A stretch of DNA of 64,000 bases from Alphaproteobacteria bacterium. GTDB taxonomy: Bacteria; Pseudomonadota; Alphaproteobacteria; SHVP01. Positions 1-64,000 of the stretch are shown piece by piece. The notes under the pieces are model-generated. The model searched no databases. It was not told the DNA's origin and was given only the letters and a program-made list of their open reading frames with translations. The stretch is from positions 149,118-213,117 of the forward strand of contig JAVJOO010000002.1 in the NCBI GenBank assembly GCA_040216735.1, in the 5' to 3' direction. Each line of letters begins with the position of its first letter. Position 1 is the first letter of the stretch. The translations under genes and the position numbers were made by a program.

Positions 1-805
1 GTCGGCCAGCATCATGGGGTTGCTCACGCTGTCGATCAGCCTGGGCGCGGCGATGGCGCCGCTGATCGGCGGCCAGCTTGCCGCGCATTTCGGTTGGACC
101 GCAGGGTTCTGGCTTCTCGCAGCGCTCGGCGCGATTCCGGTGGCGCTCGGTATCTTCCGGCTGTCCGAGACCAACCGTTACGTCGGCCGCCCGATGAGCG
201 TGCTGCGCATCGCCGGCGATCTGCGCCGGTTGTGCGCCTACCCGCCCTATCTCGGCTACTGCCTGAGTGTGGGCGCGATGAACGGGATGTTCTTCGTCTT
301 CCTCGGCTCCGCGCCGTTCGTGTTGATCGAACACCTCGGGATGCGGCCCGATACCTTCGGCGTCTCCATGCTGGTGATGGTCGCGGGGTCGTTGATCGGG
401 GCCGCGGTGGCGGCGCGCTACGGCGCGCGGCCCTGGGGCCCGCGGTTGTTGAGCGTGGGCACGCTCTGTTCCCTGACCGGCGGCAGCGTCATCCTCGCGC
501 TGGGCCTCGCCGGTCTGACCTCGATCGCGGGCGTGATCGTCCCGCTGTTCTTGGTTGGGCTCGGCAACGGCGGGATGATGCCGATCGCCGCCGCCCGCGC
601 CGTCGGCCTCGCGCCCAAACTGGCCGGCACCGCCTCGGCCGGGTTCGGCGCCATCCAACTAACCGGCGGGGCGATCGGTACCGTCGTCGCCGGGTTGTTG
701 CCGCACGCGAGCCAAGGGCCGATGGGGGCGGGCATGGTCGCCTTCGCGCTGTTCGGCCTCGCCAGCACGGCGCTGACCCGCCATCGCGCGGCCCCCACAT
801 TTTGA
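1..805 (+). CDS. MFS transporter (Bcr/CflA-like drug-resistance subfamily), C-terminal part; 5' end outside window
   Basis: ORF 14..805 is entirely hydrophobic helix-type sequence with G-rich turns typical of MFS transporters; no start codon in window, so the gene begins upstream. Confidence 0.75.
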   Translation, partial: SASIMGLLTLSISLGAAMAPLIGGQLAAHFGWTAGFWLLAALGAIPVALGIFRLSETNRYVGRPMSVLRIAGDLRRLCAYPPYLGYCLSVGAMNGMFFVFLGSAPFVLIEHLGMRPDTFGVSMLVMVAGSLIGAAVAARYGARPWGPRLLSVGTLCSLTGGSVILALGLAGLTSIAGVIVPLFLVGLGNGGMMPIAAARAVGLAPKLAGTASAGFGAIQLTGGAIGTVVAGLLPHASQGPMGAGMVAFALFGLASTALTRHRAAPTF

Positions 806-823
806 CGGTACCACCCCCGGGTT

Positions 824-3091
824 GTGGATAACCCCGAAAGTACGGACAATGGCGGCCATGCGACGCTTGCTCCCGACCGTGCCGCAGCCATGAACGACAA
901 CGCGGCCTTTCTTAAACACTTGCTCGACAAGACCGGCGAGGGCTTGGCGGCGATCCAGGACGGCCGCGTCCACTTCGCCAATGCGGCGCTAAACCGTCTG
1001 CTCCGGGTACCGGTCGACGATTCCGTCGTCGGCCAACCGTTGCAGACCTTCGTCCATCCGCGCGACCGCGCCGCGTTGGCGGTATGGCTGGCGGCACCGG
1101 TGCGCGGACCCAACACCCGCCACGTATTGACCCTGCTGCGGGCCGACCACACTGCGCTTGACGCCGAGATCGAAATCTCAAGCTACGATCCGGCCGAACC
1201 CGGCACCGCCTTGATCGTGCTGCGCGACATTTCCGACCGGCGCGCCGCCGAACGCGCGCTGCACGACAGCGAAAACAGCAAGACCGCGATGCTCCAGGCG
1301 ATCCCCGATCTGGTCATCAGCCTATCGGGCGACGGCACGATCCTGGGCTATTCGGCGGGCCGCTACTACCAACCGCACTTCCGCGAGGACGACATCGTCG
1401 GACGCCGGATGCAGGACCTATTCCCCGCGCGCGTCGCCGAACCGGCGCTCACCAACGTGCGCCGCGCACTCGCCACCGGCGAGCCGCAGTTCTTCGAATA
1501 CTGGCTGCGCAACGAAGACGACGGCCGGGTGCAACATTTTGAGGTCCGCATCCTCAAGAGCCAGGAATTCGAAGCGATCGCCATCGCCCGCGACATTTCC
1601 GACCGCAAATTCGCCGAAGAGGCGCTGGCCGACAGCGAGGCACGCTACCGCTCGCTGGTCGAACTCTCGCCCGACGCGATTCTTGTGGTCAGCGACACCA
1701 TCGAATTCGCCAATTCCGGCGCGATGCGGCTGTTCGGCGCGACCCGGCGCAGCGAGTTGGTCGGCAAACCGATCGGCCGCTTCCTCGACCCGGTGTACCA
1801 AGACCTCGCCCGCCAACGGCTCAGCCAATTGCGCGACAGGGGCGGCAGCGTGCCCTTCGTCGAGGAACGCTGGCGGCGCACCGACGAGACCGGTTTCGTG
1901 GCCGAGGTCGCGGGCAGGGCGCTGTCTTACCGCGGTAAGCGCGCGATCCTCATCGTGCTGCGCGACGTCACTGAACGCAAACGCACCCTCGAAGCGCTGC
2001 GCGAGAGCGAAGCCAAGTTCCGCAACCTGGTCGAAGGCTCGCGCCAGGGCGTGTGCATCCACCGCGACTTCAAACCGCTATTCGCCAACCAGGCCTTCGC
2101 CGACATGTTCGGCTTCGACTTCCCCGACGATGTGCTGGCGCTGGAAACCCTGCTGACGATCTTCCTGCCCGCCGAGCGCAAGGAGATCGCCGACAACCTT
2201 GCCGCGCGCGAACGCGGCGAGGCGATGGTCAACATCTACAAACGCCGGGCGCTGCGCCGCGACGGTGCGCGCATCTGGGTCGAAAACCAGCTCAGCGAGG
2301 TCGAGTGGGAGGGCGCGCCCGCGGTCCAGCTCACCGTCCTCGACATCACCGACCGGGTCGGCGCCGAAACGATGAAAAACGACTTCATCTCCACCGTCAG
2401 CCACGAACTGCGCACCCCGCTCACCTCGATCAGCGGCGCGCTCTCGCTGATGGCGGGCGGCATGATCGGCGAGTTGCCCGACGCCGCCAAGGGCCTGGTC
2501 GATATCGCCAACCGCAACGCCGACCGGTTGGTCCGCCTAGTCAACGACATCCTCGATATCGAGCGCATCGAATCGGGCCGCATCGAGATCGACTTCCGCC
2601 CGCTCAACGTGGCCGAGGTGATCGAGGCGGCGGTGGCCGAGAACCGCCCCTATGCCGACAAGTTCGGCATCGCCATCCGGGTCGCCGGCGACATCCCGAC
2701 CGCGCGCATCAACGGCGGTGCCGACCAGCTCCACCAGGTCCTCACCAACCTGCTGTCGAACGCGATCAAGCACTCGCCGCTGCACGGCATGATCGACATT
2801 GGCGCGGCCCGCCAGGGCCAAGGCGGGAGCAGCAGCAGCGTGGTCTTCTCGATCACCGACCACGGCCCCGGCATCCCGCCCGAGTTCCGCGGCAAGGTCT
2901 TCGACAAGTTCACCCAGGCCGACGCGTCCGGCGCCAGCCAAGGCTCAGGCCTGGGCCTGTCGATCTGCAAACTGCTGATCGAGAAACACCAGGGTCAAAT
3001 CGGCTTCACCTCGCGCCCCGGCAACACCACCTTCCACTTCACCCTCCCCGAACTAGACCCCCCCCAAGCCCCCAGGCTGGTCGTCGGCTAA
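824..3091 (+). CDS. PAS-domain sensor histidine kinase (multiple PAS repeats + HisKA + HATPase_c)
   Basis: 755-aa ORF; repeated PAS-like segments (DISDRK, VLRDVTERK); H-box STVSHELRTPLTSI; N/G-box motifs LLSNAIKHSP and GSGLGLSICK; alternative ATG start at 890. Confidence 0.85.
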   Translation: MDNPESTDNGGHATLAPDRAAAMNDNAAFLKHLLDKTGEGLAAIQDGRVHFANAALNRLLRVPVDDSVVGQPLQTFVHPRDRAALAVWLAAPVRGPNTRHVLTLLRADHTALDAEIEISSYDPAEPGTALIVLRDISDRRAAERALHDSENSKTAMLQAIPDLVISLSGDGTILGYSAGRYYQPHFREDDIVGRRMQDLFPARVAEPALTNVRRALATGEPQFFEYWLRNEDDGRVQHFEVRILKSQEFEAIAIARDISDRKFAEEALADSEARYRSLVELSPDAILVVSDTIEFANSGAMRLFGATRRSELVGKPIGRFLDPVYQDLARQRLSQLRDRGGSVPFVEERWRRTDETGFVAEVAGRALSYRGKRAILIVLRDVTERKRTLEALRESEAKFRNLVEGSRQGVCIHRDFKPLFANQAFADMFGFDFPDDVLALETLLTIFLPAERKEIADNLAARERGEAMVNIYKRRALRRDGARIWVENQLSEVEWEGAPAVQLTVLDITDRVGAETMKNDFISTVSHELRTPLTSISGALSLMAGGMIGELPDAAKGLVDIANRNADRLVRLVNDILDIERIESGRIEIDFRPLNVAEVIEAAVAENRPYADKFGIAIRVAGDIPTARINGGADQLHQVLTNLLSNAIKHSPLHGMIDIGAARQGQGGSSSSVVFSITDHGPGIPPEFRGKVFDKFTQADASGASQGSGLGLSICKLLIEKHQGQIGFTSRPGNTTFHFTLPELDPPQAPRLVVG

Positions 3092-3101
3092 AGCCGCCCC
3101 T

Positions 3102-3186
3102 GTCATCCTGAGCGGGGCCGCGCCGGCCCAAGCCGAAGGGCCGTCATCCTGAGCGGGGCCGCGCAGCGGCCCCAGTCGAAGGGCCC
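3102..3186. repeat. Two imperfect tandem copies (~42 nt each) of gtcatcctgagcggggccgcgc...gaagggcc
   Basis: Read directly: identical 22-mer gtcatcctgagcggggccgcgc at 3102 and 3144, both followed by (a/t)cgaagggcc; lies 3' of the histidine kinase stop. Confidence 0.5.
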
Positions 3187-3371
3187 CAAGAGACGCTCAA
3201 TCGGCGCATGAACGATGGCCGCGCACCCCCTCCCCCCATCACATCTCCCGTCCCCGTCATCACAATCCCCGTCCCGCGCTTGATCCCGCGCCGCGCCGTC
3301 CCCATCCCTTCCCCGGATGAGCAACCGGCAGCGGCGGCGCGATGGCAATACCGGCCCCCCAATGGCCAAAC

Positions 3372-3501
3372 CTGAGGATTCCTGCGGCAGTTGGCTTTGT
3401 TTCGGCGTTTTTACCGCGGGCGCGACCCTTTCCCCTTGCGCAGGGGGAGGAGGCGTTAAGCTGAGGAATTCTGCGGGTGTTGGCTTTGTTTCGGCGTTTT
3501 T
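3372..3501. repeat. Two direct copies (41 nt, period 89 nt) of ctgagga(t/at)tc(c)tgcgg(ca/gt)gttggctttgtttcggcgttttt with an intervening short hairpin (ccccttgcgcaggggg)
   Basis: Read directly: copy 1 at 3372-3412, copy 2 at 3461-3501; located between convergent genes, immediately 3' of the minus-strand dehydrogenase gene. Confidence 0.5.
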
Positions 3502-3511
3502 GGCGACGGCC

Positions 3512-4567
3512 CTACAGCGCGGCGATGACGGCCGTCGCCGCCGCCCGGGTGCCCCCTGCGGCGGTGCCGTCGGGGTGCAGGGTGACGGTGCCGGTGGCCA
3601 GCGTGCGCGCGACCGCGGCGCGAATACGCGCCGCGGCGGCGGGCTCGCCCAGCCAGTCGAGCAGCAGCGCGCCCGACAGAATGGTGGCGATCGGGTTGGC
3701 CCGGTCGCTGCCGGCCAGGCCGTTGGCCGAGCCGTGGACCGGTTCGAAGTAGGCCGACGCGTCGCCGATGTTGCCCGAGGGGCCCATGCCCAGGCCGCCC
3801 ACCGTCGCCGCGCCGAGGTCCGAGAGGATGTCGCCGACGAAGTTCTCGGTCACCAGCACATCGAAGGTGCCCGGGCGCTCGATCAGCGCGGCGGCGGCGG
3901 CATCGGCGTAGAGATGGTCGGCCACGATGCCCGGATGGTCGGCGGCGACCGTATCGAAGATCTCGCGGAACAGGGCGAAGCCGCGCAGCACGTTGGCCTT
4001 GTCGACGCAAGTGACGCGGCGCACCCCGTCGGGCGACCCCTGACGCGCGGCGGCGACCGCGAAGGCCTTGCGCACCACGCGCGTAATGCCGGTGCGGCTC
4101 ATCGTCATGTAGTCGGTGACGCCGTCTTCGGTCACGGTGCCCTTGCCGCGGCTGGCGTAGAGGCCCTCGGTGTTCTCGCGCACGATGACGTAGTCGATGC
4201 CGCCCGCCGCGACGCCGCGCAGCGCCGAGGTCACGCCGGGATAAAGCCGCACCGGGCGCACGTTGGCATAGGCGTCGAGGCCGGGGCGCAGGATGCCGCC
4301 CAGAGTGCCGGCCTCGGTGCCGTCGGGGGCGCGCACCGCCGGGTCGCCGACCGGCCCCTTGAGGACGCCGTCGGCGGCGCGGCAGGCGGCCAGCGTCGCG
4401 TCGTCCATCGCTCGGCCCGTTTCCCGGTAATGGCCGGCGCCAGCAACGTGGGGGTCGATGTCCAGGGCAAAGCCGTCCTGCGCTGCCGTGAGGACGGCCA
4501 GCGCGGCGGCGGTGACCTCGGGGCCGATGCCGTCGCCCGCGATGACGACGACGCGGTAGCGGCGCAC
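3512..4567 (-). CDS. Isocitrate/isopropylmalate dehydrogenase family protein (tartrate dehydrogenase / LeuB-like)
   Basis: 351 aa; N-terminal VVVIAGDGIGPEV NAD-binding motif and C-terminal NIGDASAYFEPVHGSA motif typical of the beta-decarboxylating dehydrogenase family. Confidence 0.85.
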   Translation of the reverse strand: MRRYRVVVIAGDGIGPEVTAAALAVLTAAQDGFALDIDPHVAGAGHYRETGRAMDDATLAACRAADGVLKGPVGDPAVRAPDGTEAGTLGGILRPGLDAYANVRPVRLYPGVTSALRGVAAGGIDYVIVRENTEGLYASRGKGTVTEDGVTDYMTMSRTGITRVVRKAFAVAAARQGSPDGVRRVTCVDKANVLRGFALFREIFDTVAADHPGIVADHLYADAAAAALIERPGTFDVLVTENFVGDILSDLGAATVGGLGMGPSGNIGDASAYFEPVHGSANGLAGSDRANPIATILSGALLLDWLGEPAAAARIRAAVARTLATGTVTLHPDGTAAGGTRAAATAVIAAL

Positions 4568-4568
4568 C

Positions 4569-5123
4569 TTAACCTTTGTCGCGGTCTTCGGCGCGCGACG
4601 CGATCACGCCGCCTTCGCGCCAGCCGAAGCAACTGTTCACGAGCGACGGCGCGAAACTGCGGTCGCGCGGTTTGCCGGCGCGCTGGTCGCGGTTGGCGCG
4701 GCCGAACATGCCCTGCATCACCGTGGTGCCGATCTCGGTGAACATTTCGCTCAGGTGGGTGCAGCCCTCGGCGCGGGCGATGCGCTTGAACGCCGCGCGC
4801 ACCCAGCCCGGTCCGATGCGCAGGCCGATCAGCGCCTTGTAGTTGGGCAGCGCGCCGGTGCAGCTGTCGTGCGCCGGCACGTCCATCACCCCTGCGGTAT
4901 CGACGATGGTCAGGCTTTCGTCGAAGGTGAAGCGCAGCCGCATGTCGTGGATCGGGTAGCCTGCGTTCTTGCGCTGGTCGGACGCGAGCACGAGGTCGAA
5001 CGGCTTGGTGTCGACGAGGTGCGCCTCGACATCGAACAGACCGTCGGCGCGCTCGAAGCAGGCGAGGTCGATCGAGCGGTTGTGTAACAGGGTGCGGCTG
5101 GGCGGCGGGGGCAAACCGGGCAT
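4569..5123 (-). CDS. DUF2889 domain protein
   Basis: ORF 4569..5177; internal ATG at 5123 gives ~185 aa; sequence resembles DUF2889 family (recognition from memory, moderate). Confidence 0.6.
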   Translation of the reverse strand: MPGLPPPPSRTLLHNRSIDLACFERADGLFDVEAHLVDTKPFDLVLASDQRKNAGYPIHDMRLRFTFDESLTIVDTAGVMDVPAHDSCTGALPNYKALIGLRIGPGWVRAAFKRIARAEGCTHLSEMFTEIGTTVMQGMFGRANRDQRAGKPRDRSFAPSLVNSCFGWREGGVIASRAEDRDKG

Positions 5124-5224
5124 GGCGTCCTTCGGCCGCGGCAGCCGCGGCGACAAGATATTTGTGGGCAGGACCAAGACCCTATATTCGTGGACCCGGA
5201 ACTGACAAGGACAAGCGTCGCGCC

Positions 5225-5887
5225 ATGCTCCAAGCCGCCATTATTCCGGTCACCCCCTTCGAGCAAAACTGCTCGCTCCTGTGGTGTACCGAGACCATGC
5301 TTGCGGCCGCGGTCGACCCCGGCGGCGACCTCGACCGGATCGACGATGCCATTGCCGCCCAAGGGGTGCGCCTTGAAAAGATCCTCATCACCCACGGCCA
5401 CATCGACCACGCCGGGTGCGCCGGCGCCTTTGCCGAACGCCACGGCGTGCCGATCGAGGGGCCGCACCGCGAAGACCTTTTCTGGATCGCCCAGGCGCGC
5501 GAGTCTGGCCAGCAGTTCGGCCTGACCGACGCGGCCCCCTTCACCCCCGACCGCTGGCTCGTGGACGGCGATACGGTCACGGTGGGCAACCTGACGCTGC
5601 AGGTTCTGCACTGCCCCGGCCACACGCCCGGCCATGTCGTCTTCTACGAGCCCCAATCCAACGTCGCGATCGTCGGCGACGTGCTTTTCCAGGGCTCGAT
5701 CGGCCGCACCGATTTCCCCCGCGGCAATCACGCCGACCTGATCAACGCCATCACGACGAAACTGTGGCCGCTCGGCAATGACGTGACCTTCGTGCCAGGA
5801 CACGGCCCGCTATCGACCTTTGGCGCCGAGCGTAAAAACAACCCCTTCGTCGGCGACGCCGCGCTGGCGGGCACCGACGCCCCCTAA
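5225..5887 (+). CDS. MBL-fold metallo-hydrolase (glyoxalase II-like)
   Basis: ITHGHIDHAGC metal-binding motif plus HCPGHTPGH and GDVLFQGSIGRTD motifs; ATG at 5225 (codon arithmetic from ORF 5162). Confidence 0.85.
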   Translation: MLQAAIIPVTPFEQNCSLLWCTETMLAAAVDPGGDLDRIDDAIAAQGVRLEKILITHGHIDHAGCAGAFAERHGVPIEGPHREDLFWIAQARESGQQFGLTDAAPFTPDRWLVDGDTVTVGNLTLQVLHCPGHTPGHVVFYEPQSNVAIVGDVLFQGSIGRTDFPRGNHADLINAITTKLWPLGNDVTFVPGHGPLSTFGAERKNNPFVGDAALAGTDAP

Positions 5888-5893
5888 GAGCTC

Positions 5894-7345
5894 TCAGCCG
5901 GGCCGGTCGCGCCGCCAATCGGCAAATGCCGCCAAAGCCCGCGCCCGCGCTGCGGCGTGATCGACGATCGGCATCGGATAGTCCCGGCCCAACGCGACCC
6001 CGGCCCGATTCAGAATCTCCGGCGCTGCCTGCCACGGACGGTGGAGATGTTTGGTGGGCAACTCCGCCAGCTCGGGCAACCACCGTCGCAGGTACGCCCC
6101 GTCGGGGTCGAACTTCTCGCTTTGGGTGACCGGGTTGAAGATCCGAAAATACGGCGCCGCGTCCGCGCCGCATCCCGCCACCCACTGCCAGTTGGCCGCG
6201 TTGTTGGCGAGGTCGGCATCGACCAGCGTATCCCAGAACCATTCTTCACCCCGCTGCCAGGGGATCAGCAAGTGTTTGACCAGGAACGAGGCCGCCACCA
6301 TCCGCACACGGTTATGCATCCACCCGGTCCGCCACAACTGGCGCATGCCGGCATCGACCAGCGGATATCCCGTCGCCCCGGTCTGCCAGGCGCGCAGCGC
6401 CGCCGCATCGTCGCGCCACGGGAAGGTTCCATAGTCCGGGCGGAACGGCGCTTCAGGCAGCGACGGCGTGTGGAACAAAAGGTGATGCGAGAAATCGCGC
6501 CACACCAACTGGCGCACGAAGCTTTCGGCGCCGTCGACGGCAGCGGATTGCTGCGCCGCCACCGCGCGAACCCGGGCCGCGCACTGACGCGGACTGATCT
6601 CTCCGAAATGTAAATGGGGCGAAAGTTCCGAGGTCCCGTCGCGCGCGGGCACGTCGCGCAGCGCGCCATAGTCGGCAAGCGCGTTCGTGGCAAAGCGCTC
6701 AAGCCGTTGCCACGCGCCCGCCTCGCCCGGCGTCCAGTGATCGCGCAGGCCGCCCGACCAATCGGGCTGGCGCGGCAACAGTCGCCAATCCTCAAGCGTA
6801 TCGGTGTCGACCGCCGACGCCGGCACCAATACTTTTACTGGGGTGGGCAGCGGCGCTTGGGCGCAAAGCAACGGGAGGATTGCCCGGTAGAACGGCGTGA
6901 AGACCTTGAACGGTGTACCTTGGCCGGTGCGGACCGACTCGGGCTCGCACAACAGGCCACCGCCAAAGCGGCGCACCGCGACGCCGTTCTGCGACAATCG
7001 CTCCTGCAGGCGTCCTTCCTGGGCGGCGGCCCATGGCTCGTACCGCCGGCCGAGATAGACCGCGTCGGCGCCAATACCCGCTGCAACGGCGGCAACGGTC
7101 TTCTCGGTATCGCCGCGGCGCAGGATCAGTCGGCCACCCCGGCCTTCGAGCGCGGCAGCCAGACCTGCGAGGCTATAGTGCAGCCACCAGCGCGACGCGC
7201 CACCGCCTTTCCAAGGGCCGCTGGCGCCGTCATCCAGAACAAAAAGGCATTCCACCGGTCGCCCGGTTGCCACTGCCGCCGATAGAGCCGGATTGTCCGC
7301 CAAGCGCAGATCCCGCCGAAACAAGTAGATAATGGGTGCCGACAC
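5894..7345 (-). CDS. phrB: Deoxyribodipyrimidine photolyase / cryptochrome family (FAD-binding)
   Basis: N-terminal IIYLFRRDLRLADNPAL and C-terminal FAD-binding region (WRDFSHH, TGYPLVDAGMRQLWRTGWMHNRVRM); GTG start at 7345 gives typical N-terminus MSAPIIYLFRRDLRL; an upstream ATG at 7423 is an alternative. Confidence 0.85.
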   Translation of the reverse strand: MSAPIIYLFRRDLRLADNPALSAAVATGRPVECLFVLDDGASGPWKGGGASRWWLHYSLAGLAAALEGRGGRLILRRGDTEKTVAAVAAGIGADAVYLGRRYEPWAAAQEGRLQERLSQNGVAVRRFGGGLLCEPESVRTGQGTPFKVFTPFYRAILPLLCAQAPLPTPVKVLVPASAVDTDTLEDWRLLPRQPDWSGGLRDHWTPGEAGAWQRLERFATNALADYGALRDVPARDGTSELSPHLHFGEISPRQCAARVRAVAAQQSAAVDGAESFVRQLVWRDFSHHLLFHTPSLPEAPFRPDYGTFPWRDDAAALRAWQTGATGYPLVDAGMRQLWRTGWMHNRVRMVAASFLVKHLLIPWQRGEEWFWDTLVDADLANNAANWQWVAGCGADAAPYFRIFNPVTQSEKFDPDGAYLRRWLPELAELPTKHLHRPWQAAPEILNRAGVALGRDYPMPIVDHAAARARALAAFADWRRDRPG

Positions 7346-7421
7346 GCGCGCTCCGGTGCAAGGGGGAGCTCCAATGCGGTACTGTCGGGCCGAAGGCCAC
7401 AACCCGCATAGAAAAAAGATC

Positions 7422-8570
7422 ATGGATACTAACACGACGTCGACCGACGACCTGCGATTGATCCTGGATACCGTCGACCGCTTCGTCGACCGCCATATCC
7501 CGCCCGAAGAATTGCGGCGACGCGACCGCGACCATGTGCCGCCCTTCGATTTGATGCCCGCGCTCGGCGAGGCTGGCCTATTGGGCTTGCCCTTTCCCAC
7601 CGAATACGGCGGCCAGGCATTGCCATGGTCCGTGGTAACACGGGTCGAAGAACGCTTCGGCTACCGCGCTGCGATGTTGGGAACCCTTTACGATACCACC
7701 GTCTGTTTCGGCGGCATGTCGTTGCTCGCCTACGGTAACGACCGCCAACGTGCCGATCTGCTGCCGCGCATGATCCGCGGCGAGGCCCTGTTTGCGCTGG
7801 CCTTGACCGAACCCGGTGCGGGCAGCGACGCCGGCTCCATCCAGACAAGAGCCAAAAAGGTTGAGGGCGGCTGGCACGTCACCGGACGTAAAACTTGGTC
7901 GAGCAACGCCAAACAGGCGACCTATATCGTCACCCCCTGCCGGACCGATCCGGACTCGAGCCGCCACCACGGCATGACGATGATGTTGATACCGCCCGGC
8001 GCACCGGGGGTACACATGACGGAGCTGTCCAAGATCGGCAACGCTGGACTGACCTCGTGGGATATCGGATTGGATAAGGTTTTTGTGCCCGATTCGGATG
8101 TGATGGGCGAGGTCGGTCGCGGGTTCCAGAACCTCATGTCGACGCTGCACTATGCCCGCGCCGGCCTAGCCGCCAGTGCGGTGGGCCAAGCGCAGCAGGC
8201 CGTCGACCTCGCCATCGCCCACGCGCGCGAGCGCATTCAGTTCGACCAACCGATTGCCGGGTTTCAGGTGATCCAGCACCGCATTGCCAACATGCAGATG
8301 CGCGTCGATCAGGCCCGCCTGACGGCCTATCACCTCGCCGACCTGATCGACCGGGGCCAGCCGTGCCGGCGCGAGGCCGCCCAGGCCAAGGTGATTGCCA
8401 CCGAGGCCCTCCACTATGTGGCAGACCATGGCATGCAAATAATGGCTTCAGCTGGCTACGCCTCCGAAAGCGACATGCAGCGGATATGGCGTGACGCGCG
8501 GCTCTACACCTTTGGCGAAGGCTCCAACGAGATCCAACGCAACATCATCGCCCGCGAGCTCGGCCTATGA
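7422..8570 (+). CDS. Acyl-CoA dehydrogenase family protein
   Basis: 382 aa from ATG 7422 (purine-rich stretch gaaaaaagatc upstream); conserved ACAD C-terminus YTFGEGSNEIQRNIIAREL. Confidence 0.85.
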   Translation: MDTNTTSTDDLRLILDTVDRFVDRHIPPEELRRRDRDHVPPFDLMPALGEAGLLGLPFPTEYGGQALPWSVVTRVEERFGYRAAMLGTLYDTTVCFGGMSLLAYGNDRQRADLLPRMIRGEALFALALTEPGAGSDAGSIQTRAKKVEGGWHVTGRKTWSSNAKQATYIVTPCRTDPDSSRHHGMTMMLIPPGAPGVHMTELSKIGNAGLTSWDIGLDKVFVPDSDVMGEVGRGFQNLMSTLHYARAGLAASAVGQAQQAVDLAIAHARERIQFDQPIAGFQVIQHRIANMQMRVDQARLTAYHLADLIDRGQPCRREAAQAKVIATEALHYVADHGMQIMASAGYASESDMQRIWRDARLYTFGEGSNEIQRNIIARELGL

Positions 8571-10090
8571 GCCAAGTCGTTCGCGACTGGGTCGCATTCA
8601 ATGCGCGGCGGCGACCCGATCATCTCGCGCTGGTGGACGTCGGCACCGGGCGGCGGTTCAGCTACGCGGCGATGCATGGGCGAGTAGAACGCGCCGCGCG
8701 ATACCTGGCCGCGATGAAGGTCGGTCGAGGCGACCGGGTCGCAATACTCGCCCGAAATTCGAGCGACCAACTGGAGTTACTGTTTGCCTGCATGCGGCTT
8801 GGCGCTCTCTTTGTGCCGATGAATTGGCGGCTGGCGGCACCGGAGCTGCACTATATCGTCGAGGATGCAGCACCGATCGTTTTGTTTGCGAGCCCGGAGT
8901 TTGCCGCAACGGCTCGCACGATCGTCGCACCGGAGAAGATCGCGACCCTCGATCCGGGGGTCGCGCAGACCGACTACGAATCCGGCCTCGCTGCAGCCGA
9001 CCTCGAAGAAGATCTGCCGGCGCTGTCGCTCAACCACAGCGATCCTTGGATCCTGATCTACACCTCGGGCACCACAGGTCGGCCCAAGGGAGCCATCATC
9101 ACCTACGGAACGACGTTCTATAACTTGGTCAGCCACACGATGTTCACACGCCTGACCAGCGACTCGGCAACGCTGATCTTTGGTCCGTTGTTCCACACCG
9201 GCGCGCTCAGCGCTTACTCGATCCCGTGTATCCACACCGGCGCCACCGTCTACGTGATGCCCAATTTCGATGCGGGCGAAATCAACCGCTGCATCGGCGA
9301 CCCGGCCATGGGGATCACCCACATCAACGGTGCGGTGACGATGTACTTGCTTATTAGTCAGCACGAGTCCTTCGCTCAAGCGGACTATTCCCGTCTGGTG
9401 TGCGCCACGATCAGCGGCGAGTCGGCGCCGATGTCGCTCCTGCGGCGCTATCACGAAGAAAAGAACTTGCCCCTACAGAATATCTACGGCTTGACCGAAT
9501 GCGGGCCTGTTCTAACGGCCCTCGACCGCGATACCGCTGTGAGCAAGATGGGGTCGATTGGGACAACCGCGCTCTATACCGAAATGCGGTTGGTCGGCCC
9601 GGACGGCCGCGACGTCGCGCTCGGGGAAGTCGGCGAGATTTGGGCGCGCGGTCCCAACGTCTCGCCGGGATACTGGAACAATCCCGACAAAACGAAGGAG
9701 GCGTTCGACGGCGACTGGATCAAGACCGGCGACGCTGCAAGGAGCGATGCCGACGGGTTCTACTATCTCATCGATCGTTGGAAGGACATGTATATTTCGG
9801 GAGGAGAGAACGTCTATCCGGCGGAGATCGAGAACGTCCTGTATCAGTTGGACGACATCGCCGAAGCGGCGGTGATCGGCGTGCCCCATGAGCGTTGGGG
9901 CGAATGCGGGCGCGCCATCGTCGTCTTGAAGCCGGGCGCAACGGTGGACGAGGAACATATCGTCGCCCATTGCCGGAGCCAATTGGCCAAGTTCAAAGTG
10001 CCGGCGTCGGTGATGTTCACCGATACGCTGCCCCGCAGCGGCGGCGGCAAGGTCGTCAAACCCGAACTGAAAAGGCGGTTCGGCGCGTAG
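8567..10090 (+). CDS. AMP-dependent synthetase/ligase (acyl-CoA ligase)
   Basis: AMP-binding signature YTSGTTGRPKG; ATG overlaps the upstream stop (ATGA), indicating translational coupling with the acyl-CoA dehydrogenase. Confidence 0.85.
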   Translation: MSQVVRDWVAFNARRRPDHLALVDVGTGRRFSYAAMHGRVERAARYLAAMKVGRGDRVAILARNSSDQLELLFACMRLGALFVPMNWRLAAPELHYIVEDAAPIVLFASPEFAATARTIVAPEKIATLDPGVAQTDYESGLAAADLEEDLPALSLNHSDPWILIYTSGTTGRPKGAIITYGTTFYNLVSHTMFTRLTSDSATLIFGPLFHTGALSAYSIPCIHTGATVYVMPNFDAGEINRCIGDPAMGITHINGAVTMYLLISQHESFAQADYSRLVCATISGESAPMSLLRRYHEEKNLPLQNIYGLTECGPVLTALDRDTAVSKMGSIGTTALYTEMRLVGPDGRDVALGEVGEIWARGPNVSPGYWNNPDKTKEAFDGDWIKTGDAARSDADGFYYLIDRWKDMYISGGENVYPAEIENVLYQLDDIAEAAVIGVPHERWGECGRAIVVLKPGATVDEEHIVAHCRSQLAKFKVPASVMFTDTLPRSGGGKVVKPELKRRFGA

Positions 10091-10164
10091 ATTAGCGGCG
10101 ACGCCAGCGCCTTTGTCTCGCCGCGGCGCAAGGGGTACGCTGGCGCCATTAGAGGGAGGAACTC

Positions 10165-10551
10165 ATGGCATCTACCGACACCCGCAAACTGAAACCGCTG
10201 ACGACCCCGTTCGTTTCGTCCGCCACCGCCGACACGATCAAAATCGACAACGTCGAAGGGGGGAAACTTGGAACGCCCGTTACGCTAAAGACCTTGATGG
10301 TCACACCGTCGATGGTGTTCGTCGAGACGACGTTTTCCAAGGGACAGGCATCGCCACCCCATAGTCACGACGACCACGAATCGATCGTCTACATCATCGA
10401 AGGCAAGGTGAAGGCCACGATCGACGGTAAAGAGTTCATCGCCGGTCCGGGTGACGCTTGGTACAACGCCCCCGGCGTTGTTCACAACGTCGAAGCCCTT
10501 GAGGATTCAAAGTCCGTCGAAGTGAAGAGTCCCCCGATCAAGGCTTGGTAA
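10165..10551 (+). CDS. Cupin domain protein
   Basis: 128 aa with the cupin 2-His motif region (SPPHSHDDHESIVYIIEGK ... GPGDAWYNAPGVVHNVEA); a purine-rich ribosome-binding-like sequence (agggaggaa) lies upstream. Confidence 0.7.
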   Translation: MASTDTRKLKPLTTPFVSSATADTIKIDNVEGGKLGTPVTLKTLMVTPSMVFVETTFSKGQASPPHSHDDHESIVYIIEGKVKATIDGKEFIAGPGDAWYNAPGVVHNVEALEDSKSVEVKSPPIKAW

Positions 10552-10557
10552 CCTCCG

Positions 10558-11487
10558 ATGTGGCGCATTGGCGGCGGCTGGCAAGAAGCCGTCATCAGTG
10601 TGAGCAATGTCGACAGCTGGATCGAGGCGCTTGCCGAAATCGGTAATTGGCGGGCCGTCCACAGAGGCCGAGCCGGACCCGATCTCGCAGCCCATTGGTC
10701 GTTGCCGGCCGATACGCAGATTCACGAAGCTGTCGTGGCGCAACCGCATGACCCTGCTACGTGGGTTCGGTTGGTGCAAATCGACGACGGGGCCCACCGA
10801 CCGATTCGCGGCAGCGCTCAGCCGTGGGACACCGGCGGCATTTTTTCGTTGCTCGTTCGCACTAACGATATCGAGGACATTCTGAGGCGAGCCAACGACC
10901 TCGGCTGGGGGTCGTTCAACGACATAGACGTGATGGAGTTTGGGGAACACCGCAATCGCAACGTCGTGCTGCGCGGTCCGGACGGCGTGTGCTTCGGCCT
11001 TTACGAATCAGCGAACGATCCGGCCCCCCATGCCTTCGGTGCCCCGTTTACCGCACAACAAATGGTCCGGGCAATCGGACCTGCCCGTGACTTCTATGCG
11101 GACATGTTGAAATGGTCGCCGTGGTACGACGGAGAAACCCGACTGGCCATCAACCAATTCGGGATGCCTGCCAACTACAAGGGCAAAGTGCCCAAGAAAG
11201 TCGCCATCATGCATGCCGCGCCGGAAGTGTTCGGTCAGGTTGAGCTAGTGCAGTGGGAGGTGTTTTCCGGGCGAGATTTGGCCGACCGCGCGATGCCGCC
11301 CAATCGCGGACACCTGGCACTGCGTTGGCCCGTCGGCGATCTCGACGCCACCTTGGCCGCCATGCGATCCGCCCAAGGAACGCCGGCACAGGTCCACCGC
11401 GTCGACCTGGCGCCCTATGGCACCGTGCGATTGTCCAGCGTCCGGACCCCGGACGGCGCCCTGATCGAATTACTTGAGCCGCAATAG
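10558..11487 (+). CDS. Two-domain VOC (glyoxalase/bleomycin-resistance/dioxygenase) family protein, function unknown
   Basis: 309 aa; both halves end in VOC-like beta strands (GPDGVCFGLYE; RTPDGALIELLEP). Confidence 0.55.
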   Translation: MWRIGGGWQEAVISVSNVDSWIEALAEIGNWRAVHRGRAGPDLAAHWSLPADTQIHEAVVAQPHDPATWVRLVQIDDGAHRPIRGSAQPWDTGGIFSLLVRTNDIEDILRRANDLGWGSFNDIDVMEFGEHRNRNVVLRGPDGVCFGLYESANDPAPHAFGAPFTAQQMVRAIGPARDFYADMLKWSPWYDGETRLAINQFGMPANYKGKVPKKVAIMHAAPEVFGQVELVQWEVFSGRDLADRAMPPNRGHLALRWPVGDLDATLAAMRSAQGTPAQVHRVDLAPYGTVRLSSVRTPDGALIELLEPQ

Positions 11488-11522
11488 CGCGGCACCCCAC
11501 CCCCCACAACAGGCGAACAGCG

Positions 11523-12338
11523 ATGCTTAATCCTTCGAAAAACCACCATATCGCCCAGGTCGACGACATGACTTGGGAACCCCACGTGATGGGGGAATCG
11601 ATCCGCAAGGTTCTCGACCTCGACGCGGATCGCGATTCCTACGTCCATTACCGCTACGTGCCGCCCGGCGGCGCGCCGGAAGGCCGTCGTCTGCATCTTT
11701 CTATCAACGAGACGTTCTTCTTTCTCGGGGGCGACTTGCCAAGTTGGGAATTCGACAGTGCGCACGACCACGCCGGTCACGTGATTGATTTCAACGCCGG
11801 CACCTTCATGGACCGCATGCCGTTCAGCATTCACGGTCGGCGGCCCCAACCGCCATCGCGTACCGGGTCGACGCTGCTGATCTGGACAAGTGGAGGCGGC
11901 GAGTTCGAAGCGGATCCGGTTGAAAGCATCCAAATCCCCTTCACCGGCAAACCGCCGACGTTCGACGCGCCATTCACAAAACCGACGGTCATCGATTCGC
12001 GCGCGATCAAATGGGAGGCGCATCCCCTACGGACGGGTTGGCGCTGGCGACCGCTGTCGACCATCGCCGCGAGCGCGACGACGACTGAACGACCGGTATC
12101 GCTGGTTTACATTCCTCCGGAAAACCACGATGTCCTCGCGCTTGCACCGGCACCGCGCCGGTCATGGGTGTTCGTGCTATCGGGCGGCCTTGGTGTGGAG
12201 ATCGATGGCCAGTCCGCCGACCTCAAAGAAAACACCTATATGCGCTGGAACCCCGGCGTGACGCCGATCCTGCCAAACAACGTATCGCCGGTCGGATGCA
12301 CGCTGCTGTGCGTCGGACACGACCTATCAACCGGCTGA
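11523..12338 (+). CDS. Hypothetical protein (possible bicupin)
   Basis: 271-aa ORF with coding-like composition, same strand and tight spacing with neighbours; no recognisable motif. Confidence 0.5.
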   Translation: MLNPSKNHHIAQVDDMTWEPHVMGESIRKVLDLDADRDSYVHYRYVPPGGAPEGRRLHLSINETFFFLGGDLPSWEFDSAHDHAGHVIDFNAGTFMDRMPFSIHGRRPQPPSRTGSTLLIWTSGGGEFEADPVESIQIPFTGKPPTFDAPFTKPTVIDSRAIKWEAHPLRTGWRWRPLSTIAASATTTERPVSLVYIPPENHDVLALAPAPRRSWVFVLSGGLGVEIDGQSADLKENTYMRWNPGVTPILPNNVSPVGCTLLCVGHDLSTG

Positions 12339-12428
12339 ACGCGAATTGAGTTGAACCGCACATCGGCCCCGCCGCACCGTTGTCCCTGACGGGGTTGGGC
12401 CCCACTAATTCATCGGAGGGAACGCGTT

Positions 12429-12845
12429 ATGTTTATGGAATGGGATGTGAACTATTGGGCCGTCCCAGTCGCCGCATTAGCAACGATGGTCGTCGGGGCG
12501 ATCTACTATTCACCGGCCGTGGCCGGACACGCCTGGATCAAGGCGATCGGGAAGACCGAAGAAGAAGTTCGCGCGGCAAACCGTCCGATCCTGTATGTGA
12601 TCGCTGCCATCCTGTCGTTGATTCAGGCCAGCGTGCTCTCGGCACTCATCGGATGGGCCGATGCTCACACGCTGCTCGGCGGCGCCCTCGTAGGTCTTTT
12701 GCTCTGGATTGGCATGGCGGTGCCGATGGTCAGCGTGACGTTCCTGTTCGAGGGCCGCGCGCTCGCCAATCACATTATCAGCGGGCTTTATTTCCTTATC
12801 GCCCTCGTTGCGTCCGGTGCGATTCTCGGCGCTTGGGGCCCCTAA
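12429..12845 (+). CDS. DUF1761-like small integral membrane protein
   Basis: 138 aa, four predicted TM helices; pattern typical of DUF1761 (YYSPAV ... ALVGLLLW). Confidence 0.6.
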   Translation: MFMEWDVNYWAVPVAALATMVVGAIYYSPAVAGHAWIKAIGKTEEEVRAANRPILYVIAAILSLIQASVLSALIGWADAHTLLGGALVGLLLWIGMAVPMVSVTFLFEGRALANHIISGLYFLIALVASGAILGAWGP

Positions 12846-12846
12846 C

Positions 12847-13329
12847 CTAATTGCTCTTGGTCGCTTGCCAGCGGTCTAGCTTGTCGCGCGCGCCGTTGGT
12901 TGCCGGATTCATCTCGGCGTCGTGGTTGTGGCGCTTCGCGGTAAGTTCGATCACGTAACCGTTGGGATCACGGAAGTAGATGGAATCGATAAAATGATGG
13001 TCGGCGATACCGCGCGTCTCGATCCCCGCGGCCCTGCCCCTTTCCATCATCGGTTCAAGCACCTTGCGATCGACCTCGAGTGCGATGTGCAAATCGAAAT
13101 CGTGCTGTTCCTTAAAATCGAACGGGCGTTCCGGCGACTCGAAGAACGCCAGATACGACCCATTGTCCAGCCGATAGAAGGTATGCAAGGTATTTGTGCC
13201 CCGTCCCGTCTTTGTCTCGGTGATCTCGAGGGTGCCCGCGAGCGGTAGCCCAAGAAAGTCCTCATAAAATTTGCGGGTTTCTTCTGAATCGCGGCAGCGA
13301 TACGCGTTGTGATGCAGTCCTTTGATCAT
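12847..13329 (-). CDS. VOC family protein (glyoxalase/bleomycin-resistance fold)
   Basis: ATG at 13329 gives 160 aa starting [14 protein letters not shown]; ends in [12 protein letters not shown], the classic VOC C-terminal strand. Confidence 0.75.
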
Positions 13330-13547
13330 TGTCGCCCTTTCTTTTCGCCCGCTTCCAGGCTTCATATGGTCCTCGTGGCAGCGATATCAAACCCGGATGT
13401 GGGCGCGCCGTCACGGTCACGCCTACATCTTGCGCGCTCAAGAAACCAACGCGCGTTGCCGCGGGCGAGTCAAAAGGCCGTGCCATCGATCCCCGACGGT
13501 CCGACACGGCATTGACGCCACGCCCCGCTTGGCGCAAACCATACTGC

Positions 13548-15578
13548 ATGGACACCCCGAAACCCCTCTTTTCCTATAGGAAATACTGGGCCCACCGATT
13601 TGGGACGGCGCCGTTCTTGCCGATGTCGCGCGCGGAAATGGACCTGCTCGGCTGGGATGTCTGTGACATTGTGTTGGTTACCGGGGACGCCTACGTCGAT
13701 CATCCAAGCTTCGGCATGGCGGTCGTTGGACGGCTACTGGAAGCCCAAGGATTTCGCGTCGGCATCATCGCCCAACCCGACTGGCAAAGCGCCGAACCGT
13801 TCGCCGCGTTGGGGCGGCCCGAGCTCTTTTTCGGCGTCACCGGCGGCAACATGGATTCGATGGTGAATCGCTACACCGCGGATAAACGGCTCCGCCACAA
13901 CGACAGCTATACGCCGGGCGGCGTCGGCGGTAAGCGACCCGACCGGTCGGTGGTCGTCTATGCGCAACGCTGCCGCGAAGCGTTTCGCGACGTGCCGATC
14001 GTTCTGGGCGGGATCGAAAGCTCGCTGCGCCGCATCGCCCATTACGACTATTGGTCCGACAAGGTCCGCCGTTCCATCCTTACCGATGCGAAGGGCGACA
14101 TCCTGCTCTACGGCAATGCCGAACGGGCCGTGGTCGAAGTTGCCCACCGCATCGCTCGCGGCGATCCCATCGACGGTTTCGACGACATCCGCGGCGTCGC
14201 CCTGATGAAACCGGCCGTCCCGGACGGCTGGACCGAAGCCCATGCCGACAATCTCGACGACGGCGACGAGGGTGCGCGCCTGCGTGGCGAGAAAACCGTC
14301 GTGCGCCTACCTTCCTTCACCCAGGTCGCGGAGGACCGCGAGGCCTACGCGCGCGCATCGAGGGTTCTGCACCGCGAGGCTAATCCTGGAAACGCCAGGT
14401 CGTTGGTGCAGCAGCACGGCGACCGCGAACTATGGTTGACGCCGCCACCGATTCCGCTGACGACCGAAGAGATGGACGGGGTCTATGAGCTGCCCTACGC
14501 GCGAGCGCCCCATCCCGCCTACGGCGACGCCAAGATCCCTGCCTGGGAAATGATCCGCTATTCGGTGACCATCATGCGCGGCTGTTTCGGCGGCTGCTCG
14601 TTCTGCTCGATCACCGAGCACGAAGGTCGCATCATCCAGAGCCGCTCCGAAGGATCGATCCTGCGCGAGATAGAGACGATCCGCGACCGCACCGAGGGCT
14701 TTACTGGGATCATCTCCGATATCGGCGGACCGACCGCCAACATGTACCGCATGGCGTGCAAGGACAAAGAGACCGAAGCGCTGTGCCGACGACCGTCCTG
14801 CGTTTATCCCGACATTTGCAAAAACTTAAACACCAGCCACGACTCGCTGATCGATTTGTACCGAAAGGCGCGCGCTATACCCGGCGTCAAGAAAGTCATG
14901 GTGGCGTCGGGTGTGCGCTACGACCTGGCGATCAAGAGCCCGGCCTACGTGCGCGAGTTGGTCACCCATCACGTCGGCGGCTATCTGAAGATTGCCCCCG
15001 AACACACCGAAGACGGCCCGCTTGGGAAAATGATGAAGCCTGGAATCGGTGCCTACGATCGGTTCAAGCAGTTGTTCGACGATGCGGCTAAAAAGGCCGG
15101 GAAGGAATACTTCCTTATTCCCTATTTTATCGCCGCCCACCCCGGCACGACCGACGAGGACATGATGAACCTCGCGGTGTGGCTGAAACAAAACAAATAC
15201 CGGGCCGATCAGGTGCAGACCTTCCTGCCTTCGCCGATGTCGCTGTCCGCCGCGATGTACCGATCCGGCGTCAACCCCTTGCGTCCGGTGCGCCACGGCG
15301 AATCGGAGGAAGTGGAAACCGTTAAGGGCCTGCGCCAGCGCCGTCTACACAAAGCGTTCCTGCGCTATCACGACCCGGAAAACTGGCCGATGCTGCGCGA
15401 GGCCTTGAAGCGGATGGGCCGCGCCGACCTGATCGGTCCAGGCAAGAAGCACCTAGTCCCCGCGACCCAACCGGCCGGCACCGGTAACGCCGGTGGGGAG
15501 GGCAAGCGGATGGGCAAGAAGCACAAGGCCCAACGATTTGTGACCAAGGGCATCAAAGTGCCGATGCCCGGCGGCTGA
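13548..15578 (+). CDS. ygiQ: YgiQ family radical SAM protein (UPF0313)
   Basis: ATG at 13548; N-terminal [33 protein letters not shown] matches the YgiQ N-domain; radical-SAM cysteine cluster CFGGCSFCS. Confidence 0.85.
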
Positions 15579-15589
15579 ACGGCGTTTCC

Positions 15590-16003
15590 CTATCTCGGGG
15601 CTGCTGCCTCGAAGGCCTCGATCGTGGTCAATCCGTTTAGCCAATCGCGTTGCGATCCACACCATATCTGCTTTGTCGGCTTCAGTTCGGCGCGCTGCCG
15701 CAGGCCGCCGACCCGAACGGCAAAAACCGGCGGCGGATCGACGTCGTCACTTGAGTAAATCGAGGTTCCGCAATCCGGGCAGAAGGCTTGGCGGCGCTTG
15801 GCGCCGCTCGATCCGGTCTTGAGGTATATCGTCGGTCGGCCCGCGGTAATTGCAAAAGTGTGAGGCTGAGTAAAAGCGGAAACCCGAAACGCCGAACCCG
15901 AAAAGGTCTGACAGTCTGTGCAATGGCAGATCACCACATCGGCGGGTTCGATCTCCGCTTCGAACCGGATGGCGCCGCAATGGCATTGCCCATCGATTTT
16001 CAT
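15590..16003 (-). CDS. GFA family protein (CENP-V/glutathione-dependent formaldehyde-activating fold)
   Basis: 137 aa with Zn-binding cysteine pattern CHCGAI ... CHCTDCQ ... CPDCG. Confidence 0.75.
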   Translation of the reverse strand: MKIDGQCHCGAIRFEAEIEPADVVICHCTDCQTFSGSAFRVSAFTQPHTFAITAGRPTIYLKTGSSGAKRRQAFCPDCGTSIYSSDDVDPPPVFAVRVGGLRQRAELKPTKQIWCGSQRDWLNGLTTIEAFEAAAPR

Positions 16004-16219
16004 GGGGCGTTCCTTTCATTTGCCTGCTCGCTTCCTTGCGGCGACAGAGAAAGCATGCACCGACGTGGGCGTGACGACCAGCGCCGTCCCCCACCGGGAG
16101 AGCGCTCGCCAAGCCGCGGACGTCGCCGATCACAGCTTTTTTGGCCCGGCCGCCGCCGCGCGGTGTGCATTGGCCAACCGGCGAGGTACGATAGCCATCT
16201 GATAAAGGAGGAATCGACC

Positions 16220-17941
16220 ATGCATGACGTTGTCATTCGCGGGGGGACCATCGTCGATGGGACCGGCGCAGACCGCTACACGGGCGACGTCGCCATGGAT
16301 GGCGGCATTCTGACCGAAGTCGGCGGCAAAGCCGGACCGGGAAAGCGCGAGATCGACGCAACCGGCCAATTGGTCCTGCCGGGCTGGGTCGACGTCCACA
16401 CTCACTATGACGGCCAAGCTACCTGGGATCCTTTGCTGACGCCTTCGTCTTGGCACGGCACCACCACCATCATGTTCGGCAACTGCGGCGTCGGGTTTGC
16501 CCCCTGCCGCCCAGAGGACCGCGACCGTCTGATCGACCTGATGGAAGGTGTCGAGGACATCCCCGGCATTGTCCTGTCAGAAGGTCTCAAATGGGACTGG
16601 GAGAGTTTCCCGGAGTTCCTCGACGCCTTGGAACGATTGCCGCGCACGATCGACATCGCTGCCCAAGTGCCGCACCACCCCTTGCGGGTCTACGTCATGG
16701 GCGAACGCGCTCTGAAGCACGAACCGGCGACCGCCGAAGACATCGCCACCATGAGCAAGATGGCGGAAGAGGGTCTGCGCGCCGGCGCCTTCGGCTTCAC
16801 GACCTCGCGTACCGAGTTGCACCGCACCTATAGCGGCTCGCTGGTGCCGGCATATTTCGCCCAAGAAGAGGAATTCCTTGGCGTCGGCGCGGCCTTGGGC
16901 CGCGTCGGTCGGGGTGCGTTTGGCATGCTCGCCGATTTCGTTGACGAAGACGCCGAATTCGCCTGGATCCGAAAGCAAGCCAAGGACCAAGGTCGCCCGA
17001 TTTGGTTCCTGTTGACCGACCGATTGCACGATCCGGCGCGCTGGAAACGGTTAATGGGAAGCGTGCGCGCCGCGCGCGACGAAGGCTTGCCGGTCGCTGC
17101 CCAGGTTGCGTGCCGGCCGGTCGGACTGATCCTCGGCCTTCTCACCTCGATGACGCCGTTCAGCGCCCGTCCTACTTTTGCGTCGCTCGCCAGACTCGAT
17201 CCGACCGAGCGGCTTGCGCGTCTCAAGGACCGCGCCGTGCGCGACGCGATCCTGGGCGAGGAATCAGCCCCGGAGTTGCTGGAGCCGCTGTCGCCGCCGC
17301 ACCGCTACGCGATGACCCGCTGGGACCGCCTTTATATCCTGGGCGACCCGCCCGACTACGAGCCCGGACCCGAGCGCAGCGTCGAGTACATGGCGACCCA
17401 AGCGGGCGTTTCGCCCGCTGCCTTTGCCTACGATTACCTGACCGACGGCGACGGCCAACGCACTCTGTTCTTCCCGGTCACCAACTATGTCACCGGCGAT
17501 CACGAACCGATCCGCGCGATGATGACGGAACCTGGGACGGTGATCGGCCTGAGTGACGGCGGCGCGCATTGCGGGATTATTTGCGATGCCAGCATGCCGA
17601 CCTACTTACTTACCCATTGGGCGCGCGACCGAACCCGCGGCGAGAAGCTTCCGCTTGAATGGGTCGTCAAACGCCAGACCTCGGACAATGCCGCGTTCTT
17701 CGGTTTCAGCGACCGCGGTCGCTTGGCGCCAGGCCTGCGCGCAGACATCAACATCGTCGACCACGCCGCGCTGCGCATTCGGCCGCCCGAACTTGCCTAC
17801 GACTTGCCTGCCGGCGGCCGACGGCTGATCCAAAAGGTCGACGGCTATTCGATGACCCTTGTCGCCGGCGAACCGGTGTTCGAGAACGGGCTGCATACCG
17901 GTGCCTTGCCGGGCAAATTGGTCCGCGCCGGGCGCAACTAG
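16220..17941 (+). CDS. D-aminoacylase / N-acyl-D-amino-acid deacylase (amidohydrolase superfamily)
   Basis: ATG at 16220 preceded by aaaggagg ribosome-binding site; N-terminal MHDVVIRGGTIVDGTGA and metal-binding DVHTHYDGQ motifs. Confidence 0.8.
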   Translation: MHDVVIRGGTIVDGTGADRYTGDVAMDGGILTEVGGKAGPGKREIDATGQLVLPGWVDVHTHYDGQATWDPLLTPSSWHGTTTIMFGNCGVGFAPCRPEDRDRLIDLMEGVEDIPGIVLSEGLKWDWESFPEFLDALERLPRTIDIAAQVPHHPLRVYVMGERALKHEPATAEDIATMSKMAEEGLRAGAFGFTTSRTELHRTYSGSLVPAYFAQEEEFLGVGAALGRVGRGAFGMLADFVDEDAEFAWIRKQAKDQGRPIWFLLTDRLHDPARWKRLMGSVRAARDEGLPVAAQVACRPVGLILGLLTSMTPFSARPTFASLARLDPTERLARLKDRAVRDAILGEESAPELLEPLSPPHRYAMTRWDRLYILGDPPDYEPGPERSVEYMATQAGVSPAAFAYDYLTDGDGQRTLFFPVTNYVTGDHEPIRAMMTEPGTVIGLSDGGAHCGIICDASMPTYLLTHWARDRTRGEKLPLEWVVKRQTSDNAAFFGFSDRGRLAPGLRADINIVDHAALRIRPPELAYDLPAGGRRLIQKVDGYSMTLVAGEPVFENGLHTGALPGKLVRAGRN

Positions 17942-18018
17942 CGCGCGACCAACGCAATGTGTGCCGACGCGGTCCGACATGCGAATACCGCGGACGTACG
18001 GATTGGCGCTCCGGTGAG

Positions 18019-19059
18019 ATGTCGGTGAAGATGCATGCGGTCGTCTTTGATTCGTTCGGCGACACGAACGTCCTCGACTACCGCGAGGTCGCGCCGCCGG
18101 CGCTGCGGCCCGATGAGGTGCTTGTCCGGTTGCACCGGGCCGCGGTCAATCACCTGGACCTAGATATCCGAAGCGGCGTCTCGGGGATGACTGTCGCGCG
18201 ACCGCACGTGCTGGGCACCGAAGGCGTCGGTGAAGTCGTCGAACTCGGCGTAACGGTTGCGGACTGGCAGGTCGGCCGGCGGGTCGGTACCTACGCGTTC
18301 CATACCTGCGGCTTATGCGACAATTGCCGAGCCGGGCGGATCAACATGTGCACCGCAATCCGCACGCTTGGTGGCGACCGGTGGGGTACCTATGCGACCC
18401 ATATCGCGGTCCACCAAAGTCAGCTTGTGGCCATTCCAGACGCGCTAGGCGACGAACCCGCGATCGCCTCTTACAAATATGCGACCGCCTGGGAGGCTCT
18501 CGTCGACACGATGAAGCTCCAATCCGGCGAAACGGTCCTCGTGATCGGCGCCGCCGGAGGCGTCGGGTCGGCGGCAACCCAACTGGCAGTCCACTTGGGA
18601 GCGCACGTCATCGGCGCCGCCGGGTCCGCCCAAAAGACCGCGTACGTAGAGGGACTAGGCGCTGCCCAATGTATCGACTACAGCCAGGAGGATCTGGCCG
18701 AGGCGGTGCTGCGCTACACCGGCGGCGTCGGCGCCGATGTCGTCTTCGATGTCGCCGGTGGCGAAACCCTGCGGCAGGCCGTCAAAGCAACCCGGCACGG
18801 CGGACGAATCGCGGTGGTGGGGGCACACGCCGGCGAAGAAGTAACGATCGACTTTGTCGACCTATTTCGCCGCCATATCTCGATCCACGGCTGTGGACGC
18901 TATACCCCGGCGATTCTCGCGCGCGTGTTCGAGATGCTGGGCGCAGGGTTGCCAGCAGCGGCGATCGCGGGGCGCTTCCCCCTCAAGGATGCCGCCCAGG
19001 CCCATATCGCGATGGCCCAGCGCGATTTCGTTGGGCGCTTCGTTCTGATCCAGCCCTAG
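18019..19059 (+). CDS. Zinc-binding MDR alcohol dehydrogenase / quinone oxidoreductase family protein
   Basis: Catalytic-Zn region GTEGVGEVVELG, structural-Zn cysteines (CGLCDNCRAGRINMC) and Rossmann motif VIGAAGGVGSAATQLA. Confidence 0.8.
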   Translation: MSVKMHAVVFDSFGDTNVLDYREVAPPALRPDEVLVRLHRAAVNHLDLDIRSGVSGMTVARPHVLGTEGVGEVVELGVTVADWQVGRRVGTYAFHTCGLCDNCRAGRINMCTAIRTLGGDRWGTYATHIAVHQSQLVAIPDALGDEPAIASYKYATAWEALVDTMKLQSGETVLVIGAAGGVGSAATQLAVHLGAHVIGAAGSAQKTAYVEGLGAAQCIDYSQEDLAEAVLRYTGGVGADVVFDVAGGETLRQAVKATRHGGRIAVVGAHAGEEVTIDFVDLFRRHISIHGCGRYTPAILARVFEMLGAGLPAAAIAGRFPLKDAAQAHIAMAQRDFVGRFVLIQP

Positions 19060-19084
19060 ACCGTCGCGCCAAGAGACAGGCCGC

Positions 19085-19924
19085 TCAGCGCGCCTTGACG
19101 GCGAGGACGTCGCACGGCGGGTGGCACAGAAAATCTTCCGCAACGCTCCCGAGAAATGCGTGGGTGATCCCAGTACGACCGTGGGTGCCGATAACGAGAA
19201 GGTCGGGTTTGAGTCGCGCGAACTCCTCGTCGATGACTTGACGAACCAGACCCTGCCGCAGGATTTGGTCGAATTCGACCCCGGTCACGTCCAATCCGGC
19301 AAGGAACGCCGCCATCTCGACCGCGGCTACTTCGCGGAACTGTTTGTCCTGCTGTAGACCCGCCGTTTTGCGATTGTCCGCGAGCCCTTTGAAGGGAATG
19401 TGATAGGCATGGATAAGGTGAAAGGCACCACCCTCGACAAATGCCGCCGCAATCTCGACCGCTCGTTTGGCGAAGATCGAAAAATCGACGGCGACCATCG
19501 CGCGTTTGTAAGGCCCGGTGGGGCGATCGCGCACCACCAAAACCGGCACTTCGGCCGTGCGGATTACCCGTTCGACGGTCTTGCCGCGAAACATGTCCTT
19601 GATCGCGTCTTCGCGGTGAACCCCAAGAACGACCAGATCGGCGCCGGTTTTAGCTGCCATGCCGAGGACGGCGGCATCCTTCTTGCCCTGCACGACCTCG
19701 ACGGCAACGCGGAGGCCGCTAGCGACAGTGAGCGCCGCGACATGGTCGTGAATAGCCTTCTGCGCGGCGGCGCGCTCCGCATCGGCGGCGGCGGGCCGCA
19801 ATCCCTCATCCAGGACATGGACAACCGTCAATGCCGCGCCGCGCGCCTCGGAGATTTGAACAGCGCGCTCCAGGGCCCGGTCGGACCTCGCGGATAGGTC
19901 CGTCGCCATCAACAGTTTCTTCAT
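19085..19924 (-). CDS. Universal stress protein, tandem UspA domains
   Basis: ATG at 19924 (MKKLLMATDLSARSDRALERAV); two USP repeats with ATP-binding-like segments (GTHGRTG, GVHRED). Confidence 0.8.
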   Translation of the reverse strand: MKKLLMATDLSARSDRALERAVQISEARGAALTVVHVLDEGLRPAAADAERAAAQKAIHDHVAALTVASGLRVAVEVVQGKKDAAVLGMAAKTGADLVVLGVHREDAIKDMFRGKTVERVIRTAEVPVLVVRDRPTGPYKRAMVAVDFSIFAKRAVEIAAAFVEGGAFHLIHAYHIPFKGLADNRKTAGLQQDKQFREVAAVEMAAFLAGLDVTGVEFDQILRQGLVRQVIDEEFARLKPDLLVIGTHGRTGITHAFLGSVAEDFLCHPPCDVLAVKAR

Positions 19925-20109
19925 CGCGCCGCTCTCCCAACAACGGTCCAATCCCGCATCCATATGGGGAGAACGCACTCCTATTTCCACAGAATTCGGC
20001 GCGCTGCAGTCTTTTTTGGGCGCGTTAACAGACGACGTTCGGCGGTGCTGCTGTAGCGCGGGGGACGGCAGCCGACGAGGGGTCGGTGTGGCCAACGGTG
20101 GCGTGGATT

Positions 20110-20200
20110 TGGCGGAGGGGGTGGGATTCGAACCCACGGTACCTGCAAGAGGTACAACGGTTTTCGAGACCGCCCCGATCGACCACTCCGGCACCCCTCC
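20110..20200 (-). tRNA. tRNA-Ser (anticodon CGA), class II with long variable arm
   Basis: Reverse complement reads GGAGGGG-UG-CCG...CGG-G-GCGGU-CUCGAAA-ACCGU-long variable arm-GUGGGUUCGAAUCCCAC-CCCCUCC-G-CCA; anticodon loop CU-CGA-AA; folded by hand. Confidence 0.85.
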
Positions 20201-20519
20201 GACAAGCCCGTGTTGTAGCCGTTCTAGGCGTTAGCGCACAAGGCTTGGTAGACCGATCGCGATTTCCGGAACCGCAATGAGCAGCGCCAAGAGGATCAGG
20301 CTACAGCCGATATAGGGCGCGCCGGCCAAGGCCACCTCCGAAAGCGTTATGCCCTTGGGCGCCACACCCAGCTCAACCCCTTTTCGGCATGCCTCCTGCC
20401 GCAAAACGATCGGATGGATATCGACAACCGACAATATGCGCCAAGTAGACTTGGCGCCGTTCGGTCTTCTCAACGGCGCCGACTATCCGTTCCCGACCGC
20501 CTATGGAGCGCGGGGTCAC

Positions 20520-20570
20520 TTGTCAGTGCCGACCGGACAGGTCTTAGCTTATAATCGTTGCAAGGTAGTT
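20520..20570 (+). promoter_or_regulatory. Putative sigma70-type promoter upstream of the cytochrome operon (TATAAT at 20550-20555; TTGCAA at 20558-20563)
   Basis: Perfect TATAAT hexamer in an unusually AT-rich patch 90 nt upstream of the first cytochrome start; -35 assignment ambiguous. Confidence 0.3.
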
Positions 20571-20645
20571 CTTACTAAGAAATAAGGGAGCAGACCGACG
20601 CGGCGAGTGGGCGATAGCCCAGTACCGGCGGGCGGAGGAGCTATT

Positions 20646-22037
20646 GTGTGGTTGGGTTGTTTAGTGGAGGCACTCGGTCGGTTGCGGTCGCCTGCGGTAC
20701 TCTGGCTCGGGGCGAGTCTTGCGGTCAACTTCGCCTTCTTCGCAACCGGAGAAGCAACCGGGCAGCAGCTTCCGCGCGATGATACACAGGCACACCTTGG
20801 CGTGGAGAGTTGTGGCGGTTCGGTATGTCACGACGCCGCTCAACCGTGGCCGACATCCCCGGTGACGCAGAACGAATATTCTATCTGGAAACAGCAAGAC
20901 CGTCATTCACGGGCGTACGCGACACTAACCACCGCCGAGTCTGCACGGATTGCCCGCAATCTTGGAATTGCCGACCCCACAGGCGCCGACATCTGCTTAG
21001 ATTGTCACGCCGACAATGTTGCGCCGGCTGTCCGGGGCCCATCGTTCGACATCGCGGAAGGCGTCGGCTGTGAAGCCTGCCACGGCGGTTCCGCCGACTG
21101 GGCGGGGCCGCATGCCGACGGATTTTCATGGCACAAGTCGAATACCGCCTTGGGACTCTACCCAACAGCAGATCCCGTCGCGCTGGCGGCCCTTTGCATC
21201 TCATGCCACGTCGGATCGGAAGGTTCCTTTCCGAGCCATCGTCTTTACGGTGCGGGCCATCCCCGTCTAGCGTTCGAACTCGATACTTTTCTCGTTCGTC
21301 AACCGATGCACGCGCAAGTCGACGTCGACTACCTCCTGCGAAAACCGCCGGCGAACGGCGCCAAGTACTGGGCGATCGGGCAGATCGCGACGGCCCACCG
21401 GCTCGCAGTTCTGATGTCCGAGGCACCACGCCTATCCGACGGTGCGTTTCCTGAATTGGCATTCTACGACTGCGCGGCGTGCCACCACCGGATGACCGAT
21501 TGGCCGGCCATGGCTGTTCGAACATCTCCGAATCCGAAGCCTCGCCTGAACGCAGCATCCTTTGTCATGGCGACGGCGATCGCCGCCTCATTGGTGCCGG
21601 ATCTTGCGATGGACGTTCAACGCGGCAGTATGGCTTTGCGTGCGGCGGCATTCAGCGACATGGCGGACTTGAATGAGGCTGCCATGCAACTCGTGAATCC
21701 CCTGAACATGCTCCTTTCCCGTACCGCAGAGTTCGATTTTGATGGTTCGGAGCGGAACGCCGTACTCCGCGCGCTGTTGGAGACCGGCGCGAATGGAAGC
21801 TACCGCGACTTCTCCGATGCTGAGCAAGTCGTCATGGCACTGGCCGCCCTTATCGCCGCGAGTCGGGGCGACTCGGTGCGCCCAATGTCCGCGGAAGGCG
21901 TGACCGCAAGGTACATGGAGATGTTCTATTCCGCTGCCGCCGACGCGGGGAGATTCGACCCCATCACGTTCAGAGCGGTTTTCGAGAAGGTCACAGAAGT
22001 TTGCGGGGATGCATGTCGAACGGGAGGAAGATCGTGA
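20646..22037 (+). CDS. Secreted multiheme c-type cytochrome (4 CXXCH + 1 CX4CH sites), ~463 aa
   Basis: GTG at 20646 preceded by GGAGGAG (5-nt spacer); N-terminal signal-peptide-like sequence (VWLGCLVEALGRLRSPAVLWLGASLAVNFAFFATGEA); heme motifs CGGSVCH, CLDCH, CEACH, CISCH, CAACH. Confidence 0.75.
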   Translation: MWLGCLVEALGRLRSPAVLWLGASLAVNFAFFATGEATGQQLPRDDTQAHLGVESCGGSVCHDAAQPWPTSPVTQNEYSIWKQQDRHSRAYATLTTAESARIARNLGIADPTGADICLDCHADNVAPAVRGPSFDIAEGVGCEACHGGSADWAGPHADGFSWHKSNTALGLYPTADPVALAALCISCHVGSEGSFPSHRLYGAGHPRLAFELDTFLVRQPMHAQVDVDYLLRKPPANGAKYWAIGQIATAHRLAVLMSEAPRLSDGAFPELAFYDCAACHHRMTDWPAMAVRTSPNPKPRLNAASFVMATAIAASLVPDLAMDVQRGSMALRAAAFSDMADLNEAAMQLVNPLNMLLSRTAEFDFDGSERNAVLRALLETGANGSYRDFSDAEQVVMALAALIAASRGDSVRPMSAEGVTARYMEMFYSAAADAGRFDPITFRAVFEKVTEVCGDACRTGGRS

Positions 22038-23890
22038 AAGTTGGCTTCGGTCGGATACCTACCGCCTTTTGCTACCTCCTGGCGGTTTGTTTTTTTCAAT
22101 TGACCTTCTTCACGGGGCTCAGTCTTGCCCAGCAGGGTGTGTCACCTGATCGTGCAAAGGCTTTCGCGCCGGCCGCAGACGGCACCGATGTCCCCTCAGA
22201 CTACCGCCGCTCCGTCGGCATGGACGATGCGGCTCTCGCCCATTCGAACCTATTGTCGGCGGACTCGTACCCATCGGCCGTAGAGTGCGGCCGTTGTCAC
22301 CAACAAATATTCACCGAGTGGGCATCCTCCAATCACGCCTATGCATCTATCTCGCCGATGTTTCACAAGTTCGAGCAGGCCATCAACGACCTAAGTTCGG
22401 GAACAATCGGGGCGTTCTGTGTCCGGTGTCACCAACAGGTCGGAACGCAGCGCGGAGAGTCGCGAGAGTTGCCCCTGTGGGAACGCTCGCCCGTGGCCCG
22501 TGAGGGCATCACGTGCATCACCTGCCACCGGGTGAACGCCGAGTTCGGCAAAGTCAACGGCGAGCGCCATATCGAGCCGGGCAGCATCTACAGCCCCGTC
22601 GTCAACGTTGGACGAAGCGAAAACCTTGGCGATGTCTTGGCCGACCCCGAGGAATACCGCGTGGCCACGGCCGACGATCAGGAAGGAACACCCATTCACA
22701 AGGGCGCCGTCGTTTTCGAACAGATCGGGCGTTCCGAGTTCTGCGTCTCCTGTCATCAGGTGGCCGTCAATTTGGGGATCAAGCTGGAAGTCGTCTGGGA
22801 GCAATATCGAGACAGCCCTGCCTTCCGGCGAGGGGTTACCTGCCAGGATTGCCATATGGGGAAAGTCCCGGGGGAAGCGAAGGGGTATGCCAAGTGGCCC
22901 ATCGCCATCGTCAACGGTCGCGTGATCGGAAGTCCGGAACAAAAGCACTCGAATCATGCGTTCTACGGGCCGGGCTATCCGATCGCGCATCCGGGTCTGT
23001 TTCCGTTCAACCCACGCAGCCTGCGCTGGGATATCCGCGAGTGGCTGACCTTCGACTACCGCGCAGGGTGGGGCACTCCCAACTACGAACAGTCGTTGGC
23101 GCAAAAGAAAGTCCCGTCTCCCGATTTTCCCCCGGTGTGGGCAAAGCGCGAAGATCGCGAAGCCGCGCGTTTGGTGATCGATCAGAACGAAGCGTTACTG
23201 CGGGCAAAGGAACGCGACCGGATTGCCGTCATGGAAAACGGGGGCCGGATCGACGGACCCTTCTTCGACAACGGCAAGCCCGTGTCTGGCAAGCCGCTCC
23301 ACTTCCGCTATCGAATCACGAATGTCGACGAGGGGCACAACTTGCCCTCCGGTTCGCTCGGCGCGCAGCCCGAAATATGGCTGAACGTCGTCCTGGTCGA
23401 CCCTGAGGGTAAGAGAGTCTGGGAATCGGGATACGTCGATAGCTACGGGGACATGGCGGACTTGCATTCTCTCGATGTGGCGGCTGGAAAGATCGAGCGC
23501 GACCGGCAGCTGTTCAACCTGCAGACGAAATTCCTGACGACAAACGTAAAGGGGACCGACCGCGAGATGTACCTACCGGTCCAGTTCGACGTCGATCAGT
23601 TGCCGTTCCTGCGGCCGGCTGCGGTGCCGACGACAGTGCTAAATCACCCACCCTTCGTTCGGATGGAGGGCCGCTCCATTCCCCCGCTTGGCTATCGCGA
23701 CGCGAGCTACACAGTTCCGGCAAATTTGATGGCGACACCGGGACGGTATCGTCTTCAGGTCCGTATGCGCAGTCGAGCTGAGCCGATCTACTTCATGAAA
23801 TTCGTGGGAGCGACCCCCGACATGGAGCAACGGATCAACGAGTTGATGATCGATATTCACCCCTATGCTGTTTCGTTCGACGTTGAATAA
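22034..23890 (+). CDS. Secreted pentaheme c-type cytochrome with ~340-aa heme-free C-terminal domain of unknown function
   Basis: GTG at 22034 preceded by GGGAGG; signal peptide VKVGFGRIPTAFCYLLAVCFFQLTFFTGLSLAQQ; CXXCH x5 (CGRCH, CVRCH, CITCH, CVSCH, CQDCH) all in first ~270 aa; overlaps previous gene stop by 4 nt; alternative ATG at 22013. Confidence 0.75.
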   Translation: MKVGFGRIPTAFCYLLAVCFFQLTFFTGLSLAQQGVSPDRAKAFAPAADGTDVPSDYRRSVGMDDAALAHSNLLSADSYPSAVECGRCHQQIFTEWASSNHAYASISPMFHKFEQAINDLSSGTIGAFCVRCHQQVGTQRGESRELPLWERSPVAREGITCITCHRVNAEFGKVNGERHIEPGSIYSPVVNVGRSENLGDVLADPEEYRVATADDQEGTPIHKGAVVFEQIGRSEFCVSCHQVAVNLGIKLEVVWEQYRDSPAFRRGVTCQDCHMGKVPGEAKGYAKWPIAIVNGRVIGSPEQKHSNHAFYGPGYPIAHPGLFPFNPRSLRWDIREWLTFDYRAGWGTPNYEQSLAQKKVPSPDFPPVWAKREDREAARLVIDQNEALLRAKERDRIAVMENGGRIDGPFFDNGKPVSGKPLHFRYRITNVDEGHNLPSGSLGAQPEIWLNVVLVDPEGKRVWESGYVDSYGDMADLHSLDVAAGKIERDRQLFNLQTKFLTTNVKGTDREMYLPVQFDVDQLPFLRPAAVPTTVLNHPPFVRMEGRSIPPLGYRDASYTVPANLMATPGRYRLQVRMRSRAEPIYFMKFVGATPDMEQRINELMIDIHPYAVSFDVE

Positions 23891-25438
23891 ATGCGTATTC
23901 GAGCAATTTCTTTATTCGTTGTCGCCCTAACGGCATTCTCGTCGGTCGCGATCGCCCAGGTGCCACGACGCACCCATCCGCCCGCCCAAAGTGAGGCAGG
24001 AACCGCGCCCGCCGAAGCACACCAGGCCGCACCCCATACCGACCCGACGGTCCGGCGCGAACCTTTCGACCGAACGCTGTTCGGGCCGGACCCCGTATAT
24101 CCGGTCGGCGCCTACGACCCAGTGGAGGAGACGGCGACCTACGGCGGAAAACGCGCTGTCCCAACTCCACGGCCTCTTCTCGAACTCGGGTATCCGCTCT
24201 ACGACGAAGGCCCCATTGGCGCAGGGCATGACATCGTCGGCGCCAAAAACTTGGTGCGGCCGCAGTTTCTTGTTTACGGCGACTTGCGCACAGCGCTTGC
24301 ATACAACGACACCGGCGGCGCCGAGAAAGGTCAGGTTGCGGCAAGGCTCAACCTTGAGGTGGACCTCAAACTGACGGCGACCGAACGCCTTCATGCCTTT
24401 TTCCGGCCGCTCGACAACAATGCGCGGTTCACGCGGGATGAGTTTTTCGGAGACGACGCACAAGGCGGCGAACTGATTCTCGACGGCGCGCTGGAAACGC
24501 TATTTTTCGAGGGTGACATCGGCGCCATCCAATCGGGCTTGACCGACAGATATGCGCGCTACGACCTGCCTATTGCTTTCGGCCAATTACCATTGTTCTA
24601 CCAAAACGGTATCTGGTTCGATGACGCGGTTGTTGGCGTGGCGTTCGCTGTGCCGGCGCGGAATTCGCCGAAACTCGATATCTCCAATTTCGACGTGTCG
24701 GTATTCGCGGGATTTTCCGATGTCGAGACCACGGCATTGCGCAAGGCCGGTGGTGTGCTCGACGAACACGGCGCTGATGTTTACGGCGCTGTTCTGTTCG
24801 CGGATGCGCGAGAGGGCCATTTAGAACTTGGTTACGGCTATCTCGACGATACGCGTCCAAACGGCAATGCCAGCTACCATAGTCTTGCTTTGGGGTGGTC
24901 GCGCCGCTACGGCGGGTGGCTTTCAAACAGCGTGCGGCTCATCGCCAACATCGGCCAAGACCCGGACGGCGGCGCCATACAGTCCGCCGATGGCGCGGTC
25001 TTCCTCCTTGAGAATTCACTGGTTACCAGCAAGCCGTCGACGCTGGTTCCCTATGCCAACTTCTTCCTTGGGCTCGATCGACCGCAACCGTTGGCGCGGG
25101 GCAACGACGGCGTGCTCAAGAACACCGGAATCAACTTCGAGACCGACGGCTTGACGGGGTTTCCAAAATTGACGGACACCGCCCAGGATGCGTGGGGCGG
25201 CGCCGTCGGCGTATCCTACCTGTTCGATCTCAGCCGCCAAGTCGTTGCGGAAATCGCGACCGTTCAACTCCTCCGCGGTAAATCGGACACGATTGTTGGC
25301 GAAGAAGTCGCCCTGGGCGCCCGGTATCAACAGAACTTGAGCCCTGCCTGGCTCGCCCGCTTCGACGCGATGTACGGCTTTCGGTCCAACGCCGACGACA
25401 TTCGCGGGGTTCGCGCGGAACTCCGGCGGAAGTTCTAG
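23891..25438 (+). CDS. Outer-membrane beta-barrel protein (porin-like), 515 aa, C-terminal Phe
   Basis: ATG immediately follows cytochrome stop (taaATG); signal peptide MRIRAISLFVVALTAFSSVAIAQ; alternating hydrophobic beta-strand patterns throughout; terminal ...AELRRKF, consistent with the BAM-targeting C-terminal Phe signature. Confidence 0.7.
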   Translation: MRIRAISLFVVALTAFSSVAIAQVPRRTHPPAQSEAGTAPAEAHQAAPHTDPTVRREPFDRTLFGPDPVYPVGAYDPVEETATYGGKRAVPTPRPLLELGYPLYDEGPIGAGHDIVGAKNLVRPQFLVYGDLRTALAYNDTGGAEKGQVAARLNLEVDLKLTATERLHAFFRPLDNNARFTRDEFFGDDAQGGELILDGALETLFFEGDIGAIQSGLTDRYARYDLPIAFGQLPLFYQNGIWFDDAVVGVAFAVPARNSPKLDISNFDVSVFAGFSDVETTALRKAGGVLDEHGADVYGAVLFADAREGHLELGYGYLDDTRPNGNASYHSLALGWSRRYGGWLSNSVRLIANIGQDPDGGAIQSADGAVFLLENSLVTSKPSTLVPYANFFLGLDRPQPLARGNDGVLKNTGINFETDGLTGFPKLTDTAQDAWGGAVGVSYLFDLSRQVVAEIATVQLLRGKSDTIVGEEVALGARYQQNLSPAWLARFDAMYGFRSNADDIRGVRAELRRKF

Positions 25439-25602
25439 GTCGACAGCGTGCGCGCCGACAGCCGCCGGCCTCGTAAGGCTCAATATTGAGGGACCGTAGG
25501 ACCATTTCGGCTTCCCTAGCTAGATTTACACGCAAAAGAGGAGGAGGTGCGAATAAACCCCCTCAAAGGGTGCGTTTTAAGGCCCTCGCCCATAGTCCGG
25601 CA

Positions 25603-25630
25603 TTGACAGGGGGGTGCCGAAGACTATATT
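25603..25630 (+). promoter_or_regulatory. Sigma70-like promoter for rplU operon (TTGACA-16 nt-TATATT)
   Basis: TTGACA at 25603-25608 and TATATT at 25625-25630, ~75 nt upstream of rplU ATG; flanked by inverted repeat ggtgccgaag / cttcggcgcacc. Confidence 0.45.
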
Positions 25631-25704
25631 TCGGCGGCTTCGGCGCACCCCAGAAACGCTTGGAATTCCGCCGCGAACGCACCTAATAGAAGGCCGGTCG
25701 ACCG

Positions 25705-26115
25705 ATGTATGCAGTAATGAAGACGGGCGGTAAGCAATACCGCGTCGAACCCAACGACCGCCTGCGTGTGGATAAGTTGGTTGGCGAACCCGGCACGACC
25801 GTCGACATCGGCGACGTGCTGATGGTCGGCGACGGCGAGAATACCCAGGTCGGCGCGCCGCTGCTGGCTGGCGCCTCGGTCAAACTTGAGGTCGTGGAGC
25901 AAACGCGCAACGACAAGATTGTCGTCTTCAAGAAAAAGCGGCGCCAGAACTATCGGCGCAAGCAAGGACACCGCCAGGAAATGACCGTGGTGCGCGTGGC
26001 CGAGATTGCCGACGCCCATGGCAAGAAAGCGACCGCAGCCGACGCGGCGCCCAAGCCGAAGGCAAAATCGAAAAAAGCCGCCGCGACCGACGCGGCGGCC
26101 TCGGACGAGGAATAG
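25705..26115 (+). CDS. rplU: 50S ribosomal protein L21 with Lys/Ala-rich C-terminal extension
   Basis: MYAVMKTGGKQYRV... canonical bL21 N-terminus; C-terminal KAKSKKAAATDAAASDEE tail. Confidence 0.92.
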   Translation: MYAVMKTGGKQYRVEPNDRLRVDKLVGEPGTTVDIGDVLMVGDGENTQVGAPLLAGASVKLEVVEQTRNDKIVVFKKKRRQNYRRKQGHRQEMTVVRVAEIADAHGKKATAADAAPKPKAKSKKAAATDAAASDEE

Positions 26116-26119
26116 ATAG

Positions 26120-26377
26120 ATGGCACATAAGAAAGCCGGCGGTAGTTCCAGGAACGGTCGCGATACAGCCGGGCGCCGCCTCGGCATTAAAAAGTTCGGT
26201 GGCGAGGTCGTCATTCCGGGCAACATCATCGTGCGCCAGCGCGGCACCAAATGGCATCCGGGTACCAACGTCGGTATCGGCAAGGATCACACGATCTTCG
26301 CGCTGATCCCGGGCACCGTGGCCTTTGCCGAAAAGGCGAAGGGCCGCGTTTACGTTTCGGTGGAGCCGGCCACCTAG
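26120..26377 (+). CDS. rpmA: 50S ribosomal protein L27
   Basis: [29 protein letters not shown] canonical bL27 sequence. Confidence 0.93.
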
Positions 26378-26396
26378 ATTATTCCGCTTGCCGGAC

Positions 26397-26431
26397 CCAA
26401 GGGGAATGGCGAGCCATTCCCCTTTTTTGTT
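26397..26431 (+). terminator. Rho-independent terminator/attenuator between rpmA and obg
   Basis: GGGGAATGGC-GAG-CCATTCCCC perfect 10-bp stem followed by TTTTTTGTT. Confidence 0.6.
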
Positions 26432-26451
26432 GGGCAGGCGAGCGCCGCGGC

Positions 26452-27483
26452 ATGAAGTTCCTCGATCAAGCGAAAATCTACGTCCGGTCCGGTAATGGCG
26501 GCCCGGGCTGCATGAGCTTTCGCCGCGAAGCGAACGTACCGATGGGCGGACCGGACGGCGGCGACGGTGGCCGCGGCGGCGACGTCGTGGCAATCGCGGT
26601 CGACGGGCTGAACACGCTGATCGATTTCCGCTATCAGCAACACTTCAAAGCAAAGAGCGGGCGCAACGGAATGGGCGCCAACCGGTCCGGCGCGGCAGGC
26701 GGCGACCTCGTCATCAAGGTACCGGTCGGCACCCAGATCTTCGCCGAGGACCACGAAACCGTCATCGCCGACTTTGCCAAGGTCGGTGACCGGGCTGTTT
26801 TGGCGACGGGTGGAATCGGCGGCAAGGGCAATGCCCATTTCAAGTCGTCGACAAACCGTGCGCCCCGCACAACCCAACCCGGTATGCCCGGCGAGGAATT
26901 CTGGTTCTGGCTGCGTCTCAAACTGATTGCCGAGGCCGGACTAGTCGGACTGCCGAATGCCGGCAAGTCGACGTTCTTGTCCCGGGTATCGCGGGCCAAA
27001 CCCAAGATCGCGGACTATCCGTTCACGACACTGCATCCGCAGCTGGGCGTCGTCTATGTCGCCGAGGAAGAGTTCGTGCTGGCCGACATTCCTGGACTGA
27101 TCGAAGGCGCGCATGACGGCGCGGGTCTTGGCGACCGGTTCCTCGGCCACATCGAACGCTGCGGCGTCATCCTCCATCTGATCGACGGCAGTGGCGACGA
27201 CCCGGTCGGCGCTTACACCACCGTCCGTCACGAACTTGCCGCTTATGGCTTCGGGCTGGAAACCAAAACCGAGATCGTGGCTCTGAACAAAGCGGATCTC
27301 TTGGACGAGGCCACGATCGCGCAACACAAACGCGACTTGTCCGACGCGGCCGGCGCACCGGTCGCGGTCATTTCGGGCGCAACCGGCGCGGGGATCGATA
27401 CGCTGCTGCGACAGATGCTCGAGATCATCGCCCGTTGGCGCGAACGGGAGGACCAAGAGGCAAGCGCGGCGGCGACACCATGA
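26452..27483 (+). CDS. obg: GTPase Obg/CgtA
   Basis: ATG at 26452: [26 protein letters not shown]...; G-domain motifs [22 protein letters not shown]. Confidence 0.9.
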
Positions 27484-28595
27484 GCGCGCTCCACGCTGCG
27501 AAACGGATCGTCGTCAAAGTCGGGTCGATCCTGCTGGTCGACCCAAAGACCGGACAGGTCCATCGGCGCTGGTTGGAGGGGCTCGCAGCCGATGTCGCCC
27601 GCCTGCGGGCGCGCGGCCAGGAGGTGATCTTGGTGTCGTCGGGCGCAATCGCGCTGGGCCGACGCCATTTAGGTTTGCGCACCGGCAAACTGAAACTCGA
27701 AGAGAGCCAGGCCGCGGCCGCGACCGGTCAAATCCATTTGGCCAAGGCCTATCAGGACGCGATGTCGGCCCATGGCATTTCGGTTGCCCAGGTACTGTTG
27801 ACCATCGACGATACCGAACAGCGCCGCAAATACCTGAATGCCCGCAGCACGATCGACACGCTACTGCGGCTCGGCGCGCTGCCGGTCATTAACGAGAACG
27901 ACACCGTCGCCACCGCCGAAATACGGTTTGGCGACAACGATCGCTTGTCCGCGCGCGTCGCGGAAATGACCTCGTCGGACTGTTTGGTCCTGCTGTCCGA
28001 CGTGGATGGACTGTATTCGGCGGACCCGACGATCGATGCCGGTGCGCACCTAGTCAAACGGGTTGAACGCATTACCCCCGAGATCGAAGCGATGGCCGGT
28101 CAACCCCGGACCGGCGACGGCTCCGGCGGCATGGTGACCAAGCTGATCGCCGCGCGCATCGCCACCTCCGCGGGCGCAGCGATGGTGATCGCGCGCGGTT
28201 CGGTCGAACAACCGATTCGCACGCTTGAGGACGGCGGCCCCTGCACCTGGTTCGATGCCCAGGGCAATCCGCGAACGGCGCGCAAGCAGTGGATCGCAGG
28301 AACGCTGCAGCCCTCCGGCTCCGTTGTCGTCGATGACGGCGCGGTGCGGGCGCTGGCGGCCGGCAAGAGTCTCCTGCCCGCAGGCGTGACCTCTATCGCC
28401 GGCGCATTTCAGCGCGGCGATGCCGTCTATATCAAGGATGCCTCGGGACGCGATTTGGGACGCGGGCTTGTCGCCTATTCGTCGACCGACGCCCGCGCGC
28501 TCATCGGGCACAAAAGCAGTGAAATAGAGGCATTGCTGGGATACCGTGGCCGCGACGAAATGATTCACCGCGACGATCTTGTCCTGAACGATTGA
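27480..28595 (+). CDS. proB: Glutamate 5-kinase
   Basis: ATG at 27480 overlapping obg stop (ATGA); [19 protein letters not shown] kinase N-terminus; C-terminal PUA-like region. Confidence 0.9.
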
Positions 28596-28599
28596 ACGT

Positions 28600-29877
28600 A
28601 TGTCCCTAGCCGAAGCGCAAGACGACATTCCCGGCCTGATGGTGGAGATCGGCGTAGCGGCGCGCGATGCGGCGCGCGCACTCGCACGCGCGTCGACCGA
28701 TGACAAAAACCGCGCGCTGCGCGCAGCCGCTCAGGCCCTCCGCGATCAACGCGAAAAGATATTGAGCGCGAATGGGCGCGACCTCAGCGAGGCCGATGCC
28801 AAGGGCATCGCCGCATCGTTGCGCGACCGCCTCGTGCTAAACGATGCCCGAATCGCGGCGATGGCCGAGGGCCTCGAAACCATCGCCACCTTGCCCGACC
28901 CCGTCGGCGAAATCTTCTGGGAAACGACGCGGCCGAACGGCCTGCGCATCACGCGGGTTCGGGTTCCGCTTGGGGTCATCGGGATCATATACGAATCCCG
29001 GCCGAACGTGACGGCAGATGCCGGCGCGCTGTGCCTGAAGTCAGGCAACGCTGTGATCTTACGCGGCGGATCGGAAAGTTTTTACTCGAGCCAGGCCATC
29101 GTCGCCTGTCTCCATGCGGGGTTGCAGGCTGCAGGATTGCCCACTGCGGCCGTCCAACTGGTCCCCACCCGCGACCGGGCCGCTGTCGGCGCGATGCTGA
29201 CCATGAGCGCCTACATCAACATCATCGTACCGCGCGGCGGTCGATCCCTAATCGAGCGCGTTCAAAAAGAAAGCCGTATTCCCGTGATCGCGCATCTCGA
29301 CGGCAATTGCCACGTCTACATCCATTCGGACGCCGACCCGGACAAGGCGTTGGCGATCGTCCACAACGCTAAACTCCGGCGCCTGTCGATTTGCGGTGCG
29401 GCTGAATCGCTGGTCGCCGACCGGAAAGTCGCCGACACGATCCTGCCCGCAATCATTGACGATCTGGTCAAGGCTGGTTGCGAGATTCGCGGCGACGCGG
29501 CGGCCCAAGCGCTCGACCCGCGGGTGATGGCGGCGAACGACGCCGACTGGTCGACCGAATACCTGGATGCGATCGTGTCTTTGCGAATTGTCGACGGCAT
29601 CGCGGGCGCGATTGCCCACATCGAACGATACGGCTCCCATCACACCGACAGCATCGTTACCGAGAATGAAGAAGCCGCGGCACGCTTTCTGAGCGAAATC
29701 GACAGCGCTATCGTCCTGCACAATGCCTCGACCCAATTTGCGGACGGCGCGGAATTCGGGATGGGCGCCGAAATCGGCATTTCGACCGACCGCCTCCACG
29801 CCCGTGGGCCGGTCGGGTTGGAACAACTCACCACCTACAAGTACCGCGTCCACGGCAACGGGCAGGTTCGGCCCTGA
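28600..29877 (+). CDS. proA: Gamma-glutamyl phosphate reductase
   Basis: 425 aa aldehyde-dehydrogenase-fold protein following proB; catalytic Cys context [13 protein letters not shown]. Confidence 0.9.
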
Positions 29878-30461
29878 CGCGCAGGTGCTACGCCAGGACC
29901 GTCGGGCTGCTCGGCGGCTCGTTCAACCCCGCGCATTCGGGCCACCGGCGGCTCAGCGAATTTGCACTGAAGCGCCTGGGGCTGGACGAAGTCTGGTGGC
30001 TGGTGTCGCCACAAAACCCTCTGAAACCGACCGCTGGGATGGCGCCTTTTGCACAACGCCTCCGTGAGGCGGTCGTCGTCGCCGACCATCCGCGCATCCG
30101 GGTTTCCAATTTCGAAGCGCGGCTTGGGACCCGGTTCACCGTGGATACGATCGATCGGTTACTGGCACGGCACCCGGAAATCCGGTTCGTTTGGCTGATG
30201 GGTGCCGACAATCTGGCTCAGGTCAACAGGTGGCATCGTTGGCGGGCCCTCTTCTCCAAAGTGCCGGTTGCGGTGATCGATCGTCCGGGCCACACCTACC
30301 GTGCCCTGGCATCGCCTGCCGCGCAGGCATTCGCCCCGCTGCGCTATCGCGGCCCCCTGCAGGCGCTTAGCCAACGATCCCCGCCGGCTTGGGCATTCGT
30401 TTTCGGGTTCCGCGATTGGACGTCCGCCACCAGCTTGCGCCTCGCCAAAGAGCGCGGTTAA
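29874..30461 (+). CDS. nadD: Nicotinate-nucleotide adenylyltransferase; start codon non-canonical or gene frameshifted
   Basis: Frame contains [14 protein letters not shown] (HxGH nucleotidyltransferase motif) and full NadD body to stop at 30461; no ATG/GTG/TTG in frame between upstream stop (29667) and motif; nearest candidate is CTG at 29874 overlapping proA stop. Confidence 0.65.
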
Positions 30462-30556
30462 ATGTTCACTATGTTCGCATCCCTACCGGAGGCCATCCGA
30501 TAACGCGCACCCGAACGGCGACCCGGCCCGACCTCGGTGATCGCCAGATCCTGAAC

Positions 30557-30886
30557 GTGGTCCTCGCGTCCCTCGACGACGATCAGGCCATCGACCCCTC
30601 CACCATCGACCTCCACGGAAAATCCTTGATCGCCGACCATATGGTTGTGGCGAGCGGTCGCTCCAATCGGCATGTCTCGGCGATTGCCACTCACCTGGCG
30701 GAGAAGCTGAAGGCTGAGGGAGTCCAGGTCCGAACCGAAGGCCTCGCCAAGGGGGATTGGGTCCTGCTGGATTGCGGCGATGTCATCGTTCATCTGTTCC
30801 GGCCTGAGGTCCGCGACTACTACAATCTCGAAAAAATGTGGTCCGCCGCACTACCCGATGATTCAGTACCCGCCACCGGGCCATGA
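30557..30886 (+). CDS. rsfS: Ribosome silencing factor RsfS (iojap-like)
   Basis: ILNVVLASLDDDQAIDPSTIDLHGKSLIADHMVVASGRSNRHVSAIA... resembles RsfS family from memory; first in-frame start after nadD stop is GTG at 30557; N-terminus may be slightly longer via a rare start. Confidence 0.7.
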   Translation: MVLASLDDDQAIDPSTIDLHGKSLIADHMVVASGRSNRHVSAIATHLAEKLKAEGVQVRTEGLAKGDWVLLDCGDVIVHLFRPEVRDYYNLEKMWSAALPDDSVPATGP

Positions 30887-31344
30887 GGGTCGCGGTCGTC
30901 GCGGTTGGAAAACTCAAGCGCAGTCCCCTCCAGGCCGTTTTCGACGACTATGTCGCACGCTTGGCTTGGCCCGTTGCCGTTCATGAAGTCGCAGCATCGC
31001 GCGGCCCCACGCCAGAGGTGCGACGCGACGATGAGGCAGCGGCACTCGCCCGCCATCTCCCGGTAAAAAGCGTCGTCGTTGCCCTCGACAAGGACGGCCA
31101 CGACCTGACCACGGAGGCCCTCGCGGACCGGTTCAGCGCGTGGCAGGTATCGTCCCAAGCGGACGTCGCCTTTGTTGTCGGCGGCCCCGACGGCCTCGGC
31201 GGAGCGCTCAAATCCCGCGCCGACCTGACGCTGGCCTTCGGGCGGGCGACCTGGCCCCACCTCCTGGTTCGGGTGATGTTGGCCGAACAGCTATACCGGG
31301 CAGCGAGCATCCTGGCCGGACATCCCTACCACCGCGCCGACTAG
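30883..31344 (+). CDS. rlmH: 23S rRNA (pseudouridine1915-N3)-methyltransferase RlmH
   Basis: 153-aa SPOUT-fold protein MRVAVVAVGKLK...; conserved position after rsfS; ATG overlaps rsfS stop. Confidence 0.85.
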   Translation: MRVAVVAVGKLKRSPLQAVFDDYVARLAWPVAVHEVAASRGPTPEVRRDDEAAALARHLPVKSVVVALDKDGHDLTTEALADRFSAWQVSSQADVAFVVGGPDGLGGALKSRADLTLAFGRATWPHLLVRVMLAEQLYRAASILAGHPYHRAD

Positions 31345-31420
31345 GCAAAGGCTTGCACTCCCGGGCGATCTCGCCCATCTTCCGGACAACCCTTATCGCT
31401 TCAGAATCGTCGCGCCGCCC

Positions 31421-32992
31421 ATGGAAAACCGCCCTCGCCCCGTTGTTTTATGCATCCTCGACGGCTGGGGCTACAGTGAAGAGCGCGCGGGAAATGCAAT
31501 CGCCCTTGCCGCGACCCCCGTCTATGACCGGTTGCTGGCGGAAAACCCCTGGGCCCTCCTCAAGACCTCGGCGGGCGATGTCGGTCTGCCCGACGAACAG
31601 ATGGGCAACTCGGAGGTTGGCCATACCAACCTCGGTGCCGGGCGCGTCGTGCTTCAGGATCTTCCGCGAATCGATGCGGCGGTCGCCGACGGGACGCTGG
31701 CAACGAACACGACACTCGCCACTGTGGCCGACCGTTGTCGCAGCAACACCGGTCGATGTCACCTGTTAGGACTCGTTTCTCCGGGAGGCGTTCACGCGCA
31801 CCAAAAACACATCGCGGCGCTCGCCAAGGTGCTGTCGCAGGCTGGACTAAAAGTCGATATCCACGCGATTGTCGATGGACGCGACACGCCGCCGAAAAGT
31901 GCCGCGGGCTATCTCGATACGCTCGCGCGCGATATCGCCGATTGCGACAACGTGCGCATCGCAACGGTCAGCGGTCGGTATTACGCCATGGACCGCGACA
32001 ACCGGTGGGACCGCGTAAGCCGCGCCTACCGGGCGCTTGTCGCAGCCGACGCACCGCGCGCGCCAGACGCCGCATCGGTGATTGAGGGCGCTTACCAGGG
32101 GGGGATCACCGATGAATTCGTGGTCCCCACCGTGTTGGGGGACTATGCCGGGATGCGCGACGGCGATGCGCTCGTCGTGGCAAACTTCCGCGCCGACCGC
32201 GTTCGCCAGATCTTGAGCGCCTTTCTTTTTGACGAGTTCACCGCGTTCGAACGGGGGTCTCGCGTTCAGTTCTCCGCCGTGGCCGGCCTGACGTCCTATT
32301 CGAGCGACCTAGACCGGGTCATGGATCAACTGTTTCCGCCCTTGGAAATAAAGGACACGTTGGGCGAAATCGTTGCCCGCGCCGGGCTCGCACAGCTCCG
32401 CATCGCCGAAACCGAAAAATACGCCCACGTAACCTTCTTCTTTAACGGCGGCGAAGAGAAGGTGTTTGCCGGCGAGGAACGGATACTGGTGCCCTCGCCA
32501 AACGTTGCGACCTACGATCTAAAGCCCGAGATGTCGGCGCCTGAGGTCACCGACAAACTCGTCGCCGCGATCGAATCTAGGAAGTTCGACTTAATTGTCT
32601 GCAACTATGCAAATGCGGACATGGTGGGGCACACCGGCATGTTGGCGCCCGCCATTGCGGCGATCGAGGCAGTCGACACATGCCTCGGCAGGGTCGAGGC
32701 GGCGACGAAGGCCACGGGGGGCGTTCTTCTTGTTACTGCCGACCATGGCAACGCAGAGAAAATGAGCGATGCCGACGGCGGCGCCCACACTGCGCATACC
32801 ACCGACGACGTACCGCTGATTGTCGCCAATGCGCCGTCCATCGGCCATGTCGCGGCCGGTCGGTTGGCCGACGTTGCGCCAACGATTCTTGCGATCATGG
32901 GTTTGCCCCAGCCGGAGACGATGTCCGGTGTCTCTCTTGCGCATACTGCGCGGCGTCCTGCGGCGGCCGACAAAGCGCGTGCCACGGCGTAA
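31421..32992 (+). CDS. gpmI: 2,3-bisphosphoglycerate-independent phosphoglycerate mutase
   Basis: 523 aa; N-terminal VLCILDGWG and ADHGNAE metal-site motifs. Confidence 0.9.
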   Translation: MENRPRPVVLCILDGWGYSEERAGNAIALAATPVYDRLLAENPWALLKTSAGDVGLPDEQMGNSEVGHTNLGAGRVVLQDLPRIDAAVADGTLATNTTLATVADRCRSNTGRCHLLGLVSPGGVHAHQKHIAALAKVLSQAGLKVDIHAIVDGRDTPPKSAAGYLDTLARDIADCDNVRIATVSGRYYAMDRDNRWDRVSRAYRALVAADAPRAPDAASVIEGAYQGGITDEFVVPTVLGDYAGMRDGDALVVANFRADRVRQILSAFLFDEFTAFERGSRVQFSAVAGLTSYSSDLDRVMDQLFPPLEIKDTLGEIVARAGLAQLRIAETEKYAHVTFFFNGGEEKVFAGEERILVPSPNVATYDLKPEMSAPEVTDKLVAAIESRKFDLIVCNYANADMVGHTGMLAPAIAAIEAVDTCLGRVEAATKATGGVLLVTADHGNAEKMSDADGGAHTAHTTDDVPLIVANAPSIGHVAAGRLADVAPTILAIMGLPQPETMSGVSLAHTARRPAAADKARATA

Positions 32993-34172
32993 CCTTCTTC
33001 ATCTCTTGGCGGTGGCGAGCGCCATCGCAGTCTTGTCTGTGGGGAGCGTCGACGCCCAACGGGCCGACGACCCGCCCGAAAACAAACTCCGCGAGGTCGA
33101 GCGGGCGATCGAGGCCGGACGCACCCGCAGCCAAGAACTCGACCGCGAGGCCGCGCGGATCGAAGACGAACTGCAGCAGTTGCAGCGCACGCTCGTGGAG
33201 AGTGCGCGGCGCGCGCAATCCCAGGAAGAAACGGTAACGGAACTGGAGACCCGTCTCGGCTCCTACCGCGTCGAAGAACGGGCGCTCCTAACCTCGCTGA
33301 ATGACCGACGCGCGGCCATCGACAAGACCCTCGGCGCCCTGCAACGGATCGGCCGCACCCCGCCTGCCACGCTGCTTGCCGGGCCGAACAACGTTGCGGA
33401 CGCTCTGCGCACGTCGGTCCTGCTGTCGGCGATCGTCCCGGCGCTCACGGCGCAAGCCGAGACCTTTCGCTCCGAACTGGCCGCCCTGCGACAAATCAGA
33501 ACTGAAATCACCCGCCGACGGGCCAATCTCGATAACGCGGTGAACCGGCTTCGGCGCGAGCAAGTGGCGCTAGACCGCTTGATCGCCCGCAAAGCCAGGT
33601 TGCGTACCCAAACCCTTGCCGAAAGCCAGGAGGAGCGCCAACAAATTGCGGCACTTTCGGCGAGCGCCAACGACCTAAAGGGACTGATCGACCGTCTCGA
33701 GCGGCGGCCATCGGCGACGCCCCAGCGACTGGCCCTGCGCCCGCCCCCGGCCGCGACCCCCTTTTCCAGCGCCCGGGGAAGCCTGGCACTACCGGCAAGG
33801 GGCCGGATTGTCACACGTTTTGGTGAACGCAGCGCCGTCGGCCTACGTTCCCAAGGGATTCTTGTCGAGACACGCCCGGATGCGCAGGTCGTTGCGCCCT
33901 ACGATGGACAAATCGTGTTCGCAGGCGCGTTTCGGCGCTATGGCGAACTCTTGATCATCGCGCATGGCGAGGGATATCATACGCTCCTCGCTGGATTTGC
34001 CAGCATTGATGGGACTGTTGGCCAATGGCTGCTTGCTGGCGAACCGGTCGGCAAGATGGGTCCGCAGGATAGCCAAAGAAAGCCCGAACTCTATATCGAG
34101 CTGCGCCAGGATGGCGAACCGATTAACCCGATCCCTTGGTTGGCGACCACAGAAACAAAGGTTAGTGGATGA
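32979..34172 (+). CDS. envC: M23 family metallopeptidase / murein hydrolase activator (EnvC-like: coiled coil + LytM domain)
   Basis: GTG at 32979 gives signal peptide MPRRNLLHLLAVASAIAVLSVGSVDA; long coiled-coil region; C-terminal LytM/M23 domain (HGEGYHTLLAG); conserved gpmI-envC synteny. Confidence 0.8.
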   Translation: MPRRNLLHLLAVASAIAVLSVGSVDAQRADDPPENKLREVERAIEAGRTRSQELDREAARIEDELQQLQRTLVESARRAQSQEETVTELETRLGSYRVEERALLTSLNDRRAAIDKTLGALQRIGRTPPATLLAGPNNVADALRTSVLLSAIVPALTAQAETFRSELAALRQIRTEITRRRANLDNAVNRLRREQVALDRLIARKARLRTQTLAESQEERQQIAALSASANDLKGLIDRLERRPSATPQRLALRPPPAATPFSSARGSLALPARGRIVTRFGERSAVGLRSQGILVETRPDAQVVAPYDGQIVFAGAFRRYGELLIIAHGEGYHTLLAGFASIDGTVGQWLLAGEPVGKMGPQDSQRKPELYIELRQDGEPINPIPWLATTETKVSG

Positions 34173-35449
34173 TGCGTAATGCCCTTGCCGTTCTCGGCGT
34201 TTCGGTTCTCCTTGCGGTGTCGACACCGAACTTTGTCGGCGCTCAATCGAATTCGGAGACCTATCGCCAGCTCGATCTTTTCGGCGAAGTTTTCAATCGG
34301 GTTCGCGCCGATTACGTCGACGAGGTCGACGACGAAAAGCTAATCGAAGCGGCGGTCAACGGGATGCTCCAGGCGCTCGACCCGCATTCGGGTTTCTTGA
34401 ACGCCAAAAATTTTCGCGAGATGCAGGTACAAACCCGCGGTGAATTCGGCGGGTTGGGCATCGAAGTGACCATGGAGAACGGTTACGTCAAAGTTATTTC
34501 GCCGATCGACGGCACCCCGGCAGAACGGGCCGGCATTCTGACCGGAGATCTCGTCACCCATATAGGCGGCGAAGCGGTGCAAGGACTGACCCTTTCCCAG
34601 GCCGTCGAGAAGATGCGAGGCCCGGTCAACACCGACATTTTGTTAACGGTCGTTCGCGCCGGAGTCGACGCGCCGTTCGACGTGACACTGACGCGCGAAG
34701 TGATCCGCATCGCGTCCGTCCGCTCGCGGATCGAGGGCAATATCGCATACCTCCGGATCACCACATTCAGCGAACAAACTGTTGCGGGTCTTGAGAAAGA
34801 GATACGGGATATCAAGAAAGAGCTGGGGGAGAACATGGCGGGTATCGTGCTCGACCTGCGCGGTAATCCCGGCGGTTTGCTCGACCAGGCCGTCAAGGTG
34901 TCCGATGCCTTCCTTGAGCAAGGCGAGATCGTCTCCACCCGCGGGCGCCAGACCGGTGATGCCCAACGGTTCAACGCCAAGTCCGGCGACGTGATCGATG
35001 GGCTGCCGATGGTCGTGCTGATCAACGGCGGCTCGGCTTCCGCGTCTGAAATCGTCGCCGGCGCGCTGCAGGACCACGGGCGCGCGGTGGTGCTCGGAAC
35101 CCAATCCTTTGGCAAGGGGTCCGTACAGACGATTATCCCAATCGCCGGTCACGGCGCGGTGCGCCTGACCACGTCATTGTACTACACCCCATCCGGTCGT
35201 TCGATCCAGGCTAAGGGTATCTCTCCCGACATCGTGGTCGACCAAGTTCGCCTCGAGTCCGTCGCTGGACAAGCTGGCGCGCCACGCAGCGAGGCTAATC
35301 TGCGCAATCACATCGAAGTCGACGGCAACGAAGAAGACGGCGAACAACCCGTAGCGGCGGTCGACGAACGCCCATTCGACTTCCAGTTGGCGCGGGCGCT
35401 AGACCTGTTGCGCGGGATTCAGCTGTTCGCCAAGAAATCCGTCAACTGA
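34169..35449 (+). CDS. ctpA: Carboxy-terminal processing protease (S41 family)
   Basis: Signal peptide, PDZ domain, S41 catalytic region GIVLDLRGNPGG ... GSASASEI. Confidence 0.85.
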   Translation: MMRNALAVLGVSVLLAVSTPNFVGAQSNSETYRQLDLFGEVFNRVRADYVDEVDDEKLIEAAVNGMLQALDPHSGFLNAKNFREMQVQTRGEFGGLGIEVTMENGYVKVISPIDGTPAERAGILTGDLVTHIGGEAVQGLTLSQAVEKMRGPVNTDILLTVVRAGVDAPFDVTLTREVIRIASVRSRIEGNIAYLRITTFSEQTVAGLEKEIRDIKKELGENMAGIVLDLRGNPGGLLDQAVKVSDAFLEQGEIVSTRGRQTGDAQRFNAKSGDVIDGLPMVVLINGGSASASEIVAGALQDHGRAVVLGTQSFGKGSVQTIIPIAGHGAVRLTTSLYYTPSGRSIQAKGISPDIVVDQVRLESVAGQAGAPRSEANLRNHIEVDGNEEDGEQPVAAVDERPFDFQLARALDLLRGIQLFAKKSVN

Positions 35450-35496
35450 CGGTGGTCCAGGCAAGGTGGCCTGGACCGATGAGCGCTCGATAGCCC

Positions 35497-36876
35497 ATGG
35501 CAAGACGACCGAGGCCCCTCAGAGCCAGCCGACGTCTCGCGGATGACGACGAACGGGAAACGCCGGTCTGGCGGACTGCTCCAGCGCTGGTGGCCTACGG
35601 TCTTGTCGGATTGGTGGCGGCGGGGGTCGTCTTCCTTCAGGTAACCTACGTCGCCCCGGCCCCGCAAGCTGAACAGCAAGCCGATAGCCCGACCACGGTA
35701 TCCCTCGGCCCGCCGGAGGCCGCAAGCGCGGCCCTGCCGCCGGTGGAAACCGATGACGCCGTTTCGGATCCCCATGCCGACACCGGCACGACAGACCATG
35801 GCGAATCCAACGAGACGGCCCATACTGCCGCACCTGAGACGCCCCATGCTGCAGCGCCGGCCGATCCGGCCCACGCGCCACCGGCCGCCGAGGCGGCCCA
35901 CGCACCACCGACCACCGCGGCGGCCCATGCCGCGCCGACAACCGATGCACCGCACGCGGCGACGGCACCGGAACACGTGAATCGAGAAAGCGCTACGCCC
36001 GCCACGCCCGAAGTACGGCCCCGAACGGCGGTGCCCAGCGCCGCCCTCCCGGCGTTGCCCCGCAAACTGGTCCTGGCGCCGGCACCCGAACCCGCGCTGC
36101 AGGTCGCCGGACGTTTCGGACCGCTGCCGGCGATTGCCGAGGACGGACGGGAACCCTGGCGGGTCTATGCGCGGCCGTTTCCGCAGGCGCGAAACCGACC
36201 GCGCATTGCGATTTTGCTGCAGGACCTTGGGTTGAGTCAGGAACAAACCAATGCCGCTATTCAACAACTCCCCGGCAGCGTAACGCTCGGGTTCACCCCC
36301 TACGCGCGGCGCCTGGATCAATGGATCGGATTGAGCCGGGCGGCGGGACACGAGGTTCTACTGCAGATCCCGATGGAGCCGTTCGATTTTCCGACCAGCG
36401 ACCCTGGCCCCCACACCCTTTTGACATCTGCGGGGACCGACGAAAACATGGAACGATTGGAATTTCTCCTCAGCCGTTTCAGCGGCTACGTCGGCGTCTA
36501 CAATCGGATGGGGGATCGTTTCACGGCGTCCCCCGAAAGTTTGCAGCCGGTACTTCAATCCATCCGCGACCGTGGATTGCTGTTCGTGGACGCCCGCACT
36601 TCCGGCACCAGCGTTGCCGGTCGCATCGCCGCGGACCTCAGCCTTCCCCACGCACTCAACAACCGAGAGATCGACCAAGTCGCGTCCCGCGTCGCGATCG
36701 ATGCCAAGCTTATCGATCTTGAGAACATCGCCCGGCAGCAAGGGCAGGCGATTGGCATCGGGCGGCCCTACCCAGTGACCCTTGAGCGGTTGGCCCAATG
36801 GGCTGCCACCCTGGAGGAGAAGGGTATCGACCTCGCGCCCCTATCGGCGTTGGTGGCACAGGACACCCACCGGTGA
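35497..36876 (+). CDS. yibQ: Divergent polysaccharide deacetylase family protein (YibQ-like) with N-terminal TM anchor and Ala/Pro/His-rich low-complexity linker
   Basis: C-terminal ~250 aa resemble the YibQ/divergent polysaccharide deacetylase family (from memory); N-terminal TM helix; repeated A-H-A-P-P/T units; synteny after envC as in E. coli gpmM-envC-yibQ. Confidence 0.75.
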   Translation: MARRPRPLRASRRLADDDERETPVWRTAPALVAYGLVGLVAAGVVFLQVTYVAPAPQAEQQADSPTTVSLGPPEAASAALPPVETDDAVSDPHADTGTTDHGESNETAHTAAPETPHAAAPADPAHAPPAAEAAHAPPTTAAAHAAPTTDAPHAATAPEHVNRESATPATPEVRPRTAVPSAALPALPRKLVLAPAPEPALQVAGRFGPLPAIAEDGREPWRVYARPFPQARNRPRIAILLQDLGLSQEQTNAAIQQLPGSVTLGFTPYARRLDQWIGLSRAAGHEVLLQIPMEPFDFPTSDPGPHTLLTSAGTDENMERLEFLLSRFSGYVGVYNRMGDRFTASPESLQPVLQSIRDRGLLFVDARTSGTSVAGRIAADLSLPHALNNREIDQVASRVAIDAKLIDLENIARQQGQAIGIGRPYPVTLERLAQWAATLEEKGIDLAPLSALVAQDTHR

Positions 36877-37391
36877 ACGCGCGACCGGCGCCGACCGCCT
36901 ACCGGCCCTGCGTCGGAATTATGCTGCTCAACCGGCGCGGCAACGTGTTTGTCGCCCAACGAATAGATTCGCCCGGCGACGCCTGGCAAATGCCCCAAGG
37001 CGGGATCGATCAGGGAGAGGAACCCGCCGCCGCCGCGATCCGCGAACTGGCCGAGGAAATCGGTACGGACAACGCCGAGATCATCGCCGAGCTCGACGAC
37101 TGGATTCCCTACGATCTGCCAGACCATCTGGTTGGACGCCTCTGGCGCGGTCGTTACCGTGGGCAGACCCAGAAGTGGTTTGTTATGCGCTTCCTGGGGG
37201 ACGACAGCGAGATCGACATTGCCACCGAAGAGCCCGAGTTCAATGCGTGGAAATGGGTCGAGATGGCGCACCTGCTCGATCTGGTGGTGCCCTTTAAGCG
37301 GCATGTTTACGCCCGACTGATCGAGGCGTTCGGACACCTCGCCACGACCCAAGGCACCCCCAAACCGGAACCGCAAGATTCGGGTCGTTGA
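36873..37391 (+). CDS. rppH: RNA pyrophosphohydrolase (NUDIX)
   Basis: GTG at 36873 overlapping upstream stop; NUDIX box GGIDQGEEPAAAAIRELAEEIG; YRPCVGIMLLN N-terminus typical of RppH. Confidence 0.85.
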   Translation: MNARPAPTAYRPCVGIMLLNRRGNVFVAQRIDSPGDAWQMPQGGIDQGEEPAAAAIRELAEEIGTDNAEIIAELDDWIPYDLPDHLVGRLWRGRYRGQTQKWFVMRFLGDDSEIDIATEEPEFNAWKWVEMAHLLDLVVPFKRHVYARLIEAFGHLATTQGTPKPEPQDSGR

Positions 37392-37422
37392 ACGACCGGC
37401 GGCGCTTTAATCTGCGTCCACG

Positions 37423-38364
37423 ATGACCGCGCCGCCTTCCCTCTCTTCGATTGATCAACGCATGGACGGGCGCAGTTGGGCCGGCATTGCAGTGCTGGGC
37501 GCGGTCTGGGGCAGTTCGTTCTTTTTCTTCGAGGTCGCGCTCGAAACGCTAGGCCCAGTCTCCGTCGCCTTTGCCCGGGTAGCAATCGCCGCGGTGACCC
37601 TCTTCGCGCTTATTCGAATCCTGCGCCAATCGCTGCCCAAGGACTGGCGGTCCTGGCGGGCGTTGGCGGTGATGGGCATTTTGAACAACGCCATCCCGTT
37701 CACATTGATCGCTTGGGCGCAGGTGGTGATCGAGGGCGGTCTTGCCTCGATATTGAATGCGACGACGCCGATTTTCTCCGTTGTCTTGGCGGTCTTTGTC
37801 GTTCGCCAGGAAACCCTCACCGCCAACCGGCTGATCGGCGTCCTCTTGGGCTTTGTCGGCGTAATCGTCCTCATCGGTCCCGGCGCGCTGTCCTCGCTTG
37901 GGGTTTCTGTTGTCAGCCAAAGCCTCGTTCTTCTGGGTGCCCTGTCGTACGCGACTGCGGCGATCTACGCGCGCCGCCACCTCGTGGCCCACCCACCGCT
38001 GGTGACATCCTTCGCCCAGGTCGTCACCGCGGCCGCGGTACTCCTGCCGCTCGCCCTCGTTCTCGAGCGACCGTGGGACGCGTCGCCAACGGTCGCGACA
38101 TGGGGAGCGCTCGTGGCCATCGGCACACTTGGGACCGCGTTTGCCTACCCACTCTATTTTTTTCTGCTGCGGCGCACCGGCGCAACGAATCTGATGTTGG
38201 TCACGTTGATCAATCCCGTCACCGCGTTGTTGCTCGGAATCTTCGTTCTAAACGAGGACCCCGGCTGGACGGCCTTTGCCGGGATGGCGCTTATTTTCGC
38301 GGGGCTGGCGACGATCGACGGTCGTCTGTTCGAGTACGGGTCGAAACATCGTCCAGCAGCGTGA
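37423..38364 (+). CDS. DMT superfamily transporter (EamA-like, 10 TM)
   Basis: 313 aa, two EamA-like repeats of hydrophobic helices. Confidence 0.8.
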   Translation: MTAPPSLSSIDQRMDGRSWAGIAVLGAVWGSSFFFFEVALETLGPVSVAFARVAIAAVTLFALIRILRQSLPKDWRSWRALAVMGILNNAIPFTLIAWAQVVIEGGLASILNATTPIFSVVLAVFVVRQETLTANRLIGVLLGFVGVIVLIGPGALSSLGVSVVSQSLVLLGALSYATAAIYARRHLVAHPPLVTSFAQVVTAAAVLLPLALVLERPWDASPTVATWGALVAIGTLGTAFAYPLYFFLLRRTGATNLMLVTLINPVTALLLGIFVLNEDPGWTAFAGMALIFAGLATIDGRLFEYGSKHRPAA

Positions 38365-39062
38365 GGACCTCACCGAGACTTGAGATCGTCGCGTCGGGGC
38401 GGATAGTCGCAGGGAGAGGGCGATTTTCGACGTTAAGCCAGACGGCGGCAATACCAGCCGTCTGCGCACCGACCATATCCCAATCCAAATTGTCACCAAC
38501 CATCCAAGCCGCTGTCGCCTCTACCCCGAGGGCAGAAAGCGCATGATGGAAGATCGCGGGGTCTGGCTTTTCGATCCCCACTTCTTCGGAGATCGTGACG
38601 CAGTCGAAGAGCCCGCCAAGATCGAAAGCGCGACAACTTGGCGCGCTGTTCGTCTTTGCCGCCATTCGTTACGAGGCCGGTTTTGAGCCCAAGCGCGCGG
38701 CAGGTCTGGAGGAGCGGTACCGTTTCCGGATAGAGCCGATGCCCCGCTCGGCGTTTCTCCGTAAAGCGATCCGCGATTTCGATCGACAGACCTGTATCGT
38801 CGATGCCCAAATGCGCGAAGGCATTGGAAACGTTAGCCCGCCGAACCGCCCTCAGATCGTGGCGGTTTTGCGCCGTTGCCCTCGGCCCGGACCAGAATTG
38901 CGCAGCCGCGCTCGCAATGGCCTCGGCGACTTCCGCAGAATCCCGAGGATGGAGCGCTTCGCCATAGTCTTTAAGGTGCGCTCGCCACGCGGCCGAGCGG
39001 TTGGCATAGGCACTGATCAGGGTGTCGTCGAGATCAAAAAGAAGAGCGGCCGGTCGATCCAC
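38291..39062 (-). pseudogene. HAD-family hydrolase disrupted by +1 frameshift (or sequencing error) in a T-run
   Basis: ORF 38493..39062 carries HAD motif I (LFDLDDTL) and VTNGG; ORF 38291..38665 carries motifs III/IV (GIEKPDPAIF, WMVGDNLDWDM); junction reads ...aag ttg tcg cgc ttt c gat ctt ggc ggg... where removing one T restores KLSRFDLGGLFD. Confidence 0.6.
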
Positions 39063-39080
39063 TCGCCCGCTCCCGTGCTT

Positions 39081-39899
39081 TTACGCCGTGGACTGGGAGA
39101 CCCGGCGTGCCCGCCATTGCAAGACCCGGTACACGATGGAGGCGACTGCACTTTGCCACCAACCTTCCCGGCGCAACCCGAGGGCTTTGAAAGCCATGAC
39201 CACGCCCTTTTTGACATGGATCGGCCGGTACAATGACAACGCCCGGGCCGCGTAGGCGTCGGTCGCGGATTGACGGTTGTAGGGACCCGGCAAACGGTTT
39301 GCAGCGTGGTACGCGTAAGCCAGTTCGTCGTCCGTCGTTTCCAGCGTTCGAACGATCAAGATGCGGACCCTGGCCCAGAAACCAAGCCGTTCCTTGGACA
39401 TGTAGCGGTCCATGTGGCGCCGAAAGAGGCCATAGTGGCCAAATTCGTCGCGCGCAATGAGATCGCATACTTGACGCAGAACCGGTTCGTCGGAGGCGTC
39501 GCGGATCGAGCTATAAAAAGAACTCGTGCCGATCTCGACCATGCAGCGGGACAGGAGCTCCGCCGACCGCGTTCCACGAATCGACTCTTCGGCGTCCAGC
39601 GCGAGTGCATAGTTCGCCCGGAAGTCGGCAAACGATGCATCGAAGTCGAAGGTGGGGTCGGCGAGCTGCGCCCATTTTCCCAAGGCGCGGCCATGCTGAA
39701 TCTCTTCTTCGCCCCATATCCGGGCGGCTTGCTTGAACGGTTCGTCGTCGGAAAAGACATTGCACAGGTAGGCGACATAGTCCGCGCTGCGGTACTCGAC
39801 CATGCTGGCCGCGCGCACCACCTCAAGCAGCGTGGGATCGACCTTTGAGGGGTCGAAGCGGTCCCAGTCAATGTCCTCAAGTGTCCAGCTCATGCCCAT
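39081..39899 (-). CDS. Ferritin-like domain-containing protein
   Basis: 272 aa, helical composition with paired E...H motifs (EEIQHG; RDEFGHYG) suggestive of a di-iron ferritin-like fold. Confidence 0.6.
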   Translation of the reverse strand: MGMSWTLEDIDWDRFDPSKVDPTLLEVVRAASMVEYRSADYVAYLCNVFSDDEPFKQAARIWGEEEIQHGRALGKWAQLADPTFDFDASFADFRANYALALDAEESIRGTRSAELLSRCMVEIGTSSFYSSIRDASDEPVLRQVCDLIARDEFGHYGLFRRHMDRYMSKERLGFWARVRILIVRTLETTDDELAYAYHAANRLPGPYNRQSATDAYAARALSLYRPIHVKKGVVMAFKALGLRREGWWQSAVASIVYRVLQWRARRVSQSTA

Positions 39900-39971
39900 G
39901 CCTTTAGCCCCCTGCCGGCATAGCGTTTCCCGCCGATTTTAACGACTTTTCGAGGCGGCGTCAGCAGCGCA

Positions 39972-40373
39972 TTAGGCCACTACGTGGAGCATCTCCTTGA
40001 GCGTACCGAGGCGCAAGTCGATCAGGTGGCGCTCAAGGTCCGAACGCGCCTCTTTCACGTCTTCCTCGGCGTCCTTGATCCGCTGTTCCAGGTCGGCGCG
40101 CTTGAGATCGGCCACGGGCACGGCCTCTTCCGTCATGACGGCACACCGATCGCCGGTCACCTCGGCGAAACCGCCGTTGACAAAAATACGGCGCGATTCG
40201 GCGCCGGCGTTCTGCACCTCGAGGATACCCGGCCGGACGGTCGAAATCATCGGCTGATGCCCCGCCAGGACACCGAAGTCGCCCTCGCCGCCAGGAACGA
40301 CGACCATGTCGACGTCCTCTGAAATCAGCAGGCGGTCGGGCGAGACCAGTTCGAATGCGATCTTGTCGGCCAT
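39972..40373 (-). CDS. atpC: ATP synthase F1 epsilon subunit
   Basis: MADKIAFELVSPDRLLISEDVDMVVVPGGEGDFGVLAGHQP canonical. Confidence 0.9.
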   Translation of the reverse strand: MADKIAFELVSPDRLLISEDVDMVVVPGGEGDFGVLAGHQPMISTVRPGILEVQNAGAESRRIFVNGGFAEVTGDRCAVMTEEAVPVADLKRADLEQRIKDAEEDVKEARSDLERHLIDLRLGTLKEMLHVVA

Positions 40374-40382
40374 GGAACGTGC

Positions 40383-42715
<2,333 letters not shown>

Positions 42716-42726
42716 TGTTGCGCGTT

Positions 42727-44816
<2,090 letters not shown>

Positions 44817-45000
44817 TTGGGACGCCCCTCCGGCGCGGCTGCGGTCCGCTAACTTATTGTTTTTGTTCGCTCTTTTTGCGGCGAGAAAGGAGCTCCCAAC
44901 CGCCGTTTTCGGGCGCGATACCTAGCACACTGATTTCCCTCTGGCAACCGCCCGAGGGCGGCGCAAAGCCGCGGAAAACCTCGAAAATTCGCCCGCGACC

Positions 45001-47202
45001 TCAAAGAAATGAGTAGGGATCGACATCGACGGCAACCCGTACGGCACCCGGCACCCGCACCCGGGCCAGCCACTCGCGGACAATCGGCTGGACCGCGACG
45101 CTTTTCTCGGCCTTCAGCAACAACCGGAAGCGAAAGCGGCCGCGCAGAAGAGCAAGGGGTGCCGGTGCCGGCCCGAGCACCCGCACCTGGTCGAAATGGG
45201 GGGCCGCCCGGCGCAGCGCTGCCGCGACCTGGCGCGCGGCATCCTCCGCACGGCTCGACACGATCAACGCGACCAACCGCCCAAACGGCGGCATGCCGTG
45301 GGCCCTGCGCGCATCGAGCTCGCGGCGAACGAAATCGTCGCGCTTGCCCGCCGCCAGCGCGGCAAGTACCGGGTGTTCGGGCAAATGGGATTGCAGGAAG
45401 ACCTTGCCGGGATCGCGTTCCCGTCCTGCCCGGCCGGAGACCTGGGACAAGAGTTGGTAGGTTCTCTCGGCCGCCCGGAGATCGCCGCCCGCAAGGCCCA
45501 AATCCGCATCGATCACGCCGACCAACGTCAGAAGCGGAAAATGGAAACCCTTGGCAATAACCTGGGTCCCGATCAGCAAATCGATTTCGTGGTCTTCGAT
45601 CGCCTTGACCATCGCCGCCGCGCGGGCCGGACCGGTCAACGTATCGCTGGTTAAGACGGCGACGCGCGCTTCGGGAATGCGCGCTGCGACCTCCTCGGCC
45701 AAGCGTTCGACGCCGGGGCCGCAGGCGGCAAACTTGCCGACCGCCTCGCACGAGGGACAGGCAGTAGGCACGGCCATCCCAAAGTCGCAGTGGTGGCATT
45801 GCAATCGCCCCCGGTGGCGATGTTCCACCAGCCACGATTGGCAATTCGGGCATTGGAATCGGTGACCACAGGCACGGCACAGGGTCAGCGGCGCATACCC
45901 ACGCCGGTTCAAGAACAGGAGCGCCTGCCGACCGGCCCCGATGGTTTGATGGACCGCGTCTTCGAGCGCACCGGACAGCCACCGGCCGGCCGGCAGCGAC
46001 TCTTGCCGCATATCGACGATGGCAAGCTCAGGGAGCTCCGCCGGTCCATGTCTTTCCGGCAACTGGAGATGCCCGAACTTGTTGGTCTCCGCGTTCACGG
46101 CTGTTTCCAGCGACGGGGTCGCCGAAACCAAGACAACCGGGCACCGCTCGAACTGGGCGCGGACGACCGCCATGTCGCGCGCGTTGTAGGCCACGCCCTC
46201 CTCTTGCTTGAAGGACGAGTCGTGCTCCTCATCGACGATCACGAGGCCAAGGTCGTGGAACGGCAAAAAAAGAGCCGAACGCGCGCCCACGACGACCGGC
46301 ACCCGCCCCTCGGAGACCGCCCGCCAGACGCGGCGGCGTTCGCGTTGCGATAGATCCGAATGCCACATCGCGGGCTGGACGCCAAACCGCTCGACGAAGC
46401 GGTCGAGCCACTGCGATGTGAGCGCGATTTCGGGCAGGAGCACCAGGATCGGCCGTCCTTCGCGGATCGCTTGGGCGACGGCCTCGAAATAGACGGATGT
46501 CTTGCCCGACCCCGTCACCCCTTCGAGCAGGACCGGCGCGAACGCCCGCGCCGCGACCTTCGCGACAAGATCGGCGGCTGCGGCGGCTTGGTCGGAAGAT
46601 AGGATCTGTTGGCCGGCATCGGGATTTGGACGATCGAACGGCGCTTCGGCCGGTACCGCACGCCCCTCGAGCGCACCAAGTTCCGCAAGGGCGCGAACGA
46701 CACCGGCACTCACGGCAGCTTGCTCGGCGAGTTCGGCGGCGCGGCGCGGCACCTTGTCCGCAGCGACCGCAAGCACCCGCTTGCGTGCCGGGGTCATCCT
46801 TTCCGGCGGCGCCGCGCCGGCGACAAACACCGTTTCCATCGGCACCGGCGTCAGCGCCTCGGGGACGGAGATCGCCATCCGCAAGACACTGCCGGGCGCC
46901 GATACTGTGTAGGCCGCGACCCAATCGATGAGACGGCGCAGGTTCACCGGCAGCGGACGGGCGGAGAGGACTGCATGGACGGGCTTGAGTTTCGACGCAT
47001 CGACGGGCGAGCCGGGCAACGCCTCCCCGTCCCAGACGACACCCGTGACCTCCCGATTGCCTAATGGAACCCGAACGATCGCGCCCGGCGGAGCTTGCAT
47101 GTTCGGCGGCAGCACATAGTCGTAGGGCGCCCCCAGGGGCAACGGCACCAAAACCTTGACGCGTTGTCGACTGTCGCCAGAACTGGCACCGGATTCATGC
47201 AT
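45001..47202 (-). CDS. priA: Primosomal protein N' (replication restart helicase)
   Basis: ATG at 47202; Walker A GVTGSGKT, DEEH box, Zn-finger cysteines (CRACGHRFQCPNCQSWLVEHR...CHHCDF). Confidence 0.88.
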   Translation of the reverse strand: MHESGASSGDSRQRVKVLVPLPLGAPYDYVLPPNMQAPPGAIVRVPLGNREVTGVVWDGEALPGSPVDASKLKPVHAVLSARPLPVNLRRLIDWVAAYTVSAPGSVLRMAISVPEALTPVPMETVFVAGAAPPERMTPARKRVLAVAADKVPRRAAELAEQAAVSAGVVRALAELGALEGRAVPAEAPFDRPNPDAGQQILSSDQAAAAADLVAKVAARAFAPVLLEGVTGSGKTSVYFEAVAQAIREGRPILVLLPEIALTSQWLDRFVERFGVQPAMWHSDLSQRERRRVWRAVSEGRVPVVVGARSALFLPFHDLGLVIVDEEHDSSFKQEEGVAYNARDMAVVRAQFERCPVVLVSATPSLETAVNAETNKFGHLQLPERHGPAELPELAIVDMRQESLPAGRWLSGALEDAVHQTIGAGRQALLFLNRRGYAPLTLCRACGHRFQCPNCQSWLVEHRHRGRLQCHHCDFGMAVPTACPSCEAVGKFAACGPGVERLAEEVAARIPEARVAVLTSDTLTGPARAAAMVKAIEDHEIDLLIGTQVIAKGFHFPLLTLVGVIDADLGLAGGDLRAAERTYQLLSQVSGRAGRERDPGKVFLQSHLPEHPVLAALAAGKRDDFVRRELDARRAHGMPPFGRLVALIVSSRAEDAARQVAAALRRAAPHFDQVRVLGPAPAPLALLRGRFRFRLLLKAEKSVAVQPIVREWLARVRVPGAVRVAVDVDPYSFL

Positions 47203-47279
47203 GCGATACACTTTGACAGGCGCGCAAAGTGACGCCAATGAGGCAGTAGGACGCGCCCAGCAAGACGAATAAGGGTTCA

Positions 47280-47933
47280 ATGCAGTTTTTCGTGGACACC
47301 GCCGACATCGACGACATTCGCGATCTGGCGGCGACAGGTCTCCTGGACGGCGTAACGACCAACCCGTCCCTGGTTGCTAAAAGCGGCCGCGATTTCTTCG
47401 ATGTCCTTAAGGATATCTGTGCGGTCGTCGACGGACCGGTAAGCGCCGAGGTGACCGCCACCGACCATCGGGAAATGGTGACCCAGGGCCGCAAGTTGGT
47501 GGCCCTGGCCAAGAACATCGCCGTCAAAGTGCCGCTCACCTGGGACGGCCTCAAAGCCTGCCGTGCCCTGCGCGACGACGGCACGATGGTGAACGTCACT
47601 CTGTGCTTTTCGGTCAACCAGGCGATTCTCGCGGCCAAAGCCGGTGCGACGTTCGTCTCGCCCTTCGTCGGACGTCTAGACGATATCGGCCAAGATGGCA
47701 TGCAACTGATTCAGGATATTCGAACCGTTTACGACAACTACCCCGCGTTGGAGACCAAGATCCTTGTCGCCTCGATCCGTCACCCGACCCACGTGCTTCA
47801 ATCGGCCATGATCGGGGCCGACGTGTGCACGGTCCCTCCGGACACGCTGCGGAAACTGGCGCAACATCCTTTGACCGACAAGGGCCTCGCGGCGTTTCTC
47901 GCCGACTGGCAGTCGACAGGACAGGACATTTAG
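47280..47933 (+). CDS. tal: Transaldolase, fructose-6-phosphate aldolase-type (Tal_FSA)
   Basis: [15 protein letters not shown]...GVTTNPSL; 217 aa short-type transaldolase. Confidence 0.88.
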
Positions 47934-47942
47934 GGTGGCCCG

Positions 47943-48641
47943 GTGAGCAAATCCGACACGCGTGCAGCCGACAAACTGCGCCCGCTCAACGCAAAGAATG
48001 TCGTGGAGTTTCTGAGTGCACACCCGTCGTTTTTGATCGACCACCCGGAGTTGATCGGCGTTCTCGCGCCGCCGTCGCGCGGCGAATCGGACGGGGTGCT
48101 CGATATGCAGCAATTCATGATCGAGCGCTTGCAGGCTGAACTCAACGAAGTTCGCTCGAGCCAGCGGGAGTTGCTATCGGCAAGTCGAGTCAACCTCTCC
48201 AGCCAGGAGCGTATTCATGCCGCGGTTTTGGCGGTCATCGAAGCACGCACCCTCGAAGATATCGGTCGAATCGTGGCAGAAGACTATCGCTCGATCCTTG
48301 ACGTTTCGACGTCCGCGCTATGCTTCGAAGAACCCGGCCAGAGTACATTGCGCAATCTCGTATCGCTGAAGCCGGGCATGATTCGCGACATCATCGGCGA
48401 TCGCAGCATTCTGCTGCGGCACGACATCGCCGGCGACGCGCGCCTTTACGGCGAGGACGCCGCCAAGGTGCGCTCCGATGCGCTGGTCTATCTCGACGTG
48501 GGCAAGGACGGTCCGAACGGGCTCCTCGCCCTCGGTAGCCACGAGCCAGATCGCTTCCACCCCGGACAAGGAACCGAGTTGCTCGGGTTCATGGCACGGG
48601 CGATCACCGGCTCGCTACGCGCCGGACTCAATGCCGCATAG
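47943..48641 (+). CDS. DUF484 family protein
   Basis: 232 aa; sequence resembles the DUF484 family (from memory); conserved position immediately upstream of xerC, overlapping its start. Confidence 0.7.
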   Translation: MSKSDTRAADKLRPLNAKNVVEFLSAHPSFLIDHPELIGVLAPPSRGESDGVLDMQQFMIERLQAELNEVRSSQRELLSASRVNLSSQERIHAAVLAVIEARTLEDIGRIVAEDYRSILDVSTSALCFEEPGQSTLRNLVSLKPGMIRDIIGDRSILLRHDIAGDARLYGEDAAKVRSDALVYLDVGKDGPNGLLALGSHEPDRFHPGQGTELLGFMARAITGSLRAGLNAA

Positions 48642-49596
48642 CGCTGCCGCGCGCCCCGAAGTAGCGGCGCTCGCCGCGCAACCCGACGCCGCCGACGCTG
48701 TCCGCGATTTTCTAGGCGCCCTCGAGAACGAGCGAAACTACTCGCCACATACTATCGCGGCGTACCAACGCGACCTCGCAGGCTTTTTCGCTTTCGCCCA
48801 GGACCACCGCGGCGAACCGGTCGGGTTGCTAGATCTCTCTACATTCACCGTTTCGGATTTCCGGAGTTACCTTGCCAAACGGCGTAACGACGGCATCACG
48901 GGCACCTCGCTCGGACGGGCGTTATCGGCCCTGCGGAGTTTTTTTCATCACCTCGACACACAGGGGCGCGTATCCAATCAGGCGATCCGCCTCGTAAAAC
49001 GCCCAAAAACGCCGCACGCCGTCCCCAAACCGTTAAGCAAAGAGGCGGCGCGCGACAGTATCGATACGGTAGAGGCCCTCGACGCCCTGCCTTGGGTTGC
49101 GGCGCGCGATGCCGCGATCCTGACCCTGCTCTATGGATGTGGGCTGCGCATTTCCGAGGCGCTTGGCCTAGCGCGTCGCGACGCACCGCTACGCGATGCA
49201 CTCCGCATCGTCGGTAAGGGCCAAAAGGAGCGGGTCGTTCCCGTCCTGCCGATCGTTGCCGATGCTGTCGACCGCTACGTCGCGTTGTGTCCGTTTGCAC
49301 TCGAGGGAGCGGGCCCGCTCTTTGTCGGGGTCCGGGGCAAGCGGTTGAATGCCGGCGTCGTTCAGCGGCAAATGCGCCACGCACGTATCGCACTCGGGCT
49401 CCCGGAGACGGCGACGCCCCATGCGCTTCGCCATAGCTTTGCGACCCACCTACTTTCGGGCGGCGGCGACCTGCGGAGTATTCAAGAATTGTTGGGCCAT
49501 GCCTCGCTGTCGACGACGCAACGCTATACCGAGGTCGACACAGACCAGCTCAAGCGCGTTTACGAGCAAGCCCATCCACGGGCGAAGGTAGGCTGA
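48631..49596 (+). CDS. xerC: Tyrosine recombinase XerC
   Basis: ATG at 48631; N-terminal phage-integrase SAM-like domain (ERNYSPHTIAAYQRDL); catalytic R..HxxR..Y (HALRHSFATHLL...LGHASLSTTQRYT). Confidence 0.85.
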   Translation: MPHSAAARPEVAALAAQPDAADAVRDFLGALENERNYSPHTIAAYQRDLAGFFAFAQDHRGEPVGLLDLSTFTVSDFRSYLAKRRNDGITGTSLGRALSALRSFFHHLDTQGRVSNQAIRLVKRPKTPHAVPKPLSKEAARDSIDTVEALDALPWVAARDAAILTLLYGCGLRISEALGLARRDAPLRDALRIVGKGQKERVVPVLPIVADAVDRYVALCPFALEGAGPLFVGVRGKRLNAGVVQRQMRHARIALGLPETATPHALRHSFATHLLSGGGDLRSIQELLGHASLSTTQRYTEVDTDQLKRVYEQAHPRAKVG

Positions 49597-49599
49597 GCG

Positions 49600-50589
49600 C
49601 TAATCTTGAGTAGGATTTTTCTGCTCTTCAAGGGCAATCCCTGGCGAAAGCGCCGGCAGAGTCTCGCGAAGCCAGACCGTGGCCGCTCGATCGCCGTTGA
49701 CGAAGGAATCGAGAAACGCGGTGGTGATCGCGCGGATCAAGTCGTGGTGGCGCGGATCGGTGGACTTAGGTGCCCGCCGCGCACCGCTGAAGACCATGTG
49801 GTCCCCACCCTCCAGAATGACGAGAAATTTTGGGGCTTGGCGAATTAGGTCGTAGGCCCGGCGCCGCTCGGACGGCTCCAGGTCGCTCACGACACCCGCG
49901 TCTTCGGTCCCCGTCATAAGGAGAGCCGGGATCCTCACGCCCGAGAAGGACTCTTCTTGCTGCGCCCGAAAGGCGGTCGGGCTGAGGGCGATCGTGGCGA
50001 TCAGTCGGTCGTCGCCAAAATTGACCGGTCCACCGGGCAGATCGAACGTCACCCCGGCGGCGGCGAGCGCCGTGAACGCACCGAACGAATGACCCGCCAC
50101 CGCAAGGCGCTGTGGATCGACGGCATAACGCCAGCCGCCAATATCCAGCGGTTGGGCCAATAGGCGATCTACCGCAAAGTGAACATCTTGCGGACGGTCG
50201 ATCGCGGCTTGGCGGTCGGCAACGGCGCGCCTGATCGCTTGCATTGCGGCTGCTTGTGAAAGGCCGCGCCAGATCTCGGCATCGCTTCCGGCATGTTGTA
50301 GATGAACGACGGCATACCCATAGCTGGCCCAATGACGTCCGAGGTAGGCAAGACCCTCGCGCGAACCGCCGGCACCGTGCGAGACGATCACGGTCGGCAA
50401 CGGTCCAGTACCGGTCTCGGGCACGTAGATCTTGACGGGGACGACACGGTCTCGCGTGTCGTCACGCCACTCGAGCGTCGCCTCCAACACCCGGTTTGGC
50501 CCACTCACGGCTTTGTAAATACCGTCGGCACGGGCGCCTGCCGACATCGACAGCAGCGCCAAACAAACGGCGAAGGCCCATTTCATCAT
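49600..50589 (-). CDS. Secreted alpha/beta hydrolase (dienelactone hydrolase / PAF-acetylhydrolase-like)
   Basis: Signal peptide MMKWAFAVCLALLSMSAGARA; nucleophile elbow GHSFG; HGAGG oxyanion-like motif. Confidence 0.7.
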   Translation of the reverse strand: MMKWAFAVCLALLSMSAGARADGIYKAVSGPNRVLEATLEWRDDTRDRVVPVKIYVPETGTGPLPTVIVSHGAGGSREGLAYLGRHWASYGYAVVHLQHAGSDAEIWRGLSQAAAMQAIRRAVADRQAAIDRPQDVHFAVDRLLAQPLDIGGWRYAVDPQRLAVAGHSFGAFTALAAAGVTFDLPGGPVNFGDDRLIATIALSPTAFRAQQEESFSGVRIPALLMTGTEDAGVVSDLEPSERRRAYDLIRQAPKFLVILEGGDHMVFSGARRAPKSTDPRHHDLIRAITTAFLDSFVNGDRAATVWLRETLPALSPGIALEEQKNPTQD

Positions 50590-50635
50590 GGCCCTTTACA
50601 CGCAGGACCAAGGCGAGTCCGTCGGGTCGACTAAG

Positions 50636-52042
50636 TCAAATGTGGATGGCGTGTCCGGCGACGGCTAGCGCCGCCTCCTTCATCCCTTCGGAAAGGGTGG
50701 GATGGGCATGGCAGGTGGCCGCAATGTCTTCGGCGGAACCGCCGAATTCCATGCACAGGACCGCTTCGTGGATCAACGTACCGGCGTCCGGGCCGATGAT
50801 ATGGACCCCAAGCACGGCGTCGGTCTTTGCATCCGCCAAGATTTTGATAAATCCGTCGGCAGCGCCGCTGACTTTGGCGCGGGGCACGGCGGTGAATGGA
50901 AATTTGCCAATCTTGTAGTCGACACCGGCTTTCTTGAGATCTTCTTCGGAGCGGCCGACCGTGGCTACCTCAGGGCTCGTGTAGACCACCCCTGGAACCT
51001 TGCCGTAATCGATATGGGCATGGCGGCCATGCAGCATTTCGACGCAGACCACGCCGTCCTCGGATGCCTTGTGCGCGAGCATTGGCCCCCGGATCACGTC
51101 GCCGATGGCGTAGATACCATCGACCGAGGTTTTGTAGGCGGCGTCTACGTCGATGAAACCTTGGGCGTCCCGTTTCACCCCGACGCCGTCGAGGCCGAGG
51201 CCGTCGGTGTAGGGCTTGCGCCCGATCGACACCAGTACGACATCGGCCTTCAGGTCTTCCGATTCGCCACCCTTAGCCGGCGCGACACTCAATGTCACAG
51301 ACGATTTCGACGCCTTGGCGCCGGTGACCTTGCTACCCAAACGAAACTTAAGACCTTGTTTGGTGAGGATGCGCTGGAGGTGCTTGGCAACCTCGCCGTC
51401 CATGCCCGGGACTATTCGGTCCAAATACTCGACAACCGTGACCGCCGCGCCCAACCGGCTCCACACCGAACCCATTTCCAGTCCGATGTAGCCGCCCCCG
51501 ACGACGATCATCGTTTTGGGAACTTGCGAAAGCGCCAATGCGCCGGTCGAGGACACGACTTGCTTTTCGTCGATTTCCACACCGGGCAGCGGTGTCACCG
51601 ACGACCCCGTCGCAACGATAATGGTCTTGGTGCTAAGCGTTGATTTCCCGTTTGCGCCCACGACGGTCACCTTGCCAGGGCCTGCGATCGAGCCGACGCC
51701 GACGATGTTGTCGACCTTGTTCTTCTTCAACAGAAAGGCGATGCCCTTCGTCAGGTCTTCGACGACCTTGTCCTTCCGGCCGAGCATTTTGGCAAGATCG
51801 AGCGTGACATCGCGCGTTCCGATCCCGTGCACGTCGAGCCCATGCTGCGCTTCGGCGAAAAGTTCGGAGCTCTGCAACAGCGCCTTGGACGGAATGCAGC
51901 CGACGTTGAGGCAGGTACCCCCGAGCCGGTCGCGGCTCTCGACGCAGGCGACCTTGCTGCCCATTTGGGCGGCCCGAATCGCGGCAACGTAGCCGCCGGG
52001 GCCGCCGCCGATAATGACAATGTCATAGCTCGCGTCTGCCAT
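50636..52042 (-). CDS. lpdA: Dihydrolipoyl dehydrogenase (E3)
   Basis: FAD motif IIGGGPGGYVAAI; redox disulfide GGTCLNVGCIPSK. Confidence 0.93.
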   Translation of the reverse strand: MADASYDIVIIGGGPGGYVAAIRAAQMGSKVACVESRDRLGGTCLNVGCIPSKALLQSSELFAEAQHGLDVHGIGTRDVTLDLAKMLGRKDKVVEDLTKGIAFLLKKNKVDNIVGVGSIAGPGKVTVVGANGKSTLSTKTIIVATGSSVTPLPGVEIDEKQVVSSTGALALSQVPKTMIVVGGGYIGLEMGSVWSRLGAAVTVVEYLDRIVPGMDGEVAKHLQRILTKQGLKFRLGSKVTGAKASKSSVTLSVAPAKGGESEDLKADVVLVSIGRKPYTDGLGLDGVGVKRDAQGFIDVDAAYKTSVDGIYAIGDVIRGPMLAHKASEDGVVCVEMLHGRHAHIDYGKVPGVVYTSPEVATVGRSEEDLKKAGVDYKIGKFPFTAVPRAKVSGAADGFIKILADAKTDAVLGVHIIGPDAGTLIHEAVLCMEFGGSAEDIAATCHAHPTLSEGMKEAALAVAGHAIHI

Positions 52043-52055
52043 GCCGCACTTCCCG

Positions 52056-52481
52056 TTAAGTTTGCCTCTCCCACACCAACACGCCGGCGCTTTCGCCGCC
52101 GCCGGCCTTTTCAGGGTCGGTGGAGAGGGTCATTCGATTGCCCGCCAAGTCGATCTTTCTGCGCAGTTCGCGGCCCACCCAATTCGGAAAAAAACTGCTT
52201 TCCGGATAATGCAGAACAACCTCGCCGCGCCGTTCGTAGCGCCCCGCGTAGGCAACGAAATGCGTAGCCGCCCGCAAACGTTCGTCGGGGGTGCCGTAAA
52301 TATCGCCGGATTCGAACGCCTGCCGCCCACCCGGCATCAGAATGGCCTGCATGTAGCCGTCAGATGTATAGGTGAGAAACCCGGACGGAGCATCGCCCAT
52401 CGGTTGGGTGATCGCGCCGTCGGGTCCATGGCGTTCCACGGAAATCAATTTCCAGGTTCCAACAAGGGGTTCGGCAGTCAC
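52056..52481 (-). CDS. Lipocalin-like domain protein (small ORF between sucB and lpdA)
   Basis: 141 aa starting GTWKLIS, typical of lipocalin-like/META-type beta-barrel domains; same strand, 13-21 nt gaps to neighbours. Confidence 0.55.
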   Translation of the reverse strand: MTAEPLVGTWKLISVERHGPDGAITQPMGDAPSGFLTYTSDGYMQAILMPGGRQAFESGDIYGTPDERLRAATHFVAYAGRYERRGEVVLHYPESSFFPNWVGRELRRKIDLAGNRMTLSTDPEKAGGGESAGVLVWERQT

Positions 52482-52502
52482 AGCAATAACCGGCGCGCGG
52501 CG

Positions 52503-53693
52503 CTACATGTCCAGGAGAATGCGCTGCGGATCCTCAATGCATTCTTTGACGCGCACGAGGAACATAACCGCTTCGCGCCCATCGACGATTCTGTGGTCGT
52601 ACGAAAGCGCGAGATACATCATCGGGCGAACGACGACGGCATCGTCGACAACTACGGGACGCTTTTCGATTTTATGCATCCCGAGAATGGCCGATTGCGG
52701 CGGATTGAGGATCGGCGTCGACAACAACGACCCGAAAACGCCACCGTTCGAAATCGTGAAGGTGCCGCCGGTCAGATCCTCGATCGCCAGCTTTCCGTCC
52801 CGCGCCTGCCGCCCATAATCGGCGATCGATTTCTCGACGCCGGCAAACGACATCTCGTCGACGTCGCGCAATACCGGGACGACAAGTCCCTGGGGTGCGG
52901 ATACCGCCACCCCGATATCGTAATAGTTCTTGAAGACGATCTCGTCGCCGTCGATCTCGCCGTTGACCGAGGGGATTTCGCGCAGGGCTACGACGCTCGC
53001 CTTGGCAAAGAACGACATGAAGCCCAGCCGTACGCCATGCTTCTTTTCGAATGTGTCCCGGTAGTCGGACCGGAGTTTCAACAGCGCACTCATGTCGACT
53101 TCGTTGAACGTCGTGAGCATCGCCGCCGTGTTTTGCGCTTCTTTGAGGCGCTGGGCGATGCGCTGGCGCAGGCGGCTCATCCGCACGCGCTCTTCGCGTG
53201 GACCCCGCGCCGACGCCTTTGAAGCGCCGCCTTCGACATGGGCGATCATGTCGCCTTTGGTAACCCGGCCACCTTTGCCAGTTCCCGCGACGGTGGCGGG
53301 ATCGATTCCGGTTTCAGCGGCAATCCGCCGTACCGACGGGGCTTGGCCCGCGGCAGGCGCCGCCGCCTGGGCGGGCGGCACTGCCGACGCCTTGGCCGGC
53401 GCAGGCGTCGGCGCGGCCTTTGCTGCAGGTGCCGGCTTGGAGGCGGCCGGTCCGGCGCCTTCGGTGATCGCGCCCAGGAGGGCCCCGACTTCGACGTTCG
53501 TGCCCTCGGCGGCGACAATCTCACTAAGCGTGCCTGCGGTGGCAGCCGGGACTTCGACGGTTACCTTGTCGGTCTCGAGTTCGACCAACGGCTCGTCGGC
53601 CGCGACGGCATCGCCGACGGCCTTGTACCACCGTGCGACGGTCGCTTCGCTTACCGATTCGCCCAATGCGGGCACTTTGATTTCGACTGTCAT
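52503..53693 (-). CDS. sucB: 2-oxoglutarate dehydrogenase E2 (dihydrolipoyllysine-residue succinyltransferase)
   Basis: Lipoyl domain ...[10 protein letters not shown]..., Ala/Pro linker, catalytic DHRIVDG motif. Confidence 0.9.
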
Positions 53694-53704
53694 GGGTGAC
53701 CCAC

Positions 53705-56563
53705 TTAGACTGTTATCGTTTCACGAACAATCTTCGATTGTTCTTCGAGGTGCTTTCGCAAGAGACCCGTCGCTGTCGACGCGCTCTCCGAACGCCCAAA
53801 GTATTTCGGGCGCTGACCTTTGCGCCCCAAAGTCTGGAATACTTCATCGAGACGCGGCGCGACGAAAGACCAAGCCCCCTGGTTCTTTGGCTCTTCTTGG
53901 CACCAAACGATTTCGGCGTTCGGATAACGCCGGAGCTCCTTGGTCAACGATCGGTACGGAAAGGGGTAGAGTTGTTCGGCTCGGAGTACGACAACGTTGC
54001 GAATGTCGTTCTTTTCGCGCTCTTCCCACAGGTCGTAGTAGATCTTGCCGGAACACACGACGACGCGCTTGATCTTGTCGTCCTTGTCGACCGGGCATTC
54101 GTCCCAGAGCACACGGTGGAAGCTTGTTTTCCCAGCCAGTTCATCGAGGCGCGACACCGCGCGCTTGTGCCGCAGCAAAGACTTAGGGGTCACCAAGACC
54201 AACGGCTTGCGAAAATCGCGATGCACTTGCCGACGCAAGATGTGGAAGTAGTTCGCCGGCGTCGTGCAGTTGGCAACTTGCATGTTGTCTTCGGCGCACA
54301 GCTGCAAGTAGCGCTCCAGGCGCGCCGAACTGTGTTCGGGCCCCTGACCTTCGTACCCGTGGGGCAGCAACATCACGAGGCCGCTCATCCGCAACCACTT
54401 GCTCTCGCCCGACGAAATGAATTGGTCGACGATGACCTGCGCGCCGTTCGCAAAATCGCCGAATTGGGCTTCCCACATCACCAGCGAGTTCGGCGCGGTT
54501 TGGCTGTAGCCGTACTCAAACCCGAGGACGGCAAACTCCGACAACATGCTGTCGACGACTTCGAACTTGGCTTGACCGGGTGAGATGTGCTCGAGCGCGA
54601 TATGGCGGGCTTCGGTGTCTTGGTCGATCAGGACGGCGTGACGCTGGGAGAACGTTCCACGCTGGGAGTCTTGTCCGCTCAAACGAACGCCGTGGCCTTC
54701 GGACAGCAGCGTTCCGAAGGCCAACGCCTCGGCGGTCGCCCAATCGATCCCCTCGCCCGACGCAAAGACCTCTTTCTTGGCGTCGAGTTGCCGGCGAATG
54801 GTCCGGTGCAAATTGAAGTCTTCCGGCACGTCGGTCAGTACCTTTCCGACGTGCTTAAGCGATTTCTCGCTGACTGCTGTCTTGCCGCGCCGCGCCTCGC
54901 CGCTGGCGACGCGTAGCCCTTTCCACGCACCTTCGAGCCAGTCCGCTTTGTTCGGCTTGAACGCCTCTGCTGCGGTGAAGTCTTCGTCGAGCTTGGCATG
55001 AAATGCCGCGCGAATTTCTTCGGCTTCGCCGGGTTTCAGCAACCCCATCTTCTCCAGAGCGGTTGCGTAGATCTCCCGCGTCGGCGGGTGATCCTTGATT
55101 CGCTTGTACATGATGGGCTGGGTGAACGCGGGCTCGTCGCCTTCGTTGTGTCCGTGTCGTCGGTAGCAGAACATGTCGATCACGACATCGCGGTGGAAGG
55201 TCTGGCGGAAATCCGTTGCGAGTCGCGCGACATGGACAACCGCCTCGGGATCGTCGCCGTTGACATGGAACACCGGTGCCTGGACGCCTTTCGCCAAGTC
55301 CGACGGATAGGGCGAGGAGCGGCTGTAGCCGGGCGAGGTGGTAAAGCCGATTTGGTTGTTCACGATGACGTGGATCGTTCCACCGGTGCGATAGCCCTTG
55401 AGGTCGGACAACGCGAAACACTCCGCGACGACCCCTTGACCGGCAAACGCTGCGTCGCCGTGCATCAGAATGCTGAGGACTTTAGTGCGGTCGACATCGT
55501 CGTGTTGCAATTGTTTGGCGCGCACCTTGCCCAAGACGACGGGGTTTACGGCCTCAAGGTGAGAGGGGTTAGCGGACAGCGACAAATGAACACTTTCACC
55601 GTCAAACACGCGGTCGGCCGACGTGCCGAGATGGTACTTCACATCGCCCGAACCCTGTACGTCGTCGGGGTGAGCACTGGTACCTTGGAATTCGGAGAAT
55701 ATTTTCAGGTAGGGCTTGGCCATCACATTGGTGAGGACGTTGAGACGGCCCCGGTGCGGCATGCCGAACATGATCTCTTTGACGCCTGAGAGCGCCGCGC
55801 GCTTGTTGATCGCCTCGAGCAACGGGATCAACGACTCGGCGCCGTCGCACCCGAACCTCTTGGTACCGGTGTACTTGAGATGCAGGAACCGCTCGAAACC
55901 CTCGGCATGGGTAAGCTGCTCCAGAATCTTGCGGCGGCCTTCCTCGGTGAACTGGGGCCGGTAGTTGTGTCCTTCGATGCGTTCCTGAATCCAAGCCTTT
56001 TGCTCGGGATACTGGATGTGCATGAACTCGTAGCCGATGTTGCCACTGTAGGTAAGGCGCAGCACCCGCTCGATCTCGCGCATCGTCGCCGTCTCGAGGC
56101 CGAGCACGTTGTCGATAAAAATGGGGCGATCCATATCGGCTTCGGTGAAGCCGTAGGTCGCGGGATCCAATTCGGGGTGCGGGTCGCGCCCCTCTAGGCC
56201 CAGCGGATCAAGTTTTGCGTTGAGGTGACCGCGAACCCGGTAGGATCGGATTAGCATCAGCGCCCGGAGCGAATCGAGCGTGGCGCCACGCAGCGTTTCC
56301 GGCGCGACATGGGCATCGCCCTGCACGGACGACGGCATCTCTTCTGGCTCGACCGAGGTGACAAAGGGGCCACCCTCGGGCGCCCAACTCGCACCGCGCT
56401 GCGCGCCGAGCGCGGTGGCGACATCGTCGCCTAACCCTTCGAAGAAACCTTGCCACTGGGCATCCAGCGATGCTGGGTTCTCGATGAAGCGGGCGTACTG
56501 TTGTTCCAGAAACGCACTGTTTACGCCGGTAAGAAAGGACGCTCGATCCGGTTCGCTACCCAT
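53705..56563 (-). CDS. sucA: 2-oxoglutarate dehydrogenase E1 component
   Basis: 952 aa; N-terminal [18 protein letters not shown]; TPP-binding region. Confidence 0.93.
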
Positions 56564-56601
56564 GTCATTCGGCGCGCAACGCGCGCCCCCCGTCAGCCGC
56601 G

Positions 56602-57483
56602 TTAATGGCCGCGCTTGAGCAATTCAAGAAGTGTAGTGCCCATCGCGGCCGGCGATTCGGTCACCGTGATTCCGGCGGATTTCATCGCATCGATCTTATC
56701 TTCGGCGCCGCCCTTCCCGCCCGAGATAATCGCGCCGGCGTGCCCCATACGACGGCCCGGCGGTGCGGTTCTCCCGGCAATGAAGCCGACGACCGGTTTT
56801 TTCGTGGCGCTGTCGCGGAGAAGTTGCGCGCCTTCTTCCTCCGCGTCCCCGCCGATTTCACCGATCATGATGATCGATTCGGTCGCCGGATCAGCCAAGA
56901 ACATCTCCAGACAATCGACAAAGTTCGTGCCGTTGACGGGATCCCCACCGATGCCGATGCAGGTCGATTGGCCCAGACCGGCGGCGGTCGTCTGCGCGAC
57001 GGCTTCGTAGGTCAAGGTGCCCGACCGGGAGACGATCCCCACCGAGCCCGGCTTGTGAATGTGGCCCGGCATGATCCCGATCTTGCAGGCGTCGGGGGTG
57101 ATGACGCCGGGGCAATTTGGCCCGATCAGACGCGATCCCGAATTCTGGAGGGCCCGTTTGACGTCGACCATGTCGAGGACGGGAATGCCTTCGGTAATGC
57201 ACACGATCAGCGGAACGCCTGCATCGACCGCCTCAAGAATCGCATCGGCGGCAAACGGGGGCGGCACATAGATGACCGAGGCATCGACCCCGACCTTTTC
57301 TACAGCATCGGCGACGGTGTCGAAGACCGGTAGACCCAGGTGTTCGGTTCCGCCCTTTCCCGGCGTAACGCCGCCCACCATCTTGGTGCCGTAGGCGATC
57401 GCCTGTTCGGAATGAAAAGTTCCCTGGACCCCGGTAAACCCTTGGCAGATCACTTTAGTATTCGAATCGACCAGAACAGCCAT
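56602..57483 (-). CDS. sucD: Succinyl-CoA ligase alpha subunit
   Basis: [18 protein letters not shown]; phospho-His loop SRSGTLTYE. Confidence 0.93.
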
Positions 57484-58652
57484 CAGGTAGCTTCCTCAAC
57501 CGCTTTGACGATTTTCCGGGCGGCATCGCCCAGATCGTCGCCGGTAATGATCGGGAGGCCAGAGTTGGCCAGAATCTCTTTGCCCAGCGCGACATTGGTC
57601 CCTTCGAGCCGGACCACAAGCGGCACATGGAGGCTGACGTCGCGCGCCGCCGCAACGACGCCTTCGGCGATCACGTCGCAGCGCATGATCCCACCGAAAA
57701 TGTTCACCAGGATGCCTTCGACGTTGGGATCCGAGAGAATGATCTTGAACGCCTCGGTTACCCGCTCTTTGTTCGCGCCGCCGCCAACATCGAGGAAATT
57801 CGCAGGCGCGCCGCCGAACAGCTTGATGATGTCCATCGTCGCCATCGCGAGGCCGGCGCCGTTGACCATGCACCCGATCGAGCCGTCGAGTTTGATGTAG
57901 TTGAGGTCGTGTTTCTGGGCCTCGATCTCGGCTGGGTCTTCCTCGTTTTCGTCGCGCAAGGCCGCGATGTCCTTGTGCCGGAACAGCGCGTTGTCGTCGA
58001 AGTTCATTTTTGCGTCGAGCGCGACGACGCTACCGGCGCCGGTGACAACCAGCGGATTGATTTCGAGGAGGCTCGCGTCGGTTGCCACAAAGGCCTTGTA
58101 TGCCCCGAGCACAAACCGGACCGTTGACTTGATCTGTTCGCCTTCCAACCCTAGCGCGAAGGCCACCTTGCGGGCGTGGAAGGGTTGAATGCCCGTGGCG
58201 GGATCGATGGTCACCACGGTGATCTTTTCCGGCGTTTCGGCGGCAACCTCTTCGATATCCATGCCGCCCTCGGTCGAGGCCATGATCGAGACCCGACCAG
58301 TGCCGCGGTCGACTAGCATGCCTAGATAGAGTTCGCGGGCGATATCGGCGCCTTCTTCGACGTAGATGCGCCGGACCAAGCGGCCCTGGGGCCCGGTCTG
58401 CGGCGTTACCAACGTCATCCCGATCATCGCCGACGCGGCGGCGTTCAGTTCTTCGAGGGACTTGACCACCTTGACGCCGCCGCCCTTGCCGCGGCCACCG
58501 GCGTGAATCTGCGCTTTGACGACCCAAACTGGACCGCCAAGGTCCTCGGCGACTTTTTTGGCTTCTTGCGGCGTATAGGCCACCCCGCCGCGGGGCACGG
58601 TGACGCCGTATTGGGCGAGGACGCCCTTGGCCTGGTACTCATGAATATTCAT
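57483..58652 (-). CDS. sucC: Succinyl-CoA ligase beta subunit (ADP-forming)
   Basis: [17 protein letters not shown] canonical; stop overlaps sucD start. Confidence 0.93.
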
Positions 58653-58749
58653 GGAACGCCTAACGTAGTTGCCTTGGTCGCACGCCGGAAGTCTGGCCTA
58701 GCGTGATCATTAAGCCATAACCGCCCATTTCATCAAATCGGCGCCCGGA

Positions 58750-59805
<1,056 letters not shown>

Positions 59806-59935
59806 CTACTCCGATTCCCCAAGTCGAGCAAGCGCGCGGGCAAGGTAGCTTGAAGCATCCGAGGGGCGGCACATATGGTGCGGCAGACCGGCGCTAGCCC
59901 GACGCACGCCAATTTCCTGACCGGAGACCATGAGA

Positions 59936-61837
59936 ATGACCGACACGGACGCCCCTACCGTCGAAAAGAGAAGCTTTCAGGCGGAAGTCAGCCGTCTGCT
60001 GCAGATCGTCGCCAACTCGCTCTACAGCGACCGGGATGTATTTCTGCGCGAACTGATTTCGAACGCGTCCGACGCCTGTGACAAGCTACGTTACGAATCG
60101 ATCACGACGCCCGCGCTCGTCGACGACGACCCGGAATTCCGCGTTCTCTTGGAAGTGGACAAGGCCGGTGGCGTGTTGCGGGTCAGCGACAACGGCATCG
60201 GGATGACCCGCGACGAGCTGGCCGACAACTTGGGAACCATCGCCAAGTCCGGCACGGCAGCCTTCATGGAACATCTCAAGGACGCCCAGGCCGACAGTAA
60301 GGACAAGGCCGCGTCGATGATCGGTCAATTCGGCGTTGGATTTTACTCGGCATTCATGGTGGCCGACGAGGTCGTGGTCGAGTCGCGCCGCGCCGGCGAT
60401 ACGCAGAGCTGGCGTTGGACATCGGACGGACTGGGCGAGTTCACCGTCGGGCCGAGCGACCGGGCCGCACGCGGCACGACCGTGAGCCTGCATTTGAAGA
60501 AGGACGCCAAGGATTACCTCAAGCCCGAAACGCTGCGGCGTATCGTCAAGAAGCACGCCGACCACATCGGCATTCCCGTGGTCCTGCAGGGCGGCGACGG
60601 AGCGCCCGAAACGCTGAACGACGCCTCGGCCCTGTGGACCAAGCCCAAGAGCGACATCGAACCCACCCAGTATGCGGAGTTCTACCACCACGTCTCGGGC
60701 AACTTCGACGAACCGACCCTGACGTTGCACGCCCGCGTCGAGGGGAAGATCGACTACACCCTCCTCTTGTTCGTGCCGACGGTCCGGCCCTTCGATATTT
60801 TCGATCCGGCGCGGGCGCACCACGTGCGGCTTTACGTCAAACGGGTCTTCGTCACCGCCGAGATGGAGGGCCTGGTGCCCCCCTACCTGCGGTTCCTGTG
60901 CGGTGTCGTCGACACCGAAGACCTGAGCCTCAATGTCAGCCGGGAAATGCTCCAGGCGAGTCCGTTGGTCGCAAAAATCCGCAAAGACATCGTCAAGAAG
61001 CTGTTTCGCGAACTGCATAAGCTGTCGGAAAAAGAACCCACGAAATTCGAAGCCTTCTGGAAAGAGTTCGGGGCCGTCGTCAAGGAAGGTCTGTACGAAG
61101 ACCCCGACGCGAAGGACAACATCCTCCCCATCGCTCGGTTCCACAGCACGCGCTCATCCGAAGTGACCACCCTCGCCGATTACGTGGGGCGGATGAAGGA
61201 CGGCCAAAAGACCATCTATTACATCGTCGGCGACCGCGACGCCGTGGCGCGCAGCCCGCACCTCGAAGGCTTCAAGGCGCGCGATATCGAAGTCCTCCTC
61301 CTATCGGATCCGGTCGACGATTTCTGGGTCAACGCCCTCGGCAGCTTCAACGAGACGCCGTTCAAGTCCGTCACCCGCGGGACGGCGGACTTGCAGGACC
61401 TGCCGGCGAAATCCGATGGCGGCGACGAAGCCGCTGAACCCGACGACGTCGGCACGAAACGGCTGGTCGCACTCCTAAAGCTGGCACTCAAGGACCGTGC
61501 GAAGGACGTTCGCGTCAGCGACCGGCTTACCGACAGCCCGGCCTGTCTCGTCGCCGCCGACGACGGACTGGATATGCATACCGAGCGGCTGCTGCGCCAG
61601 CATGGGCGGATCACGGAGGGCACCCTGCGCGTCCTGGAGATCAATCCGAAACACGCGGTGATTTCAGCGCTCGCCAAACTTGCCGCCAGCGAAAACGCAG
61701 GCGCGCGATTGGACGATGCGGCGCACATGCTGTTCGATCAGGCAACGATCCTCGAAGGCGAGCTGCCGCCCGACATCGCGGCGTTTTCGCGCCGTTTAGT
61801 GTCGATCCTCGAAAAAGCGGTGGCGACCGAACCTTAA
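59936..61837 (+). CDS. htpG: Molecular chaperone HtpG (Hsp90)
   Basis: FQAEVSRLLQIVANSLYSDRDVFLRELISNASDA canonical N-terminus; ORF begins 59930 (MRMTDTD), ATG at 59936 preferred. Confidence 0.9.
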   Translation: MTDTDAPTVEKRSFQAEVSRLLQIVANSLYSDRDVFLRELISNASDACDKLRYESITTPALVDDDPEFRVLLEVDKAGGVLRVSDNGIGMTRDELADNLGTIAKSGTAAFMEHLKDAQADSKDKAASMIGQFGVGFYSAFMVADEVVVESRRAGDTQSWRWTSDGLGEFTVGPSDRAARGTTVSLHLKKDAKDYLKPETLRRIVKKHADHIGIPVVLQGGDGAPETLNDASALWTKPKSDIEPTQYAEFYHHVSGNFDEPTLTLHARVEGKIDYTLLLFVPTVRPFDIFDPARAHHVRLYVKRVFVTAEMEGLVPPYLRFLCGVVDTEDLSLNVSREMLQASPLVAKIRKDIVKKLFRELHKLSEKEPTKFEAFWKEFGAVVKEGLYEDPDAKDNILPIARFHSTRSSEVTTLADYVGRMKDGQKTIYYIVGDRDAVARSPHLEGFKARDIEVLLLSDPVDDFWVNALGSFNETPFKSVTRGTADLQDLPAKSDGGDEAAEPDDVGTKRLVALLKLALKDRAKDVRVSDRLTDSPACLVAADDGLDMHTERLLRQHGRITEGTLRVLEINPKHAVISALAKLAASENAGARLDDAAHMLFDQATILEGELPPDIAAFSRRLVSILEKAVATEP

Positions 61838-62586
61838 GGACGCGTCAAGCTGGCGAGATCGGACTTTTGGGCACCCAAGATATGCCCTGAATCGTACTCC
61901 TGGACGATCACCGCGACGGCTTCGCCGACCGCTTGAAGATCCTCGATGCTGAGCGCCAAGCTCAGTGTCTTGCCATACCACTCGCCGATCTCCCGAACGT
62001 CGCGAACGACGTTGTGCGACCCGAGCGTACGCCCGCCATTCTCGCCGCGCTCGACTGCGACTTCATGGTAGGGATCGAAGAGGATCAACCACACTAGAAC
62101 CCGCCGATTGTAGATCTGCCCCTCGGAGACATTGATCCGAAGGGTGCCCAACGGCACTTCCGAAAGCTTAACGGAGAGGCTTTCTTCTTGTTCGAGCGCG
62201 GCTTTTCGTATCGCGCGATCGACCGCTTTGTGCCGCGAGCCAACCTCATGGTAGCGCCCACCGACAACGATTTGCGGCGTATAGATGGTCCGCTCCCCTA
62301 GGGTGCGCGCGTACTCGCGTTGGCGATTGGTCGTCGCCTCGCTCGCAAACGTATCGCGCCACCCCAAGTAGTCCCAATAATTGACGTGGTAGCTCAGCGC
62401 GATCACGTTTTCGCGCCCCTTCAACGACGCCAGATAAGCATCGGCAGGTGGGCAGGAGTTGCACCCTTGCGAGGTGAACAATTCCACAACGACGGGCGCC
62501 TTACGCTCCGCCGCCATCGCCCCGGAGACGCCCACGAAGGCAGTCGCGACAAGCACAAGCCAAGTCGAGAATCGGAGATTAGCCAT
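61834..62586 (-). CDS. DUF1223 domain protein (thioredoxin-like, secreted)
   Basis: Signal peptide MANLRFSTWLVLVATAFVGVSGAMA; CXXC-like motif SQGCNSCPP. Confidence 0.7.
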   Translation of the reverse strand: MANLRFSTWLVLVATAFVGVSGAMAAERKAPVVVELFTSQGCNSCPPADAYLASLKGRENVIALSYHVNYWDYLGWRDTFASEATTNRQREYARTLGERTIYTPQIVVGGRYHEVGSRHKAVDRAIRKAALEQEESLSVKLSEVPLGTLRINVSEGQIYNRRVLVWLILFDPYHEVAVERGENGGRTLGSHNVVRDVREIGEWYGKTLSLALSIEDLQAVGEAVAVIVQEYDSGHILGAQKSDLASLTRP

Positions 62587-62652
62587 GGCTCGACGCTATC
62601 CCCGGCTCCCTGGACGCGCGAATCAAGAAAGGGTGACTGCCGCGGCGTCGCG

Positions 62653-64000
62653 CTACGCGGTGCCGGCGATCAAGTTCCTCAGGACGTAATGAAGGATGCC
62701 GCCGTTGAGGTAATAGTCGACCTCGTTTGCGGTATCGATGCGGCACAGAAGATCGACGGACTTCGACTTCCCGTCCGAATAGGTAATGCGGCAACTGACA
62801 TCCATCAGCGGCTTGATACCCTTTTCGATCCCGACAATGTCGATCACTTCGCTGCCGTCGAGCTTGAGGCTCTTGCGCGTCATCCCGTTCTTGAATTCAA
62901 GCGGGAGCACGCCCATCCCGACGAGGTTGGAGCGATGGATGCGCTCGAAACTCTCGGCGATGACGGCGCCGACGCCAAGCAGACGGGTCCCCTTCGCGGC
63001 CCAGTCGCGCGACGACCCGGTGCCATACTCCTTGCCCGCAACGATCACGAGTTTGATGCCCTTCTCTTGGTAGGCCATCGAAGCGTCGTAGATCGACATT
63101 TGCTTGCCGCCAGGTTGGTAGCGCGTGACCCCACCCTCGGTGCCCGGCGCCATTTCGTTGCGCAGCCGGATGTTGGCAAACGTGCCGCGCATCATCACTT
63201 CGTGGTTGCCGCGGCGCGAACCGTAGGAATTGAAGTCGGCGGGCTTCACGCCATGCTTCTTTAGATAGTCGCCGGCGGGCCCGGCCTCCTTGATGGAACC
63301 GGCCGGAGAAATGTGATCGGTTGTGATCGAATCACCCAGCAACGCGAGGAGGCGCGCACCTTTTATGTCGGAGACTTTGGATAGTTCCAGCGACAACGCC
63401 TCGAAGTAGGGTGGGTTCTTGACGTAGGTCGATTTCTTGTTCCAGTCGTAGGTCAACCCGCCGCCCGTCTTGATCTTGCGCCAGCGCGCGTCACCCACCG
63501 TCGCGTTCGCGTACTCGTCGCGGAACATGGACGGCTTGACGGAACGGCGAATAGTCCTGTGGATCTCTTCGTTCGACGGCCAAATATCTGCGAGATAAAC
63601 CGGCTTGCCCTTCTTATCCTCGCCGATCGGATCCTTGAAGAGATCGATCTTCATGTTGCCGGCGATCGCATAGGCCACAACCAGCATCGGTGAGGCGAGG
63701 TAGTTGGCGCGCGTATGCGGACTAACCCGTCCTTCGAAATTGCGATTACCCGACAGCACCGCGGCGGCCACAAGATCGCCGGCGCCGATGGCGTCCGAAA
63801 TCGGCGTCGGGAGCGGACCGGAATTGCCGATACACGTCGTACAACCGTAACCCACCAAGTTGAACCCGAGTTTATTCAGGTCGTCCTGGAGGCCGGCATG
63901 TTCGAGGTACTCGCTGACGACCTTAGATCCGGGCGCAAGCGAGGTCTTGACCCAGGGCTTGACCTTCAGGCCCTTCGCCACCGCATTGCGCGCGACCAAG
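62653..64000 (-). CDS. acnA: Aconitate hydratase A, C-terminal portion (N-terminus beyond window end)
   Basis: C-terminal swivel-domain sequence ...[21 protein letters not shown]; Fe-S ligand region CIGNSGPL; ORF open to window edge. Confidence 0.85.

Follow-up and report, generated by a model that had tools for sequence, protein, structure and literature searches.

An operon named ptdABCDEFG, for penta-, tetra-, and decaheme proteins, was described by Elbon et al. in marine Alphaproteobacteria (UBA11136 and others; bioRxiv 10.1101/2023.11.21.568154). [quoted passage not shown] The cluster shows high transcription in a marine oxygen-deficient zone and is among the more widespread multiheme systems without an assigned function; a literature search found no follow-up work on Ptd. 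A related build is described for MccSep / ExtKL of Geobacter sulfurreducens, a pentaheme selenoprotein polysulfide reductase from the extHIJKL cluster, in which a C-terminal Ig-like domain attached to the pentaheme core supplies an active-site residue at heme 2. MccSep is a periplasmic enzyme according to a preprint, though its gene sits in the Geobacter "ext" porin-cytochrome cluster.

Layout and identity of the three-gene locus

In the window (the whole 64-kb stretch of DNA that was analyzed), three plus-strand ORFs follow one another closely: a ptdD-like gene at 20646 to 22037, encoding a secreted multiheme c-type cytochrome of 463 aa; a ptdA-like gene at 22034 to 23890, whose 618-aa product is a secreted pentaheme cytochrome with an Ig-like beta-sandwich at its C terminus; and a ptdB-like gene at 23891 to 25438, encoding an outer-membrane beta-barrel of 515 aa. 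The ptdA GTG start at 22034 overlaps the ptdD stop codon (TGA, 22035 to 22037) in a GTGA junction and is preceded by GGGAGGA, the ptdA stop codon (TAA, 23888 to 23890) directly abuts the ptdB ATG at 23891, and GGAGGA lies 6 nt upstream of the ptdD GTG start at 20646. The three genes are co-directional and translationally coupled. Coordinates and junctions agree with a sequence-only reading of this DNA, which had described three overlapping or abutting genes on one strand whose products carry signal peptides; by eye, all three N termini read as Sec signal peptides. The operon promoter presumably lies in the upstream intergenic region (20474 to 20645, plus strand), where the sequence TATAAT occurs at ∼20551. 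A consensus scan detected no sigma-70-type promoter in that region, and the same scan detected no internal promoter or terminator between ptdD, ptdA, and ptdB. Only two ORFs in the 64-kb window have two or more CXXCH motifs.

Because gene content and order fit the published description, matched by description this locus is very probably a reduced ptdD-ptdA-ptdB form of the ptd cluster. The fit holds feature for feature: PtdA contains five CXXCH motifs, has a beta-sandwich at its C terminus, and is homologous to T. tepidum c552; a porin gene adjoins ptdA; and the cluster encodes a candidate periplasmic "tetraheme" cytochrome with four CXXCH motifs, a CX4CH motif, and a signal-peptide-like N terminus. 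The copy is real and conserved, but it is not the new architecture that had been suggested, since the module fits the published ptd operon, for which Elbon et al. had proposed the same porin-cytochrome idea. The locus therefore brings no new kind of system. It differs from the published operon in holding only D-A-B, in that order: tblastn searches of the 64-kb window with the Ferrovibrio and Solimonas proteins found no ptdC, ptdE, ptdF, or ptdG (NAD(P)H flavoprotein, cNMP + 4Fe-4S protein, ferric-reductase-like membrane protein, and decaheme). We call the locus reduced because 41 of 80 related loci carry these genes as an extended NAD(P)H/FeS/membrane/decaheme module, including 26 of the 39 that are fully flanked (at least 7 kb on each side). 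Many relatives depart from the operon of Elbon et al. in another way, with one fused Pyr_redox_2-cNMP-Fer4 protein instead of PtdC plus PtdE.

Relatives of PtdA were found by pattern scan, as matching stretches, in at least 591 GTDB species genomes, and the protein falls into more than 3400 clusters; carriers of the ptd cluster comprise hundreds of aquatic and soil bacteria. PtdA and PtdB are encoded next to each other in 79 of the 80 loci examined, and a PtdD gene is present in 63 of them, often as two paralogs. This recurrence of the gene set in relatives means that the ptdDAB grouping is not chance. The loss of ptdC/E/F/G from the 64 kb could be taken to mean that ptdD, ptdA, and ptdB are decayed remnants of a full operon, or coincidental neighbors, without joint function. 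We consider this highly improbable: the three ORFs are intact and translationally coupled, with every invariant residue present, and the D-A-B-only form recurs in 7 of the 39 fully flanked loci, in different lineages. A tblastn search of plasmids returned only distant multiheme proteins (at most 31% identity). Upstream of 127 related operons, FNR/CRP and Fur boxes were not enriched over a coding control, which gives no regulatory clue to hypoxia or iron.

A tRNA-Ser(CGA) gene, a neighbor outside the system, lies ∼450 bp upstream of the cluster at 20110 to 20200 on the minus strand (ARAGORN). The sequence-only reading had pointed to this tRNA and to AT-richer DNA as signs of acquisition, and both observations stand, the second as a slight effect: GC is 0.604 in the cluster compared to 0.629 in the 64-kb window (a value within the bottom 2.7% of 4.8-kb windows), and the ptdDAB genes have a GC3 of 0.66 to 0.72 compared to 0.73 to 0.78 in neighboring genes. 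The genomic position is also not conserved, with flanking genes shared by 0 of 162 related loci, as would be expected of a recently acquired island integrated at tRNA-Ser. However, the GC shift amounts to only ∼1.2 SD, and we found no att-like direct repeat of the tRNA, none on the far side of ptdDAB and no notable flanking repeat pair, as well as no integrase or transposase among the ORFs from 18000 to 28500. The flanks are housekeeping genes (USP, ADH, and proA, checked; rplU-rpmA-obg-proB, by reading). Moreover, genomic islands usually insert at the 3′ end of a tRNA gene, but here it is the 5′ end that lies toward the cluster. The case for recent acquisition is thus weak, and integration of an island at the tRNA seems quite improbable.

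The two cytochromes

A motif scan of PtdA gave exactly the five CXXCH motifs that had been claimed for it (22286 to 22300, 22418 to 22432, 22514 to 22528, 22742 to 22756, and 22841 to 22855, plus strand), and exactly five are present in 38 of 38 aligned homologs. Many homologs have no further cysteine (10 in total), and no cysteine outside the motifs is invariant in the alignment. By alignment and model, the C-terminal half (23021 to 23887, plus strand) is a long helix followed by a beta-sandwich. It carries an invariant GHNxPSGSLGAQPE loop, and residues 499 to 545 are highly conserved yet poorly modeled. With the C-terminal domain as the query, only 235 clusters at 50% identity were recovered (E ≤ 0.001), and the pentaheme module lay just upstream of the domain in 10 of 10 sampled proteins; a sequence search of the PDB with the domain alone gave nothing meaningful. 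In the model of the heme domain, pLDDT is below 50 over long stretches, so that neither heme ligation nor an open coordination site can be read from it.

Within the same genomes, identity to the window proteins was 64 to 77% for PtdA, 45 to 65% for PtdB, and 31 to 44% for PtdD. By this measure PtdA is the most conserved protein of the cluster, and so wide a margin over PtdB and PtdD is what one typically sees for a catalytic subunit. Neither the catalytic Cys/Sec of MccSep nor the CXXCK of NrfA is present in PtdA, which thus has no known catalytic signature.

PtdD has a c554-like heme domain at its N terminus, after which comes a C-terminal half that is helical. It scored 48.6 bits against Pfam Cytochrome_C554 (cutoff, 20.8) and gave a weak PDB match to Nitrosomonas c554 (1bvb, E = 1.3e-4). 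In all, 1655 homologs were found, with ∼40 to 57% identity among the best 120. PtdD is not a Nitrosomonas CycA-type c554: the equivalog HMM NF043010 gave 21.7 bits against a cutoff of 400, and only the generic Pfam domain was matched. The motif scan identified four canonical CXXCH motifs (20994 to 21008, 21069 to 21083, 21195 to 21209, and 21471 to 21485, plus strand), whose Cys and His residues show no or almost no variation in the alignment of homologs, and one CX4CH motif (CGGSVCH, 20811 to 20831, plus strand), in which C56, C61, and H62 do not vary across the 41 aligned homologs. The CX4CH is a probable fifth heme site, to which heme would be covalently attached, so that in contrast to the "tetraheme" of Elbon et al., PtdD probably carries five hemes rather than four. 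An earlier count of five heme motifs plus one noncanonical motif thus has to be lowered to five candidate sites in total.

We also looked for lipoboxes. None is present in the window PtdA, with scattered regex matches in 5 of 38 PtdA sequences; none is present in the window PtdD, and the regex matches in PtdD are the heme motif itself. We count it as new evidence that, as far as the sequences indicate, neither cytochrome has a consistent lipobox. The surface-exposed lipoprotein multiheme cytochrome that is a feature of MtrCAB and Geobacter Pcc was found in neither PtdA nor PtdD.

The PtdB barrel and a proposed route of electrons

PtdB starts with a signal peptide, carries a conserved N-terminal extension of ∼100 aa, lacks both cysteines and heme motifs, and has RRKF at its C terminus. 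Its AlphaFold2 model is a beta-barrel (pLDDT 79.7), which bears out the claim of an outer-membrane barrel ending in Phe and disposes of the concern that a barrel fold might be missing. By sequence, PtdB had no match in the PDB (single sequence and profile) or in Pfam/NCBIfam at E ≤ 0.1. It resembles the 18-strand specific channels OprD/Occ, AlgE, and chitoporin in fold only, with no detectable sequence similarity (8 to 15% identity), and unlike them it has the extra conserved ∼100-aa extension, and its gene is always accompanied by one for a cytochrome. Membership in the OprD/Occ sequence family (Pfam OprD) was rejected on the lack of a Pfam/NCBIfam match at that threshold, and a Cyc2-type fused cytochrome-porin on the lack of any cysteine. 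An MtrB-type barrel of ∼26 strands does not fit either. The MtrAB structure (6R2Q) provides a basis for judging the barrel width needed around a multiheme cytochrome. By this analogy, a barrel of ∼18 strands would not be wide enough to enclose a globular pentaheme protein.

This bears on the two readings that had been offered for the locus, either an EET conduit or a periplasmic enzyme served by a porin of its own, which we judge to be the right pair. In the conduit, one of the cytochromes, PtdA or PtdD, would sit inside PtdB, with electrons flowing out to extracellular Fe(III)/Mn(IV) minerals or in from extracellular donors. The multiheme cytochromes encoded beside an outer-membrane barrel, the strict PtdA-PtdB adjacency, and the complete chain seen in relatives (cytoplasmic flavoprotein to membrane protein to decaheme to periplasm) are consistent with it, and it is the reading proposed by Elbon et al. 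(bioRxiv 10.1101/2023.11.21.568154). However, because neither cytochrome has a consistent lipobox, we prefer to read the locus as a periplasmic reductase that has its own substrate channel rather than as a trans-membrane wire, and regard the conduit as unlikely.

In the mechanism that we propose, PtdA works in the periplasm as a pentaheme oxidoreductase of the architecture class of T. tepidum c552 and MccSep; its conserved Ig-like C-terminal domain would pack on the heme core and help form the reactive site, by analogy at heme 2. Electrons would reach PtdA from PtdD, a c554-like cytochrome with five candidate heme sites that would be soluble in the periplasm. PtdB would be a heme-free barrel of ∼18 strands that serves as a dedicated outer-membrane channel, lets the soluble substrate or product through, and probably docks PtdA. 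The electron source in most relatives would be cytoplasmic NAD(P)H, by way of a flavoprotein with cNMP-binding and 4Fe-4S domains (PtdC/E), a membrane protein that is ferric-reductase-like according to Elbon et al. (PtdF), and an FHA-anchored decaheme (PtdG), which suggests a regulated reductive chain that bypasses quinones. In this genome, electrons would have to come from a copy of ptdC/E/F/G elsewhere or from general periplasmic carriers. We give the whole PtdA-PtdD-PtdB mechanism a probability of roughly 0.45 to 0.5.

Because the window lacks the NAD(P)H module, it does not constrain which way electrons flow in this organism. PtdA could instead oxidize reduced inorganic species entering through PtdB, with electrons passing via PtdD to the respiratory chain. 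The resemblance of PtdD to c554, the electron acceptor of hydroxylamine oxidoreductase, would suit such a role, as would the absence of an NAD(P)H input module from the window D-A-B form; the oxygen-deficient-zone Alphaproteobacteria that transcribe ptd genes highly also express sulfur-oxidation genes, and in the closest relative (L166) ptdDAB lies beside narG-narK-fnr. However, the nar adjacency was seen in 1 of 162 loci and does not hold as a general association of ptd, and the c554 equivalog score of PtdD is far below its cutoff, as given above. In addition, the 26 of 39 fully flanked loci with the NAD(P)H-flavoprotein/FeS/membrane/decaheme module couple it to D-A-B, and such a chain should be hard to run uphill to NAD(P)+ without energy coupling. 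We therefore consider the oxidative direction unlikely as well. Candidate substrates for it include Fe(II) chelates, sulfur species, hydroxylamine, and NO.

Returning to the periplasmic reductase, a broader version of this reading can be put forward only tentatively. PtdA-PtdB may form the core of an unrecognized, very widespread class of periplasmic multiheme reductases with their own channel and, in most carriers, a NOX-like NAD(P)H feed, acting in oxic or hypoxic waters on an oxidant that lacks a recognized reductase, at a heme/Ig-domain site distinct from those of NrfA, MccA, and MccSep. Organically complexed Fe(III) or Mn(III), iodate, and an N- or S-oxyanion are candidate oxidants.

Taken together, four points sharpen the question posed by this cluster: a PtdB barrel of the substrate-channel type rather than an MtrB-type sheath, the c552/MccSep architecture of PtdA, a PtdD that probably has five hemes, and a minimal D-A-B core that recurs without the NAD(P)H module. 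They make the choice between "enzyme plus porin" and "electron wire" directly testable in cultured carriers, among them Roseibium aggregatum and Tistlia consotensis, both listed by Elbon et al., and Solimonas terrae.

Comparison with known systems

As in MtrCAB, MtoAB, and PioAB, multiheme cytochromes are encoded beside an outer-membrane barrel in ptdDAB. The features that define these systems and Geobacter Pcc were not found here, in keeping with the earlier view of a noncanonical porin and multiheme cytochrome module. The sequence-only reading had called for HMM searches against known families, and for NrfA, HAO/c554, OTR, MccA, TorC/NapC, MtrA/DmsE, and ExtKL, all curated scores of PtdA and PtdD were far below the cutoffs. 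For the MtrA/DmsE decaheme, TIGR03508 gave 19.5 and 29.5 bits against a cutoff of 192.2, and each protein has five heme sites. NrfA was rejected on the absence of CXXCK and on scores of 20.6 for PF02335 (cutoff, 24.1) and 12 for TIGR03152 (cutoff, 692).

The whole architecture of PtdA is also that of c552 and MccSep. Compared to T. tepidum c552 (PDB 5ZE8), it has 13% identity over the structural alignment and is longer (618 versus 435 aa), and to our knowledge no porin is associated with c552. Like MccSep / ExtKL, PtdA combines a pentaheme core with a C-terminal Ig-like domain, and ExtKL is its best NCBIfam match. It is not an ExtKL / MccSep, with 31.7 bits for NF040886 against a cutoff of 250, no Sec, and no invariant Cys outside CXXCH to serve as the distal ligand of heme 2. 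As PtdA has neither Sec nor a conserved free Cys for a His/Cys heme ligand, its chemistry must differ from that of MccSep. By analogy, MccSep nevertheless offers a precedent for PtdA as an enzyme encoded in a cluster that was named, as "ext," for EET.

Structure and conservation of the ptdD-A-B locus

The ORF listing of the window gave three co-directional ORFs on the + strand. Gene 1 (ptdD) most likely starts at a GTG at 20646, with GGAGGA 6 nt upstream, and ends with the TGA at 22037; gene 2 (ptdA) most likely starts at a GTG at 22034, with GGGAGGA 5 nt upstream, and ends with the TAA at 23890; gene 3 (ptdB) extends from 23891 to 25438. The gene 1 stop and gene 2 start overlap as GTGA and the gene 3 ATG abuts the gene 2 TAA, confirming the overlapping or abutting same-strand genes described in the sequence-only reading. 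That description was correct in all but one point: a motif scan bore out five CXXCH motifs in gene 2, but for gene 1 it gave four CXXCH and one CX4CH (CGGSVCH) instead of five motifs plus one. A consensus scan detected no promoter or terminator internal to the cluster. Because a near-consensus sigma-70 promoter-like site (TTGACA-16-TATATT, 11/12 matches) is located at 25603-25630 (+), directly 5′ of rplU, transcription of the downstream ribosomal-protein/obg/proBA genes is probably independent of the ptd genes.

The CX4CH of PtdD (20811-20831) is invariant in 41/41 aligned homologues, which suggests that this protein, termed tetraheme in the ptd paper, probably binds five hemes. Searches returned 1655 homologues of gene 1 (∼40-57% identity among the best 120) and 3456 of gene 2 (best 120 at 62-80%). 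Where a source was named, the best 120 for gene 2 came from Alpha- or Gammaproteobacteria and one 'Candidatus Cybelea' MAG, and all were annotated merely as 'multiheme c-type cytochrome'. Pfam recognised nothing beyond the generic Cytochrome_C554 domain in either gene 1 or gene 2. Signal peptides of the cluster proteins were called by eye, and no consistent lipobox was present in sampled homologues of PtdA or PtdD. In the PtdA proteins sampled, the number of CXXCH motifs is always five, and no Cys outside them is invariant. Across the same genomes, PtdA was far better conserved than its partners, at 64-77% identity versus 45-65% for PtdB and 31-44% for PtdD. The C-terminal half of PtdA retrieved only 235 clusters at 50% identity when used as a query, and the same pentaheme module lay just upstream in 10/10 sampled matches, which argues that the two parts are one functional unit. 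The Ig-like domain carries an invariant GHNxPSGSLGAQPE loop and a conserved, unmodelled segment (499-545) with His538; the PtdA model is not reliable over the heme domain.

Gene 3 encodes no Cys and ends in RRKF. Pfam matched nothing in it, and among its 1455 homologues none of the best 120 (50-67% identity) had a Pfam domain over the barrel. Some marine PtdB proteins have two N-terminal NTF2-like (Cds6_C) domains, as in a 'Legionellales'-labelled marine MAG group whose ∼840-aa PtdB carries both N-terminal to the barrel (L084 9001-11532; also L014, L019-L021, L024, and L029). The locus in the window is real, intact, and well conserved.

Membership in the ptd family and partner genes

Elbon et al. 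named a 'ptdABCDEFG' operon encoding, among others, a porin (PtdB), a periplasmic tetraheme protein (PtdD), a ferric-reductase-like membrane protein (PtdF), and a periplasmic decaheme protein (PtdG), and found it highly transcribed in UBA11136 Alphaproteobacteria of an oxygen-deficient zone (bioRxiv 10.1101/2023.11.21.568154). Listed carriers were Alpha- and Gammaproteobacteria, Nitrospina, Nitrospirales, Planctomycetota, Acidobacteriota, Verrucomicrobiales, and Gemmatimonadales (bioRxiv 10.1101/2023.11.21.568154). Each of the ptd features had been identified here, in the locus or its relatives, independently of this paper, and we therefore assign gene 2 as PtdA, gene 3 as PtdB, and gene 1 as PtdD with high confidence, based on architecture, fold, the PDB homologue (5ZE8), and synteny. 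The locus is an ordinary member, in reduced form, of a family that already has a name, and the proposal of a new architecture is not upheld. A literature search found no later published work on the operon; the key sources are preprints. Scores for all curated NCBIfam models, among them NrfA, NrfB/H, TorC/NapC, DmsE-family decahemes, ExtKL, c554, and octaheme tetrathionate reductase, fell far under their cutoffs.

Stretches with a gene 2 relative numbered at least 591 in a pattern scan that took one genome for each GTDB species, and at least 588 in a metagenome scan. Judged by record title, most of the best 80 genome loci come from Alpha-, Beta-, or Gammaproteobacteria, and a few are MAGs under other labels. 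By local tblastn over these 80, gene 3 was directly 3′ of gene 2 in 79 (the remaining locus is at a contig end), relatives of gene 1 occurred in 63, often as two paralogues, and three further genes lay within 10 kb in 41. The latter encode a ∼700-845-aa protein with Pyr_redox_2, two cNMP-binding, and 4Fe-4S domains; a ∼290-aa membrane protein with no Pfam match; and a ∼550-aa protein with an FHA domain, ten CXXCH motifs, and a hydrophobic membrane anchor predicted by reading. Where the core had 7 kb or more of flank on each side (39 loci), the full extra set was present in 26, D-A-B only, as in the window, in 7 from several lineages, an FNR-like/2Fe-2S protein with a separate cNMP/Fer4 protein in 5, and genes 2 and 3 without detected partners in 1. 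None of the extra genes is within the 64-kb window.

The membrane protein (∼290-307 aa; L002 13142-14008, L001 3795-4718) has His within several predicted transmembrane helices, by eye, and would fit a di-heme b transmembrane electron carrier, the 'ferric reductase-like' protein of the ptd paper. In a variant cluster without PtdD (L067 1569-3476; L081 8372-9652; L064, L068, L069, L074, L076, L078, L082, and L083), PtdA-PtdB is accompanied by a decaheme-like cytochrome of 635 aa, and an FNR-like NAD-binding/2Fe-2S protein is encoded downstream; in place of the latter, most other loci have one fused Pyr_redox_2-cNMP-Fer4 protein. The cytoplasmic input module thus takes two alternative forms. In the closest relative found (L166 1-7400, ENA contig k141_1171832; PtdA 80% identical), narG, a fused narK, and the gene of an Fnr/Crp-type regulator lie just 5′ of ptdD-A-B. 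Nar genes were near none of the other related loci compared, making this adjacency a one-off. Upstream-motif scans gave no clue to the substrate.

Genomic surroundings

ARAGORN confirmed the tRNA-Ser noticed in the sequence-only reading and placed it, as tRNA-Ser(CGA), at 20110-20200 on the - strand. The AT-richness reported in that reading is also real, though small: cluster GC is 0.604 versus 0.629 for the window (lowest 2.7% of equal-size windows), and GC3 is 0.66-0.72 versus 0.73-0.78 in neighbouring genes. Acquisition at the tRNA is weakly supported: we found no att-like repeat around the cluster and no mobility gene among the ORFs near it, and it is the 5′ end of the tRNA that is turned towards the cluster. 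We saw no sign of a recent event here. The flanks are housekeeping genes, identified by Pfam (radical-SAM protein, amidohydrolase, Zn-dependent dehydrogenase, tandem universal stress protein, proA of the aldehyde dehydrogenase family, gpmI, M23 peptidase, and S41 protease) or by ORF reading (rplU, rpmA, obg, and proB). No related locus among those compared shares these flanks, and this variable position across lineages fits horizontal spread over evolutionary time.

An 80-aa ORF between the tRNA and ptdD (20231-20473, -), with a hydrophobic C-terminus and no Pfam match, may be either a spurious call or what is left of a gene. A listed 369-aa ORF (19085-20194, -) crosses the tRNA gene; the actual gene there encodes the tandem universal stress protein (Pfam Usp, two domains) and starts near 19930. 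For a 309-aa ORF (10558-11487, +), Pfam returned no hit, even with the threshold relaxed to E ≤ 1.

Proposed mechanism and comparison with MccSep

The PtdB barrel belongs to an 18-strand channel class, unlike the MtrB class, and has no redox cofactor site. From what is known of MtrAB structures, this fold class does not leave enough room to enclose a globular pentaheme protein. The most plausible reading of PtdB is a dedicated solute channel, probably docking PtdA. We consider a trans-membrane wire unlikely. Elbon et al. suggested that the operon encodes a porin-cytochrome EET complex or acts in the nitrogen cycle (bioRxiv 10.1101/2023.11.21.568154). The sequence-only choice between an EET conduit and a periplasmic enzyme pair with a porin was reasonable, apart from the claimed newness. 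We put an enzyme with a dedicated channel at a probability of about 0.5.

For this enzyme-channel system, PtdD would be the electron partner. In most relatives, the partner genes, none of which lies in the window, would form a chain that starts with a cytoplasmic NAD(P)H flavoprotein/FeS protein and passes through the membrane protein to the anchored decaheme. Such a chain points to outward, reductive, quinone-independent flow, and we consider the oxidative direction improbable; the cNMP and FHA domains suggest that electron flow is regulated.

A relevant parallel comes from Geobacter MccSep (ExtKL), a periplasmic polysulfide reductase whose gene nevertheless sits in an 'ext' porin-cytochrome cluster (bioRxiv 10.1101/2025.11.18.688581). 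Its pentaheme core can be superimposed on the heme cores of T. tepidum c552 and MccA, and its C-terminal Ig-like domain sets a catalytic selenocysteine at the heme 2 distal pocket (bioRxiv 10.1101/2025.11.18.688581). By analogy, the conserved Ig-like domain of PtdA may contribute to a reactive heme site. ExtKL is the best NCBIfam match of PtdA, yet far under cutoff; the two proteins agree in their two-part architecture and in the solved structure closest to them, and the favoured reading of PtdA, by analogy, is a periplasmic oxidoreductase.

Follow-up and report, generated by a model that had tools for sequence, protein, structure and literature searches.

The gene at 22034–23890 (+ strand) of the window, i.e., the whole 64,000-nucleotide stretch of DNA analyzed here, encodes a 618-aa pentaheme cytochrome carrying a predicted Ig-like stem, which is assigned to the named PtdA family by its architecture and gene neighborhood. 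PtdA is part of the PHC superfamily, which also takes in Thermochromatium tepidum c552 and MccSep/ExtKL. We give about an even chance to the reading that it is a PtdA-type periplasmic oxidoreductase of this superfamily with an Ig-like stem, served by a dedicated channel, PtdB; this would have H435 ligate a heme, heme 2 host the catalysis, and PtdB act as the channel. The ptdABCDEFG cluster was described for the marine oxygen-deficient zone (ODZ) Alphaproteobacteria UBA11136, in a preprint that calls its function “completely unknown” and gives the β-sandwich no role (bioRxiv 10.1101/2023.11.21.568154).

Heme cap, stem, and signature loop of the PtdA-like protein

The GTG start of the gene is supported by the Shine-Dalgarno sequence directly 5' of it (GGGAGGAAG), by a 4-nt overlap (GTGA) with the stop of the preceding gene, and by an identical 618-aa gene call in a public collection (P0001). 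A Sec-type signal peptide without lipobox was read from the sequence at residues 1–32 (22034–22129, +), with a probable cleavage site at ...GLSLA/QQ, and the N-termini of the homologues are variable hydrophobic leaders; PtdA would be exported to the periplasm. The translation contains exactly five CXXCH motifs on the + strand, namely CGRCH 85–89 (22286–22300), CVRCH 129–133 (22418–22432), CITCH 161–165 (22514–22528), CVSCH 237–241 (22742–22756), and CQDCH 270–274 (22841–22855). Their positions (C85, C129, C161, C237, and C270) bear out the first-pass annotation, which had placed five such motifs between residues ~85 and ~270 from the GTG start, and the peptide strings quoted there are present in the translation. 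All five are canonical, and no unusual heme-ligand motif marking a catalytic heme was observed. The only other cysteines of the protein are residues 13 and 19 of the signal peptide, and none lies beyond residue 273. This indicates that residues 275–618 offer no place for a covalent heme, a disulfide, or an Fe-S cluster, in agreement with the heme-free C-terminal half described earlier.

The pentaheme “cap” was delimited to residues ~70–325 (22241–23008, +) by Pfam, conservation, and a match to c552 (5ZE8). Pfam scored this heme part far above chance, as Cytochrome_C554 (34.9 bits, cut-off 20.8) and also as Cytochrome_C7 and Cytochrom_c3_2, and residues ~285–618 matched no model of Pfam or NCBIfam even at E ≤ 10. 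The C-terminal half is modeled as a helical linker followed by an Ig-like β-sandwich “stem”, which is enlarged by a conserved 48-residue insertion. The linker, residues 326–403 (23009–23242, +), was read from the AlphaFold2 (AF2) secondary structure (pLDDT 83–96); it includes a long helix at 372–403 and the conserved residues W337, F340, W346, and E352. The stem, residues 404–618 (23243–23887, +), was given strands at 404–410, 422–430, 448–455, 461–464, 493–495, 554–561, 570–580, and 607–617 by AF2, for which Foldseek against the PDB returned generic Ig-like sandwiches only (Wzt CBD, MG domain, ASF1, ML domain; best E 2e-3), with 5ZE8 absent from its top 50 matches. The AF2 model contains no hemes, and its prediction of the heme half is poor (mean pLDDT 66.8). 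The insertion, residues 498–545 (23525–23668, +; KFLTTNVKGTDREMYLPV...NHPPFVRME), has many invariant columns and is near-invariant among close homologues, yet its pLDDT is about 30, and it may pack on the hemes or on a partner.

When the C-terminal domain was searched alone against 1.84 billion representatives, only 280 clusters were obtained, and a free-standing copy of the domain was never found. Of the 43 representatives with 540 aa or more, 39 carried the same five-heme module upstream with equal spacing (35 with exactly five CXXCH and 4 with one extra), and the apparent heme-free copies proved to be truncated or frameshifted gene calls. The stem would be an inherent component of the redox module and not a stand-alone binding domain. 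Family members come mostly from aerobic Alpha-, Beta-, and Gammaproteobacteria. Median identity over the same 80 loci was 68% for PtdA, 52% for PtdB, and 38% for PtdD, and such conservation of PtdA far above its neighbors suggests an enzyme-like constraint.

The C-terminal domain was initially said to have no recognizable motif, which has to be revised, as a GHxxP(S/T/D)G loop common to c552 (5ZE8) and MccSep was found in it. This signature loop, N430-V-D-E-G434-H435-N-L-P438-S-G440-S441-LGAQPE447 (23321–23374, +), contains the motif N-x4-GHNLPSG (residues 430–440), whose GHxxPxG core is the common part. An Ig-like domain behind the heme domain, with a strand-loop of the form N-x3-4-H-x-x-P-[STD]-G, is a trait of the PHC superfamily as represented by c552 (5ZE8), ExtKL, and Gsu2801 (PMC11976967), and GHNLPSG at 434–440 conforms to it. 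The motif occurs once in the 618-aa protein and in 120 of 120 close homologues, against none in 70,090 control residues. For the heme part, c552 (PDB 5ZE8; Chen et al. 2019) was the best solved-structure match (E 3.9e-5 by phmmer and 4.2e-6 by profile), in which hemes 1–3 and 4–5 were collinear. The C-terminal profile of the family was aligned by HMMER to 5ZE8 residues 291–338, and P0216 matched 5ZE8 in three collinear stretches, the C-terminal loop among them (total E 5.6e-7). Residues 495–531 of P0216 were also aligned by HMMER to residues 313–349 of MccSep (9wt8_A), which paired its GH with G318-H319 and the next-but-five residue with Sec325, both located in the MccSep peptide VEMTNHAGHSIPDGUPTPNR (residues 311–330). 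C-terminal segments of distant members matched positions 297–337 of the ExtKL/MccSep model NF040886 in 6 of 12 members (best E 4e-4), and the window protein's own C-terminus gave no match to this model. Taken singly, the C-terminal links to 5ZE8 and MccSep are weak (E 0.3–0.5), and the case for them is made by motif identity, collinearity, and transitivity. A confident match of this region to a well-known annotated domain, which would have refuted the first-pass annotation, was only half obtained: the homology holds at the level of motif and profile, and no domain model exists for it.

In MccSep, the same loop of the Ig-like stem brings the catalytic selenocysteine into the heme-2 pocket (PMC13510729; 9WT8), hemes 1, 3, 4, and 5 are bis-His, and a substrate channel runs between cap and stem (PMC13510729). 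The early proposal that the C-terminal domain helps form an active site thereby gains a direct precedent, in that the homologous MccSep stem supplies the catalytic loop. In PtdA, the GHNLPSG loop of the stem may similarly reach back toward the heme cap, where S441 to E447 would border heme 2, which is the catalytic site in MccSep, on its distal side. Exactly four non-motif histidines are at least 90% conserved family-wide (H101, H222, H308, and H435), a number matching four bis-His hemes plus one special heme, and His435 is most likely one of these four distal ligands. S441 takes the position of MccSep Sec325 in the alignment; this position is Ser in 130 family members and Phe in 20, Phe being the residue of the distant clade, and is never Cys. 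Cys241 of c552 aligns with Glu252, and since the mature protein has no Cys outside CXXCH, it lacks a counterpart of the MccSep heme-2 ligand C239. With Glu252 and Ser441 in place of the catalytic Cys/Sec of MccSep, the chemistry would have to differ, and this replacement of a heme-ligating Cys and a selenocysteine suggests a different small substrate.

Neighboring genes and the ptd cluster

The gene at 20607–22037 (+), whose product is a ptdD-like periplasmic cytochrome of 476 aa as listed, is the “first” cytochrome implied by the first-pass annotation; its true start is probably further downstream than listed. It contains one CX4CH and four CXXCH and a helical C-terminal part, and was scored as Cytochrome_C554 by Pfam (48.6 bits). 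A ptdD-like gene lies within 6 kb of ptdA in 64 of 80 related loci, and the CX4CH is conserved in 58 of 70 homologues. PtdD would serve as an electron relay.

The gene directly downstream, 23891–25438 (+), encodes a 515-aa ptdB-like protein with a signal peptide and the C-terminus ...RRKF, which models as an outer-membrane β-barrel of about 18–20 strands. Its single-protein AF2 model (pLDDT 81.2) exhibited 19–20 long antiparallel strand segments, against 18 strands in the top Foldseek matches (MOMP, AlgE, OprD/Occ, and Wzi; E 1e-11 to 1e-9). In all 80 related loci ptdA lies next to ptdB, as it does in a 30–35%-identical clade, so that the porin-cytochrome context assumed at the outset is well founded. 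Two natural proteins, P0157 and P0185, are fusions with a PtdA-like part N-terminal to a PtdB-like barrel, and in some other members of the family long disordered linkers anchor the protein to the inner membrane. Both arrangements place the C-terminal domain in the periplasm, and the surface exposure originally suggested for it is not supported. The putative PtdB channel of 18–20 strands, which would be translationally coupled to PtdA, may carry a substrate to PtdA on the periplasmic side of the outer membrane or, alternatively, dock PtdA there.

A tblastn search with representatives found no ptdC, ptdE, ptdF, or ptdG in the 64-kb window. These genes occur in 10–49 of the 80 related loci, about half of which likewise lack them nearby, and the published order A-B-C-D-E-F-G was recovered in one locus (L087). 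The remaining ptd parts in related loci comprise a FAD/NAD(P) oxidoreductase, a cNMP-binding protein with 2x[4Fe-4S], a ferric-reductase-like membrane protein, and a decaheme cytochrome. Where they occur, in approximately half of the related genomes, PtdC/E/F/G, which are membrane and cytoplasmic proteins, may connect the chain to NAD(P)H. The other window neighbors (universal stress protein, ADH, ribosomal proteins, obg, and proBA) gave no hint of a substrate.

Candidate functions of PtdA and PtdB

A bolder form of the oxidoreductase reading, which we put forward tentatively, is that PtdA-PtdB represents a new class of periplasmic pentaheme oxidoreductase with its own outer-membrane channel, in which the heme-2 site is built by the stem loop with Ser/Glu/His in place of the MccSep Sec/Cys, and that its reaction is new to multiheme enzymes. 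If this is true, the substrate of PtdA-PtdB would be a small oxidant or metal species of importance in oxic and suboxic waters. PtdC/E/F/G, where present, would then drive PtdA straight from cytoplasmic NAD(P)H, via a di-heme membrane protein as well as a decaheme cytochrome that carries a cytoplasmic FHA domain.

It is possible, though we doubt it, that PtdA is instead a pure electron carrier, i.e., the relay nearest the outer membrane in a trans-envelope chain (PtdC/E -> PtdF -> PtdG -> PtdD -> PtdA/PtdB) that delivers or accepts electrons at the cell surface; the Ig-like stem of PtdA would then be no more than a docking or oligomerization module for the barrel. The obligate PtdA-PtdB pairing and the natural fusions are consistent with such a conduit, as are, in roughly half of the related loci, the multiheme partners and an NAD(P)H/FeS/di-His membrane protein set. 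The canonical CXXCH of all five hemes points the same way, and the conserved histidines exceed four; three further ones, H70, H319, and H478, reach at least 75% conservation across members, and one of these might turn heme 2 into a bis-His heme, leaving PtdA as a pure electron carrier. However, the best structural matches of PtdB are 18-stranded substrate channels, unlike the MtrB sheath, which is a 26-strand barrel, and an 18-strand-like barrel would offer little room inside for a heme chain. The module also lacks any gene for an extracellular or lipoprotein cytochrome, there is no evident heme cofactor to span the outer membrane, and conservation of PtdA far above PtdB and PtdD is unusual for a relay cytochrome. 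The preprint's reading is a “putative porin-cytochrome complex”, and it suggests, e.g., Fe(III)/Mn(IV) reduction (bioRxiv 10.1101/2023.11.21.568154), but the sole characterized relative of this architecture is an enzyme (PMC13510729).

An enzyme of nitrogen oxides (nitrite, NO, or hydroxylamine) similar to NrfA, c554, or ONR appears improbable. The heme part scores with Cytochrome_C554, and weak matches below threshold were obtained to Cytochrom_C552/NrfA and to the octaheme nitrite reductase 8rv0 (E 0.21); the preprint further mentions COG3303 as its assignment, its presence in Nitrospirales, and its strong transcription beside nod in an oxygen-deficient zone (bioRxiv 10.1101/2023.11.21.568154). 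The NrfA match (PF02335, 20.7 bits against a cut-off of 24.1) is, however, confined to residues 255–285, the CXXCK motif is absent, NrfA-type active-site residues could not be aligned, and the window neighborhood has no nitrogen-cycle gene. This proposal is moreover a special case of the PtdA-type oxidoreductase reading with a guessed substrate.

A functional orthologue of MccSep/ExtKL, the Geobacter polysulfide reductase (PMC13510729), would make PtdA a periplasmic polysulfide/selenite reductase, for which we see very little chance. The same cap-plus-Ig-like-stem architecture, the shared GHxxPxG loop, and the presence of a porin gene in both clusters (extI in the Geobacter extKL cluster; PMC11976967) speak for it, as do the sulfur-oxidation genes co-transcribed in ODZ Alphaproteobacteria (bioRxiv 10.1101/2023.11.21.568154). 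The sequence nevertheless argues strongly against it, because the family-defining Sec/Cys site is Ser441 (Phe in the distant clade), the equivalent of C239 is missing, and the whole protein scored 31.9 bits against the NF040886 cut-off of 250, over residues 83–107 only; the mostly aerobic hosts also do not fit. Polymerization of PtdA into a cytochrome filament, raised by the structural similarity of small PHCs and c552 to the archaeal nanowire AvECN, including a β-hairpin (PMC11976967), is scarcely credible, as inter-subunit heme ligation left no sign here, barrel-fused or inner-membrane-tethered variants are incompatible with a free filament, and MccSep is a closed tetramer (PMC13510729).

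Comparison with known systems

The published PtdA, whose reference sequence is IMG Ga0066848_100031354, shares with the window protein the five CXXCH followed by a C-terminal β-sandwich, and the published cluster likewise has a porin gene, ptdB, directly downstream of ptdA and a C554-like cytochrome, the periplasmic tetraheme PtdD, alongside. Its hosts are Alpha- and Gammaproteobacteria from water, similar to the relatives identified here, while the window differs in carrying only ptdD-ptdA-ptdB in the order D-A-B. In MtrAB, PioAB, and Geobacter Pcc, a barrel gene also adjoins genes for periplasmic multiheme cytochromes, so that a trans-envelope electron route is a possible common feature. Their sheaths, however, have 20–26 strands, whereas the best matches of PtdB, itself modeled with 19–20 strand segments, are 18-strand solute channels, and their cytochromes are elongated 8–10-heme wires, whereas PtdA combines five hemes with a bulky Ig-like domain; the ptd module has no surface lipoprotein cytochrome. 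A DmsE/MtrA-family identity for PtdA was rejected (TIGR03508 29.6 bits against a cut-off of 192.2; five hemes). Cyc2 of Fe(II) oxidizers, which has one heme and a 16-strand barrel, is a cytochrome-barrel fusion like P0157 and P0185, but no sequence similarity was detected, and cytochrome and barrel are separate genes here.

The closest systems are found within the PHC superfamily. In c552, the heme-1 region, the H101 equivalent, and the C-terminal strand-loop motif IRNLQPHAMPTG...YLKLTAYDASGEVLW are shared with PtdA. Unlike PtdA, c552 consists of 435 aa, contains neither the helical linker of ~80 residues nor the 48-residue insertion, and has Cys241 in place of Glu252. MccSep/ExtKL of Geobacter sulfurreducens (Sci Adv 2026, PMC13510729; NF040886) is also periplasmic and composed of an α-helical five-heme cap and an Ig-like stem, and a porin gene accompanies each (extI and ptdB, respectively). 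The loop reads GHSIPDG-U in MccSep and GHNLPSG-S in PtdA, with Ser441 in place of Sec325, and PtdA offers no Cys to match Cys239, the heme-2 ligand. The PtdA stem is approximately twice the size of that of MccSep, and its hosts are aerobes, whereas those of MccSep/ExtKL are sulfur reducers.

Gene organization and membership of the ptd cluster

The ORF at 22034–23890 (+) was translated into 618 residues, and an identical 618-aa gene call is present in public data (P0001). The translation contained five canonical CXXCH motifs (C85, C129, C161, C237, and C270), and the only further cysteines were C13 and C19 of the signal peptide, which confirmed the division made in the first-pass annotation into a five-heme first half and a heme-free C-terminal half. 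Because the cysteines are confined to these positions, covalent heme attachment, disulfide bonds, and Fe-S clusters are impossible in residues 275–618. The heme half matched the Pfam family Cytochrome_C554 (34.9 bits), together with Cytochrome_C7 and Cytochrom_c3_2, and gave weak sub-threshold Pfam/NCBIfam matches to DmsE, NrfH, and ExtKL. GGGAGGAAG lies ahead of the GTG start, which shares the tetranucleotide GTGA at 22034–22037 with the stop of the ptdD-like cytochrome gene (20607–22037, +) on its upstream side, while the ATG of the barrel gene ptdB (23891–25438, +) immediately follows the TAA of ptdA (23888–23893). This overlap and abutment suggest that ptdD, ptdA, and ptdB are translationally coupled. 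They are flanked by unrelated housekeeping genes, namely a divergent upstream gene for a tandem universal stress protein at 19085–20194 (−) and rplU/rpmA-obg-proB-proA downstream from 25705, so that ptdDAB looks like an inserted three-gene unit with no regulator of its own nearby.

The ptdABCDEFG cluster was named in a preprint (bioRxiv 10.1101/2023.11.21.568154), which describes PtdB as a porin, PtdC as an FAD/NAD(P) oxidoreductase, PtdD as a periplasmic tetraheme protein, PtdF as a ferric-reductase-like membrane protein, and PtdG as a decaheme protein, and states that the function of Ptd “remains completely unknown”. About half of the related loci in other genomes additionally encoded a Pyr_redox_2 protein with two cNMP-binding and 4Fe-4S domains, a membrane protein of ~281 aa that belongs to no Pfam family and has two His-x13-His helices, and an FHA/TM multiheme cytochrome whose sequence holds ten CXXCH motifs (examples at L018:9315–11834, L024:1909–2754, and L021:10367–12067), and ten related loci had an FAD/NAD/2Fe-2S reductase gene. 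Neither this trio nor the reductase was found within the 64-kb window, where the ptd genes are ptdD-ptdA-ptdB. Judged by architecture and gene neighborhood, the gene set of the related loci is ptdABCDEFG, and one locus (L087) has exactly the published gene order. A 2026 preprint on Ferrigenium independently describes the trio of FHA-cytochrome, membrane protein, and 4Fe-4S protein as novel. A literature search found no later papers on Ptd, and no match was obtained when the Thioclava PmcA paper, the Desulfuromonadia cytochrome survey with MHCscan, the Methylobacter Mtr-like porin–cytochrome work, and the Verrucomicrobia octaheme one were considered as the source of identity.

A protein search with PtdA gave 3,456 matches, the best 120 of which showed 62–100% identity over 87–100% of the query, came from Alpha-, Beta-, and Gammaproteobacteria, and carried no name beyond “multiheme c-type cytochrome” or “hypothetical”. 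A genome scan with one genome per species identified at least 591 carriers of ptdA-like genes in the same three classes, nearly all of them uncultured aquatic MAGs, with Solimonas terrae (strain KIS83-12, locus L049) as a cultured carrier. The median identity to the window proteins among 80 related loci was 68% for PtdA, 52% for the barrel PtdB, and 38% for the C554-like PtdD; such conservation of PtdA between classes, at ~68%, is unusually high. An alignment of 37 members showed equal conservation of the C-terminal and heme halves, with long invariant runs such as GHNxPSGSLGAQPE and QLFNLQTKFLTTN.KGTDREMYLP in the former. PtdA was reported among the well-transcribed genes of oxygen-deficient-zone Alphaproteobacteria (bioRxiv 10.1101/2023.11.21.568154). 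The PtdA family is large, already named, and biochemically uncharacterized; the window protein is a further member of it and not a new kind of system, which explains the finding for the genome scan.

The C-terminal half of PtdA

No Pfam or NCBIfam model matched residues ~285–618 even at E ≤ 10, in agreement with the first-pass annotation, which did not recognize this part, and the C-terminal half of distant members likewise had no Pfam match at E ≤ 10. A PDB sequence search with the close-clade profile also gave no match for this half. An AlphaFold2 model of PtdA was constructed on the 37-sequence alignment (mean pLDDT 66.8), in which the heme half was poorly modeled, as expected because the hemes are absent from the model. 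Residues 326–403 formed a confident helical linker (pLDDT 83–96) and residues 404–618 a β-sandwich interrupted by a highly conserved insertion at 498–545 with a pLDDT of about 30. A Foldseek search against the PDB yielded nothing but generic sandwiches of the Ig-like type (the carbohydrate-binding domain of Wzt, macroglobulin MG, ASF1, and ML domains), none below E 1e-3.

Members of the pentaheme-cytochrome (PHC) family, which include ExtKL, Gsu2801, c552, and cable-bacteria proteins, consist of a PHC domain and an Ig-like domain (PMC11976967). A homology of PtdA to c552, the pentaheme cytochrome of Thermochromatium tepidum (PDB 5ZE8), was already noted in the preprint (bioRxiv 10.1101/2023.11.21.568154); to this our analysis adds that the C-terminal domain was found to share the similarity at the level of sequence. 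The segment VxVxNxTDGHxVPTGFxAERxxWLxVxVxDxxGxVxF of the family profile aligned to residues 291–338 of 5ZE8, VWIRNL-QPHAMPTGAP-FRNLYLKLTAYDASGEVLW, and the homologous protein P0216 gave three collinear matches to 5ZE8 with a total E of 5.6e-7. When C-terminal segments alone were compared with NF040886, the NCBIfam model of the Geobacter polysulfide reductase ExtKL/MccSep (PDB 9WT8), 6 of 12 members matched at profile positions 297–337 (best E 4e-4), the window PtdA's own C-terminus giving no match. HMMER aligned residues 495–531 of P0216 to 313–349 of MccSep, thereby pairing its GH with G318-H319, its P with P322, and its G with G324; the position of MccSep Sec325 is occupied by Ser441 in the window PtdA and by Phe in the distant clade. 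The Sec peptide of MccSep, VEMTNHAGHSIPDGUPTPNR (residues 311–330 of 9WT8), includes GHxxPxG as PtdA does, and a motif of this type occurs once in the window PtdA, in 120 of 120 close homologs, and nowhere in 70,090 control residues. The links of this domain to c552 and MccSep are individually weak and partly transitive. Based on these alignments and the shared motif, the domain that the first-pass annotation described as having no recognizable motif is identified as the Ig-like stem of the PHC superfamily, the GHxxPxG loop being common to the c552/MccSep stem. The PtdA stem is enlarged relative to the superfamily by the helical linker and the 48-residue insertion.

In the distant PtdA clade, an acidic loop of the DxDxNG type (SGDLDPNGDxRDxHS, also SGDxDPNGDxRD) resembles thrombospondin/EF-hand-like Ca2+-binding loops. 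It is degenerate in the window PtdA at residues 465–476 (nt 23426–23461), SGYVDSYGDMAD, where D469, G472, D473, and D476 are kept, and a Ca2+-loop argument was dropped for this protein on that account.

The C-terminal 334 residues alone matched only 280 clusters among 1.84 billion cluster representatives. Among the 43 representatives that reach 540 aa or more, 35 had exactly five CXXCH motifs upstream of the domain, with a spacing of 44/32/~78/33, and 4 had one extra motif; the remaining 4 begin at a Met immediately behind heme 5, contain a frameshift, or lack part of the N-terminus. The top 120 matches of a distant C-terminal-domain profile contained many “hypothetical proteins” of 286–474 aa without cytochrome Pfam domains. 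A free-standing domain was rejected, as the inspected copies were split, frameshifted, or internally started calls directly downstream of a heme-domain fragment. Such split calls are common in public data (L086, L087, and many profile matches), arise when a long-read assembly contains a frameshift or when the start is placed at the Met after heme 5, and produce spurious “free” domains in databases. Because the domain was always fused among the inspected copies, the pentaheme module and the C-terminal domain constitute one evolutionary unit.

Association with PtdB and cellular location

The 515-aa PtdB had no Pfam or NCBIfam match. It has a signal peptide and a C-terminal end ...RRKF, and was modeled as an all-β barrel of 19–20 strand segments (pLDDT 81.2) whose best PDB matches were the 18-stranded outer-membrane channels MOMP, AlgE, OprD/Occ, and Wzi (E 1e-11 to 1e-9). 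The gene adjoins ptdA co-directionally in 80 of 80 related loci, which supports the porin–cytochrome context proposed in the first-pass annotation, and the pairing is kept in a clade of 30–35% identity; a C554-like ptdD lies within 6 kb of ptdA in 64 of the 80. In two homologs, P0157 (1098 aa) and P0185 (1013 aa), a PtdA-like protein with pentaheme module and sandwich is naturally fused to a PtdB-like barrel (BLAST of the barrel part against the window PtdB, E 4e-17 and 4e-16, respectively), a Rosetta-stone argument that PtdA and PtdB may form a physical complex. Five longer variants of 804–1218 aa (P0122, P0123, P0126, P0129, and P0130) begin with a membrane anchor, and between this anchor and the first heme lie 270–680 disordered Pro/Gln/Ala/Ser-rich residues, an arrangement that looks like a periplasm-spanning tether; no enzyme domain was found in these extensions of up to 680 aa. 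The barrel adjacency, the fusions, and the membrane-anchored tethers together locate the unit of hemes and sandwich at the periplasmic side of the outer membrane and off the cell surface, leaving the surface exposure envisaged in the first-pass annotation unsupported.

PtdB homologs of 820–843 aa from Legionellales-like marine MAGs (P0295–P0326) are extended at the N-terminus by ~300 residues that include two NTF2-like Cds6_C/SnoaL-like domains, and it is this extension that separates ptdA from the barrel match by ~1 kb in L016, L021–L023, L026, and L031. The ptdD-like gene at 20607–22037 and those of related loci (L006–L085) encode a CX4CH motif (CGGSVCH) ~60 residues upstream of four CXXCH motifs. 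It is kept in 58 of 70 PtdD-like ORFs, so that PtdD, called tetraheme in the preprint, may bind five hemes.

A putative heme-2 site and comparison with MccSep

MccSep is built from a helical cap that carries the five hemes and a stem with an Ig-like β-sandwich fold, with a substrate channel between the two; its hemes 1, 3, 4, and 5 are bis-His ligated, heme 2 is ligated by His/Cys239, and the GH-motif loop of the stem brings the residue that does the chemistry to heme 2 (PMC13510729, 2026 structure). The catalytic role of this homologous loop lends support to the suggestion of the first-pass annotation, whose interpretation was partly right, that the C-terminal domain could form an active site. 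In PtdA, exactly four non-motif histidines, H101, H222, H308, and H435, are at least 90% conserved family-wide. In the well-anchored segment NPQGVPLC/NPQGVRLE, Cys241 of c552 aligns with the invariant Glu252 of PtdA. No sequence alignment of c552 Cys241 with MccSep Cys239 was obtained, and we infer their equivalence from similar position.

The main rival, suggested in the preprint, is that PtdA is a mere electron relay of a porin–cytochrome conduit. Every heme motif is indeed canonical, and three more semi-conserved histidines could close heme 2, but the barrel is small, a surface cytochrome is absent, and the constraint on PtdA is enzyme-like; we consider a relay unlikely. In the enzymatic reading, four hemes would be bis-His, each taking its distal ligand from one of the four conserved histidines, and H435 would tie the stem to the cap; heme 2 would be a special site, with Glu252 and the loop that follows G440 lining its distal pocket. 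PtdA would then be an enzyme for a small substrate other than polysulfide, and PtdB its substrate channel or docking partner. We regard this reading as a whole as evenly poised between right and wrong.

The useful addition is a putative connection, at the level of single residues, between the stem loop in PtdA and the catalytic loop in MccSep, whose structure provides concrete mutational targets (H435, S441, and E252), and the model based on it predicts that the neighboring barrel is a substrate channel. Like MccSep, PtdA has a cap-plus-stem architecture and a counterpart of the catalytic loop; in contrast to MccSep, its mature chain contains neither Sec nor a Cys outside the CXXCH motifs. Its pairing with PtdB parallels extI, the porin gene within the extKL cluster (PMC11976967).
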